Positions 1 to 64,000 of a stretch of DNA of 64,000 nucleotides are shown here, piece after piece. The notes below the pieces were generated by a model. That model had not been told where the DNA came from. It saw only the letters and a program-made list of their open reading frames with translations, and ran no database searches. Position 1 is the first letter of the stretch. Every line of letters begins with the position of its first letter. Location: assembly GCA_963705385.1 (NCBI GenBank), contig OY970075.1:381673-445672 (forward strand). The letters run 5' to 3'. The position numbers were made by a program, and so were the translations under genes. Source of the DNA: an uncultured Cytophagales bacterium. GTDB taxonomy: Bacteria > Bacteroidota > Bacteroidia > Cytophagales > Amoebophilaceae.

Positions 1-150
1 CTCTCCACCCACCTCATAAAGCTCTTTAAAACGGTAATAGCTGTCTCTGCTGTAGCTCATGGTCTTACAAGCAGCCAGATATATTGCCCAGACTTTAGCC
101 AATTCAAGTAAACCGAGTTTAGGTTTGATGATTTTGTGATGCAGATTCAT
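1..150 (-). mobile_element. 5' part of an IS transposase gene (N-terminal helix-turn-helix region), cut by the window edge
   Basis: A reverse-strand ATG at 148-150 opens MNLHHKIIKPKLGLLELAKVW..CKTMSYSRDSYYRFKELYEVGGE. The LGLLELA...MxYSRDxxYRFKELYExGG pattern is the HTH N-terminus I associate with IS481/IS3-like DDE transposases. It is absent from the ORF track because it runs off the window. Confidence 0.45.
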
Positions 151-352
151 GATCTCTTTTCAATTAGTTCAACAACCTACTCTATTTTACTGATCGTAAG
201 ATTAAATCTCAACTACTACAATTTTTTTTTATGAACTCAACAAGTTTTCTCAGAGAGGATGTAAGACCAAAAGCGCTGCTAAAAGGTAAGCTCCTTTTTC
301 TTAACATCGGTCAAGGCCTATTCAAGGTTCCTATATGACCCCTACAACTTCT

Positions 353-706
353 TTAGGAAAAAGCGATATAATCGCCACTCAACTCTATTAGGAAAAACGG
401 CTTTTTATTTTCCTCCTCAATAAGCTCAGCTGCCCTCATCCAGCTCTTTACCATATCCTCATTGCTTACATTGCCTAAGGTTATTAGAATCAGCTTTTTA
501 GGAGTGCGACAAACAAAGTGGCTGTTTCTAAAGTCCTTATCCTTACTTAAAACAATGTAATCATGCTGGTCAGCATAATCACAAATTGCTTTGTCTCTGG
601 TATACCATTTTTCTAAAGTCTCGTTTACATGAACCACTTCATGAGCATGAGATTTCAAAAACTTCACCACTCTGTAAGAAATGTGTACGTCACAAAGCAA
701 TCTCAT
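353..706 (-). CDS. DUF5615-type PIN-like (Mut7-C-like) putative toxin
   Basis: 117 aa: MRLLCDVHISYRVVKFLKSHAHEVVHV...DYIVLSKDKDFRN. The size and the N-terminal MxxLxDxxxS plus T/SKDxDF motif are typical of DUF5615. It overlaps the upstream DUF433 ORF by 4 bp (ATGA). Confidence 0.7.
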   Translation of the reverse strand: MRLLCDVHISYRVVKFLKSHAHEVVHVNETLEKWYTRDKAICDYADQHDYIVLSKDKDFRNSHFVCRTPKKLILITLGNVSNEDMVKSWMRAAELIEEENKKPFFLIELSGDYIAFS

Positions 707-933
707 GAAACACGCGCTTGGAGCACTTGGCCTATTAGTGTAGACTTCGCAAAAGAGAGTGCAGCTATAACATCTTCTTGCTCTAATTCAGGGTGTTCGC
801 TAACGATGTCTTTGATGCTCATTCCCGCAGTAAGCATATCAAGGATAACTTCTACAGGCCATCTCATGTGACGGATGCATGGTTTGCCATGACATACATC
901 AGGATCAAGGGTTATTCTTTCTATCAGCTGCAT
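703..933 (-). CDS. DUF433-domain putative antitoxin
   Basis: 76 aa: ITLDPDVCHGKPCIRHMRWPVEVILDMLTAGMSIKDIVSEHPELEQEDVIAALSFA matches the DUF433 signature (dPxxxxGkPxIxGTRxxV...yPxLxxedIxaAL). It is translationally coupled to the downstream PIN-like ORF. Confidence 0.75.
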   Translation of the reverse strand: MQLIERITLDPDVCHGKPCIRHMRWPVEVILDMLTAGMSIKDIVSEHPELEQEDVIAALSFAKSTLIGQVLQARVS

Positions 934-1505
934 AGTTAGTTCAATTGTAAAGGCTTGCTCAGGGCTTGAGCCAACTCAAAAGGGGTTGTTATAAGCCAAG
1001 TGAAAGATAGATTCATCCTTGCTTTATTACAAATGCTCTATTTTTTCTAAGCTTACCCTTTGCTCATTTTACTAGGCTTCAAGGTCTTTATCATTTGACC
1101 AGTTTCATCCAATACCTCTCCCTGCCACCCTATAATATTGTGCATCTTGGATGAAAAGTTTACTCCTATCAAAGCAACTTGCTTGCCTTTTCTTATGTAG
1201 CCTTCATGATACTTTTTTTCCTTGATTTGCTCAACAGGACCTTTTAGGTTCGTGGTGTAGGATAAAACGAAGAATAATTAAAGAAAAACAACTGAAAAAG
1301 TAGTAATATAACGGGGGCAAAGGTGAACTAAAACTGGACCTAGGCAATAGACCTATCCGCGGGATCAGTCCTTCGCCCCTGTTTTTAGGCTAGCAGACTC
1401 GGATACAATGTATTATTATCTTTACTCAATATACCATAATTCTATGGGACTAAACACAGTAACCCAAATACCCGTTGAGTAAACTACCCTTTATCTACAC
1501 CTTAG

Positions 1506-2909
1506 TTAAACTTTGTGTATTGTAAGGTCTGTATCCAACTTGTCAAGCAGGGAATGTACGTACTGTACGTCTTTACTTTGTCTAACCCTGACTGCTAGGG
1601 AAGTACGAATTAAAAAGGTAAGTAGTTGCGTAGGGTTAAGGCCAATTTCAGCGGCTTGGTGAAAGAGGAAAGAAGAAGGATTCATGCCCGCTGTAGTATT
1701 AGGATCGTTGAGGTAAATTTGATAGTTAGGGGTGATAAAACCATCGATACGGGCATATACTTGAAAATTGAGGGTTTGAAAAAGCTGTACACAAGCTTGC
1801 CGAATGGCCTGCACTTGCGTAGGCGGAAGCTGGATAGGGGTTTCCTTACGCACAATGCCAGGTAGGTATTTGGCTCTGTAGTCAAAGTGGCTATTGCCTT
1901 TGATCATCTCTGTGGGAGGTAAAGCAAGGGGCTTGCCTGGCTCCTCCTCTAAGACAATGCAAGAGAATTCTCTGCCGTCTACGTAAGCCTCTAACAAAAC
2001 AGCCTCCTCCCCCTGAAGGCTGGTGAGCTGAAGGGAGTCGCTGCTGGCAGCAAAGTGATCGTTTAAGTATTGAAGTAGGGTGTCTGGGTGATAGATAACC
2101 TGTCCATTGACTGCTACAGGCAAGCCAATCCCTTCGCAGAGGTCAATTAAAGAGGAAAGCCATCGTTGTTTGGCCTCTGGTGATAAGCGCTGCCACACAG
2201 CAGTAGTTACTTCCTGGACAAATAAACTACAGTTGACTGCTTCTGTAAACTGCTTAACATCCTTTTCCTTGATAATGGATATTCCAATAGAGGAGCCTTG
2301 GCAAGGGCTCTTGACCACCAATGGAAAGCCTATTGCTTGGATCGCTTCCTTAAACAAAGCCGCCTTGTTTACTGTGGCTTGCCAAGCGCTTTTGGATAAG
2401 ACTTGGTAGGACGGAACAGCAAAACCTGCTTGTTGCATCCATTTTTTCTGAACTATTTTGTCGATACCTAATGCAGCTCCGAAGACGCCTGTGCCAGAGT
2501 AAGGGATATGAAACCACTCAAGGAGGCCCTGTAAGGTGCCGTCCTCGCCGTAAGGGCCGTGTAAGGCCAGAAAGGCAAAGTCAAACAGCGACGCAAACTG
2601 GTCTGGAGTCACGCGTTGCCCAACACGGCTAATGAGGCGTGCCAGCTGCGCTTCATCCAGGAGCCCCAGGGACTCTATATAAATTTGAAACTTACTCTTA
2701 GGCACCAAGTCATTAGGCGGATAAAAGTCACGGATAGATCCTTTGTAGATATTTTGCCAATTGAGTAAGATAAAATTACCCAGGCTATCTACAAAAATGG
2801 GTACTGGTTCAAAAAGAGCTTTGTCTAGGTTATCATATACTGTACGGCCCCCTGCAAAAGAGATCTCTCGTTCCCTTGAGGGACCCCCAAAGAAAATGCC
2901 TATTTTCAT
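1506..2909 (-). CDS. ddl: D-alanine--D-alanine ligase family ATP-grasp enzyme, long form (467 aa)
   Basis: The N-terminus MKIGIFFGGPSREREISFAGGRTV and LALHGPYGEDGTLQGLLE are classic Ddl motifs. The ATP-grasp core is present (FPLVVKSPCQGSSIGISI ... ARIDGF). The protein is about 140 aa longer than typical Ddl. Confidence 0.75.
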   Translation of the reverse strand: MKIGIFFGGPSREREISFAGGRTVYDNLDKALFEPVPIFVDSLGNFILLNWQNIYKGSIRDFYPPNDLVPKSKFQIYIESLGLLDEAQLARLISRVGQRVTPDQFASLFDFAFLALHGPYGEDGTLQGLLEWFHIPYSGTGVFGAALGIDKIVQKKWMQQAGFAVPSYQVLSKSAWQATVNKAALFKEAIQAIGFPLVVKSPCQGSSIGISIIKEKDVKQFTEAVNCSLFVQEVTTAVWQRLSPEAKQRWLSSLIDLCEGIGLPVAVNGQVIYHPDTLLQYLNDHFAASSDSLQLTSLQGEEAVLLEAYVDGREFSCIVLEEEPGKPLALPPTEMIKGNSHFDYRAKYLPGIVRKETPIQLPPTQVQAIRQACVQLFQTLNFQVYARIDGFITPNYQIYLNDPNTTAGMNPSSFLFHQAAEIGLNPTQLLTFLIRTSLAVRVRQSKDVQYVHSLLDKLDTDLTIHKV

Positions 2910-3016
2910 ATGCTGCTCTGCTTAATTATGGATGGTAATACTCAAAACTAATCCCAGCGTAGCAAGGGCTAGGCTTTTGTTCAGCAAGTGAATGGACACT
3001 GTTTTTTGCATGAAGC

Positions 3017-4039
3017 TCATTGCCTTTTTGAGGTTTGCGCTTTATCATGAAGCCTGCTAATCAAATCAGCAATACGGTGTGCATAACCTGCCTCATTGTC
3101 ATACCAGCCTATCACTTTAGCTAGTCTTTCGTTGACTGCTGTAAGTTGTGCGTCAAAAATACAAGAATGTGGGTTGCCAATCACATCTACCGAGACAATA
3201 GGGTCTTCTGTATAAGCTAAGATGCCTTTGAGTGCTCCTGTAGAAGCCCCTTTCACTGCTGTATTGATTTCTTCTTTAGTTGTTTGTCGTTTGAGCAGTA
3301 CAGTAAGGTCAGTCACAGACCCAACTGGAACAGGCACACGCATAGCAATGCCTTCTAGCTTGCCTCGCAGGTGCGGTAGCACCAGGCCTACTGCCTTGGC
3401 TGCACCCGTAGAGGTAGGAATAATTGACTGGGCTGCTGCACGAGCTCTGCGTAAGTCTTTGTGGGGCGCGTCTTGCAGCTGCTGATCAGCTGTATAAGCA
3501 TGAATAGTGTTGATATAGCCTTGCTCAATGCCAAAGTGGTCGTCTAAGACCTTAGCCATGAGTGCCAGACAGTTGGTGGTGCAAGAAGCATTGGAAATGA
3601 TGGGCTCATTGCCTTGTAAGGTATGATCGTTGACCCCTAGCACAATCGTGGGGATGTCTCCTTGCGCAGGGGCAGAGATAATTACCTGCTGTGCTCCGGC
3701 CATCAGGTGTTTGCTAGCCCCTTGTTGGTCTGTAAACTTGCCTGTAGCCTCTAGCACTGTGGTCACCCCTAGGGCTTTCCAGGGCAACTGTTCAGGATGA
3801 GGCTCAGCATAGACCTGAATTTCTTTGCCTGCTATAATGATATGCTTGGCGTCGCAAAAAACTCCTTGTGAAAAAGGTCCATAGTTAGAATCATACTTGA
3901 ACAAATGAGCTAGGGTGGGAGCGTCTGCCAGGTCGTTGATGGCTACTACTTCTATGTGTTCCTTTTGTAGCAGCGCCTTTAGACTTAGTCGGCCAATTCT
4001 TCCAAAGCCATTGATGGCTACTTTAGTTTTAATCATCAA
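3017..4039 (-). CDS. gap: glyceraldehyde-3-phosphate dehydrogenase
   Basis: AINGFGRIGR NAD-binding motif and SNASCTTNCL active-site motif. Length is 340 aa. Confidence 0.95.
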   Translation of the reverse strand: MMIKTKVAINGFGRIGRLSLKALLQKEHIEVVAINDLADAPTLAHLFKYDSNYGPFSQGVFCDAKHIIIAGKEIQVYAEPHPEQLPWKALGVTTVLEATGKFTDQQGASKHLMAGAQQVIISAPAQGDIPTIVLGVNDHTLQGNEPIISNASCTTNCLALMAKVLDDHFGIEQGYINTIHAYTADQQLQDAPHKDLRRARAAAQSIIPTSTGAAKAVGLVLPHLRGKLEGIAMRVPVPVGSVTDLTVLLKRQTTKEEINTAVKGASTGALKGILAYTEDPIVSVDVIGNPHSCIFDAQLTAVNERLAKVIGWYDNEAGYAHRIADLISRLHDKAQTSKRQ

Positions 4040-4545
4040 GAAAAAATTGTCAATAAATTTTGTAGAAATCTATTCTGATTATTGTTAGTGCGTTTCAGGG
4101 TGGGTATGAGCCTATCTAAAAGAGCATGGTCAGCATCATTGAGGGTTTTCTCTCTATAGATCAGATAAAAATTCTGCAAAGTCAGACACCTTATCCAGCT
4201 GCTTCCCACAGCTATTAAGCCTTAGTCCTACAAAGGTGTACAAAAAAATATTCCCCTTTTTTCATCTTACATAACGGTCTGGATGGTTGGAATTTTTAAA
4301 AGATGGATTTACTGCTTCACTAATAAACTTTTGTGTTTTTTTATTAAAAAATGTAACCTCAAAATACCTTTATGGGACAACTTTTACTTAGTAAAGCCGC
4401 TCACAAATCTTTGCTTTTTTATCGGGTTCTTTGTTAAAGTTTAGCTGCTAAATGCTCCTAGGTGGCTATGGTGACAAAAATATTAAAATATGGAATTATA
4501 GTTGGCAAAAAAATAGCGGACAGCTATATTTGCAGTGCTTGTTTT

Positions 4546-4617
4546 GGCCCGTTCGTCTAGGGGTTAGGACGTCAGGTTTTCATCCTGGAAACAGGGGTTC
4601 GATTCCCCTACGGGCTA
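4546..4617 (+). tRNA. tRNA-Glu (anticodon UUC)
   Basis: Hand-folded cloverleaf GGCCCGT...ACGGGCT+A with anticodon loop TTTTCAT and T-arm GGGGTTCGATTCCCC. It is very similar to canonical bacterial tRNA-Glu. Confidence 0.9.
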
Positions 4618-4721
4618 CTTCCCCATGCTTTTGGTTAGTTCAATGCTTGCTTGGTAGCGAGCTCCTCCATTGTTTCAAATGCCAGGTCTAAGCTGTCACT
4701 TCGCTCTTCTGATTCCATAAC

Positions 4722-5768
4722 ATGTTAGATTTTCTTATTATTGGGCAAGGTATTGCTGGTTCTGTATTGGCTTTGCAGCTGCTGAAAAGTGGTCAGCGCA
4801 TTGTAGTCATCAACAATAGGCAGACTAACCAAGCTTCTAGTGCAGCAGCAGGCATCTATAATCCAATTACAGGCAAGAACATGGTCAAAACCTGGTTGGC
4901 AGATGTGCTGTTTCCTTATCTTATCAGCTTTTATAAAGCAGCAGAGCAGACCCTATCAGCACAATTTCTGCATGAGAAGCCCATGTTTCGGCCTTTTTTG
5001 ACGGCACAAGAGCGAACTGTATGGCTAACCAGGGCCTTAGCAGTAGACTATAACACCTTTGTAGAAGCAGTGGTTGACACAGACTATCACCAAAAAAATA
5101 TGGTGGTGCACCATGGCGGACTTTTGCTGAAACAAACCGGTTATCTAGACGTCTCCTGCTTTTTAGAGGCAACGCGTGCTTACTTAGAAGTCCAAGGGGC
5201 ATACCTAGAAGCTGACTTTGTACACGACCAGGTAAGGCTTCACAGCGATGTACATTATCAACACCTCAAAGCCCACAAGCTTATCTTTTGTGAAGGGCCT
5301 CAAGCCCAGCAAAACCCCTTTTTCAAAGGCTTGTCCTTGCGACCAGTCAAGGGAGAACGGCTTTCTGTAGCACTTCAGCAGCCTTTGGAGGTAATCTACA
5401 ACAGAAGTGTTTTTGTATTACCCCAAGTAGCCAATGAGGCTATTGTAGGAGCTACCTATGATTGGCGTGATTTGTCCTTAGCGCCTACAGCAAGGGCTAG
5501 GCAGAGCTTGGAAAAGAAACTGCGCAGTAGGTTTCAGCTTAGTTATACAGTGCTAGGCCAAAAGGCTGGTATTCGACCTGCTACTTTTGATAGAAAGCCC
5601 TTCATTGGTCTACACCCGGAGCACCCGCAGGTGGGTATCTTTAATGGTTTAGGTACCAAAGGCGTTTCGCTTGCGCCTTATTGGGCTCAAGTGTTTGTAG
5701 AGCACTTATTGTGGCAAAGGGAACTGCCCTGGGAAGTTCAGTTAAATAGAATTCGACTTGCCCCCTAG
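4722..5768 (+). CDS. FAD-dependent oxidoreductase (DAO family)
   Basis: N-terminal Rossmann motif DFLIIGQGIAGSVLALQL. Length is 348 aa. The substrate cannot be inferred. Confidence 0.75.
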   Translation: MLDFLIIGQGIAGSVLALQLLKSGQRIVVINNRQTNQASSAAAGIYNPITGKNMVKTWLADVLFPYLISFYKAAEQTLSAQFLHEKPMFRPFLTAQERTVWLTRALAVDYNTFVEAVVDTDYHQKNMVVHHGGLLLKQTGYLDVSCFLEATRAYLEVQGAYLEADFVHDQVRLHSDVHYQHLKAHKLIFCEGPQAQQNPFFKGLSLRPVKGERLSVALQQPLEVIYNRSVFVLPQVANEAIVGATYDWRDLSLAPTARARQSLEKKLRSRFQLSYTVLGQKAGIRPATFDRKPFIGLHPEHPQVGIFNGLGTKGVSLAPYWAQVFVEHLLWQRELPWEVQLNRIRLAP

Positions 5769-5864
5769 CACCTAGGGCACTATTGTTAGCGCTGATTCTT
5801 GCGCAGGTTAAAACCTCTCAATGGAGGGAGTTAGCAATTCAAACTCACTGATAACTTTTATGAT

Positions 5865-6749
5865 ATGTTAAAGTCCATGACAGGCTACGGCAAAGCTGAT
5901 TATGAAGACGGATGGATGCGCGTAAGTGCAGAAGTCAAATCCATTAATGCTAAACATGCAGACGTGAGCCTGCACTTGCCCAAAGTATTTGTAGCACAGG
6001 AGATCGCATGGAGAAATTTAGCCATTGCGCAACTTGAGCGTGGAAAAATAACCCTTGCAGTAAGCTACGCGCTTAAAGATACAACGCTCCCTAGTATACA
6101 AATCAACCAAGCCCTTTTCACAAACTACTATAGCATGCTGCAAGCGTTGGCACAAGAAGTAGGTGCTCCTCTTCACGGGCTTTTTCAGGTGGCTTTGCAA
6201 TTTCCTGGAGTGACTGCTAGCGTTGAGCATGAGAATGACACTGCACCAGAAGAAGACGAAAAGCTTGTTGAAAAAGTCATCCAGGAAGCCCTACAGCAGT
6301 GCGACCAAAGCAGAAAAATTGAGGGAGAGGCTTTGACTACACAACTAAAAGCTTGTCTACAGGCTATCAAAGAGAGTTTGGAAGCTATCCAAAAACTAGA
6401 TCCTGAGCGGGTTAAAGCTATAAGAGAAAAGCTGCATGCTGGTGTTACTACCCTGGCTACATCCTATAGTATTGATGAGAACCGGCTGGAGCAAGAGTTA
6501 CTTTATTACGTAGAGCGGCTGGACGTTACTGAAGAAAAAGTACGCCTAGCCAGACATCTCACTTATTTTGAAGAGGTCATGGAGAACTGCCAGGCAAAGG
6601 GCAAGAAGCTAGGATTTATTGCCCAAGAAATAGGAAGAGAGATCAATACTTTAGGTGCCAAAGCTAATGATGCGGCTATCCAAAGAGAAGTCATTCTCAT
6701 GAAAGAAGAGGTGGAAAAAATCAAAGAGCAGTTGCAAAATATTTTGTAG
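5865..6749 (+). CDS. yicC: YicC-family stress-induced protein
   Basis: MLKSMTGYGKA start, and a C-terminal GFIAQEIGREINTLGAKAND motif typical of the YicC/DUF1732 family. Confidence 0.85.
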   Translation: MLKSMTGYGKADYEDGWMRVSAEVKSINAKHADVSLHLPKVFVAQEIAWRNLAIAQLERGKITLAVSYALKDTTLPSIQINQALFTNYYSMLQALAQEVGAPLHGLFQVALQFPGVTASVEHENDTAPEEDEKLVEKVIQEALQQCDQSRKIEGEALTTQLKACLQAIKESLEAIQKLDPERVKAIREKLHAGVTTLATSYSIDENRLEQELLYYVERLDVTEEKVRLARHLTYFEEVMENCQAKGKKLGFIAQEIGREINTLGAKANDAAIQREVILMKEEVEKIKEQLQNIL

Positions 6750-7053
6750 TACTTTTTGATCAATCCTTTTAAGAAGTATGGGGACGCATTGGTAGGCATG
6801 TGGTGGTTGGCTGTACTTTCTACTATATTTGATGCCCATTAAACTGATTCAGTGTGTCTATACAACTAGTCCAACAAGTATTGTATAATGTATTATTCGC
6901 CCTAGCTTTTGGAAGTCGTGCTGCTGCCAACAACACAGAGTTCAACCGTGACCTCTTAGAAAGTACCCCACAAGATTGCACTTATTTTATCCAACTACCC
7001 CAGCCAGGTGCTTAAGGGGTTAAAGCATATGACGCTTACACAAATCTGATGTT

Positions 7054-7698
7054 ATGGGATGCGCTTACAGCACTATTCAAGCTTATGCTGAGGATTATAC
7101 TGGAGCAGAACCTCCGCTGTTGGCGCAAATCCATCGCGACACCTATGCCAAGGTCCCTATGCCTAAGATGCTTTCTGGGTACCTGCAAGGGCGTGTGTTG
7201 GCAACTTTTGCACACATGATCCGGCCTACTAGAATCCTGGAGATTGGCACTTATACAGGATATTCTGCTATATGCTTGGCTGAGGGCCTGCAGGAGGGAG
7301 GTATGCTCCATACTATTGATAAAAATGCAGCGTTAGCAGCAACCGTCAGGAGCTACTTTGAACAAGCTGGCATTGCACACCAAGTAAAGTACCACATTGG
7401 GCAAGCAGCTGACGTCATCCCTCAGCTGGAAGAAGTGTTTGATCTTGTTTTTATTGATGCAGATAAGAAAAATTATACGCATTACTATGATCTAGTCTTT
7501 GACCATGTCAGACCAGGCGGTTTTATCATAGCCGATAATGTCCTTTGGGGAGGTAAAGTGTTGACAGCAACTGGCCAACCTACAGACAAAAAAACCCAGG
7601 CAATTATAGATTTTAATACCCGAGTACATCGTGACCCTCGCGTAGAAAATGTGCTATTCCCCATCAGAGATGGACTCATGGTTTTGAGAAAAAGATGA
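7054..7698 (+). CDS. class I SAM-dependent O-methyltransferase (family 3, caffeoyl-CoA OMT-like)
   Basis: ILEIGTYTGYSAICLA SAM-binding motif and FDLVFIDADKKNY motif. Length is 214 aa. Confidence 0.85.
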   Translation: MGCAYSTIQAYAEDYTGAEPPLLAQIHRDTYAKVPMPKMLSGYLQGRVLATFAHMIRPTRILEIGTYTGYSAICLAEGLQEGGMLHTIDKNAALAATVRSYFEQAGIAHQVKYHIGQAADVIPQLEEVFDLVFIDADKKNYTHYYDLVFDHVRPGGFIIADNVLWGGKVLTATGQPTDKKTQAIIDFNTRVHRDPRVENVLFPIRDGLMVLRKR

Positions 7699-9008
7699 AA
7701 CTCCACTTACTGCTTTGCTTTCTTGTTTTTGGTGCACAGGCCTACGGAGCTACCCCTTGCGTACCCTCTAGAATCAGGTTTGCAGATATGCAATTGAAGA
7801 TCAGTAAAGGTGCCAAAGAGCGTATCCAAGAAAAAGTGGATAGCCTTACTCAAAGCGATCGACACTTCCAAGAACTAGTAAATCGTTTTAACCTGTTTCT
7901 GCCTATCATAGAAAGAATACTCAAAGAAGAAAATGTACCAGAAGCTTTTAAGTATATAGTTCTCCAAGAAAGTTCGCTGGTAGCAGACCTCGTTTCTACC
8001 TCTAATGCCGTAGGATTTTGGCAGTTTAAAGAGCCTGCATCACGAGAAGTAGGATTAAAGATAGATCAGTATGTAGACGAAAGGATGCACATTGGTGCAG
8101 CAACCAGAGGCGCAGCCAAGTACCTCAAGCGGAACAATGAACAATTCCATAATTGGTTGTATGCCTTACTAGCTTACCATGAAGGGAGAGGAGGGGCTAA
8201 AAAGTTTACCAAGGCCGAATATATAGGGGCTAAGTCTATGCCTATAGAGCCTGATGCTCACCTGTATATCATTCACTTTTTGGCTTTTAAAACAGCTTTT
8301 GAGCAAATAATTGGCAAAGGACCCCATCCAGTGCTTCATTTGTACGAATATAAAGAGGCGCATGGCAAAAGTTTGCGTGAGCTTGCCCAAGAGTTCGGAG
8401 TAGATAAAGCACAACTCAAGGCTTACAACAAATGGCTCAAGCGTTCAAGGGTCCCTCATGATGCAGATCATGCAACCATCATTCCACTAACCCATCAACA
8501 GTACGCTCAGTACAACAAGGCAAGTTTAGAAGCTGGGGTAGCAAAGCATAAACTAAACTATGCCCACTATTGGGAACGAGCAGCAGCATTTCCTTTCATT
8601 ACCACCTGCGGCGATAAAAAAAGTGGCCAGGAAGTAACAGAGATCAATGGCATAGTAGGGATTAAAGCGCAGCAGAGAGATACGCTTGAGTCGCTTGCCA
8701 AGGTAGGTAACATTGCTGTGGCACAATTTCTAGCGTTCAATGATATTGATAAAGACCACACAGTTATTCCTGATCAAGTGTATTATTATGCTTCCAAACG
8801 AAGTAAGGCAGAAGTTCACTTTCACATTGCCCGAGAAGAAGAGAGTTGGTGGAGCGTAGCACAAAAGTACGGTATCAAAAAAAGATCATTACTGTCTAAG
8901 AACCGGTTGCGTAAGGAAGTAGCACTTAAGCCTGGAAGAGTACTGTGGCTTCGGTTTATTAGACCATCCAGCATTCCTGTTGCTTATGAGTTGCCTTTAG
9001 ATGAATGA
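7695..9008 (+). CDS. lytic transglycosylase with LysM repeats (MltD-like), signal peptide
   Basis: N-terminal hydrophobic signal. The SLT-type motif is VLQESSL...SNAVGFWQFKEPASREVGL. There are two or three LysM-like segments in the C-terminal half. The start overlaps the upstream stop (ATGA). Confidence 0.8.
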   Translation: MKLHLLLCFLVFGAQAYGATPCVPSRIRFADMQLKISKGAKERIQEKVDSLTQSDRHFQELVNRFNLFLPIIERILKEENVPEAFKYIVLQESSLVADLVSTSNAVGFWQFKEPASREVGLKIDQYVDERMHIGAATRGAAKYLKRNNEQFHNWLYALLAYHEGRGGAKKFTKAEYIGAKSMPIEPDAHLYIIHFLAFKTAFEQIIGKGPHPVLHLYEYKEAHGKSLRELAQEFGVDKAQLKAYNKWLKRSRVPHDADHATIIPLTHQQYAQYNKASLEAGVAKHKLNYAHYWERAAAFPFITTCGDKKSGQEVTEINGIVGIKAQQRDTLESLAKVGNIAVAQFLAFNDIDKDHTVIPDQVYYYASKRSKAEVHFHIAREEESWWSVAQKYGIKKRSLLSKNRLRKEVALKPGRVLWLRFIRPSSIPVAYELPLDE

Positions 9009-9174
9009 TAGGAAAGGCTCAAGTGTCCTAGGGATAACCTTAGGCAAGGAGCAACGAGTATTTATAATTTTGCTGCAAAATAGCCTTAGGATTTTAGACA
9101 TATTGGGCTTCAGTGCGCCATTGTAGTAGGAGTAGGCCATTGCGTATAAGCTTTTTTCAGCGAATTTATCGGCT

Positions 9175-10008
9175 TTAGCCTGCCACAGAAACCCTTTGAA
9201 AAGCAGATACGGTTAAGCCTGGGGTGATACTTTGCAGGTATTGAGCAATGGTTAGCTTATTGTCTTTTACAAAATTTTGGTTGAGGAGAGTATTTTCTTG
9301 GAAAAACTTGTTAAGGCGGCCTTGCGCAACCTTGTCGATCATGGCTTCAGGTTTTCCTTCATTGCGGGCTTGTTCCCGGGCAATAGCTAGCTCTTTCTCT
9401 ATGATAGTAACCTCTATGTCATCTTTGTCAACGGCTAAGGGGTTCATCGCAGCAATCTGCATAGCTACAGCTCTACCCGTTTCAATTGCTTGTGCACTAC
9501 GACCACCTTTTAGCCCTACCAGTACCCCTAACTTGCTACCTAGATGGATGTAGGGGACCACAGTCTCACTGCTCAGGGTCTTATAAGCACTGATGACTAC
9601 TTTTTCTCCAACCCTACTTGCCAGTTCTGTAATTTTCTCTTCTATAGTACCTCTACCCTCGACCGTAAGTTGTAAGAGCTCTTCAGTAGTGGCAGGTTGC
9701 TGAACGAAAGCTGCCTCTAAGATGCTTTGGCCTAGTTGCTGGAAATCTTTGTTTTTAGCTACAAAATCTGTCTCGCAGCTGAGCGCAATGATGGCACCAT
9801 AGTTGTGCTCGAGGTTCGTTTTAGTAAACACCATGCCTTCAGTAGTAGCTCTGTCAGCGCGTATAGCAGATACTTTCTGTCCTTTTTTTCTCAGTATTTC
9901 GATGGCTTTTTCGAAATCACCTTCTGCCTCTTCCAGGGATTTTTTACAATCCATCACACCAGCGCCTGTCTGGTCTCTTAATTGCTTAACATCTTGTGCA
10001 GTAATCAT
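9175..10008 (-). CDS. tsf: translation elongation factor Ts
   Basis: MITAQDVKQLRDQTGAGVMDCKKSLEEAEGDFEKAIEILRKKG is the canonical EF-Ts N-terminus. Length is 277 aa. Confidence 0.95.
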   Translation of the reverse strand: MITAQDVKQLRDQTGAGVMDCKKSLEEAEGDFEKAIEILRKKGQKVSAIRADRATTEGMVFTKTNLEHNYGAIIALSCETDFVAKNKDFQQLGQSILEAAFVQQPATTEELLQLTVEGRGTIEEKITELASRVGEKVVISAYKTLSSETVVPYIHLGSKLGVLVGLKGGRSAQAIETGRAVAMQIAAMNPLAVDKDDIEVTIIEKELAIAREQARNEGKPEAMIDKVAQGRLNKFFQENTLLNQNFVKDNKLTIAQYLQSITPGLTVSAFQRVSVAG

Positions 10009-10129
10009 TGGAAGCTATTGGGTTATAAAGTTGCTTACTCTAAGTAAGGACAAAGAGAAAAGGTTAGGGTTGGGAAATTATAATTTAAACGAACAGTTGG
10101 CCTAAAATACGGTACTCACATTTCACAAT

Positions 10130-11128
10130 TTAGGCTTCAGCTTTATCAGGGAGTGCTATTTGGGGAGTTTCCTCCTTGCCAATGCTGGTTGCCCCAGCTG
10201 AATTTCTCTCCTGTTGCTCTCCATTAGCTGTATTTGGCACAGCAACCTTAGCTGCTTGAACTGTTTGCTCAATAGTTGAAGCGAGCTTGTCTACCGTCTC
10301 CTTGGCGGCTTCAGAAATAACGGTTTTAGCTTGTCCTAAATGTTTTTTCACTTTTTCCGAGAAAACTACTTTTTCAACGCCGCGTTCTCTTGGTGGCTTT
10401 GAAGCTTCTGGTTTATCAGTGGTTTCTAAATCTTTTTCTTGCTGACGCTCTGCGAGCCCTTCTTCAATGGCACTACCAATGGCCTTGATAATCAATTCGA
10501 CGGAGCGAGCAGCATCGTCGTTACTGGGGATAGGATAATCAACCAACCTGGGATCTACATTGGTATCAACCAGGGCAAATACAGGGATACCCAGCTTTTG
10601 TGCTTCTTTAACAGCAATGTTTTCCTTCTTGATATCTACGATGAAGACAGCTGCTGGAAGCCTTGTGACGTCTGTAATACCTCGCAATAGCCGTTCAAGC
10701 TTGTATTTTTCTCGAGCAACTGTAAGCTGCTCTTTTTTGGCCATGTTCTTGTAAGCGTCAGTTCTCATGAGCTTGTCAAAGGAAGCCCATTTTTTCAAAA
10801 GCTTACGAATGGTAACAAAATTAGTCAGTGTACCACCTAGCCATCTCTCTGTTATATAGGGCATATCGAGCCGCTTAGCTTCTCGCTCTATTACTTCCTT
10901 GGCCTGCTTTTTTGTGGCTACAAACAAAATTTTTCGACCAGAACGGGCAATATTTTTTAAAATGTTAGCTGCCTCTTGTAGATGCAAGAGCGTTTTGTGC
11001 AGGTCAATGATGTGGATGCCATTACGCTCCATAAAAATAAAGGGAGCCATATTGGGATGCCACTTTCTGGTTAAATGTCCAAAGTGAACACCTGCGTCGA
11101 GTAAGTCCTTAGGTTTTATCGTGATCAT
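10130..11128 (-). CDS. rpsB: 30S ribosomal protein S2 with a ~100 aa C-terminal extension
   Basis: LLDAGVHFGHLTRKWHPNMAPFIF and WLGGTLTNF motifs. The core ends near aa 230, followed by a low-complexity acidic/Lys-rich tail. Confidence 0.95.
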   Translation of the reverse strand: MITIKPKDLLDAGVHFGHLTRKWHPNMAPFIFMERNGIHIIDLHKTLLHLQEAANILKNIARSGRKILFVATKKQAKEVIEREAKRLDMPYITERWLGGTLTNFVTIRKLLKKWASFDKLMRTDAYKNMAKKEQLTVAREKYKLERLLRGITDVTRLPAAVFIVDIKKENIAVKEAQKLGIPVFALVDTNVDPRLVDYPIPSNDDAARSVELIIKAIGSAIEEGLAERQQEKDLETTDKPEASKPPRERGVEKVVFSEKVKKHLGQAKTVISEAAKETVDKLASTIEQTVQAAKVAVPNTANGEQQERNSAGATSIGKEETPQIALPDKAEA

Positions 11129-11144
11129 TCAGTTGGTAATTATC

Positions 11145-11531
11145 TTAACGTTTGCTGAACTGGAACCTCTTTCTGGCTTTTTTACGGCCATATTTCTTGC
11201 GTTCAACCATTCTAGGGTCTCTAGTGAGGAGACCTGCTTGTTTGAGTCCAGTACGACGCTCAGGCTCGGTTTGACAAAGAGCTCTTGCAATGGCTAGACG
11301 GATAGCTTCTGCCTGTCCTCTGAGGCCGCCACCTGTTACATTTACTTGTATATCGTACTGTGCAGCTACCTCTGTCATGGCTAAAGGCTGATATACAATC
11401 ATTCTTAGCACTTCAGAAGGAAAGTAGTTTTCCAATGACCTTTTGTTGATTTTGATGTTACCTTGACCACTGGTCAAATAAATTCTAGCTACAGAGGTCT
11501 TTCTTCTGCCTATTGCATTGGTTGTTTCCAT
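11145..11531 (-). CDS. rpsI: 30S ribosomal protein S9
   Basis: [12 protein letters not shown] ... [19 protein letters not shown] ... [18 protein letters not shown]. Length is 128 aa. Confidence 0.95.
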
Positions 11532-11541
11532 GCCTCAGTTT

Positions 11542-11982
11542 TTATAGGATTTTTTTAGGTTGTTGGGCTGTGTGGTTATGCTCTGGGCCTGCATAAATAA
11601 AGAGGTTGTGGAATAATCTACGCCCTAGTCTGTTCTTAGGGAGCATACCCTTGACGGCATGCTCCATGATACGTGTAGGGAATTTCTCTTGAACTTTTCT
11701 AGGTGTGTTAAACCTTTGTCCACCTGGATAGCCTGTATGGGAGACATATTCTTTTTTATCCCATTTTTTGGCGGTTAGCCGCACTTCTGCAGCATTGATG
11801 ACAATGACGTTGTCTCCACAATCTACGTGAGGCGTAAAATGGGGCTTGTTCTTGCCACGAATAATAGCGGCTACTTGGCTAGATAGGCGTCCTAAGCTCT
11901 GTCCAGCAGCATCTACAAGTACCCATCCTTTTTGGATGCTTTGTCGGTTGACTGACCTTGTTTTGTAACTTATGTGATCCAC
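11542..11982 (-). CDS. rplM: 50S ribosomal protein L13
   Basis: WVLVDAAGQSLGRLSSQVAAIIRGKNKP..FTPHVDCGD. The track ORF starts at 12072, but L13 homologs begin at the xDxxSYKT motif. I therefore place the start at the GTG at 11980-11982 (146 aa). The start is uncertain. Confidence 0.88.
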   Translation of the reverse strand: MDHISYKTRSVNRQSIQKGWVLVDAAGQSLGRLSSQVAAIIRGKNKPHFTPHVDCGDNVIVINAAEVRLTAKKWDKKEYVSHTGYPGGQRFNTPRKVQEKFPTRIMEHAVKGMLPKNRLGRRLFHNLFIYAGPEHNHTAQQPKKIL

Positions 11983-12086
11983 CTTGTTTCTTAAAATAGC
12001 GTTTGGTGCAATAGTGACTTTACTATGCTGTAAACATGCAAAGCTAGTAGCTTGTTCTTTGAAATGCAACACGTTGTAGGGAGTTA

Positions 12087-12860
12087 TTAGACTTTATTCA
12101 ATCTACTTGTAGGTGAGCTATCAGTGTTTGTGTAATCGGCTACTGCGGCATACCGCTGGAGCTGCTTAATCAACACAGCAAAATCTTTTGGATAAGGGGC
12201 CTGTACAATAATATTTTGTCCCTGAAAACTTGTGAAAGCTAACTTATAGGCATGCAAAGCTACCCTTTGTGTCAAGGGTTGTTCTTGGGTATGCTGCTTG
12301 CAGCGGTAACGCTTTTTCAAGTCAGAAAGGTAAAGTAGATAACTGCCGTATTGCGTATCACCAATAAGAGGCGCTTTAAGATAAGCAGCATGCACCCTAA
12401 TTTGGTGCATCCTACCTGTAATAGGTTCGCAAATGGCCAACGTGTAACCCTCAAAGGCCTGCAGCGTCGTGAAGATCGTGGTTGCTTTTTTCCCCTCGCG
12501 CGCGTCGATTTTGGCTAGGTGTCTGCGCGTGATGCAAATGGGAGCTTCTACAAGGTGCCCCTGAAGATGATGGCTGCCTTTTAGCACTGCATGGTAGGTC
12601 TTGGCGACAGTCCTTGTTTCAAACTGATGGCACAGTGCTTTGTAAGCTTCTGGGTGCTTAGCCAGGACTAGTGCGCCAGAGGTTTCTTTATCTAAACGAT
12701 GCCCTACTTGAGCGTGCGGATGATAAGCTTTAGCAAGCTGTAAGAGGTTATGGCCCGGTTGTGTGCGGTCAGCTAGGGTTGTGATAAAAGGTGGCTTATT
12801 GATGACGATGTAGTCTTCGTCTTCGTGAAGGATTAAGGTTTTAAAATCAATGCTGGCCAT
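12087..12860 (-). CDS. RluA-family pseudouridine synthase
   Basis: VGHRLDKETSGALVLAK catalytic-Asp motif and GRMHQIRVH motif. Length is 257 aa with no S4 domain. Confidence 0.85.
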   Translation of the reverse strand: MASIDFKTLILHEDEDYIVINKPPFITTLADRTQPGHNLLQLAKAYHPHAQVGHRLDKETSGALVLAKHPEAYKALCHQFETRTVAKTYHAVLKGSHHLQGHLVEAPICITRRHLAKIDAREGKKATTIFTTLQAFEGYTLAICEPITGRMHQIRVHAAYLKAPLIGDTQYGSYLLYLSDLKKRYRCKQHTQEQPLTQRVALHAYKLAFTSFQGQNIIVQAPYPKDFAVLIKQLQRYAAVADYTNTDSSPTSRLNKV

Positions 12861-12944
12861 GCTAAGTAATCATCAATAATTAAGTTGTGAACCTACTTGG
12901 GGTCACAAGGGGAAAAAGGAATAGGTAACCCAATCAAAGAACCA

Positions 12945-13718
12945 CTAGAAATCACCTAATGACCTAGTGATCCTCACAAAATCCTCAACAGTAAGCTGTT
13001 CTGCCCGTTGGTCGAGCACAGCTAAGTTCCGCAGTGCTTCTGGGAGCAGTGGCTTGAGTGCATTCCGCAAGGTCTTCCTACGCTGCTGGAAACCTGTCTT
13101 AACAACCTTGAAGAAAAGCTTTTCATCGCAATCGAGCTGTTTTTTGTCATTGCGCTTGAGACGGACCACAGCGGACTGTACCTGCGGTGGCGGGGTAAAC
13201 ACTTGTGGTCCTACTGCAAAGAGGTACTCAATATTATAGAAAGCTTGTAACAGAACGCTAGGAATACCATACACCTTACTCCCGGGTGGGGCTACCAGGC
13301 GTTCTGCCACTTCTTTCTGGATCATACACACCACTTCATGTACTTGCTGCCGATGCGCCAGTACCTTGAAAAAAATAGGGGAAGAGAGGTTGTAGGGAAA
13401 ATTGCCAATGATAGCCAAAGGGGTGCTCCATAGCTGGTCTAAACCTAGTTGAAGGAAGTCTGCAGCGATAATACGGTGTTGTAAAACAGGATAAGTGCAT
13501 TGTAAATAGGTAACTAGCTCGGGATCTATTTCTACCAAGTACAGGCTAGAGAGATGCTTTTGTACTAATAGCTCGGTTAGGATGCCTGTACCTGGTCCTA
13601 CCTCTATGATCGTCCGCTGGCTGTCATCTGGCGTTAAGGCACTTACAATCTTGCGAGCAATGTTTTTGTCTTTGAGAAAGTGCTGCCCCAAGTGTTTTTT
13701 GGCTTTGCATACGGTCAT
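12945..13718 (-). CDS. rsmA: 16S rRNA (adenine1518/1519-N6)-dimethyltransferase
   Basis: KKHLGQHFLKDKNIARKIV, EVGPGTGILTELL and IIGNFPYNLSSPI motifs. Confidence 0.92.
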   Translation of the reverse strand: MTVCKAKKHLGQHFLKDKNIARKIVSALTPDDSQRTIIEVGPGTGILTELLVQKHLSSLYLVEIDPELVTYLQCTYPVLQHRIIAADFLQLGLDQLWSTPLAIIGNFPYNLSSPIFFKVLAHRQQVHEVVCMIQKEVAERLVAPPGSKVYGIPSVLLQAFYNIEYLFAVGPQVFTPPPQVQSAVVRLKRNDKKQLDCDEKLFFKVVKTGFQQRRKTLRNALKPLLPEALRNLAVLDQRAEQLTVEDFVRITRSLGDF

Positions 13719-13828
13719 TATTGGGAGGCTGTTGTTTGGAAAGCTTTAGGATATTGCTTGTGGATTGACCTAAGGTGCCACAATTATTGTGCTGCTCACT
13801 TTACTAAAACAATACTTACAGAGGCGCC

Positions 13829-14209
13829 CTAAGGCGACAGCTCAAATAATTGGTTCATGTCCCCCCTGATCCTTTCTATATCGTGGTCATTGGAGAGCTT
13901 GATCAAAAAAGTAAGGAGCGCATTGTAGCGTTCAAGCAAGCGGGTATACTTTTGTTCTAGTCGCCACAGCTCTGCAGCACCCTGGTTGCTGCCTAAGTCA
14001 AAGGTATTCTTGATCTCAGGAAACTTGGTAGTAAAATCGTAATGGATAATATCACCTACCCTAACGATAAATTCATAGCTCAAGTCATATTGCTTGAATT
14101 TGTTGTAGACTGTGTTTCTGCTGACGCTTAGCCTTTCTGAAAGGGATTTGATAGAATAGCCACTAGCTCTGACAATGGCTTCTACAATTTCACCTCTGTG
14201 TTTACTCAT
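13829..14209 (-). CDS. hypothetical small helix-turn-helix protein
   Basis: 126 aa. The N-terminal SIKSLSERLSVSRNTVYNKFK segment looks like an HTH. I recognise no further family. Confidence 0.45.
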   Translation of the reverse strand: MSKHRGEIVEAIVRASGYSIKSLSERLSVSRNTVYNKFKQYDLSYEFIVRVGDIIHYDFTTKFPEIKNTFDLGSNQGAAELWRLEQKYTRLLERYNALLTFLIKLSNDHDIERIRGDMNQLFELSP

Positions 14210-14450
14210 GGTATAATTTTAATCTTTTGTTAATCAGTTCAATATAGTGCAGAAAAGATCAAATAATATGTACATAAAGTGCTAAATTATTCAAATGTGA
14301 ATAAAAAGTGACTTTATTGACGCGTTGTAGTAGAAACTTTTGAAGAAAGAAGGGGGAGGGTAGTGGTGGTCGTGGAAGAGACCAGATGTGAGAGCGCATA
14401 GGCTCCTTGGTAGCCTGAAGGAGTGTATTGATAGGGTACATCAGTTGGTG

Positions 14451-14524
14451 CTCCTCCTGCTGGACTCGAACCAGCGACCCTCTGATTAACAGTCAGATGC
14501 TCTAACCAACTGAGCTAAGGAGGA
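14451..14524 (-). tRNA. tRNA-Asn (anticodon GUU)
   Basis: The reverse complement is TCCTCCTTAGCTCAGTTGGTTAGAGCATCTGACTGTTAATCAGAGGGTCGCTGGTTCGAGTCCAGCAGGAGGAG, with anticodon loop CTGTTAA. Confidence 0.9.
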
Positions 14525-14727
14525 AAGTGATTGTGCAGGGCAATATTAGCTCCTAACTTACTTATCCGCAATAGACAAGCCCTGAATTTTGGAATTGTGG
14601 TCTATTACAGGCGAGGTGTCTTCAACAGCTCAATTACAATTACAAACAAGGAGGTTTGTGCTGAGAAACAATTAAGGTAGTTTGGCTTTTTGAGGCGTTA
14701 TGCAGTGCACCTTATTTTGTAAACATT

Positions 14728-15762
14728 ATGCGTAAAAGAAATATACTCTCATTTGCTGCCATTGTTTGTGCCATACTCCTAATTTTCTCTTGGTTAACTG
14801 CTTATAGGATCTTTATGTGTCCTAACGTTCTCGTAGGAAAGCCTGACCAACATTTAAACATTGCACAGGGTATTAGTTTCAAAGAACTCAAAGCTACACT
14901 CCACAAAGAAGGGTATATCAGCAACCTGGCTTCTTTTAACCTTGTAGCATGTCTTCTGAAATACGATAAGAGGGTCATTCCAGGTGCTTATCGGTTGCAA
15001 ACCAATATGAGCAATTGGGAGGTCATTCAACTGCTCAGAGCAGGCAAGCAACAGCCTGTGAAGGTCGTTTTGCACCATATACGCAACAAGACAGAGGTAG
15101 CGGAAAAAATCACAAAAGACCTTGCGATGGATGCTGCTAGCTTTAAGCAATTGTTAAATACCCCAGCTTTCGTCAGCCAGTATGGTTTTAGTATAGAAAA
15201 TGTGATGACTATGTTCATTCCCAATACCTATGAGGTTTACTGGACTATTACTCCAGAAGGACTTTTTGAAAGGATGCATGCGGAGTACAAGCGATTTTGG
15301 AATAAAGATAGGCTCAATAAGGCGCAGCAACTCAAGCTTACTCCACGAGAAGTGGTTATTTTGGCTTCTATAGTACAAGGAGAGACCAACAAAGTTGAAG
15401 AAGCACCTGTTATTGCAGGTATCTATATGAATCGGCTAAGAAAGAAGATACCCCTACAGTCATGCCCCACATTGCTATATGCATTGGGAGATCCTTCAGC
15501 AAGGCGGGTATTGCACAAATACAAGACCATTAATTCACCTTATAATACATACAAGTATAGGGGACTTCCTCCAGGTCCTATCAGTTTACCTAGCATTGCC
15601 ATGGTCGATGCTGTCTTAAATTTTACAATGCACAATTATCTATATTTTTCTGCCAAAGAAGATTTTTCAGGCTATCATTATTTTACGCAGTCCTTTGAAG
15701 AGCATTTGCGCAATGCCAGGCGCTATCAAAAGGCGCTCAATCGCGCTCTTGTATACCGTTAA
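14728..15762 (+). CDS. mltG: endolytic murein transglycosylase MltG (YceG-like)
   Basis: N-terminal TM helix, LASIVQGET motif, and C-terminal PGPISLPS...YLYF motifs typical of YceG/MltG. Confidence 0.9.
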   Translation: MRKRNILSFAAIVCAILLIFSWLTAYRIFMCPNVLVGKPDQHLNIAQGISFKELKATLHKEGYISNLASFNLVACLLKYDKRVIPGAYRLQTNMSNWEVIQLLRAGKQQPVKVVLHHIRNKTEVAEKITKDLAMDAASFKQLLNTPAFVSQYGFSIENVMTMFIPNTYEVYWTITPEGLFERMHAEYKRFWNKDRLNKAQQLKLTPREVVILASIVQGETNKVEEAPVIAGIYMNRLRKKIPLQSCPTLLYALGDPSARRVLHKYKTINSPYNTYKYRGLPPGPISLPSIAMVDAVLNFTMHNYLYFSAKEDFSGYHYFTQSFEEHLRNARRYQKALNRALVYR

Positions 15763-15813
15763 ATCCATCCAACCATGGTGTACCGCAAGGTCACCGGGCT
15801 ATTGCGACAACAT

Positions 15814-16652
15814 GGCTCTGTTGTAAATAGAGGGTATAGAGGCTAACTTTAAGATCTGTTAATGATTAATGGGCAATAAACATACAAACCTTCAAAAGAG
15901 GCTATCTAATACGACCTCATCATCTAGGCCCTAAGATAGGATTGTAAGTACGGAATTAGCTATTGTGATTTGGGAGAGATGTTAGGTGGGTGGGAGTAGC
16001 CGTAGATCACTCTGCCCAATACCACTGTATGTAATATTACGCTCCTAAGCTATTAGACAGACTAAAATGATATTAAAATTAAAAGTCTAGGCTGGGCTTA
16101 TAGCTGGTACCTGGATGAGGCCTGTATTATAAAGAGCCAATGGGCTTATTGCTACAGAGCACTAGATGAAGCGGGTATACCATTTTTATCTATCCCCCCC
16201 TACGCGCAACAGCAAAGTTGAAAAACGCTTCATCAGCAAATCCGTGAGCATTTTAAAAAAATGGAAGCAACCCCAAGCCATTTATACAGACAAGCATCCC
16301 TGCTATAAAAAAGTTATAGTTGAGCTGGAAACAGCAGGAAAATTCCCCATGGACATAGAGCACAAGCAGGTCAAATCCTGCAATAATAGGCTCGAATCGG
16401 ATCATGGGAAGCTGAAGCGCTTGGTCAGCGCCACGCTGGGTTTTAAGACCATGAAAAACAACCTATGCAATCCTAAAAAAATGTTTGAGATAATGCGGAT
16501 GTTTAAAAAGGGGAGATTGATTTATAGAAGTATGGACAAGGGCTTCAAAGAGAAATTAGAATTATTACCAACAACTTATTGCCTTACTAGAGAAACACCT
16601 CTCCCAGCACTATGATCCAAAATTATTTATCTCTCCTATTTGCAACAGAGCC
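15814..16652 (+). mobile_element. IS6-family insertion sequence (~839 bp) with near-perfect terminal IRs and a decayed transposase
   Basis: IRL at 15814-15830 is GGCTCTGTTGTAAATAG. The reverse complement of IRR at 16636-16652 is GGCTCTGTTGCAAATAG (16/17 match), close to the IS26-type GGCACTGTTGCAAA end. The size fits the IS6 family. I see no 8-bp target duplication. Confidence 0.8.
15862..16615 (+). pseudogene. IS6-family (IS26-like) DDE transposase, frameshifted with internal stops
   Basis: The ORF at 16166-16615 contains TDKHPCY...EHKQVKSCNNRLESDHGKLKRLVSATLGFKTMK, matching the IS26 Tnp C-terminus (DHGKLKR, TLGFKSMK). Upstream pieces (ISYCDLGEMLGG, WAYSWYLDEACI.KSQWAYCYRALDEAG) lie in other frames with stops. 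Confidence 0.8.
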
Positions 16653-16712
16653 AGGAGCGGCCTCAAGGAGAAGTACAACGCTTTAAGCAATTGGTTGTGC
16701 CTTATAAACCTC

Positions 16713-17996
16713 CTATTTAACAGCAATCAGGTAATAAGACTTTTTACCTTGCTGAATGAGGATATAACGATCTTGCAAAAGCCTGATCAAAGGCTTTTGG
16801 TACGGGTCTGTAACCTTGACTTTGTTGATACTCAGCCCTCCTGCTTGGATCATTCGGCGTGCTTCTCCTTTTGAGTCAAAAATAACTCCTTGTGTAGTAC
16901 TAGAAACCAACTCCGTAACATCGGTGATAGCTTCCAGCTGTTCCTTGCTGATAGTTACTTGGGGTACATTCGCAAAAATAGTAAGTAAGTCTTGCTCAGC
17001 GAGAGCTTGGATAGCTTCTTGGTTGACATCGCTAAACAATATCTGAGCAGTCTGGGCTGCTTGGTTATAGGCGAGCTCTGAGTGTACGGTGATAGTGAGC
17101 TCTTTGGCAATGGCTTGCTGCAAAATGCGTTGGTGGGGCGCAGCGGCATGTGCTTGTATCAATGCTTCTATTTCTGTTTGGCTCAACAGCGTAAAGACTT
17201 TGACGAGCTTGTATGCCTCTTCATCTGAACAGTTCATCCAAAATTGATAGAACGCATAGGGCGAAGTCATGCCAGGGTCTAGCCATAAGTTGCCTTGTTC
17301 GGTTTTGCCAAACTTGCTGCCGTCTGCTTTGGTAATTAGTGGCGTGGTAAGGGCAAAAGCTGTTCCGCCTGCTTTTTTTCTGATCAGCTCTGCGCCAGCC
17401 GTTAAGTTGCCCCATTGGTCTGCACCCCCCATTTGTAGCTTTATTTTGTGGTGGGTATACAAGTAATAAAAGTCATAACCCTGCAGCAGCTGGTAGGTAA
17501 ATTCAGTAAAAGAAATGCCTGCTTCTAAACGCTGCTTTACTGCATCTTTAGCTAGCATAGAATTAACAGAAAGGTGCTTGCCTGTTTCTCGCAAGAACTG
17601 CAAAAGACCCATGTCCTTGAACCAATCCAGATTGTTGAGCAACACAGCACCATGCGCTTGACTAGAGAAGTCCAAGAAGCAGCTCAACTGTTTGCTGACA
17701 CAAGCTTGGTTATAGCGTAGCTCTTCCTCACTCAGTAGTCTCCTTTCTGTTGACTTCCCTGAAGGATCTCCAATCATGCCCGTGGCACTTCCCACTACAA
17801 CCACAGGCTTGTGGCCTGCTAGCTGCAAGTGTCTGAGTAACATGATGGTGGCCAGGTTCCCAATGTGTAAAGATGGAGCTGTAGGATCAAAGCCCACATA
17901 GCCAGCAGTATTTTCTTTTTTCAGCTGTTCTTCGGTGCCAGGAATGATGCTATGAATCATACCGCGCCAGCGCAGGTTAGCGACAAAATCTTGCAT
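16713..17996 (-). CDS. tyrS: tyrosine--tRNA ligase
   Basis: GFDPTAPSLHIGNL (HIGH motif), KFGKT (KMSKS-like motif) and a C-terminal S4-like domain. Length is 427 aa. Confidence 0.95.
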   Translation of the reverse strand: MQDFVANLRWRGMIHSIIPGTEEQLKKENTAGYVGFDPTAPSLHIGNLATIMLLRHLQLAGHKPVVVVGSATGMIGDPSGKSTERRLLSEEELRYNQACVSKQLSCFLDFSSQAHGAVLLNNLDWFKDMGLLQFLRETGKHLSVNSMLAKDAVKQRLEAGISFTEFTYQLLQGYDFYYLYTHHKIKLQMGGADQWGNLTAGAELIRKKAGGTAFALTTPLITKADGSKFGKTEQGNLWLDPGMTSPYAFYQFWMNCSDEEAYKLVKVFTLLSQTEIEALIQAHAAAPHQRILQQAIAKELTITVHSELAYNQAAQTAQILFSDVNQEAIQALAEQDLLTIFANVPQVTISKEQLEAITDVTELVSSTTQGVIFDSKGEARRMIQAGGLSINKVKVTDPYQKPLIRLLQDRYILIQQGKKSYYLIAVK

Positions 17997-18379
17997 ACAG
18001 AATCAACTTCGTAAAGGTTGGCCAATATAAAAGCCTCTTGGGAGAGAAGCAAAGTGAGTATGGATTGTAAAGGATAGGTAGCTGCGCATTGCTTTGCTAA
18101 AATTTCCTGGACTATAAGGAGGCTGTTGAGCAAAGATTTATAGCCTCTCAAAGTTATTCGACTTAAATTTGTCTCGCCAGCTGTCAACAAACAGAAAAAG
18201 TAAAAGCATTGAAGGATGCAAAAACTTGAATATTGTTGACACAGCCAAACTAATACTGTCCTGCAAGTACTAAGATAGACCTTGGGCGGAGTTTCCAATA
18301 TGCTTGTAAATCGTATCAACAAAACACTTTGAAATCTTAACTTCTTATATAGAAAAGGCTAAAAATTTAAAAAGAGAGC

Positions 18380-19411
18380 TTGAGAAACGGACACCATTAT
18401 TGCATAGAGGAAGAGCACGGGCTCTTTGAACACCATATCCTCACAGTAGATCCTAAGCAGGGGACAACAAGGATCGATAAGTTTTTGATAGACCGCTTGC
18501 CCAATACTACACGTAACAGGATTCAGCTGGCTATTGAGAACAAGTTTATCCTTGTCAACCAGCAGCCCACCAAGCCGAGCTACAAAGTCAGACCACAGGA
18601 TGAGATTAAGGTAGTACTTCCTATGCCACCACGGCTCAATGAAGTAGAGCCTGAGCCTATTGCATTAGACCTTATCTACGAAGATGAAGACTTACTTATT
18701 GTCAATAAGCCTGCAGGAATGGTCGTGCATCCTGCCTATAACAACTGGACTGGAACACTGGTCAATGCACTGGTACATCACTTTAAGCAGCTTCCTACTC
18801 AGAAGTATAATGAGGGGAGGCCAGGCTTGGTGCACCGAATTGATAAAGACACCTCGGGGTTGTTAGTGATTGCCAAAACTGAGGAAAGTATGACTGCCTT
18901 GGCCAAACAATTTTATGACCATTCTATAGAACGGACCTACTATGCGCTCGTGTGGGGGGAACCTACTGCAGCCACGGGCACTATTGATACCAAGGTTGGC
19001 AGGAGTCCCAAAGATCGACGAATGATGGCTACTTTTTCTGAAACAGAAACAGGCAAGCGTGCTGTCACCCATTACCAGGTTATTGAAAATCTGCGTTATG
19101 TCTCGCTGTTAAAATGTAACCTTGAAACAGGCCGTACCCACCAAATCCGTACACACATGAAACACTTGGGGCATCCTATCTTCAACGATGCTATGTATGG
19201 AGGCGACCAAATCTTAAGGGGGCAACGTTTTTCAAAATACAAAGCCTTTGTGCAGAACTGCTTTCAGCTGATGCCTCGCCAGGCGCTGCATGCCCAATCT
19301 TTGGGATTCATGCACCCTACGACTCGCCAAGCCATGCAGTTTGAAGCCCCGTTGCCTCAAGACTTTCAGCAGGTGTTAGACAAGTGGAAACGGTATATAC
19401 AATGGACGTAG
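18380..19411 (+). CDS. rluD: 23S rRNA pseudouridine synthase RluD (S4 domain + RluA catalytic domain)
   Basis: RIDKFL S4-like N-terminus, LVHRIDKDTSGLLVIAK catalytic motif, and GRTHQIRTHM. The start is a TTG per the track and is uncertain by a few codons. Confidence 0.9.
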   Translation: MRNGHHYCIEEEHGLFEHHILTVDPKQGTTRIDKFLIDRLPNTTRNRIQLAIENKFILVNQQPTKPSYKVRPQDEIKVVLPMPPRLNEVEPEPIALDLIYEDEDLLIVNKPAGMVVHPAYNNWTGTLVNALVHHFKQLPTQKYNEGRPGLVHRIDKDTSGLLVIAKTEESMTALAKQFYDHSIERTYYALVWGEPTAATGTIDTKVGRSPKDRRMMATFSETETGKRAVTHYQVIENLRYVSLLKCNLETGRTHQIRTHMKHLGHPIFNDAMYGGDQILRGQRFSKYKAFVQNCFQLMPRQALHAQSLGFMHPTTRQAMQFEAPLPQDFQQVLDKWKRYIQWT

Positions 19412-19428
19412 CATCGTTTTGTCCAGTA

Positions 19429-19469
19429 CACCTTACAAATTCGGAATTTAGTTCCGAATTTGTAAGGTG
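19429..19469. repeat. perfect 18-bp-stem palindromic hairpin (family 1), immediately after the rluD stop
   Basis: CACCTTACAAATTCGGAA-TTTAG-TTCCGAATTTGTAAGGTG. The stem is 19429-19446 paired with 19452-19469. Confidence 0.85.
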
Positions 19470-19579
19470 TAGAAGCAGCTATATGTTTTCGCCCTTGGCT
19501 TTTCTTAGCCATCAAAATATTGATTTCAAGGCAACAGCGCGGCCTTGAAGCAACATCCCTCGGCATTACCGAAAAGATA

Positions 19580-19612
19580 TTGCAGATTCGGAATTTTATT
19601 CCGAATCTGCAA
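19580..19612. repeat. second copy of the family-1 palindromic hairpin (15-bp stem)
   Basis: TTGCAGATTCGGAAT-TTT-ATTCCGAATCTGCAA followed by GGTG. It shares the ATTCGGAAT/ATTCCGAAT core and the AAGGTG tail with the 19429 copy. The outer-stem differences are compensatory (ACAAAT/ATTTGT versus GCAGAT/ATCTGC). Confidence 0.8.
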
Positions 19613-19613
19613 G

Positions 19614-28911: not shown

Positions 28912-29250
28912 GGCTATAAACGGCACTGGATGGTCGATGGACAGGGAGGGTTGGTATTACAGTGCATACCACCAGCGCTAATAGTCATGAAAGTAAGTGA
29001 CTACTAAGACTTTTAGAAAAGGTGGAGATCTAAGAGCAGGGACATTCTTTGAAGGCTAGAACAATTAGCAACACAACAGGCTAAACAGGGTGATCATATC
29101 AAGTAACGCTACGAATTTTCCAGACTCCTTACTATAGAAAAGGTCAGGCCAAGGCCTAAAATAGGTTTTAAAGTTCAATAACATTTGTTGGCTTGCTCAA
29201 CTGCGCAATGAGTCCAGGTCTGTAGGGTATCCCGCGATTGCAGTTGCCAT
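28912..29250 (+). pseudogene. remnant of an IS5/IS4-superfamily DDE transposase (C-terminal part) with multiple stops
   Basis: One frame reads GYKRHWMVDGQGGLVLQCIPPALIVMKVSDY*..., resembling the GYKRHxxVDxxGLxLxxxVTxANxHD block. A later segment, KIGFKVQ*HLLACSTAQ*VQVCRVSRD, resembles KGFxVLPKRWVVERTFAWLxxxRRLSKDYE. The match is weak and from memory only. Confidence 0.4.
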
Positions 29251-29322
29251 CTATTCTTTAGAATTCTTTGTTTGCTGCTTAAACTGGCAAGTGTGCTGTA
29301 TGGCACCACTTCCAAATGGATT

Positions 29323-29400
29323 GAGACCGTTGTAAAATGGGATAGCTAACTCCGTTTGTAGCTTGTAAACAAATATTTTTTAGAATTTTGCAACGGTTTC
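29323..29400 (+). mobile_element. 78-bp MITE-like element derived from the IS6-family IS (copy M1)
   Basis: The ends are GAGACCGTTGTAAAAT (29323-29338) and the reverse complement of 29385-29400, GAAACCGTTGCAAAAT. The subterminal GGGATAGCTAACT resembles the IS6 left subterminal GGGTATAGAGGCTAACT at 15832-15848. It is homologous over its whole length to the inverted copy at 36809-36885. Confidence 0.6.
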
Positions 29401-29462
29401 AAATTCAATGGTATAAGGAATGAACTATCAGATGACTAAATAGAACGAAATTATAGCGTGAG

Positions 29463-32297
29463 CTAATTTGCATCCAGCCAATTCTTACCTGTCTTTACAT
29501 CCACCTCAATGGGTACTGCTAAGGGCAGCGCCTCTTTCATCATATTGGGGATGTTTTCCTGTAGGAGGATTACTTCCTCCTTGTGGGCGTCAAAAACCAG
29601 TTCATCGTGTACTTGTAAAATCATACTAGAACGGAGTTTTTCCTTTTTCATCCATGTGTGGATACGAATCATGGCCAGCTTGATCATTTCTGCGGCACTG
29701 CCTTGGATAGGGGTATTAATGGCATTCCGTTCTGCAAAGCCGCGGAGCGCTGCATTCCTGGAGTTGATATCTCTGAGCCATTTTTTCCTACCAAGTAGTG
29801 TTGTGACATAGCCTTGGACCCTAGCTTTTTCAACCATTGCATCGATATAAGCCTTGATAGCAGAAAACTCTTCAAAGTAAGCCTGAATTAGGGCAGCAGC
29901 TTCTTTTCGGGGAATGTTGAGGCGCTGCGAAAGGCCAAAAGTAGAGATACCATAAATGATGCCGAAGTTGGCAGTCTTAGCCTTGCGCCGCATGTCTTGG
30001 TCTACAGCTTCTATGGGCACTTTAAAAAGTTGGCTAGCAGTAGCTTTGTGAATGTCTTTTCCTGCTTCAAAGGCGTTAATCATCGTTGGATCTTGAGCAA
30101 AAGAGGCCATAATACGTAGCTCTATTTGAGAATAATCTGCTGAAAGCAGGAGATGATCAGTGCTTTTGGGCATAAATGCTTTACGGATAGCCTTGCCTTT
30201 TTCAGTGCGGATAGGAATGTTTTGTAGGTTGGGATTTGTAGAGCTGAGTCTTCCAGTATAGGCTACAGCTTGGTTATAAGAAGTGTGAATCATGCCGTCT
30301 ATAGGACTAACCATCGTAGGCAGGGCAGCTACGTAGGTAGAATTAAGCTTTTGTAACTCTCGGTATTCAATAATTTTGGCCGTGATGGGATGCTCCCTAG
30401 CTAACTCCTGCAGCACTTCTTCACCAGTAGCGTATTGGCCTGACTTGGTCTTTTTAATGCTTTCAGTGAGCTTCAGTTTGTCAAATAGGATGTCGCCTAG
30501 CTGTTTAGGAGAAGCAAGGTTAAAAGATTCTCCTGCCAGGGTATAAATTTCATGTTCTAGCACTTGGCGCTCGTGAGCCATCTTTTCAGATAGCCTTGCT
30601 AGTACGTCTGTGTCTATTTTAACGCCATGGCGTTCCATAGCAGCAAGTACATTGACGAGCGGAAATTCTACTTCATAAAGGAGTTGCTCTAGCCCTTGCA
30701 CAGCAATTTCAGCTTTCAGCTTCTCTTGGAGCTGCAGCGTGATGTCAGCGTCTTCACCAGCGTATTCCTTAACCAATGCCACATCAACCTCTTTCATGTT
30801 TTTCTGAGACTTCCTTTGAGGACCTATTAAGGCTTCTATGGCAATTGGTGTATAGTGCAGATAACTTTCTGCTATCACTTTGATGTTATGGCGCATATCA
30901 GATTCAAGCAGGTAATGCGCTAGCATGGTGTCAAAGATGGGCTGGCTAACCTCTATGCCATACCGCTGCAGAACCCTGATGTCGTACTTAAGGTTTTGCC
31001 CAATTTTACAAATCTCTTTGCTTTCTAGTACTCCTTGGAAGGCTTGTACAACTGTTTTGGCTGCTTCATGGTCTTCAGGGAGAGGTACATAGTAAGCTTC
31101 ACCAGGGTAGTACGCAAAGGCAATGCCCAGCAGGGCTGCTTCATGGGGGACAAGGCTAGTAGTTTCTGTGTCGAAACAAAATGCATCTTGTAGAGATAAG
31201 TATTGGATTAACTCTTGCTGCAGTGCAGGCGTATCAATGAGATGGTACTGATGCTTTGTGATGTAGAGGTTAGCTAAGGGAGAAGTGATAACTTTGGGGG
31301 GCATCTCCTCTGACACAGGAGCTTGATGCAACGCTTCAAACAGAGAAGCTTGGATAGTAGGATGCTGCTTAGTAGGGGTTGTTTCTTTGCCAAAGAGCCT
31401 TTGCGTCAGCGTGCGGAACTCTAATTCTTGAAAAAGGGCTTTGAGTTGTGCCTCGTTAGGCCCTTGGTAGCAACTGTGTTCTAGATCAAAGGAGAGCGGT
31501 ACATTGGTGTGGATAGTAGCCAGCTGTTTAGAAATGATACCTTGTTGACCGTAAGTGGCCACGTTTTCCCGCAGCTTTCCTTTGAGCTGGTGGGCATTGG
31601 CTACCAGATTCTCCACTGAACCAAAGGCCTGAATCAGCTTTTTGGCAGTTTTTTCTCCAATACTAGGGATCCCAGGAATGTTGTCTATAGCATCACCTTG
31701 CAGGCCAAGGATATCTCTGACTTGGTCTACATGTTCGATTTCCCACTTGGCCAATACTTCTTCCTTCCCAAGCACATCAACACTGTTACCTAGAAAAGCA
31801 GGTTTGTAAAGGTAGACGTGGTCAGCTACAAGCTGGGAAAAGTCTTTGTCAAGGCTCATCATGTACACCTCAAAGTGCCCCTGAGCTGCTTGTCTTGCCA
31901 AGGTTCCAATGAGGTCATCGGCCTCGTAGCCTTCTTTTTCTACAATGGGTATCTGCAAGGCTTGTACGATCTTCTTGACATAGGGGATAGCCAAGGTAAT
32001 GTCCTCAGGCTGAGCAGCGCGATGTATTTTATAGGCTTCAAAGGCTCGGTGTCTGAAAGTAGGGCTACTATGGTCAAAGGCGACAACAACATGGGTAGGG
32101 TTTTCTTTCTTGATAACTCCTAGTAATGCATTGGTAAATCCCAGTATAGCACCTGTGTTTATCCCCTTGGAGTTGATCATTGGGTTTTTGCTAAAGGCAA
32201 AGTGTGCCCGATAGATGAGTGCCATAGCATCGACCAAAAAGAGCTTATTTCTGGAGGTATTATTGATCATAAGATGAGAAAACGTTGACTTGGACAA
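29463..32297 (-). CDS. polA: DNA polymerase I
   Basis: 944 aa. It has a 5'-3' exonuclease N-terminus (LFLVDAMALIYRAHFA), a 3'-5' exonuclease region, and polymerase motifs (DYSQIELRIMA, QVHDELVF). Confidence 0.95.
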   Translation of the reverse strand: MSKSTFSHLMINNTSRNKLFLVDAMALIYRAHFAFSKNPMINSKGINTGAILGFTNALLGVIKKENPTHVVVAFDHSSPTFRHRAFEAYKIHRAAQPEDITLAIPYVKKIVQALQIPIVEKEGYEADDLIGTLARQAAQGHFEVYMMSLDKDFSQLVADHVYLYKPAFLGNSVDVLGKEEVLAKWEIEHVDQVRDILGLQGDAIDNIPGIPSIGEKTAKKLIQAFGSVENLVANAHQLKGKLRENVATYGQQGIISKQLATIHTNVPLSFDLEHSCYQGPNEAQLKALFQELEFRTLTQRLFGKETTPTKQHPTIQASLFEALHQAPVSEEMPPKVITSPLANLYITKHQYHLIDTPALQQELIQYLSLQDAFCFDTETTSLVPHEAALLGIAFAYYPGEAYYVPLPEDHEAAKTVVQAFQGVLESKEICKIGQNLKYDIRVLQRYGIEVSQPIFDTMLAHYLLESDMRHNIKVIAESYLHYTPIAIEALIGPQRKSQKNMKEVDVALVKEYAGEDADITLQLQEKLKAEIAVQGLEQLLYEVEFPLVNVLAAMERHGVKIDTDVLARLSEKMAHERQVLEHEIYTLAGESFNLASPKQLGDILFDKLKLTESIKKTKSGQYATGEEVLQELAREHPITAKIIEYRELQKLNSTYVAALPTMVSPIDGMIHTSYNQAVAYTGRLSSTNPNLQNIPIRTEKGKAIRKAFMPKSTDHLLLSADYSQIELRIMASFAQDPTMINAFEAGKDIHKATASQLFKVPIEAVDQDMRRKAKTANFGIIYGISTFGLSQRLNIPRKEAAALIQAYFEEFSAIKAYIDAMVEKARVQGYVTTLLGRKKWLRDINSRNAALRGFAERNAINTPIQGSAAEMIKLAMIRIHTWMKKEKLRSSMILQVHDELVFDAHKEEVILLQENIPNMMKEALPLAVPIEVDVKTGKNWLDAN

Positions 32298-32484
32298 TTG
32301 CTGCTAACCTAGGCTACACATGCCAAGCCGTATTATACAAGTATTAATTGAATCACGGTTTGATTCAAAGAGTTGAAAACACTTTTTCTTTCTTAAGTAT
32401 GTTTTTAATGGGAGGACAAGACGGATGAGGGTGGGGTAACCCTTAGCTCTTCAAGCTTTTTTTATGGGCTTACAATACGTCCCC

Positions 32485-32929
32485 CTAACTGGAAAACCTT
32501 AGCAAGGGATATATTAGCGATTGGATCTGTGTAAGCCTCTTAGCAATAACTTTCCAACCTTCACTCCTAATGAGCTCGATGAGATCTTCTATGTAGCGTG
32601 CAGCCAGATCATTTGCATGCAATACTAAAATGTATTTTACCTTTCTTCCCAAGACCTGGTACACCATTTGTTCACAGAATTCTATACAGTCCCATAAAAT
32701 TTTAACATACAACGCTTTTAGTTTCTCATAGGCTATTTTTCTCCCCTTTTTCACGGCTTGGATTAACTAAATAGTTGCTATGGTAGTCGTAGTTGCTTAC
32801 GGTGATGTAACCCTCTTTATAACCCATAGTTGTTAAGGATTGTAAGACCTCTTGCCTTTGCTGCAGGTTGTCACCTTTGTATAGGTAAGGAAATCGAAAT
32901 AAGGGCTGAAAATTAGGCAACTCACTCAA
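32485..32929 (-). pseudogene. polysaccharide deacetylase family gene, C-terminal fragments only (frameshifted, N-terminal half missing)
   Basis: ORFs 32726-32929 (FRFPYLYKGDNLQQRQEVLQSL..GY..GYITV) and 32485-32754 (KYILVLHANDLAARYIEDLIELIRSEGWKVI) match consecutive C-terminal blocks of this family in two frames. No catalytic NodB N-terminal half is found upstream. Confidence 0.55.
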
Positions 32930-33360
32930 ATGTTGATGGTTTTTTCTAAATTAACAAAAGATTTTTTCAAGCAGTTATTCACCCAGTTCTTTTCTAAAAA
33001 GACCTTTGGGACAAGCTATTTTTACTATTTTTTACTATTTTTAGCATGCTGAAAAGCTCTGCTCATCATTTAGTTGTGCTTCCATGAAAAGCCTTTTCCT
33101 TGCTAGGAAAGATGACCTAGTACACCTGGAAAAACTAGGAGCTAGCTTTGTTGGGAAGGAAGAAACACTTATTTGGACTAAGCCGTATTGCTCAAAAAGG
33201 GGGGTGTAAACGCCCTAAAAAATTTAGGAACTTGGAGCGCAACCTCCAAGTAAGTGTCTTCCAAGGATGCATGAAAGCATTGCTGTGTTTCACACATACT
33301 GTCTTATTCTTTACTTTTGATACGTTTGATACGTTGTTTTTTATTTAATACTGCTTTCCA

Positions 33361-36300
33361 TTGCAAGTAGAAGAATTCATAGCCCTATACGAACAGGATG
33401 GGTGGGTAGGTGCATTGGCCGAGAGGCTATGCTCTGTCTCTAGTAAGTGTTTACAGATCAAAGGGCTTACGGGTAGTGTAGATGCTGTGTTAGCTGCTGC
33501 CGTTTACAAGCATAACCCTTCTGTTACACAGCTATTCATTTTACATGACAAAGAAGAGGCTGCCTACTTTTACAGTGACCTACAAAACCTTCTTGGCCAG
33601 GAAATAGTACGCTTATATCCTGCCTCTCCCAACCAACCTTATGCAGCTGAATCCATCAGCAATGGTGACCAACTGATGCGTACAGAGACTTTGCACCGTA
33701 TTTGCCAGCCCGATAGCCAGGGTATACTGATTGTTACCTATCCAGTAGCCCTTACTGAAAAAGTGATCCCAAAGGAAGAGTTGATAAAAAGCACGCGGAC
33801 GATCCAAATAGGCGAGGAGCTCATTACCTCCTGCCTAGTAGCTCAACTCACTGAGCAGGGCTTTGAAAAAACAGACTTTGTCTACGAAGCAGGTCAGTTT
33901 GCTATTCGAGGAGGTATTATAGACCTCTTTTCCTATGCCTATCAGCTTCCTTTTCGATTAGAACTAGAGGGTAATGCAGTAGAAAGCATCCGCACCTTTG
34001 ATCCTGTGAGCCAGCGCTCTTTGGAGCCGGTAGGTCAGGCAGTTGTTTTGCCCAACTTCAAAGGAAAAACCATAGCGTTAGCCTACCAGTCGCTGTTGAG
34101 CTGCTTGCCTGTTGCTACACCAGTGTGGATCAAGGATTATGAGATGGTGCTGGCTACTATTGAAAAAGACTATGCGCAAGCCACTGCTACTTTTCATGAG
34201 AAAGCCACTGAAAGTGGCATAGGCAAAGCCTTACGCCCTCCAGAGATGTTATGGGAAACCCCAGAAAGCTGGTCCCAGGCCCTACAAAGGTTGACTACCA
34301 TAGAGTTCGGTACTCGGTTTTATTGTAAGCCAGATGAAGTACTTAGGTACGAATCCTCGGCACAGCCCTCTTTTAACCAGGACTTTGCACTGTTGGCCGA
34401 AAGCCTACATCAAAACCAAGCCAAGGGCTTGGAAAATATCCTCATAGCAGAATCAGAAGAACAGTTTGAACGCCTTAAGACTATATTTGCAGAGCCAGAG
34501 CAGGCAGTCAGATTTAGCACCTTGCAGCTAGGCCTGCGCCAGGGCTATGTGGATTACCAGGTAGGGATCGCTTGTTACACCGATCATCAGCTTTTTGATC
34601 GTTACTATCGCTACAAGATCCCCAAGCGTTATTCCACAACCAAGGCTATCACGCTCAGGGAATTGCAAACTTTACAGCCAGGAGACTACGTCGTACACCT
34701 TGACTATGGTATTGGGCGCTTTACTGGACTAAGCAAGTTAGAAGTAAATGGCAAGCAGCAAGAAGTACTTCGTTTGGTTTACAAGGACGATGCCCTTGTT
34801 TATGTCAGCCTTCAATCGCTACACAAAATCTCAAAATATACAGGCAAAGAAGGTGAAATACCTGCCATCACCAAACTAGGGTCGTCGACGTGGGATCAGA
34901 AAAAGAAAAGGGTCAAAGCAAGAGTCAAAAATATTGCCAAAGAGCTTATTCATCTTTATAGCAAAAGAAAGCAAGTACCAGGGTTTGCTTTCAGCCACGA
35001 CAGCTTTTTACAAGCTGAATTAGAGTCTTCTTTTATCTATGAAGATACTCCTGACCAAGCTGCTGCTACAGCTGCAGTGAAAAAGGACATGGAGATCCCC
35101 CATCCTATGGATCGATTGGTCTGCGGCGATGTGGGCTTTGGAAAAACTGAGGTGGCCATTCGAGCTGCGTTCAAGGCAGTCAACGACGGTAAGCAAGTGG
35201 CTGTGCTTGTCCCTACGACAATCTTGGCTTTGCAACATTACAACTCTTTCTGCGCTAGGCTGAAGCATTTTAATGTCAAGCTCGCCTACATCAACCGCTT
35301 TAAGACAGCCAAAGAGATCAAAGAAACTTTAGCAGCAACTGCAGCAGGTGAGGTCAACGTCCTCATTGGCACCCACAGCATCCTCAATAAATCCGTCCAG
35401 TTTCATGACCTTGGTTTGTTGATCGTAGACGAGGAGCAAAGATTCGGTGTCAAAGCCAAAGAGCAGCTCAAGCAACTCAAACTCAATGTAGATGTACTCA
35501 CCCTAACAGCTACACCCATTCCAAGGACACTGCACTTCTCGCTCATGGGTGCTAAAGACTTGAGCGTTATCACGACGCCACCATCCAACAGACAGCCTGT
35601 GGAGACTTTAGTCCACACTTTTGATCAAGAGGTTATCAAAAATGCTATTCACTACGAGCTTCAAAGAGGAGGGCAGGTATTCTTTGTACACAATAGGGTA
35701 GCCAACATCGAAGAGGTAGCCCATACGGTTTGCAAGCTTGTTCCTGAATGTCGGGTTAGCGTGGCCCACGGCCAAATGAAAGGCGTTCAATTAGAACAAA
35801 GAATGCTCCAATTTATACAAGGAGAATACGATGTCTTGGTTGCTACGAGTATTGTTGAATCTGGGCTGGATATCCCTAATGCCAACACAATCATTATCAA
35901 TGACAGCCACCTATTTGGCCTTTCAGACCTACATCAGCTGCGGGGTAGGGTAGGACGCTCCAATAAAAAGGCTTTTTGCTACCTTTTGGCTCCTCCCACC
36001 TCGACCTTGACTGCAGAGGCGCGCAGAAGAATCCGTTCCTTGGAGGAATTTTCAGACCTAGGCGATGGCTTCAAAGTAGCCATGCGTGATCTAGACATCC
36101 GCGGAGCAGGCGACTTGCTAGGAGCAGAGCAAAGTGGCTTTATTGCCGAAGTTGGCTTTGATACTTATTGCAAAATCCTTGACGAAGCAGTGATGGAATT
36201 GAAAGAGAAAGAATTTAAGGAGTTGTTTGAAGAAGATGTAAAAGCAAAAGTAGCAACCTTAGAGTGCATCCTTGAGACTGACCTTGAAATCTTAATTCCA

Positions 36301-36738
36301 GATACCTACATCAGCAATGTATCTGAGCGGATCCAACTTTATGCCAAGCTGGATAGGTTGCAAGATGAAGCTGAGCTACAAGCCTTTCAAAGCGAACTTA
36401 AAGACCGTTTTGGCCCTCTGCCCCAGCCTGTGCTAGCACTCGTCGAGCTGGTTAAACTGCGTTGGATAGCTCAAGAATTAGGAATAATCAAGGTGAAGTT
36501 GAAAAGTGGGGCTATACGATGCTATTTTACTCCTACAGCCTATCCACAGCAGGCACAAACTTTAGAACGCGTGCTCGTTTATGTACAGCAACATCCGCAC
36601 ACTTGCTGCCTGAGAGAGGTAAAAGGTCAGTTGCTGTTGATGATCGACCACGTAGAAGGGGTTGAACAGGCCCAGAAAATTCTTCAAGCATTACAAACAA
36701 GGGAAGGAGAGAAAAGTGCCTTGCTGCTAGCCCGCTAA
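33361..36738 (+). CDS. mfd: transcription-repair coupling factor
   Basis: 1125 aa. It has a UvrB-homology N-terminus, a CarD-like segment (GDYVVHLDYGIGRF), helicase motifs (GDVGFGKTEVA, DEEQRFGV) and a TRG motif region. The start is a TTG per the track. Confidence 0.95.
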   Translation: MQVEEFIALYEQDGWVGALAERLCSVSSKCLQIKGLTGSVDAVLAAAVYKHNPSVTQLFILHDKEEAAYFYSDLQNLLGQEIVRLYPASPNQPYAAESISNGDQLMRTETLHRICQPDSQGILIVTYPVALTEKVIPKEELIKSTRTIQIGEELITSCLVAQLTEQGFEKTDFVYEAGQFAIRGGIIDLFSYAYQLPFRLELEGNAVESIRTFDPVSQRSLEPVGQAVVLPNFKGKTIALAYQSLLSCLPVATPVWIKDYEMVLATIEKDYAQATATFHEKATESGIGKALRPPEMLWETPESWSQALQRLTTIEFGTRFYCKPDEVLRYESSAQPSFNQDFALLAESLHQNQAKGLENILIAESEEQFERLKTIFAEPEQAVRFSTLQLGLRQGYVDYQVGIACYTDHQLFDRYYRYKIPKRYSTTKAITLRELQTLQPGDYVVHLDYGIGRFTGLSKLEVNGKQQEVLRLVYKDDALVYVSLQSLHKISKYTGKEGEIPAITKLGSSTWDQKKKRVKARVKNIAKELIHLYSKRKQVPGFAFSHDSFLQAELESSFIYEDTPDQAAATAAVKKDMEIPHPMDRLVCGDVGFGKTEVAIRAAFKAVNDGKQVAVLVPTTILALQHYNSFCARLKHFNVKLAYINRFKTAKEIKETLAATAAGEVNVLIGTHSILNKSVQFHDLGLLIVDEEQRFGVKAKEQLKQLKLNVDVLTLTATPIPRTLHFSLMGAKDLSVITTPPSNRQPVETLVHTFDQEVIKNAIHYELQRGGQVFFVHNRVANIEEVAHTVCKLVPECRVSVAHGQMKGVQLEQRMLQFIQGEYDVLVATSIVESGLDIPNANTIIINDSHLFGLSDLHQLRGRVGRSNKKAFCYLLAPPTSTLTAEARRRIRSLEEFSDLGDGFKVAMRDLDIRGAGDLLGAEQSGFIAEVGFDTYCKILDEAVMELKEKEFKELFEEDVKAKVATLECILETDLEILIPDTYISNVSERIQLYAKLDRLQDEAELQAFQSELKDRFGPLPQPVLALVELVKLRWIAQELGIIKVKLKSGAIRCYFTPTAYPQQAQTLERVLVYVQQHPHTCCLREVKGQLLLMIDHVEGVEQAQKILQALQTREGEKSALLLAR

Positions 36739-36808
36739 CCTACCCAAATCAACCAATAAGCAGGTTATTCAGGCACTAAACTGTCCAATAAATCAGGGGA
36801 TAGGTTAT

Positions 36809-36885
36809 GGGACTGTTGCAAAACTCAAGAAAATACACGTTTAAAAGCTATAAAGGGAGCTAAAACTTAATTTTGCAACGGTCTT
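36809..36885 (-). mobile_element. 77-bp MITE-like element derived from the IS6-family IS (copy M2, inverted relative to M1)
   Basis: The ends are GGGACTGTTGCAAAAC (36809-36824) and the reverse complement of 36870-36885, AAGACCGTTGCAAAAT. The interior aligns with M1 when reverse-complemented (TAGCT..CC.TTT.TAGCTT.TAAAC...TATTTT). It is flanked by GTTAT on both sides (36804-36808 and 36886-36890). Confidence 0.6.
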
Positions 36886-37268
36886 GTTATACCCCCGGCA
36901 TGAAGAGGGTGGATAATTTCGCTCATCACCAGGGCCTTCTTCCATCCACTATACCGACTTAGTATGCGGTCTATCTTCTTTGGTTGCGTAGTCTGGTTGA
37001 CAGAAAAAGAGTAGGGTAATCTGATATTTTGTCCAGGATGAGCAGCTTGGATAGCTGTCTCCGTAATAGGAGCGTGTGTTGGGGGATGGCTTACCTGAAG
37101 CGCTTTGGCTTTTGAGGTTTGGCTTTCCCAGCTATCTGTGGTAGACGCTGGTGCCGCAGTAGCCTCTTCCAGAGTAGGTTTTTGATAACCTTTACTACCT
37201 ATCTTTCTTAAGGCATACCAAATGATTGCTCCAACGAGGTAAAATATTTTGTCAAATTGGTCTTCCAT
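36867..37268 (-). CDS. hypothetical protein with an N-terminal TM helix; the 3' end is encoded by the MITE-like element
   Basis: 133 aa with one N-terminal hydrophobic segment and a Pro/Thr/Ala-rich middle. The last codons (..ITRPLQN*) lie within the M2 terminal repeat. I recognise no family. Confidence 0.4.
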   Translation of the reverse strand: MEDQFDKIFYLVGAIIWYALRKIGSKGYQKPTLEEATAAPASTTDSWESQTSKAKALQVSHPPTHAPITETAIQAAHPGQNIRLPYSFSVNQTTQPKKIDRILSRYSGWKKALVMSEIIHPLHAGGITRPLQN

Positions 37269-37345
37269 GAGCTTTAGATCAAAGTATTAGCACTGTTATC
37301 TGAGCAAATTTTTACACTATAGCGTAATTAGAAAAGCCATAGCTG

Positions 37346-38023
37346 TTATCGCCTGTCTCTGTTTTGAGATGAGATAAAGATTAGATGGAGTAGCTGTGCC
37401 AAAGAACCAATAGCCGCCACCACATAGGTCATGGCTGCCCACCATAAGGCATCTTGAGCCATTTTATGTCCTTGTGTACTTACTAACCGCTGCTCATTGA
37501 GCCAACCCAAGGCTTTCTGGCTAGCATCGAACTCCACAGGCAGTGTGATCAAGGTAAACAAAGTAGTGAGTGAAAATAGCGCAATTCCTATTTTTAAAGG
37601 AAGGGCAGTGACCTCAATAACAGCGATACCTAACAGAATAATCCAAGGCATAAAGCGGGCTGCAGCTGAAATAGCAGGTACCATTGCAGAACGGAGACGT
37701 AGGAAAGCATATCCTCGTGCATGCTGCACGGCATGACCACATTCGTGCGCTGCTATGGCTGCTGCTGCTACATTTTTTCCGTAATAAACTTGCTCGCTTA
37801 GGTTCACTGTCTTAGTGAGAGGGTTATAGTGGTCGGTGAGGTGCCCCTTAGTACAAGAGATTTGTACATCATCAATACCGTGTTCGTGCAGCATTTTCGC
37901 TGCTATTTCAGCACCTAATAGATCCAAGCCAAGCTTGGCTTTTGAGTACCGAATAAACTTGCTTCTTAACCTCTGGCCAACCACCAGGCTCATGATGAGG
38001 AGGATAAATCCGATTGTTCCCAT
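37346..38023 (-). CDS. membrane zinc metallopeptidase (Zn_peptidase_2 / YpfJ-unrelated neutral zinc metallopeptidase family)
   Basis: 225 aa with an N-terminal TM helix, the HECGHAVQH zinc motif, and C-terminal TM helices. This is the typical architecture of the PF04298-type family. Confidence 0.85.
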   Translation of the reverse strand: MGTIGFILLIMSLVVGQRLRSKFIRYSKAKLGLDLLGAEIAAKMLHEHGIDDVQISCTKGHLTDHYNPLTKTVNLSEQVYYGKNVAAAAIAAHECGHAVQHARGYAFLRLRSAMVPAISAAARFMPWIILLGIAVIEVTALPLKIGIALFSLTTLFTLITLPVEFDASQKALGWLNEQRLVSTQGHKMAQDALWWAAMTYVVAAIGSLAQLLHLIFISSQNRDRR

Positions 38024-38183
38024 ATTTTATTGATGTTAAAGCTATGCTATTTCCCTCTCGTAGTATAAGCGGTATAAGGATTTTTACCATGGGGGATTTT
38101 ATAGCATCCTAAGCAGGCTTTATGCTTACTTCTGACAACTGTAATAACGTAAACCCTTTGCCTTATATCAAAAACTTGGCCAG

Positions 38184-39500
38184 CTAATTCCCTGAACGCA
38201 GCTGATATAGGTTATTAGGGTTGTACAAAAAGTAAAAATCTCTTGGATCTAATTGAGGTAAGTAGATAACACTACTTTTTGGGTCTTGAGCAGTGCCTTC
38301 TGAGCTAAAGTAATCCTCGTAATATTTTTTATCAGTATAGTCAGTAGGGTCAGGCATTTTGCGCATGCTACTATTGTGGATGCCATCAATAACATTGTCG
38401 ATCCATTTCAAGTCTTTGGCGTCTTCTGCAAACTCCGACCAGTCGCCATGAACTGATTTTTCATAAAACTTTTTGTCTAACTCTTGAAGAGAAACACCCA
38501 TTTTTTTGGCTAACGACCCTCCTATACGCTCCCACCATTTTTTAAGTTCTTCGTATAACTCTTTTTGCTCTCTTACATTCAGCGATCCCATAGTGAACAT
38601 GCAAGGCTGGTGATGCAAGACCACTGCGTTAGGATAAGCATAAGATTTTTCTGCTAATGAGGCGATACAAGCAGCCATGGAGGCTGCAAAGGATTTAATG
38701 ATTACCTGTACTGGAGCCTGACTGTTTTGTATGGCCTTGATGATACGCCAGCCTGCCATAACAGAACCGCCTGGAGAGGATCCAATCACCACAAAAATAG
38801 GATGGTCACTGTCTTTATTGTTAAAGTATTGAATACGATCTACAATGTAGTTAGCCTTCCAAGGGGTAATTACCCCATTCAATTCAATACAACGATCAGA
38901 GATAACTAATATGCCATCTTTGCCTAAGGGCTCTTTTAAATAAACAGGTTCTCCATCAGCATGTTGAGCGCGTTCTTTCCTGACTTTGGTTTGCTCCATT
39001 TCTGCATAAAGCTGTTTTGTCCCTGTCTCGAGTAGATTCAACTTACTGCAAAGCTCAATAGTGCTGAGGTTAAATTTTTCTACTGTCTTCAACAACTTCA
39101 CTTGAGAGAGCTCTATTTCTTGCATCAGCTTTTCTTTTTGCTGATTTATTACAAGCATTCCTTGCTCATGTTCTTGTTGATATCTTTCTCTTTCCAACGC
39201 CCACTTTAGTGCCATAGCTTCTTTTTCTACCCTGGCCCGCTCAATTTCTGACCTGAGTTCCACCAATTCTCTTTCCAAGCGCGCTCTGATTAAGGCAGTT
39301 TCTAGCTCAATTTTTCTTCGTTCCTTCTCTTGTTCCTCCAACTTGCAGTCTTCCTCCCCTTTGTAAGCTTGTCCATCTTGTTTACCATAAAGTGCTTCAG
39401 CAGGAGCAGCATTGCCTTGATTTTGAGCGTAGAGCTGGGCTGTTAAAATATTGAAATAGACAAGGAGTGCAAAGGCTGTAAGAATTATTCGCATAGCCAT
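38184..39500 (-). CDS. secreted ClpP/S14-like serine peptidase with a long N-terminal coiled coil
   Basis: A signal-like N-terminus (MAMRIILTAFALLVYFNILTAQLYAQ) is followed by ~150 aa of heptad-like E/K/R/L-rich sequence. A ClpP-like core follows: PIFVVIGSSPGGSVMAGWRIIKAIQNSQAPVQVIIKSFAASMAACIA...VVLHHQP, with the nucleophile Ser and the His in conserved positions. Confidence 0.7.
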   Translation of the reverse strand: MAMRIILTAFALLVYFNILTAQLYAQNQGNAAPAEALYGKQDGQAYKGEEDCKLEEQEKERRKIELETALIRARLERELVELRSEIERARVEKEAMALKWALERERYQQEHEQGMLVINQQKEKLMQEIELSQVKLLKTVEKFNLSTIELCSKLNLLETGTKQLYAEMEQTKVRKERAQHADGEPVYLKEPLGKDGILVISDRCIELNGVITPWKANYIVDRIQYFNNKDSDHPIFVVIGSSPGGSVMAGWRIIKAIQNSQAPVQVIIKSFAASMAACIASLAEKSYAYPNAVVLHHQPCMFTMGSLNVREQKELYEELKKWWERIGGSLAKKMGVSLQELDKKFYEKSVHGDWSEFAEDAKDLKWIDNVIDGIHNSSMRKMPDPTDYTDKKYYEDYFSSEGTAQDPKSSVIYLPQLDPRDFYFLYNPNNLYQLRSGN

Positions 39501-39566
39501 TTCAAGTGAAGGGTTTAAAGTTGGAACAGGTGAATATGCATTGCTGCCTGCTTCACAATTACTGGG

Positions 39567-39639
39567 TTGTCCGGCCAGGGGTCGAACCTGGACTCTTCTG
39601 GACCAAAACCAGACGTGTTGCCAATTACACTACCGGACA
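39567..39639 (-). tRNA. tRNA-Gln (anticodon UUG)
   Basis: The reverse complement is TGTCCGGTAGTGTAATTGGCAACACGTCTGGTTTTGGTCCAGAAGAGTCCAGGTTCGACCCCTGGCCGGACAA, with anticodon loop TTTTGGT. Confidence 0.9.
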
Positions 39640-39946
39640 TTACTAGTCGTCCACAAAAATAGACTAAGTTTTTAGAATTGGAAACAAGTCTTCAAATACC
39701 AGTAGATAACTTATTTAAGGAGATATGGCAATAGATAGCATGATTTGTTAAAAAGAAGCACTTTATGCTATATCCATCAGGTCAGGAATGCCAAAAAGGT
39801 TAAATATGAACCTCTAAAAAATGGAAACCTATAGGGCTCTTATGCTTACCTATGCTGATTTTAGGCTCTTTAGGTAGTATCAGAAATCCAGCGAAAAGCA
39901 AATATGCCGTGGCTTCCCGTCCTCTTTGTTAAAATAAAACGACAAA

Positions 39947-40216
39947 GTGGCTATCGCAGCACCAACCTTTTGGTATCAAGATGTAGCGGGAATAGCTGGA
40001 AAGGCTGCGCAAATTTTCCAGTCATGGGGGCTAGAAGTAATGCTTGGCGAACATGCAATGAAAAGGTACTATAAATTTGCTGGAGAAGACTCTTTAAGGT
40101 TCAAAGACCTACAAATAGATTTTTTCTATAAGTCGCCTAGAGCAGCAAATTCTGGGTATACAGGTAGAGAAAGGTTCAGTACAAAGTTGCTTAGCTGGGT
40201 TGAATATTTTGCGTAA
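39947..40216 (+). pseudogene. LD-carboxypeptidase (LdcA/S66 family) N-terminal fragment, truncated
   Basis: IAAPTFWY...AAQIFQSWGLEVMLGEHAMKRYYKFAGEDSLRFKDLQ resembles the N-terminal block of S66 peptidases (APSS...LexlGfxVxxGxH...ylAGtDexRaxDL). Only ~89 aa of the expected ~300 remain. The sequence then degenerates and stops just before the SRP RNA. Confidence 0.55.
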
Positions 40217-40235
40217 TGTAGCTAGTTTAGCAGCG

Positions 40236-40327
40236 GCAAATCGGTACGACCAGCTCCCACTGAACTCCCCCAGGTCTGGAAAGAAGCAAGGGTAAGTGGT
40301 TGTAGCGGTGCGATACTCGATTTGCCT
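40236..40327 (+). ncRNA. ffs: signal recognition particle RNA (small 4.5S type)
   Basis: The terminal helix GGCAAATCG...CGATTTGCC closes a ~92-nt hairpin. Its apex, CCAGGTCTGGAAAGAAGCAAGGG, matches the conserved SRP domain IV (CCAGGUCxGGAAxGAAGCAxxxG, GGAA tetraloop, AGCA). It is followed by TTTTTATTT. Confidence 0.72.
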
Positions 40328-40474
40328 TTTTATTTGCCTATTGGTTGATTTTTATCAAGTTTCCTCTCCTTTGCTCGACTACTAACTGTGCTGCCCCAAT
40401 CATAATCAGAGCAAAAAATAAATACCCTTATAAGCCGACGGCTAGATAAATTAATAAGCTAATCAGATAAATCA

Positions 40475-41179
40475 ATGAGTAGCCGTTCCATTATTCAAGT
40501 CAAAGGGCTCACCATATTTCATGGCATGAAGCCTGTTTTACAAGATGTACACTTTGGCATTGACCGAGGTGAATTTGTTTTTCTTATTGGTAGGACAGGA
40601 AGTGGCAAGACTTCGCTATTAAAGACTCTGTATGTAGATCTGCCTGTGAGGACAGGAGAGGTCTATGTAGCAGGCTTTGAGTTAAGCAAGGTTAAAAGCT
40701 CTAAAATACCCTTTCTGCGCAGGAAGCTAGGAATCATTTTCCAAGATTTTCAGCTACTGACGGACAGAAACATAGAGGAAAACCTTAGGTTTGTATTGAG
40801 GGCCACAGGCTGGAGAGATAAGGCAGCCATGCGACAAAAAGTAGGCGAAGTACTCATGAGGGTAGGGTTGGACTGGGCCCGTAAAAAGATGGCCCATCAG
40901 CTTTCAGGTGGAGAGCAGCAACGGGTGGTAATCGCGCGTTCTCTGCTTAATGATCCTGCTATTCTTTTGGCTGATGAACCTACTGGTAATCTTGACCCTG
41001 AGGTAGCCCAGGGAATACTATCCCTTTTCATAGAAATTAACCGAGGAGGTACTGCTGTCTTGATGGCTACGCACAATTATTATTTAATCGAAAGGTACCC
41101 TGCCAGAGTACTGAAGTGCAACAATGGATACGTTACAGATTTTCCTAAGGCTGCTGAAGGAGTAAGAAACATTTTGTAA
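40475..41179 (+). CDS. ftsE: cell division ATP-binding protein FtsE
   Basis: ABC ATPase with GRTGSGKTSLLK, LSGGEQQRVVIARSL and LLADEPTGNLD motifs. The ~230 aa size and sequence are typical of FtsE. Confidence 0.88.
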   Translation: MSSRSIIQVKGLTIFHGMKPVLQDVHFGIDRGEFVFLIGRTGSGKTSLLKTLYVDLPVRTGEVYVAGFELSKVKSSKIPFLRRKLGIIFQDFQLLTDRNIEENLRFVLRATGWRDKAAMRQKVGEVLMRVGLDWARKKMAHQLSGGEQQRVVIARSLLNDPAILLADEPTGNLDPEVAQGILSLFIEINRGGTAVLMATHNYYLIERYPARVLKCNNGYVTDFPKAAEGVRNIL

Positions 41180-41280
41180 AGCACTTAGAAACAGCCAACC
41201 TTTGGGTTGGTGGCAACGCTGAAGATGCTAGCCCCATAACATTGCTTCCTTTTATTGTAAGCTAAGTTCGTAGCGCTTTG

Positions 41281-42141
41281 CTAAGTAGTTTCTCTCATTT
41301 TGTAAAAGAGGTTCAATAAGATTCCAACTAGTACTAGGCCCATACCCAGTAATTTCACCCAAGGAAAAGTCTCGTCCAAGAATAAATAGCTAAATAGCAA
41401 AGCATAAATGACAGCTGTATAAGAAACAGTAGATACTTGAGCTATAGGAGCCAGCTGGTAGGCCCTGACGGTGCAATAGTGCGCCATATATGCTAGGAGA
41501 CCAACAAGGCCAATAGGTAACCACTCTCGTGGTTGTGGTGGCACAAAGTCATACAAAAGGTAGCCACTAGTAACTAGGACAGAGATAAAAGAGGCATAAA
41601 ATACTACAACCACAGGATGCTCATTTGTATGCATTTTCCTGACTATGTTGTGCGCAGCCCCCCTGACAAGGGCGCTGGCAAGCCCTAGTAAGTTGTACAA
41701 AAAAGAAGCTCCTAAATCAAAACCGTTCATACAAACTACTCCCAGAAATGAAATGAAAATGAAAACCCATTGCCAAGGAGACACGTGCTCTTTGACAATG
41801 GCAATGCCCAAGACCGTAGCAAATATAGGTGATGTATAATGTAGGGTAATAGCGCTAGATAAAGGAATATTTTGTAAGGTGATAAAGAATAGGGCCGTAC
41901 TTACGGTCCCTGCTACAGCCCGCATGAGTAGTAGCTTACGGTTTTTACCTTTAACAGGTATTTTGTAATAGCACAGGGTAGTATAGCTAGCTATTAAAGT
42001 TACAGCAGCTTCTAAAAAAAGAATTTCTACAGCAGGAATACGGCTTATCCCCTTGACTCCTAGCCCTACTAACGAGACAAAGAAAGGAGCTAGCAGCATG
42101 TACCCCTTACCTTTGGAGATATGTATAAAAAATTTGGTCAA
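41281..42141 (-). CDS. EamA/DMT-family transporter
   Basis: 286 aa with about 10 hydrophobic helices arranged as two EamA-like halves. Confidence 0.75.
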   Translation of the reverse strand: MTKFFIHISKGKGYMLLAPFFVSLVGLGVKGISRIPAVEILFLEAAVTLIASYTTLCYYKIPVKGKNRKLLLMRAVAGTVSTALFFITLQNIPLSSAITLHYTSPIFATVLGIAIVKEHVSPWQWVFIFISFLGVVCMNGFDLGASFLYNLLGLASALVRGAAHNIVRKMHTNEHPVVVVFYASFISVLVTSGYLLYDFVPPQPREWLPIGLVGLLAYMAHYCTVRAYQLAPIAQVSTVSYTAVIYALLFSYLFLDETFPWVKLLGMGLVLVGILLNLFYKMRETT

Positions 42142-42436
42142 AAAGTTATTGATGATTAGGGGGTATTGGCAATAAGTGCCTGTTCATGGTGGACAAAGTT
42201 ACAAAACCTTCTTTGGTTGTAAACCACCTGCCTCCCCCTTCCTTTACTACATAGATAGGGCATGCCACAAGTAAATCCGTCCATTTATCCTGGTGAAGTT
42301 GAGAATCTTTGAAGTATACGGTTCTGGTAGGTAATATTCGCTCAGAGGAAGCTATGGCTTGCGTATGACTCTTGCCACTCTATTTAGCTTTCGACTAGGT
42401 AGGGATGGGGAAAAAGTTTGGCTCAATATACTAGGT

Positions 42437-43219
42437 TTATTTTAGGAGCCCTTCAGCTGCTTCCCTTAGGGCTTTAATCTTGTTAATCTTATTGATTATT
42501 GCTACTCGATGGCTGAGCTTCTCAGTTTTATTTGCACTGATATCCATTCCTGTGGTTAGTGCTGTCTCGGCACCTTCTGTGAAGATCTTTAAATATTGCT
42601 TGCTTACTGCTCTATTTTTAAGCCTCTCTGTGAATTTTTCTAAAGACCCAAGGGTTTGTGATTTTGCTGTTTCTTTACGTACAGCTTCTATTTCCTCAGG
42701 TTTTAACTCCTCTATAATTGCAAGTAAATCTAGCTGCAATTGACTAACCAGTTTCTTATCCTTCCTTCTTTGAGGGGAGATGGGAGATGGTGTTTCTGCT
42801 TGAGAACCACACGACGCGCCTTCATAGTCACACGGCGCATCTCTTCGGTAGTCGATTGTATAAGTTTTTTCTCCTACATCGCAAGCCTCTCCTTCTTTAT
42901 CATATCCTTCATCATAAGTTTCTCTTTCTTCGTCGCTATTTGGCCTAGTACTACTATCTAAACTGTCAAAAAAGGGTATATAAGGACCCTTCTCCCCGGG
43001 TGGTGGTCCATTAAACGCTGTAGGGTAAAAGCTAGGTAGGTCTGTGTGTTTGCCTTCCTCTGGAGTTTCTGCCTGAGCTGGAGTGCGGCGTTGTCCTAAA
43101 TTGCCCAAATAGCTATTATCGCTACATCCATTGAGTATAAGCATTAGGTTGATGAGCAGCAGTGTAAAAAAGACGTATTTTTTCACAGTTTTTGTTACTT
43201 GGATAAGTAGATGCAGCAC
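42437..43219 (-). CDS. hypothetical lipoprotein (orphan)
   Basis: A lipobox-like LILNGC follows a hydrophobic segment. The middle is acidic, Pro-rich and contains cysteines, and the C-terminus is helical. I recognise no family. Confidence 0.45.
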   Translation of the reverse strand: MLHLLIQVTKTVKKYVFFTLLLINLMLILNGCSDNSYLGNLGQRRTPAQAETPEEGKHTDLPSFYPTAFNGPPPGEKGPYIPFFDSLDSSTRPNSDEERETYDEGYDKEGEACDVGEKTYTIDYRRDAPCDYEGASCGSQAETPSPISPQRRKDKKLVSQLQLDLLAIIEELKPEEIEAVRKETAKSQTLGSLEKFTERLKNRAVSKQYLKIFTEGAETALTTGMDISANKTEKLSHRVAIINKINKIKALREAAEGLLK

Positions 43220-43266
43220 GTGATAGTTTATATAATTAGTATTCCGCTACAAGCAAGGCTTTTGGG

Positions 43267-43929
43267 CTATGCTACTAGCCTGCCATCTTGGATGAGGAGC
43301 TTCCGGTCTGCCATGTCGGCAAAGGCTTGGTGGTGAGTGGCTAATACAAAGGTTTTTCCCAGTTTTTCCCGCAGCTTAAAAAATAGGGCATGCAGTGCGG
43401 TGGCATTCTTAGAGTCTAAGCTGCCACTGGGTTCATCGGCGAAAATAATTTTAGGGTCGTTCATCAGTGCTCTGGAAATGGCTACCCTTTGTTGCTCTCC
43501 TCCAGAGAGTTCGCTCGGTTTGTGGTATAGCCGGTCTGCTAGGTTGAGCATTACTAGCAGTTTTTGTGCCTGAGCCTCTACTTTTTTTCTAGGTAGGCCC
43601 CGGATGTATCCGGGCATGCCTACATTTTCTAGGGCTGTAAACTCGGGTAACAGGTTGTGAAACTGAAATACAAAACCGATATGCTGATTTCTAAAAGCAG
43701 ACAGTTGGTTTCCCTGTAGTGCCACCAGATCTGTATCACCTAGCTGTAAAGCGCCCTGGTCGGGCTTGTCTAGAGTAGCTAGCACATGGAGTAGGGTACT
43801 CTTGCCTGCTCCAGAAGCACCCATGATGGCCACTATCTCCCCTGCTGCCACGCTTAGGTCAATGCCTTTAAGTACCTGGAGCTTGTTGTAGCATTTAGTA
43901 ATTCCCTGGGCTGTGAGCATTGCTAGCAT
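43267..43929 (-). CDS. ABC transporter ATP-binding protein, LolD-like
   Basis: GASGAGKSTLLH, LSGGEQQRVAISRAL and IFADEPSGSLD motifs. The track start is a TTG at 43962. The ATG at 43929 or the one at 43920 is more likely. Confidence 0.85.
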   Translation of the reverse strand: MLAMLTAQGITKCYNKLQVLKGIDLSVAAGEIVAIMGASGAGKSTLLHVLATLDKPDQGALQLGDTDLVALQGNQLSAFRNQHIGFVFQFHNLLPEFTALENVGMPGYIRGLPRKKVEAQAQKLLVMLNLADRLYHKPSELSGGEQQRVAISRALMNDPKIIFADEPSGSLDSKNATALHALFFKLREKLGKTFVLATHHQAFADMADRKLLIQDGRLVA

Positions 43930-44024
43930 TAAAGGCCTTGATCCATACCGCAAAAGTACCAAAAATATTGGCCAAGAAACAAGAAAGTTGTAGCTTTACT
44001 TTTCCCCACCCAGATCAATAACCT

Positions 44025-44098
44025 GCGCTCGTAGTTCAACTGGATAGAACGTCGGATTTCGGCTCCGAAGGTTGAGGGTTCAAGTCCTTCCGAGCGCG
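44025..44098 (+). tRNA. tRNA-Arg (anticodon UCG)
   Basis: GCGCTCGTAGTTCAACTGGATAGAACGTCGGATTTCGGCTCCGAAGGTTGAGGGTTCAAGTCCTTCCGAGCGCG. The anticodon stem is TCGGA/TCCGA and the loop is TTTCGGC. Confidence 0.9.
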
Positions 44099-44139
44099 CA
44101 GTACTATATCAACTTTTTACATCAAGACAGCTGATTAAC

Positions 44140-45624
44140 ATGCCTTCTAGAGGTCGACGCGCTATTGTGATAGGAGCAGGATATGCAGGGCTTGCTGCTG
44201 CTGCTTGCCTGGCTCAAGCAGGCTTTGAGGTGACCATACTAGAGAAAAATAGCCAGGCTGGCGGCAGAGCGCGTATGTTTGAAGCACAGGGCTTTCGTTT
44301 TGATATGGGACCGAGTTGGTACTGGATGCCTGATGTACTAGCATCTTTTTTCAACAAGTTTGGTAAGTCCACAGCTGACTATTATGCCCTTAAGCAGCTA
44401 GATCCGTCGTACGCTGTGTTTTTTAGCCCAGACCAGGTAGCATACCTACCAGCACAGCCCGAAGCGCGCATGCAGCTGTTTGAGACCTATGAAAAAGGTA
44501 GTGGTGCCCGATTACAACGATTTTTAGAGGAAGCAGCATACAAATACCAGGTAGGTATGCAAGAACTCGTTTACAAGCCAGGGCAGTCTTTGCTGGAGCT
44601 GGCTGACCTTAGAATCCTGAAAGGGCTCTTCCGGCTTCACCTTTTTCAATCTTTTCATCGCTATATTAGAAAGTACTTTAAACAGGAACAACTACTACAG
44701 CTGCTAGAATTTCCAGTACTCTTTTTAGGGGCTACTTCCCAAAAAACGCCTGCACTGTACAGCCTAATGAACTATGCAGACATTGTCCTGGGTACGTGGT
44801 ATCCTATGGGAGGGATGCACGAGCCTGTCAAGGCCATGGTCGAGCTCAATGTGTCGCTAGGGACTAAGCTTGTTCTTAATGCTGAGGTTCATGAATTGAC
44901 GATAGAAGGTAGACGTGTGCAGCAGGTGAAGACAGCCCGCCAGACTTTTGATGCAGATGTAGTGGTTGCCAATGGTGATTATCACTACGTAGAGCAACAC
45001 TTGTTGCCCCCTACTTATAGGACTTATAGTGAAGCTTATTGGGAAAAACGCGTATTAGCTCCTTCGTGCCTACTCTATTACCTAGGGGTGAATAAGCGAT
45101 TGCGACGTTTGCTGCACCACAACCTTTTTTTTCACACCTCACTACAGCAGCATGCTCATGAAATCTATGAGACACCCCAGTGGCCTTCTAACCCTTTGTT
45201 TTATGTTTCCTGCACTTCCCAGACTGATGCTACTGTAGCTCCAGCAGGTTGTGAAAACGTATTTATCCTTGTGCCAGTAGCCCCAGGCCTTCAAGACACT
45301 CCTGTAATCCGTACCAAGTACTTACAGCTGGCTTTGCAAACCATAGAAAAATTTACTGGACAATCCATCAGCAACCACATCGTTTATCAGCAGAGCTATG
45401 CTCACCAAGATTTTGTGCAAGACTACCATGCCTTTAAAGGAAATGCGTATGGTTTAGCGAGCACTTTGTGGCAGACGTCAATTTTTAGGCCTTCGCTACG
45501 CAGTAAAAAAGTGCATAACCTGTACTATACAGGACAGCTGACAGTGCCTGGGCCAGGGGTGCCTCCAGCGATTATCTCAGGGCAGGTAGTAGCCAAAGAA
45601 GTAATTAGAGATTATGCGCTATGA
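44140..45624 (+). CDS. crtI: phytoene desaturase family FAD-dependent oxidoreductase (CrtI/CrtD-like)
   Basis: The N-terminal AIVIGAGYAGLAAAACLAQAGFEVTILEKNSQAGGRA dinucleotide fold is present. The 494 aa length and the C-terminal YYTGQLTVPGPGVPPAIISG motif are typical of CrtI. Confidence 0.78.
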   Translation: MPSRGRRAIVIGAGYAGLAAAACLAQAGFEVTILEKNSQAGGRARMFEAQGFRFDMGPSWYWMPDVLASFFNKFGKSTADYYALKQLDPSYAVFFSPDQVAYLPAQPEARMQLFETYEKGSGARLQRFLEEAAYKYQVGMQELVYKPGQSLLELADLRILKGLFRLHLFQSFHRYIRKYFKQEQLLQLLEFPVLFLGATSQKTPALYSLMNYADIVLGTWYPMGGMHEPVKAMVELNVSLGTKLVLNAEVHELTIEGRRVQQVKTARQTFDADVVVANGDYHYVEQHLLPPTYRTYSEAYWEKRVLAPSCLLYYLGVNKRLRRLLHHNLFFHTSLQQHAHEIYETPQWPSNPLFYVSCTSQTDATVAPAGCENVFILVPVAPGLQDTPVIRTKYLQLALQTIEKFTGQSISNHIVYQQSYAHQDFVQDYHAFKGNAYGLASTLWQTSIFRPSLRSKKVHNLYYTGQLTVPGPGVPPAIISGQVVAKEVIRDYAL

Positions 45625-45755
45625 ATCAGGTATGCTACTGGGATGCTGAAGTATGATGCTCGAAATAACAGCTTATTAGCCGCTTTTAGCAGGACTGAAC
45701 TAAAAAGTAAAGGTTGTATAACATGGGCCCTGATTCAATTAATAACTCACTATCA

Positions 45756-46781
45756 TTAAGAGGCTATATTATTACCAATAGCTTTTTGTCCATGCAATAG
45801 GCGCCAAATTTTGTCTTTGAGTAAGCTAATACCCTGGCCAGTGATAGCAGAAATAAAAGTGTGTTCAATACCCTGAGGCAACGCAGTGTCTATTTCTTTT
45901 TTAATTTCTTCGTCTATTAAATCCGTCTTTGAGATAACCAGCAGCCTAGGTTTGTCTAACAGCTCAGGGTTATACTCCCGTAGTTCCTTGGTTAGGGTAG
46001 CGTAGGTCAGCTGGATATCAGGCGTGTCTGCAGCGATAATAAATAATAGTACTGCGTTGCGTTCAATGTGTCTCAAGAAACGCGTTCCTAAGCCTTTTCC
46101 TGCTGCAGCCCCTTCAACAATGCCAGGAATATCAGCCATGACAAAGGATTGGGTAGCTCTGTAGGCCACGATGCCCAGCTGGGGAACTAGGGTGGTAAAA
46201 GGATAAGCAGCTATTTGAGGCTTGGCTGCAGACACAGCTGATAGCAGGGTAGACTTGCCTGCGTTGGGCAGGCCAACCAGGCCCACATCTGCAAGCAATT
46301 TTAATTCTAGAATTATCCAATCTTCACCACCTTGCTGGCCAGGTTGTGCAAAGCGAGGAGTTTGTTGGGTAGCTGACTTAAAGTTGGAATTGCCTAGACC
46401 CCCTTTTCCACCTTCCATCAATACCTGAGGTACACCTTCCTGCGTGATTTCTAGTACCACTTGGCCTGTTGCTGCATGTTTGGCCACCGTACCTAAAGGA
46501 ACCTCTAGGACCACATCAGCACCAGTGACTCCAGACCGACAGCCTCCTTCGCCAGGCTTGCCGTTTTCCCCAGATACGTGTTTTCTATACCTAAGATGCA
46601 ATAAGGTGGATAGTTGTGCATTGCCTTGCAAAATAACGTGTCCTCCTCTACCGCCATCGCCCCCATCAGGACCTCCTTTAGGTACAAATTTTTCTCTTCT
46701 GAAGTGTACAGCACCTGTCCCTCCTTTGCCAGCCCGGACATACAGTTTTACATAATCAATAAAGTTTGGAGTAGCCACCAA
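45756..46781 (-). CDS. obg: GTPase Obg
   Basis: FIDYVKLYVRAGKGGTGAVHFRREKF, GGDGGRGG, GLPNAGKSTLLS. Confidence 0.95.
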   Translation of the reverse strand: MVATPNFIDYVKLYVRAGKGGTGAVHFRREKFVPKGGPDGGDGGRGGHVILQGNAQLSTLLHLRYRKHVSGENGKPGEGGCRSGVTGADVVLEVPLGTVAKHAATGQVVLEITQEGVPQVLMEGGKGGLGNSNFKSATQQTPRFAQPGQQGGEDWIILELKLLADVGLVGLPNAGKSTLLSAVSAAKPQIAAYPFTTLVPQLGIVAYRATQSFVMADIPGIVEGAAAGKGLGTRFLRHIERNAVLLFIIAADTPDIQLTYATLTKELREYNPELLDKPRLLVISKTDLIDEEIKKEIDTALPQGIEHTFISAITGQGISLLKDKIWRLLHGQKAIGNNIAS

Positions 46782-46798
46782 TGGGTTGTTTTATATAG

Positions 46799-47413
46799 TC
46801 AAACTAACTGTAGCTTAGCCATCGCTGCTAGGATGTGCTCAAAAATTGTGTCAATGTCTCCTACTCCATTGACCTTGAAGAGTTTGTTTTGCTGGGCATA
46901 GTATTGGGCCACTGGCAAAGTCTCTTCAGAATATATACGCATCCTTGTAGCAATCTTTGATTCATCCTGGTCATCGACCCGCCCTGCTAGCTTAGCCCTT
47001 AATTTGAGCCTTGAGCCTAGTTCTACTTCTGGTACTTCTAGCAAAATAGCGCCGTCAATCTGCATTTGATAAGAGTAAAGCTTCTCCTCAAGAAGCTTAG
47101 CCTGGTCAATGCTTCGTGGGAAACCATCGAATAGAAATCCATGGCCGTCCTTTTTCGTTTTGAGCTGTTCTTCTATAACAGCAAATACTAATGCATTCGG
47201 TGCTAGTTTACCTTCGTTGATATAGTGCGCTACTTGCTGCGCCAAGGCTGTTCCTTGGCTTATTTGGGTGCGTAGCAATTCGCCAGGTGAAATGTGGGTG
47301 AGCTGATATTTTTGGACTAGCTTTTTGCTTTGCGTTCCCTTACCAGCTCCTGGCGGCCCGAAAAATACCAAATTAACCACATTTTTTTTGGGCGATTTAG
47401 TGATTGTATCCAT
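46799..47413 (-). CDS. adk: adenylate kinase (short-lid form)
   Basis: The P-loop is FFGPPGAGKGTQ and the DGFPR motif is present. Length is 204 aa. Confidence 0.9.
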   Translation of the reverse strand: MDTITKSPKKNVVNLVFFGPPGAGKGTQSKKLVQKYQLTHISPGELLRTQISQGTALAQQVAHYINEGKLAPNALVFAVIEEQLKTKKDGHGFLFDGFPRSIDQAKLLEEKLYSYQMQIDGAILLEVPEVELGSRLKLRAKLAGRVDDQDESKIATRMRIYSEETLPVAQYYAQQNKLFKVNGVGDIDTIFEHILAAMAKLQLV

Positions 47414-47505
47414 TTGTTAGTTGATTCTAATTTACTAGCTTAATGATCGCACATACACTTTAGTAGCGCTGCTCAATAAAATCACTGACCAGCTTGATTG
47501 ACAAA

Positions 47506-48780
47506 TTACGCAACCTTACTAAATCCTGTATAAGCCTGCAAAGCAGCTGGAATACTAATGCCAGTCGGTGTTTGATTGTTTTCTAGCAACGCAGCCACAA
47601 TCCTAGGAAGGGCAAGAGCGCTCCCATTCAGGGTATGGAGCAATCGTATTTCATTATATGCGTCTCTGTAGCGGAGTTGCATGCGACGCGCCTGATAGGT
47701 CTCAAAATTACTGATAGAACTCACTTCAAGCCAACGTTGCTGTCCAGCAGCCCACACTTCTAGATCATATGTAAATGCAGCAGCAAAGCCTAGATCACCA
47801 CCACAAAGCTTAACCACTCTGTAGGGCAACGCCAATTTTTCGAGCAGCTGCTGTACATAAGCACACATGACTTCAAGCGCTTCATAAGAACTCTCCGGAA
47901 GGCTGACCTGTACGAGTTCGACCTTGTCAAATTGATGTAGCCGATTGAGACCGCGCACATGGCTGCCCCAAGAACCAGCCTCTCGCCTAAAGCAAGGCGT
48001 GTAAGCTACATGCTTGATGGGTAAAACGGCTTTAGACAATAGCTCACCTCGGTATAGATTGGTAAGGGGTATTTCAGCAGTTGGAATCAAATAAAACGGC
48101 GCATCCTTGAGTTGATACATTTGGCCTTCTTTGTCAGGTAACTGCCCTGTACCATAGGCTGATGCTTCGTTGACCACAATAGGGGGTTGGATTTCTTCAT
48201 AGCCTTTTTGAAGGGCTTCATCCAGAAAAAAGTTAATAAGCGCTCTTTGAAGCTTGGCGCCTTTGCCCTTGTATACCGGGAATCCTGCACCTGTAATTTT
48301 GTTTCCTAATTCAAAATCAAGGAGGTTATACCTTTTGACTAGCTCCCAGTGGGGTAACCACCCTTCATCCTTGGCAGGGATTTCTCTGCTCTGGTAGACG
48401 ATCTCGTTGTTTTGTGCATTACTCCCTTCAGGGACTTGAGGGTGTGGCAGGTTCGGCAATTCATACAAAGCGGCTTTTAATGCCTCTTCAAAGACTTGTA
48501 GCTGTTGCGACAAGGCCTTGATAGTTGCTTTTAGCGCTGTAGTTTGTGCCTTTACAGCTGCTACTTCATCTTTTTTGTCCTCCTTCATCAGCTGCCCTAT
48601 ATGCTTGGTAAGCTGGTTAAGGTGAGCAGAAGTACTGTCTAAGGACAATTGGGTACTTCTTCGTTGTTGGTCAATGGCCAGCAGCCTCTCTACCCCTTCA
48701 ACTGCATTTTTGAAGTTCTTTTTTTGCAGTCCCTGGATAACAAGCGCCTTGTTTTCTTGTATGTAGTGGATCTCAAGCAT
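47506..48780 (-). CDS. serS: serine--tRNA ligase
   Basis: N-terminal coiled-coil arm and class II motifs (FRREAGS, GSALALPRIVAALLE). Length is 424 aa. Confidence 0.95.
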   Translation of the reverse strand: MLEIHYIQENKALVIQGLQKKNFKNAVEGVERLLAIDQQRRSTQLSLDSTSAHLNQLTKHIGQLMKEDKKDEVAAVKAQTTALKATIKALSQQLQVFEEALKAALYELPNLPHPQVPEGSNAQNNEIVYQSREIPAKDEGWLPHWELVKRYNLLDFELGNKITGAGFPVYKGKGAKLQRALINFFLDEALQKGYEEIQPPIVVNEASAYGTGQLPDKEGQMYQLKDAPFYLIPTAEIPLTNLYRGELLSKAVLPIKHVAYTPCFRREAGSWGSHVRGLNRLHQFDKVELVQVSLPESSYEALEVMCAYVQQLLEKLALPYRVVKLCGGDLGFAAAFTYDLEVWAAGQQRWLEVSSISNFETYQARRMQLRYRDAYNEIRLLHTLNGSALALPRIVAALLENNQTPTGISIPAALQAYTGFSKVA

Positions 48781-49321
48781 TAAATTTAAGTACCGATAAA
48801 CCTAATTTATGTGCTACAGAAAATAATGTGTTCTGTTCTGTAACTTCCGCAAAGTAAGCTATTTTTATGCAAGTGAATTAAGGAACATAGCAATACAAAT
48901 GCGTTTCAAGTAAAAAAATTTTGTATAAACCTTGACAATCAGGCACCATTGCTCTATCTAGCAAAAAGGTAATGTTTTTACCCTTCTCCACGCGGCGAGA
49001 CTACTTGATGAGGTCGCAGGTTTCTCTCTAAAAAGAGAGGAACTTACAAGCAGGGATCTTGGTCAGCAATTTAGGTTGGCGTCACAGTCTAATAAGCTGC
49101 TTTCGAAGCAATCCCTAAGTGTGCTATAAGACCTAATTTTACAGCTTGTTCACTAAAAAATAACTCGTAACCGATAACTCATAATTTTTTGCGAATTCGG
49201 ACACAAAATCCGAAAGAGACCCATGCTGATAGCGACTCTTCAACCGTTATCTTTGCATGCCTATCTAACCCTTTGGACCACTCATTTTACTATTCCCTTT
49301 ATTTAATCACATAAAAAACTT

Positions 49322-50851
49322 ATGCATAACATTGAAGAACTTAACATGCGGCTTCTTTCTGAATTGAGAGAAATTGCAGAAACCTTAAAAGTAAAAAATA
49401 GCAGTAAGCTCACTAAGCAGGAGCTGATCTACAAAATACTTGACCAACAAGCCGTCACACCCACGCAAGCTGTTACACCTACAAAAGCGGTTACCTCTGC
49501 AACAGAGGTGACTCCCCCCAAAGCAATGCCCTTTAAAGAGGTTGTGCAAAACAACACGACAGTAACTACTGCCTCAACGCCAAGGATAAAAAGAGAGTAC
49601 ACGGCTAAAACCAATGGCTCTAATTCATACCCTACAACAGGTAAGCCTGAAGCAACCAGCAACGGAGGCCAAAAGGAGCAGCGGCCAGAGAATAATAAGG
49701 CTAGGAAGAGTACTGAGCACGACGCAGGTCTGGAAATTATTATCGACAGTGAAGGGGTGCTAGAAACCATGCAGGAGGGTTACGGGTTCTTGCGGTCTGC
49801 TGATTATAACTATCTAGTCAGCCCTGACGACATTTATGTCTCTCCCTCACAGATCAAGTTATTTGGGCTCAAGAGAGGCGACACGGTGAAGGGGCAGGTC
49901 AGGCCGCCCAAAGAAGGGGAAAAATATTTTGCCCTGCTTAAGATAGACTCAGTAAATGGAAGAACTACAGAAGAGATCAGAGATAGAATTTCCTTTGAAC
50001 ATTTGACTCCCATCTTTCCTCAAGAGCGACTCAACCTAGAACTTGCTAATAACCCTATCCAGTATTCCACAAGAATTTTAAATCTTTTTGCACCAATTGG
50101 TAAAGGCCAGAGAGGTATGATTGTAGCCCCCCCCAAGACAGGTAAAACAGTGCTACTGAAAGAAATTGCTAATGCTGTTGCCCAAAACCATCCAGAAGTA
50201 TACATGATTGTTCTGCTCATCGACGAACGCCCTGAGGAGGTAACAGACATGGTGCGCAGTGTAAAAGCTGAAGTGGTAGCTTCTACCTTTGATGAACAAC
50301 CAGAACGCCACATCAAGGTGGCGAGCATGGTCCTAGAAAAGGCCAAGCGCATGGTTGAATGTGGCCACGATGTAATGATTTTTTTGGACTCTTTTACCCG
50401 TTTAGCCCGGGCTTACAACATGGTTATCCCCCATTCAGGAAAAATTTTATCAGGGGGTCTAGATGCCAATGCCCTACATGAGCCCAAAAGGTTCTTTGGG
50501 GCAGCTCGTAAGGTAGAACATGGCGGCTCTTTGACTATCCTGGCTACTGCCCTTATTGAGACAGGATCCAAAATGGACACAGTGATCTTCGAGGAGTCCA
50601 AAGGCACAACCAATTCAGAGGCAGAACTGAAAAGAGCACTGGCTAATAGGCGTATATATCCTGCTCTTGATATCCCTGCTTCTGGGACACGCCGTGAAGA
50701 CCTACTACTTACCAAAGAAGAATTGTCACGTGTATGGATTCTGCGCAAGTTCATGGCAGACATGACTGCACATGAGGCTATGGAATTTATATTATCTAAA
50801 ATGAAAGGTACAAGGAACAATGAAGAGTTCTTGGTTTCTATGAGTGACTAG
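49322..50851 (+). CDS. rho: transcription termination factor Rho with an N-terminal low-complexity insertion
   Basis: Rho_N ([15 protein letters not shown]), the CSD-like domain (GYGFLR) and the ATPase core ([11 protein letters not shown]) are present. About 100 aa of T/P/A/K-rich sequence is inserted between Rho_N and the RNA-binding domain. Confidence 0.95.
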
Positions 50852-50891
50852 GTAACCCTAGCCATAGCATACAAATATTGATAACCTACTT

Positions 50892-50923
50892 AGCACAAGC
50901 GCCTTTTTTCAACGCTATGTGCT
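50892..50923. repeat. palindromic hairpin, family 2, copy C (between rho and the macro-domain pseudogene)
   Basis: AGCACAAGCG-CCTTTTTTCAA-CGCTATGTGCT. It shares the GCACAAG(C/T)G ... C(A/G)CTTGTGC-type arms and the T-rich loop with the copies at 51803 and 51914. Confidence 0.45.
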
Positions 50924-50971
50924 TGTAAAAAAAGAGATCTTGATCATTCTACTAAGCTTTAGAAGCTCCCG

Positions 50972-51683
50972 TTATTTAAGGATAATACTCAACGAGCGTC
51001 CTGCTGGATGATCAGAAAGAAATTTTTGAATACCTTGGTACATACCTTCATGGATAGCAGCAATAAGCGCTTTTTTTGTAAAACCAGTTCCAGTGCTGGT
51101 AAATATGGCTGTAGAAATAGGTGGCAAAACAATACGTTTCATCCCATCTCCGTGGGCCTTAGACAGCATGTTGTAATATAAACCTGACACTTTACCCTAC
51201 GCATCTGTAAGAGAGGTGGTTGTGCTTTTCCTAGGGCCTACTGTATGATAAATTTTACTCAAGCCAACATTGATATAGCATAGCCACCTACTGCCGTAAG
51301 GGAAGTAACCCCCACTACCATCAGGCAAGGCCATGTTTTCCAGGCTGTTTGTGTTTCTTTTATGCTCACATAATCCTTCAATGCCCTATTGAGGCCGCTA
51401 CCCCCAAAACTTACGGTTTCATTATTTGCTTTAACAACCACATTTTTGTCACCTATAAGCCCAAGCTTATTGAACCATGAATCGTCTGTTGTAACCTGTA
51501 CTGCTGCTGTTGAAATTGTACCTGATGCAGGAGTTCTGCCAAGCCCGTCGTGCCATTTTTACATGAGATTTTGACCCCAGGGATATCTACTGTGTCGGGG
51601 GCACCTGCTGTACTGGAGGTTTCTTCCCTGAAGTAGGGTTCCGTTGACCACACGAAAAAATTACTGTTATTATTACTAGACAA
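50972..51683 (-). pseudogene. macro-domain (ADP-ribose binding/hydrolase-like) gene, broken into three frames
   Basis: Three pieces are present. 51259-51441 has VVKANNETVSFGGSGLNRAL, similar to IVNAANxxLxGGGGVDGAI. 50972-51190 has KRIVLPPISTAIFTSTG, similar to SIAFPAISTGIYGYP. A leading piece lies at 51453-51683. They sit in different frames, and the glycine-rich motifs have degenerated. Confidence 0.5.
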
Positions 51684-51802
51684 GATAGCAGCCGTGTATA
51701 GGTCATTTTTGAGAATACTGATCTTTTGCTGATAATCTAAAAAATAGCCTGTAAGGAGCTAAAAGAGAACTATCTCACTTCGCTACAGCCTTATCCCTTA
51801 TC

Positions 51803-51830
51803 GCGCACAAGTGTTTTTCGCTTGTACGGC
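51803..51830. repeat. palindromic hairpin, family 2, copy A
   Basis: GCGCACAAGTG-TTTTT-CGCTTGTACGGC. The stem is ACAAGTG/CGCTTGT with one G-T pair. Confidence 0.5.
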
Positions 51831-51913
51831 ACCAGAATAAGGAATTAAGTAAGCCTGCCAAGAGTCCCATAAAAGAGATATCAATTGATCGTACCGTTCC
51901 TATTTGAGTCCGG

Positions 51914-51939
51914 CGGCACAAGTGTTTTACACTTGCGCC
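51914..51939. repeat. palindromic hairpin, family 2, copy B
   Basis: CGGCACAAGTG-TTTTA-CACTTGCGCC. The core is the same as in copy A. Confidence 0.5.
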
Positions 51940-52052
51940 ATCATAGGGAGCGAACATTTTTTATGAAAACGCTTGCGTAACATGAGTAATGAATATAGGT
52001 AGTGTTCTTTCTTTGCATTTAAATCCACTCAGCAGAAGCTTTCTAACATTAT

Positions 52053-52928
52053 ATGGAATCTGACAATAGGTTGAGATTAACAGGAAAAGCGCTGTACCTA
52101 ACAACATACCAGGATATCTTGCCTACTATTGAAGAGGAGCGAGAGTGCGAGGCTATCACCAAGCACCTCCTTGGCCACTACTGTAACCTGGATACAGTAG
52201 GCATGGTACTGGACGAGGCAATAACGATCTCCCCTCTAAAACATCAGTTGTTAGCAGCAGCCATACAACGCCTCAAAAATCATGAACCAATACAATACAT
52301 TGTAGAAATAGCATATTTCCTGGGTAGAGCATTTCAAGTGAGCCCTGCTGTATTGATCCCTCGCCCTGAAACAGAAGCCTTGGTCCACTACATGATACAA
52401 GAAAACCCATGTGCAGGGTTGCGTGTCCTTGACATTGGTACAGGCAGTGGATGCATTGCTATCTCGTTGCAGCAAGAACTTACGCAGGCTATAGTACATG
52501 CCTTAGAGGTTGACCAAGCTGCCTTGGATATAGCAAAGACCAATGCAAAAAAGCTGGGAGCAACTGTGCAGTTCATACAAGCAGACATCTTACAGGGCTG
52601 GCTCCCTGTCCAATGCTGGGATATCATCGTTAGCAATCCACCTTATGTACGTATAGCTGAGCAAAAACAGATGCAGCGTCGTGTTTTGGAGTATGAACCT
52701 AAAAAAGCCCTTTTTGTACCTGACAAAAGGCCTTTAATTTTTTACGAAAAAATTGTTGCACTAGCGCCTCGGCACCTAGAGCCAGGAGGCAAAATCTACC
52801 TTGAGATCAACGAAGCTTTTGGAAAAGAGGTGGCAAGTTTGCTGGTCAATGCTGGTTTTCAGGAAGTGCGCATTATGCAAGACCTGAACGGCAAAGACAG
52901 ATGGGTAGTAGGAAGGTTTGCCTTATAG
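52053..52928 (+). CDS. prmC: peptide chain release factor N5-glutamine methyltransferase
   Basis: RVLDIGTGSGCIAISL SAM motif and IVSNPPYV catalytic motif. Length is 291 aa. Confidence 0.88.
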   Translation: MESDNRLRLTGKALYLTTYQDILPTIEEERECEAITKHLLGHYCNLDTVGMVLDEAITISPLKHQLLAAAIQRLKNHEPIQYIVEIAYFLGRAFQVSPAVLIPRPETEALVHYMIQENPCAGLRVLDIGTGSGCIAISLQQELTQAIVHALEVDQAALDIAKTNAKKLGATVQFIQADILQGWLPVQCWDIIVSNPPYVRIAEQKQMQRRVLEYEPKKALFVPDKRPLIFYEKIVALAPRHLEPGGKIYLEINEAFGKEVASLLVNAGFQEVRIMQDLNGKDRWVVGRFAL

Positions 52929-52986
52929 GGTGGCGGTTGTGCCGAGCAAAGCTTTTGAGAATGGTATTTCACTTAACTTTGGACTG

Positions 52987-53904
52987 ATGAAACTAAGTTT
53001 AAGACATTTTTTCTACCCCAAAGTAGGAGGGCTCTTGCTAGTAGCGCTACTTGGGTTGCAGCGGGCTGCCTGGTCCATAACTCCTGGGAGCAAACCACCG
53101 GCTAAAACAGCCAAGCTTAGTTCAAAAAAAAGTGCTAACAAGGCAGCAAAAAGCAAACAAATACCTGAAAAGGAGGCAGCAGCTATTGCTGATAGCAAGC
53201 CCCCTCAAGCCTCTCCCATCAAAAAGCCTAAACCGCTTAAGCCAGCTCAAATAACCCAGGATGATCCATTAATACCCTTAGATCAGGTGGTTGTTCAGCA
53301 ACACATTGCCCGTGCTCCTTACGTGCCCTTTGTGCAGACTATAGGAGTGTCTATAGACTATGGTAAACTTGCAATGAATTTATGGACCCCAAAAGAACGT
53401 AGGCATGCAGTAAGTCTGATTACACTCTTTAGAAGCAATATCCAACTGTCAGCTACCTTTGGCTATAACCAACTCACTCCGCAACCTACTGCTGGTAACA
53501 GGAGCAAATACACAGTAAAAGGAAAGTATGGATGCCTGGGGCTAGATCACTTTGCCAAATACGACCCTCACAATAACCTTTACACAGGCTTGCGCTATGG
53601 GAAGAGTTGGTTTACGTGCCACATCCAATCTGATAGCTCTGCTGAAAAGGTAGTGAGCCAAGACTTAACAGCCTTCTGGTGGGAGTTAGTGGTAGGCTCA
53701 GAGCACCAGCTCTTTAAAAATTTTGGCCTTTATGCTGGGCTTACTTTGCGGTTAAAAAGTTTAGGTAATTTTGGCTCATTTGAACCAGCTACTAATTATG
53801 TTGTTCCTGGCTATGGCAGGAGTGTTACAACCCTAGTACCTTCAGCAACTTTGTATGTCAAGTACGAAATATCTTTTTTGAAAAAGCAAATCAGCTTTAA
53901 ATAA
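52987..53904 (+). CDS. hypothetical outer-membrane-type protein (signal peptide, Lys/Pro-rich linker, beta-rich C-terminal domain)
   Basis: The ATG at 52987 gives MKLSLRHFFYPKVGGLLLVALLGLQRAAWS. The C-terminal ~200 aa has alternating hydrophobic and aromatic residues and ends in an aromatic-rich strand. The family is unknown. The track start at 52918 overlaps prmC. Confidence 0.5.
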   Translation: MKLSLRHFFYPKVGGLLLVALLGLQRAAWSITPGSKPPAKTAKLSSKKSANKAAKSKQIPEKEAAAIADSKPPQASPIKKPKPLKPAQITQDDPLIPLDQVVVQQHIARAPYVPFVQTIGVSIDYGKLAMNLWTPKERRHAVSLITLFRSNIQLSATFGYNQLTPQPTAGNRSKYTVKGKYGCLGLDHFAKYDPHNNLYTGLRYGKSWFTCHIQSDSSAEKVVSQDLTAFWWELVVGSEHQLFKNFGLYAGLTLRLKSLGNFGSFEPATNYVVPGYGRSVTTLVPSATLYVKYEISFLKKQISFK

Positions 53905-53937
53905 ACTATTATCAGCCCCAGCTTAGCCAAATACACA

Positions 53938-54840
53938 ATGAAGATTACTATTAGCGATTTAGGGACTAATACATTTTCCTTACTCCTTGGCAAAGCGACG
54001 GAAGAAGGCTATCAATTCCTGTACCAAGAAAGAGCCAATGTTTTACTAGGAGTAGGAAGCTTACAGCAGAGAAGGTAACACCTGCTGCACAAAGAAGAGC
54101 GCTAGTAGCGATGGAAGGCTTCAAAAGAATTATCAATGAATACTGCAGGGCATGTACAAGCAGTAACTACCAGTGCTTTCCGCAACGCAAGCAATGCTGT
54201 GATGTTCATGCAGCAAATCAAAGGCAAGACAGGCATTGAGGTAGAGGTGATCTCAGGCGAGCAAAAAGCATCCCTAATCTATAAAGATGTGAGCACAGCT
54301 GTTAAGGTGGACCAAGGACATGCCCTGATTATGGACATAGACGGCGGCAGCATGGAGTTTATCATTTCTGATGCCCAAAAAGCACAGTGGCAACACAGCT
54401 TTGAAATAGGGGTACAAGGGCTTTCAGGCGCTTTTCATCTGCATGACCCTATCTTACCAGAGGAGTTGCTACACATAGAAGCCTACCTGTAAGCACAGCT
54501 GCAACCACTTTTTAAAGCAACAGATTTATACCTACCTAACACGCTTATAGGCACTTCAGGAACCTTTGAAGCACTGGCAGCAATACCACAAAAAAGAAGT
54601 CCTAACCTTTAATACTGGGGCTACCACACACAATTTTCTTTTAAAGCAATTTTTGAACATATCCGTGAAGAAATGGGCTGTAGGTCACGCGAGGAGCGGC
54701 TGAAATTACCTTGGATGACCTCCATTTCTGTGCTGGTATGATTGTGGTAGCTTGCGCACTGATCCACTTTGTATTAAAAAAAATACACGTTAGTACCCTA
54801 CAATACTCTATTCATTGAGGGAAGGCCTTTTTTGCATACC
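53938..54840 (+). pseudogene. Ppx/GppA-family phosphatase (exopolyphosphatase-like), frameshifted with internal stops
   Basis: MKITISDLGTNTFSLLLG (similar to DLGTNTFxLL) at 53938 ends in a stop. 54136-54492 has TTSAFRNASNAVMF...GIEVEVISGEQKASLIY...IMDIDGGSMEFI, matching the ATSAxRxAxNG / ISGxEEA / DIGGGSxE blocks. Later blocks (LIGTSGTFEALA, REERLKLPWM) are in other frames. Confidence 0.62.
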
Positions 54841-54884
54841 CTATAAAAAGTGTCAAAAGCAAATTAAAAGCCACTGATGATGAA

Positions 54885-55310
54885 TTATGACTTGTTCTGA
54901 TCTACTGCTTCAAACAGTTCGGGAGTATACTTTACCAAAATGTTGTACCACTGGAGTATCTTTCTGAGGTTAAATTCGTGTACCCTGCTAGGGTCATATT
55001 CAGGAGAGATAGATTTCATTAGGGTACGTAGTTTTTCAGGGGTGTCATACAAATTCTCATTTACTAGGGCTGCAAATTCTGCATAAAGCCTCCAAAGGAT
55101 GGTAGATAAGGGTATGGTTCCTTCCTCACCTGTTGTATAAATGCCAATATCTTCTAAGGTAGAAACCTTGCTGCGTTGAACATTTTTAACAGCTTTTGTC
55201 CTTTGTTTATCCAGGCTTTCTACCAAGATGCCATGGGGTGTAAGCTTAACTATTTTAAACAGGCCACCACTACCTGAAATGGTTACAATGTCTTTTAAGT
55301 CAATAGCCAT
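54885..55310 (-). CDS. DUF5606-domain protein (Bacteroidota-conserved hypothetical)
   Basis: MAIDLKDIVTISGSGGLFKIVKLTPHGILVESLD...VSTLEDIGIYT matches my memory of the DUF5606 consensus. Confidence 0.65.
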   Translation of the reverse strand: MAIDLKDIVTISGSGGLFKIVKLTPHGILVESLDKQRTKAVKNVQRSKVSTLEDIGIYTTGEEGTIPLSTILWRLYAEFAALVNENLYDTPEKLRTLMKSISPEYDPSRVHEFNLRKILQWYNILVKYTPELFEAVDQNKS

Positions 55311-55345
55311 AGGTCCAAAATTTGGAGAACAAAAATATAAGGGTT

Positions 55346-55954
55346 TCAGGCACTATTTTTACGGGTGCGGGTGATATTTTGAATGTATTTTAGAAGCGCT
55401 GCTCGCCCTGTTCCATCTTTTGCAGAGGTCACCATGATTAAGGGTAATTCCTCCCAGAACTCCCCCAGTGCATGCTGAAGGGCTGCCAGGTTGCTCTGAA
55501 CCTGATGCTTGGCTTCTTTGTCTGCTTTTGTCAAAAAGATAGAAAAAGGGATTTTTTGCGCTCCAAGCCAGTTGATAAAGGCAAGGTCTAGCTTTTGAGG
55601 TTTGAGCCTTGCATCTACGAGTACGAGCACACAGCTGAGGTGTTCCCTATGCAGTAGGTAATTTCTCACCATCTTTTCCCAATGCTGCTTTTGTAGTTTG
55701 CCTACGCTAGCCCAGCCATACCCAGGTAAATCAACAAGGTGCCAAGTGTCATTGACCAAGAAATGATTGATAAGTCGCGTTTTTCCTGGTGTACTAGATA
55801 CCTTGGCGAGGTGCTTGCACCCCAAGAGCATGTTGATAAGCGAGGACTTACCCACATTGGACCTTCCAATGAGTGCCAGCTCTGGCTTTCCATCTTTTGG
55901 GCATTGCTTGTAGTTGATACTGCTACTTACAAAAACAGATGTTTTGATCTTCAT
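55346..55954 (-). CDS. engB: ribosome biogenesis GTP-binding protein YsxC/EngB
   Basis: GRSNVGKSSLINML G1 motif, DLPGYG G3 motif and TKADK G4 motif. Length is 202 aa. Confidence 0.9.
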   Translation of the reverse strand: MKIKTSVFVSSSINYKQCPKDGKPELALIGRSNVGKSSLINMLLGCKHLAKVSSTPGKTRLINHFLVNDTWHLVDLPGYGWASVGKLQKQHWEKMVRNYLLHREHLSCVLVLVDARLKPQKLDLAFINWLGAQKIPFSIFLTKADKEAKHQVQSNLAALQHALGEFWEELPLIMVTSAKDGTGRAALLKYIQNITRTRKNSA

Positions 55955-56064
55955 TGGGCAAAGAAGTGCATGAGCTGCCTGATCATGTGTATGGTAACAG
56001 TGAAAGCATGAAGCACGTCAGAAGTTTATATAGCTTGTTATTTGTCTTGTATCTATGAGCAGGG

Positions 56065-56994
56065 TTAGAAGCTTGTTAAAGCCTCTCTTTTTCTTATTTT
56101 TCCTGCTGGAAGGCCGAACATCATCTTGAACCTGCGGCAGAAGTAGGCAGTATCTTTAAATCCTATCTCTTTACCTATTTCATGAATAGGCTTTTTGGTC
56201 GTTCTCAGTAGTTTGATCGCATATTCCATGCAGTAGCATTCAATGTAGTCCTGTAGGTTAACCCCTGTAAGCATTTTGAAATACTGCCCTACATACTCTT
56301 CAGAAACATGAGCAATTGTAGCGAGCATTCTATTAGACAAATCTCCTCTTAAATTATCCTTGACGTAGTTAAAAATATCAAGCAGGCGTGGATCTTTAAA
56401 GTAGTTGTTGTTCGTAGCTTGCTTTCCAGCAAACAGATTCTTGGCTAAGATATATCTCACAATTTCTATGACCAGCTGCTCTGTACTAGCCTTGATAATC
56501 CTTTTACTACCTATAGACTTAGCGTTACTTTCTAGGAGGATGTTTTTGAAGATAGCTTTGATCTTATCATGCTCGCTGATCACGAAAGGTGGGGTGTTCA
56601 ACGAACCAAATAGGTTGACCGCGTTAAATACTTTTACATCAAAGGTAATATAACTAAAATTCTCAGAATTCTCCTTAAAGTCTGCTTCTTGTATAACCTT
56701 AAAATACTGCTGTTGATTGTTGGTAAAGATGTCATTTTTTAAGCTCACAGGCTCTTGGCTGCCGTAAGTGATTGTGGTATGTACACCCATAGGGATAAAT
56801 AAAATTTCTCCTGCTCTTACAGCATGCTGTTGTCCTTCTTGGGTGGTGTAGCTGATCTGCCCCTTATTGAGAATTATCAGAATATTCTCAAGGTCATAAA
56901 AGTTTTCTATGGTCAGTGCTTGGAGAATTTCGATGTGTTTTTCCTTGATGAAATTAATGTGCAGCGACTCGATGACCCTGTTGTAATCGCTCAT
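56065..56994 (-). CDS. AraC-family transcriptional regulator
   Basis: Cupin-like N-terminal half and a C-terminal double-HTH typical of AraC (IAHVSEEYVGQYFK...IGKEIGFKDTAYFCRRFK). The start is placed at the ATG at 56992-56994 (MSDYNRV) rather than the track start at 57111. Confidence 0.8.
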   Translation of the reverse strand: MSDYNRVIESLHINFIKEKHIEILQALTIENFYDLENILIILNKGQISYTTQEGQQHAVRAGEILFIPMGVHTTITYGSQEPVSLKNDIFTNNQQQYFKVIQEADFKENSENFSYITFDVKVFNAVNLFGSLNTPPFVISEHDKIKAIFKNILLESNAKSIGSKRIIKASTEQLVIEIVRYILAKNLFAGKQATNNNYFKDPRLLDIFNYVKDNLRGDLSNRMLATIAHVSEEYVGQYFKMLTGVNLQDYIECYCMEYAIKLLRTTKKPIHEIGKEIGFKDTAYFCRRFKMMFGLPAGKIRKREALTSF

Positions 56995-57312
56995 ATTTAT
57001 GGTGTATTGTAACTTTGCAAAGAATGTAAAGCTGTTTGCGAGCTTTATACTTAAGAATACAAGATAAAATTTATGAAAGAAAATTATTTCGTCATCTACA
57101 CAAAAAACCAATAAAATTAAACTCGAGGTTACACATTTAAAGTTGATTCACATAAAAATATTTATGGAATTGTAGACTGAAGTGTAGCTACTACAGTCAT
57201 CAGTATAATAGGCATGTTTAAGGGACATCAGCACTACATTAACAAAGTACTTGATAGCTACGTGTGTCTGACAAGTTACTCCTTCAGCATCAAGGACAAC
57301 CAGTGTGCATCA

Positions 57313-64000: not shown

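Follow-up and report, generated by a model that had tools for sequence, protein, structure and literature searches.

The genome examined here is a single contig of 1,055,620 bp with 44% G+C, and the window, that is, the whole stretch of 64,000 nucleotides under analysis, corresponds to its positions 381673-445672. In this window, a dead HEAT/NLR-like gene ends at 28536 and is followed by an ORF-free gap of 0.93 kb, on the far side of which lies the 3′ end of polA. The gap holds debris of an IS5-family transposase gene and M1, an element of 78 bp without coding capacity located downstream of the polA stop codon (Table 1). The position given in an earlier note on this DNA, with the NLR-like gene and IS5-like remains on one side and the polA 3′ end on the other, is correct. 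The debris covers amino acids ~178-269 of a transposase of ~344 amino acids, equivalent to IS positions 533-822 of 1293, and as a relic it belongs to the type of element from which the MITE termini described below came. A terminator-like hairpin with a T-rich tail is also found on the minus strand at window positions 29144-29159, downstream of polA beyond M1. If this hairpin is the terminator of polA, M1 would be transcribed in the polA 3′ untranslated region.

Table 1. Features in the window that are discussed in the text (window coordinates).
Feature	Position	Strand	Basis or remark
IS6-type element, proposed parent of M1, rejected	15814..16652	+	ends, termini comparison, mini-pair scan
IS5-family transposase debris, no ends	28747..29042	+	tblastn and blastn against the G012 element, ISCca3 and the remnants in this genome
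M1 left flank GGATT, possible decayed half of 5-bp target duplication	29318..29322	.	
M1, 78-bp MITE copy	29323..29400	+	consensus-oriented; nhmmer E=2e-15; covariance model 84.7 bits
M1 terminal inverted repeat GAGACCGTTGTAAAAT	29323..29338	+	sequence reading
M1 other terminal inverted repeat, ATTTTGCAACGGTTTC on the plus strand, GAAACCGTTGCAAAAT on the minus strand	29385..29400	-	
M1 right flank AAATT, possible decayed half of 5-bp target duplication	29401..29405	.	
polA, 944 aa, normal end GKNWLDAN	29463..32297	-	stop codon 62 bp from M1
M2, second family copy in the window, younger subfamily	36809..36885	-	perfect 5-bp duplication GTTAT; 88% identity to consensus

M1 consists of two termini of 16 nt each, which face each other with 46 bp between them and are complementary at 14 of 16 positions. 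This layout had been described earlier as a facing pair of IS6-like termini and is borne out, while their IS6 identity is not. When up to three mismatches are allowed, the 16-nt terminus occurs at three sites in the window against 0.33 expected, a number reached by none of 100 shuffles, and the third of these sites is the end of another copy, M2. The 5-bp flanks of M1 agree at 3 of 5 bases, which is compatible with an old 5-bp duplication and is no proof of the individual insertion of M1.

A BLASTN search of the genome with the 78-mer of M1 found no second full-length or near-identical copy and gave many short terminal matches only. Since BLASTN gave these terminal matches alone, a profile was needed to detect the family. 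A genome scan for the 16-mer with up to three mismatches yielded nine facing pairs 60-62 bp apart, i.e., elements of 76-78 bp, and an nhmmer profile seeded with these nine pairs and iterated three times recovered 32 members genome-wide; a covariance model search of this genome found 29. The nhmmer alignment of M1 spans model positions 1-73. Thus, the copy-number check by BLASTN that had been proposed in the earlier note does not return a second near-full 78-mer, but the profile search reveals the family, and the situation in which that note would have given up its reading, a genome with no further copies, does not apply.

The family consensus (~77 bp) is GAGACCGTTGCAAAATTAGGTATTTAGCTCCCTTTATAGCTTGGAAACGCATATTTTCTTGAGTTTTGCAACGGTCTC, with the termini GAGACCGTTGCAAAAY. 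Its copies are 75-78 bp long and non-coding, they have inverted terminal repeats of 16 nt in which 79.8% of the stem cells pair (25 copies), and they are dispersed in many copies over the genome, as is typical of prokaryotic MITEs. Together with the target duplications of the family, these properties uphold the earlier view of M1 as a MITE-like element. Mean pairwise identity among the copies is 63%. Compared with the consensus, members of the youngest subfamily show 87-91% identity and M1 shows 79%; between M1 and its nearest sibling, the value is 77%. The MITE family is therefore old and without recent activity. All 32 copies lie outside ORFs of at least 150 aa, though such ORFs make up 78% of the genome, and many copies are located 4-60 bp away from ORF ends. 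At genome positions 955993-956123, a truncated copy (model positions 1-53) abuts a full copy and the flanks share TATT, which probably reflects insertion of one MITE into another. For two other copies, at genome positions 320853-320929 and 519426-519502, near-identity extends into the flanks for at least 30 bp on both sides; they were copied within a larger repeat and not by transposition.

To look for target-site duplications, the k bases on the two sides of a copy were compared for the 21 copies whose ends are recognizable. At k=5, four copies have perfect matches (AAATC, GTTAT, AGTAT, and ATTAT) and four more agree at 4 of 5 bases, and as many as four perfect matches never arose in 5000 flank permutations. 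Among the same 21 copies, perfect matches were found at one copy for k=4 and at none for k=3, 6, 7, or 8. The perfect 5-bp duplications sit at the least diverged copies, as expected because duplications decay with age. At the level of the family, the duplication thus has the fixed length seen in prokaryotic MITEs, exactly 5 bp, and a family copy in a related genome, G006, also has a perfect 5-bp duplication (GCCTT). The earlier note had advised looking for 8-bp duplications at other copies; there is none, and no copy has even 7 of 8 flank bases in agreement.

The termini of the family match those of autonomous elements of the IS5 family. The first 16 nt of the MITE consensus agree with IS5-family ends at 14-15 of 16 positions and with IS6 ends at 9-10 of 16, and over 36 nt the alignment z goes up to 8-9 with IS5 ends, whereas with IS6 ends it does not exceed 4.7. 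The left end of M1 itself agrees at 13-14 of 16 positions with the ends of IS5-family remnants in this genome and at 9-10 of 16 with IS6 ends. The MITE termini are similar, at like identity, to element ends in the genomes G012, G013, and G014. Moreover, the stretch 29361-29396 of M1 resembles positions 5-40 of the intact IS5-family element of G012 with 75% identity, where the assignment of the MITE halves to the two IS ends is ambiguous.

In this genome, IS5-family elements survive as remnants. Their ends are GAGACCGTTGCAAAAA at genome positions 64663, 66180, and 114919, and GAGACCATTGCAAAAY at 79052 and 1019507. From 114919 to ~116400, there is a degraded transposase gene that terminates in GAGACCGTTGCAAAAAGG, and its fragments match NF033581 (IS5 family transposase), PF05598 (DUF772), and PF01609 (DDE_Tnp_1). 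Solo ends GAGACCATTGCAAAAYTAGGGAGG are located at 79052, where the end adjoins an N-terminal transposase fragment, and at 1019507. A search for an intact IS5-type transposase in this genome found none; there are ten fragments, all below the NF033581 cut-off and most with stop codons. Because the genome thus has no partner transposase for current mobility, the family is now immobile.

Two loci outside the window were considered as longer elements and rejected. The 900-bp interval 1018608-1019507 has a solo end only and no transposase similarity. The 1518-bp interval 64663-66180 is not an autonomous parent; it is a 507-bp IS5-family shell with two short IS5-type transposase fragments and 54-bp inverted ends (GAGACCGTTGCAAAAAGTATTG..., 96% identical), interrupted by a 1011-bp copy of an IS481 element. 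This deletion derivative of an IS5 element may represent a step on the way from a full IS to a MITE. The IS481-family element is ~1010 bp long with ends TGTTTAGTCCC...GGGACTAAACA, and it has at least seven near-full copies (genome positions 189413, 500789, 609720, 646990, 786136, 791589, and others) and a fragment at window positions ~1408-1456. Judging from the 95-97% identity among its near-full copies, this IS seems to be the one with the latest activity in this genome. Its ends (TGTTTAGTCCC...) are unrelated to the MITE ends.

Intact elements of the IS5 type are found in relatives. The genome G012, from the same family of bacteria (1.45 Mb), has about a dozen intact transposase copies scoring up to 262 bits against the NF033581 cut-off of 140. 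Both ends were found for seven copies of the element, which have a length of 1293 bp (1299 bp in one case) and end in GAGGSCGTTGCAAAAC. Five of the seven have perfect 5-bp duplications (AATTT, ACCTT, AGTCT, GTATC, and GTGTT), one agrees at 4 of 5 bases, and one has none. The transposase of G012 is 51-54% identical to Cardinium proteins, and the 51% match is the protein named "IS5-like element ISCca3 family transposase" at NCBI. The ISCca3-like element of Cardinium is 1286 bp long, has the ends GAGACCGTTGCAATA, and is flanked by a 5-bp duplication (ATTTT). Both ISCca3 (termini GAGACCGTTGCAA...; relatives ISCca5 and ISCca7) and the G012 element have termini like those of the MITE, and their transposases are of the same type as the remnants in this genome, namely DUF772 plus DDE_Tnp_1 and NF033581. 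In contrast to these two elements, M1 keeps just ~20-40 nt of either end, and its partner transposase is extinct in this genome. The 5-bp duplication length is equal in the MITE family, the G012 copies, and ISCca3, and this agreement, together with that of the termini, connects the MITE with an ISCca3-like element of the IS5 family. In ISfinder, duplications of 4 bp are the usual entry for the IS5 group, and the 5-bp figure rests on the relatives analyzed here. G012 carries dozens of IS5-family copies; its proteins (1,446,063-bp contig) are labeled "MAG: ... [Roseivirga sp.]" at NCBI, yet it falls into one bacterial family with the small symbiont-like genomes. ISCca3 has been assigned to the IS5 group of the IS5 family (Halter et al., PMC9769881).

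Taken together, the family including M1 is very probably a MITE made from the two ends of an ISCca3-like element of the IS5 family (IS5 group, DUF772 plus DDE_Tnp_1). It would have originated by internal deletion of such an element and would have been mobilized in trans by cut-and-paste chemistry. In this scheme, the transposase of the full-length element would bind the terminal repeats of ~16-20 bp (GAGACCGTTGCAAAAY), excise the MITE, and integrate it at a 5-bp staggered cut so that 5 bp are duplicated, with a preference for AT-rich intergenic DNA. After the intact transposase was lost, the ~32 copies would have been left as immobile fossils drifting apart, and M1 would be the one that landed in a non-coding gap with a dead NLR-like gene and IS5 debris on one side and the 3′ end of polA on the other. 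M1 itself is an inert, aged copy of an IS5-derived MITE, and there is no evidence of any activity at its site.

The copies may have gained a role after the death of the transposase. In such a case, they would have been co-opted as transcript-end or regulatory hairpins in a reduced genome and kept for this reason, and their presence in five genera would mean retention rather than mere slow decay. The exclusively intergenic placement of the 32 copies, the short distance of many of them from ORF ends, and the position of M1 in a probable polA 3′ untranslated region have been cited for this idea, and function, instead of common descent, could in theory account for the conservation of the family interior. 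Nevertheless, co-option is considered unlikely. Scans for promoters and terminators gave nothing meaningful.

Another reading, in which the 77-nt family is primarily a hairpin of structured RNA or DNA (for instance, an sRNA, a terminator, or a REP-like element) maintained for its fold and resembles an IS only secondarily, is improbable. The family consensus is predicted to fold into a long hairpin of -16.1 kcal/mol (z -6.0) and M1 into one of -10.3 kcal/mol (z -2.8), and the placement of the copies near ORF ends and of M1 behind polA would suit such a structure. However, any element with terminal inverted repeats would fold in this way. Covariation in the 16-pair stem of 25 copies is 0.186 against 0.175 in shuffles and is reached by 96 of 500 column shuffles, and therefore does not rise above them. 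Rfam contains no curated family that matches (best E 0.36, far under the gathering score), and no T-run follows M1, so that it is not a typical intrinsic terminator. In addition, the 5-bp duplications and the matching IS5 ends already explain the origin of the family.

According to the earlier note, M1 is a miniature version of the IS6-family element at 15814-16652; an IS6 transposase would then have moved M1. The IS6-type element, whose ends are GGCTCTGTTGTAAATA and GGCTCTGTTGCAAATA as had been stated, is the sole full copy in the genome. The MITE and elements of the IS6/IS26 family (ISCca2 and ISCaa16 type) do have the core GTTGCAAA of the terminal repeat in common, with its GTTGYAAA motif, but the outer six positions differ (GGCTCT against GAGACC), and agreement with the IS6-type terminal repeat (GGCWCTGTTGCAAA) stays at the 9-10 of 16 positions mentioned above, so that the suggested alignment of M1 with the IS6 ends turns out poorer than that with the IS5 ends. 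The left end of M1 aligns with IS6 ends at z 3.2-3.8, and the echo of the IS6 subterminal sequence is indeed present; with z about 3, however, the likeness is weak, and the IS5 ends surpass it with z up to 9. The T/C asymmetry at GTTGYAAA, which had been taken as a sign of IS6 parentage, is not a trait of the family, because C is the consensus base at the two ends, and T variants turn up at one end or the other depending on the copy. IS6/IS26 elements move by cointegrate formation with 8-bp duplications, a poor fit to simple short insertions, and the duplication of this family is 5 bp and never 8. Moreover, a genome scan found IS6-type termini at the single dead IS6 copy and at a few solo fragments, never as mini-pairs. 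IS6 parentage is thus contradicted already and highly improbable.

Finally, that the right terminus of M1 is just the surviving end of the decayed IS5 copy at 28747-29042, in which case the 78-bp unit would not be independent, is hardly credible: debris in the same orientation does lie ~280 bp upstream, but in the coordinates of the G012 element it stops at IS position ~822 of 1293 with a projected end at ~29513, inside polA and not at 29400, no IS5 similarity is found in 29043-29322, and the fit of M1 to the MITE model runs from end to end and takes in the terminus facing the opposite way. Because the projected end falls inside polA and no homology links the two, M1 is a separate insertion beside an IS relic.

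The distribution of the MITE was examined with the covariance model in 48 genomes of the same bacterial family, including this one, the others being from genera besides g1, to which this genome belongs. At a threshold of E ≤ 0.001, the family is present in 5 of 18 genera. This genome has 29 matches; the numbers for the other genomes are upper bounds, since some weaker non-self rows represent one locus on both strands. These are 23 in G014 (genus g15), 16 in G006 (g7), 8, 3, 3, and 2 in G053, G054, G057, and G003 (g4), and 3 in G012 (g13). No match was obtained in 17 genomes of ~1 Mb from genus g16, presumed to be Cardinium, or in G031, G005, G032, and G033 of genus g6, presumed to be Amoebophilus.

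Among the papers searched, the only MITE reported for this symbiont group is MITECca01/02 of Cardinium cOegib, which is ~240 bp long, derives from ISCca4 of the IS982 family, and has 169 copies in one strain only (PMC9769881, 2022); it is also cited in a MITE review of 2024 (PMC10969869). A survey of IS elements in Amoebophilus does not mention MITEs (PMC3196728), and the present element is not mentioned in the Amoebophilus and cBtQ1 papers. In these papers, the terminus string gave chance matches only and none in a relevant context. Thus, the family is apparently undescribed, though of a thoroughly known kind. MITECca01 and this family are both IS-derived and mostly intergenic, and, judging from genome sizes and transposase hits, they probably occur in the same bacterial family. 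They differ in that MITECca01 is ~240 bp and derived from IS982 with parents that are probably still intact, whereas this family is 77 bp and derived from IS5, with ~30 diverged copies, a range of five genera, and no intact parent here. It would therefore be a second, unrelated, and much shorter MITE family for a bacterial family that probably includes Cardinium.

As for its meaning, the annotation of the element is corrected from IS6-derived to IS5-family sequence, and the family flags intergenic repeats that annotation pipelines miss. Because it outlived its transposase and is common to several genera, it is usable as a marker of a past IS5 burst during genome reduction. The understanding of MITEs is unchanged by it; M1 is an ordinary genomic fossil in a small symbiont-like genome, and it is relevant mainly to annotation and to how IS elements have decayed over time in reduced genomes.

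A pattern scan across all species genomes also revealed analogous short elements elsewhere, which have near-identical termini and different interiors. Since such elements occur in unrelated genomes, MITE formation from IS5-family ends of this kind seems to have happened repeatedly. Those in Flavobacteriales and Puniceicoccales are 70-76 bp long, and their termini, GAGACCGTTGCAAAAC or AGACCCGTTGCAAAAT, are similar to those of the MITE described here. In a Flavobacteriales MAG (OZ253556.1; loci L032 and L033), one copy is flanked by a 5-bp repeat (AATTT) and the repeat of the other can be read as 5 or 6 bp, and copies in a Puniceicoccales MAG (JAITFC01; L034, L035, L037, and L040) have flanking repeats of 3 bp.
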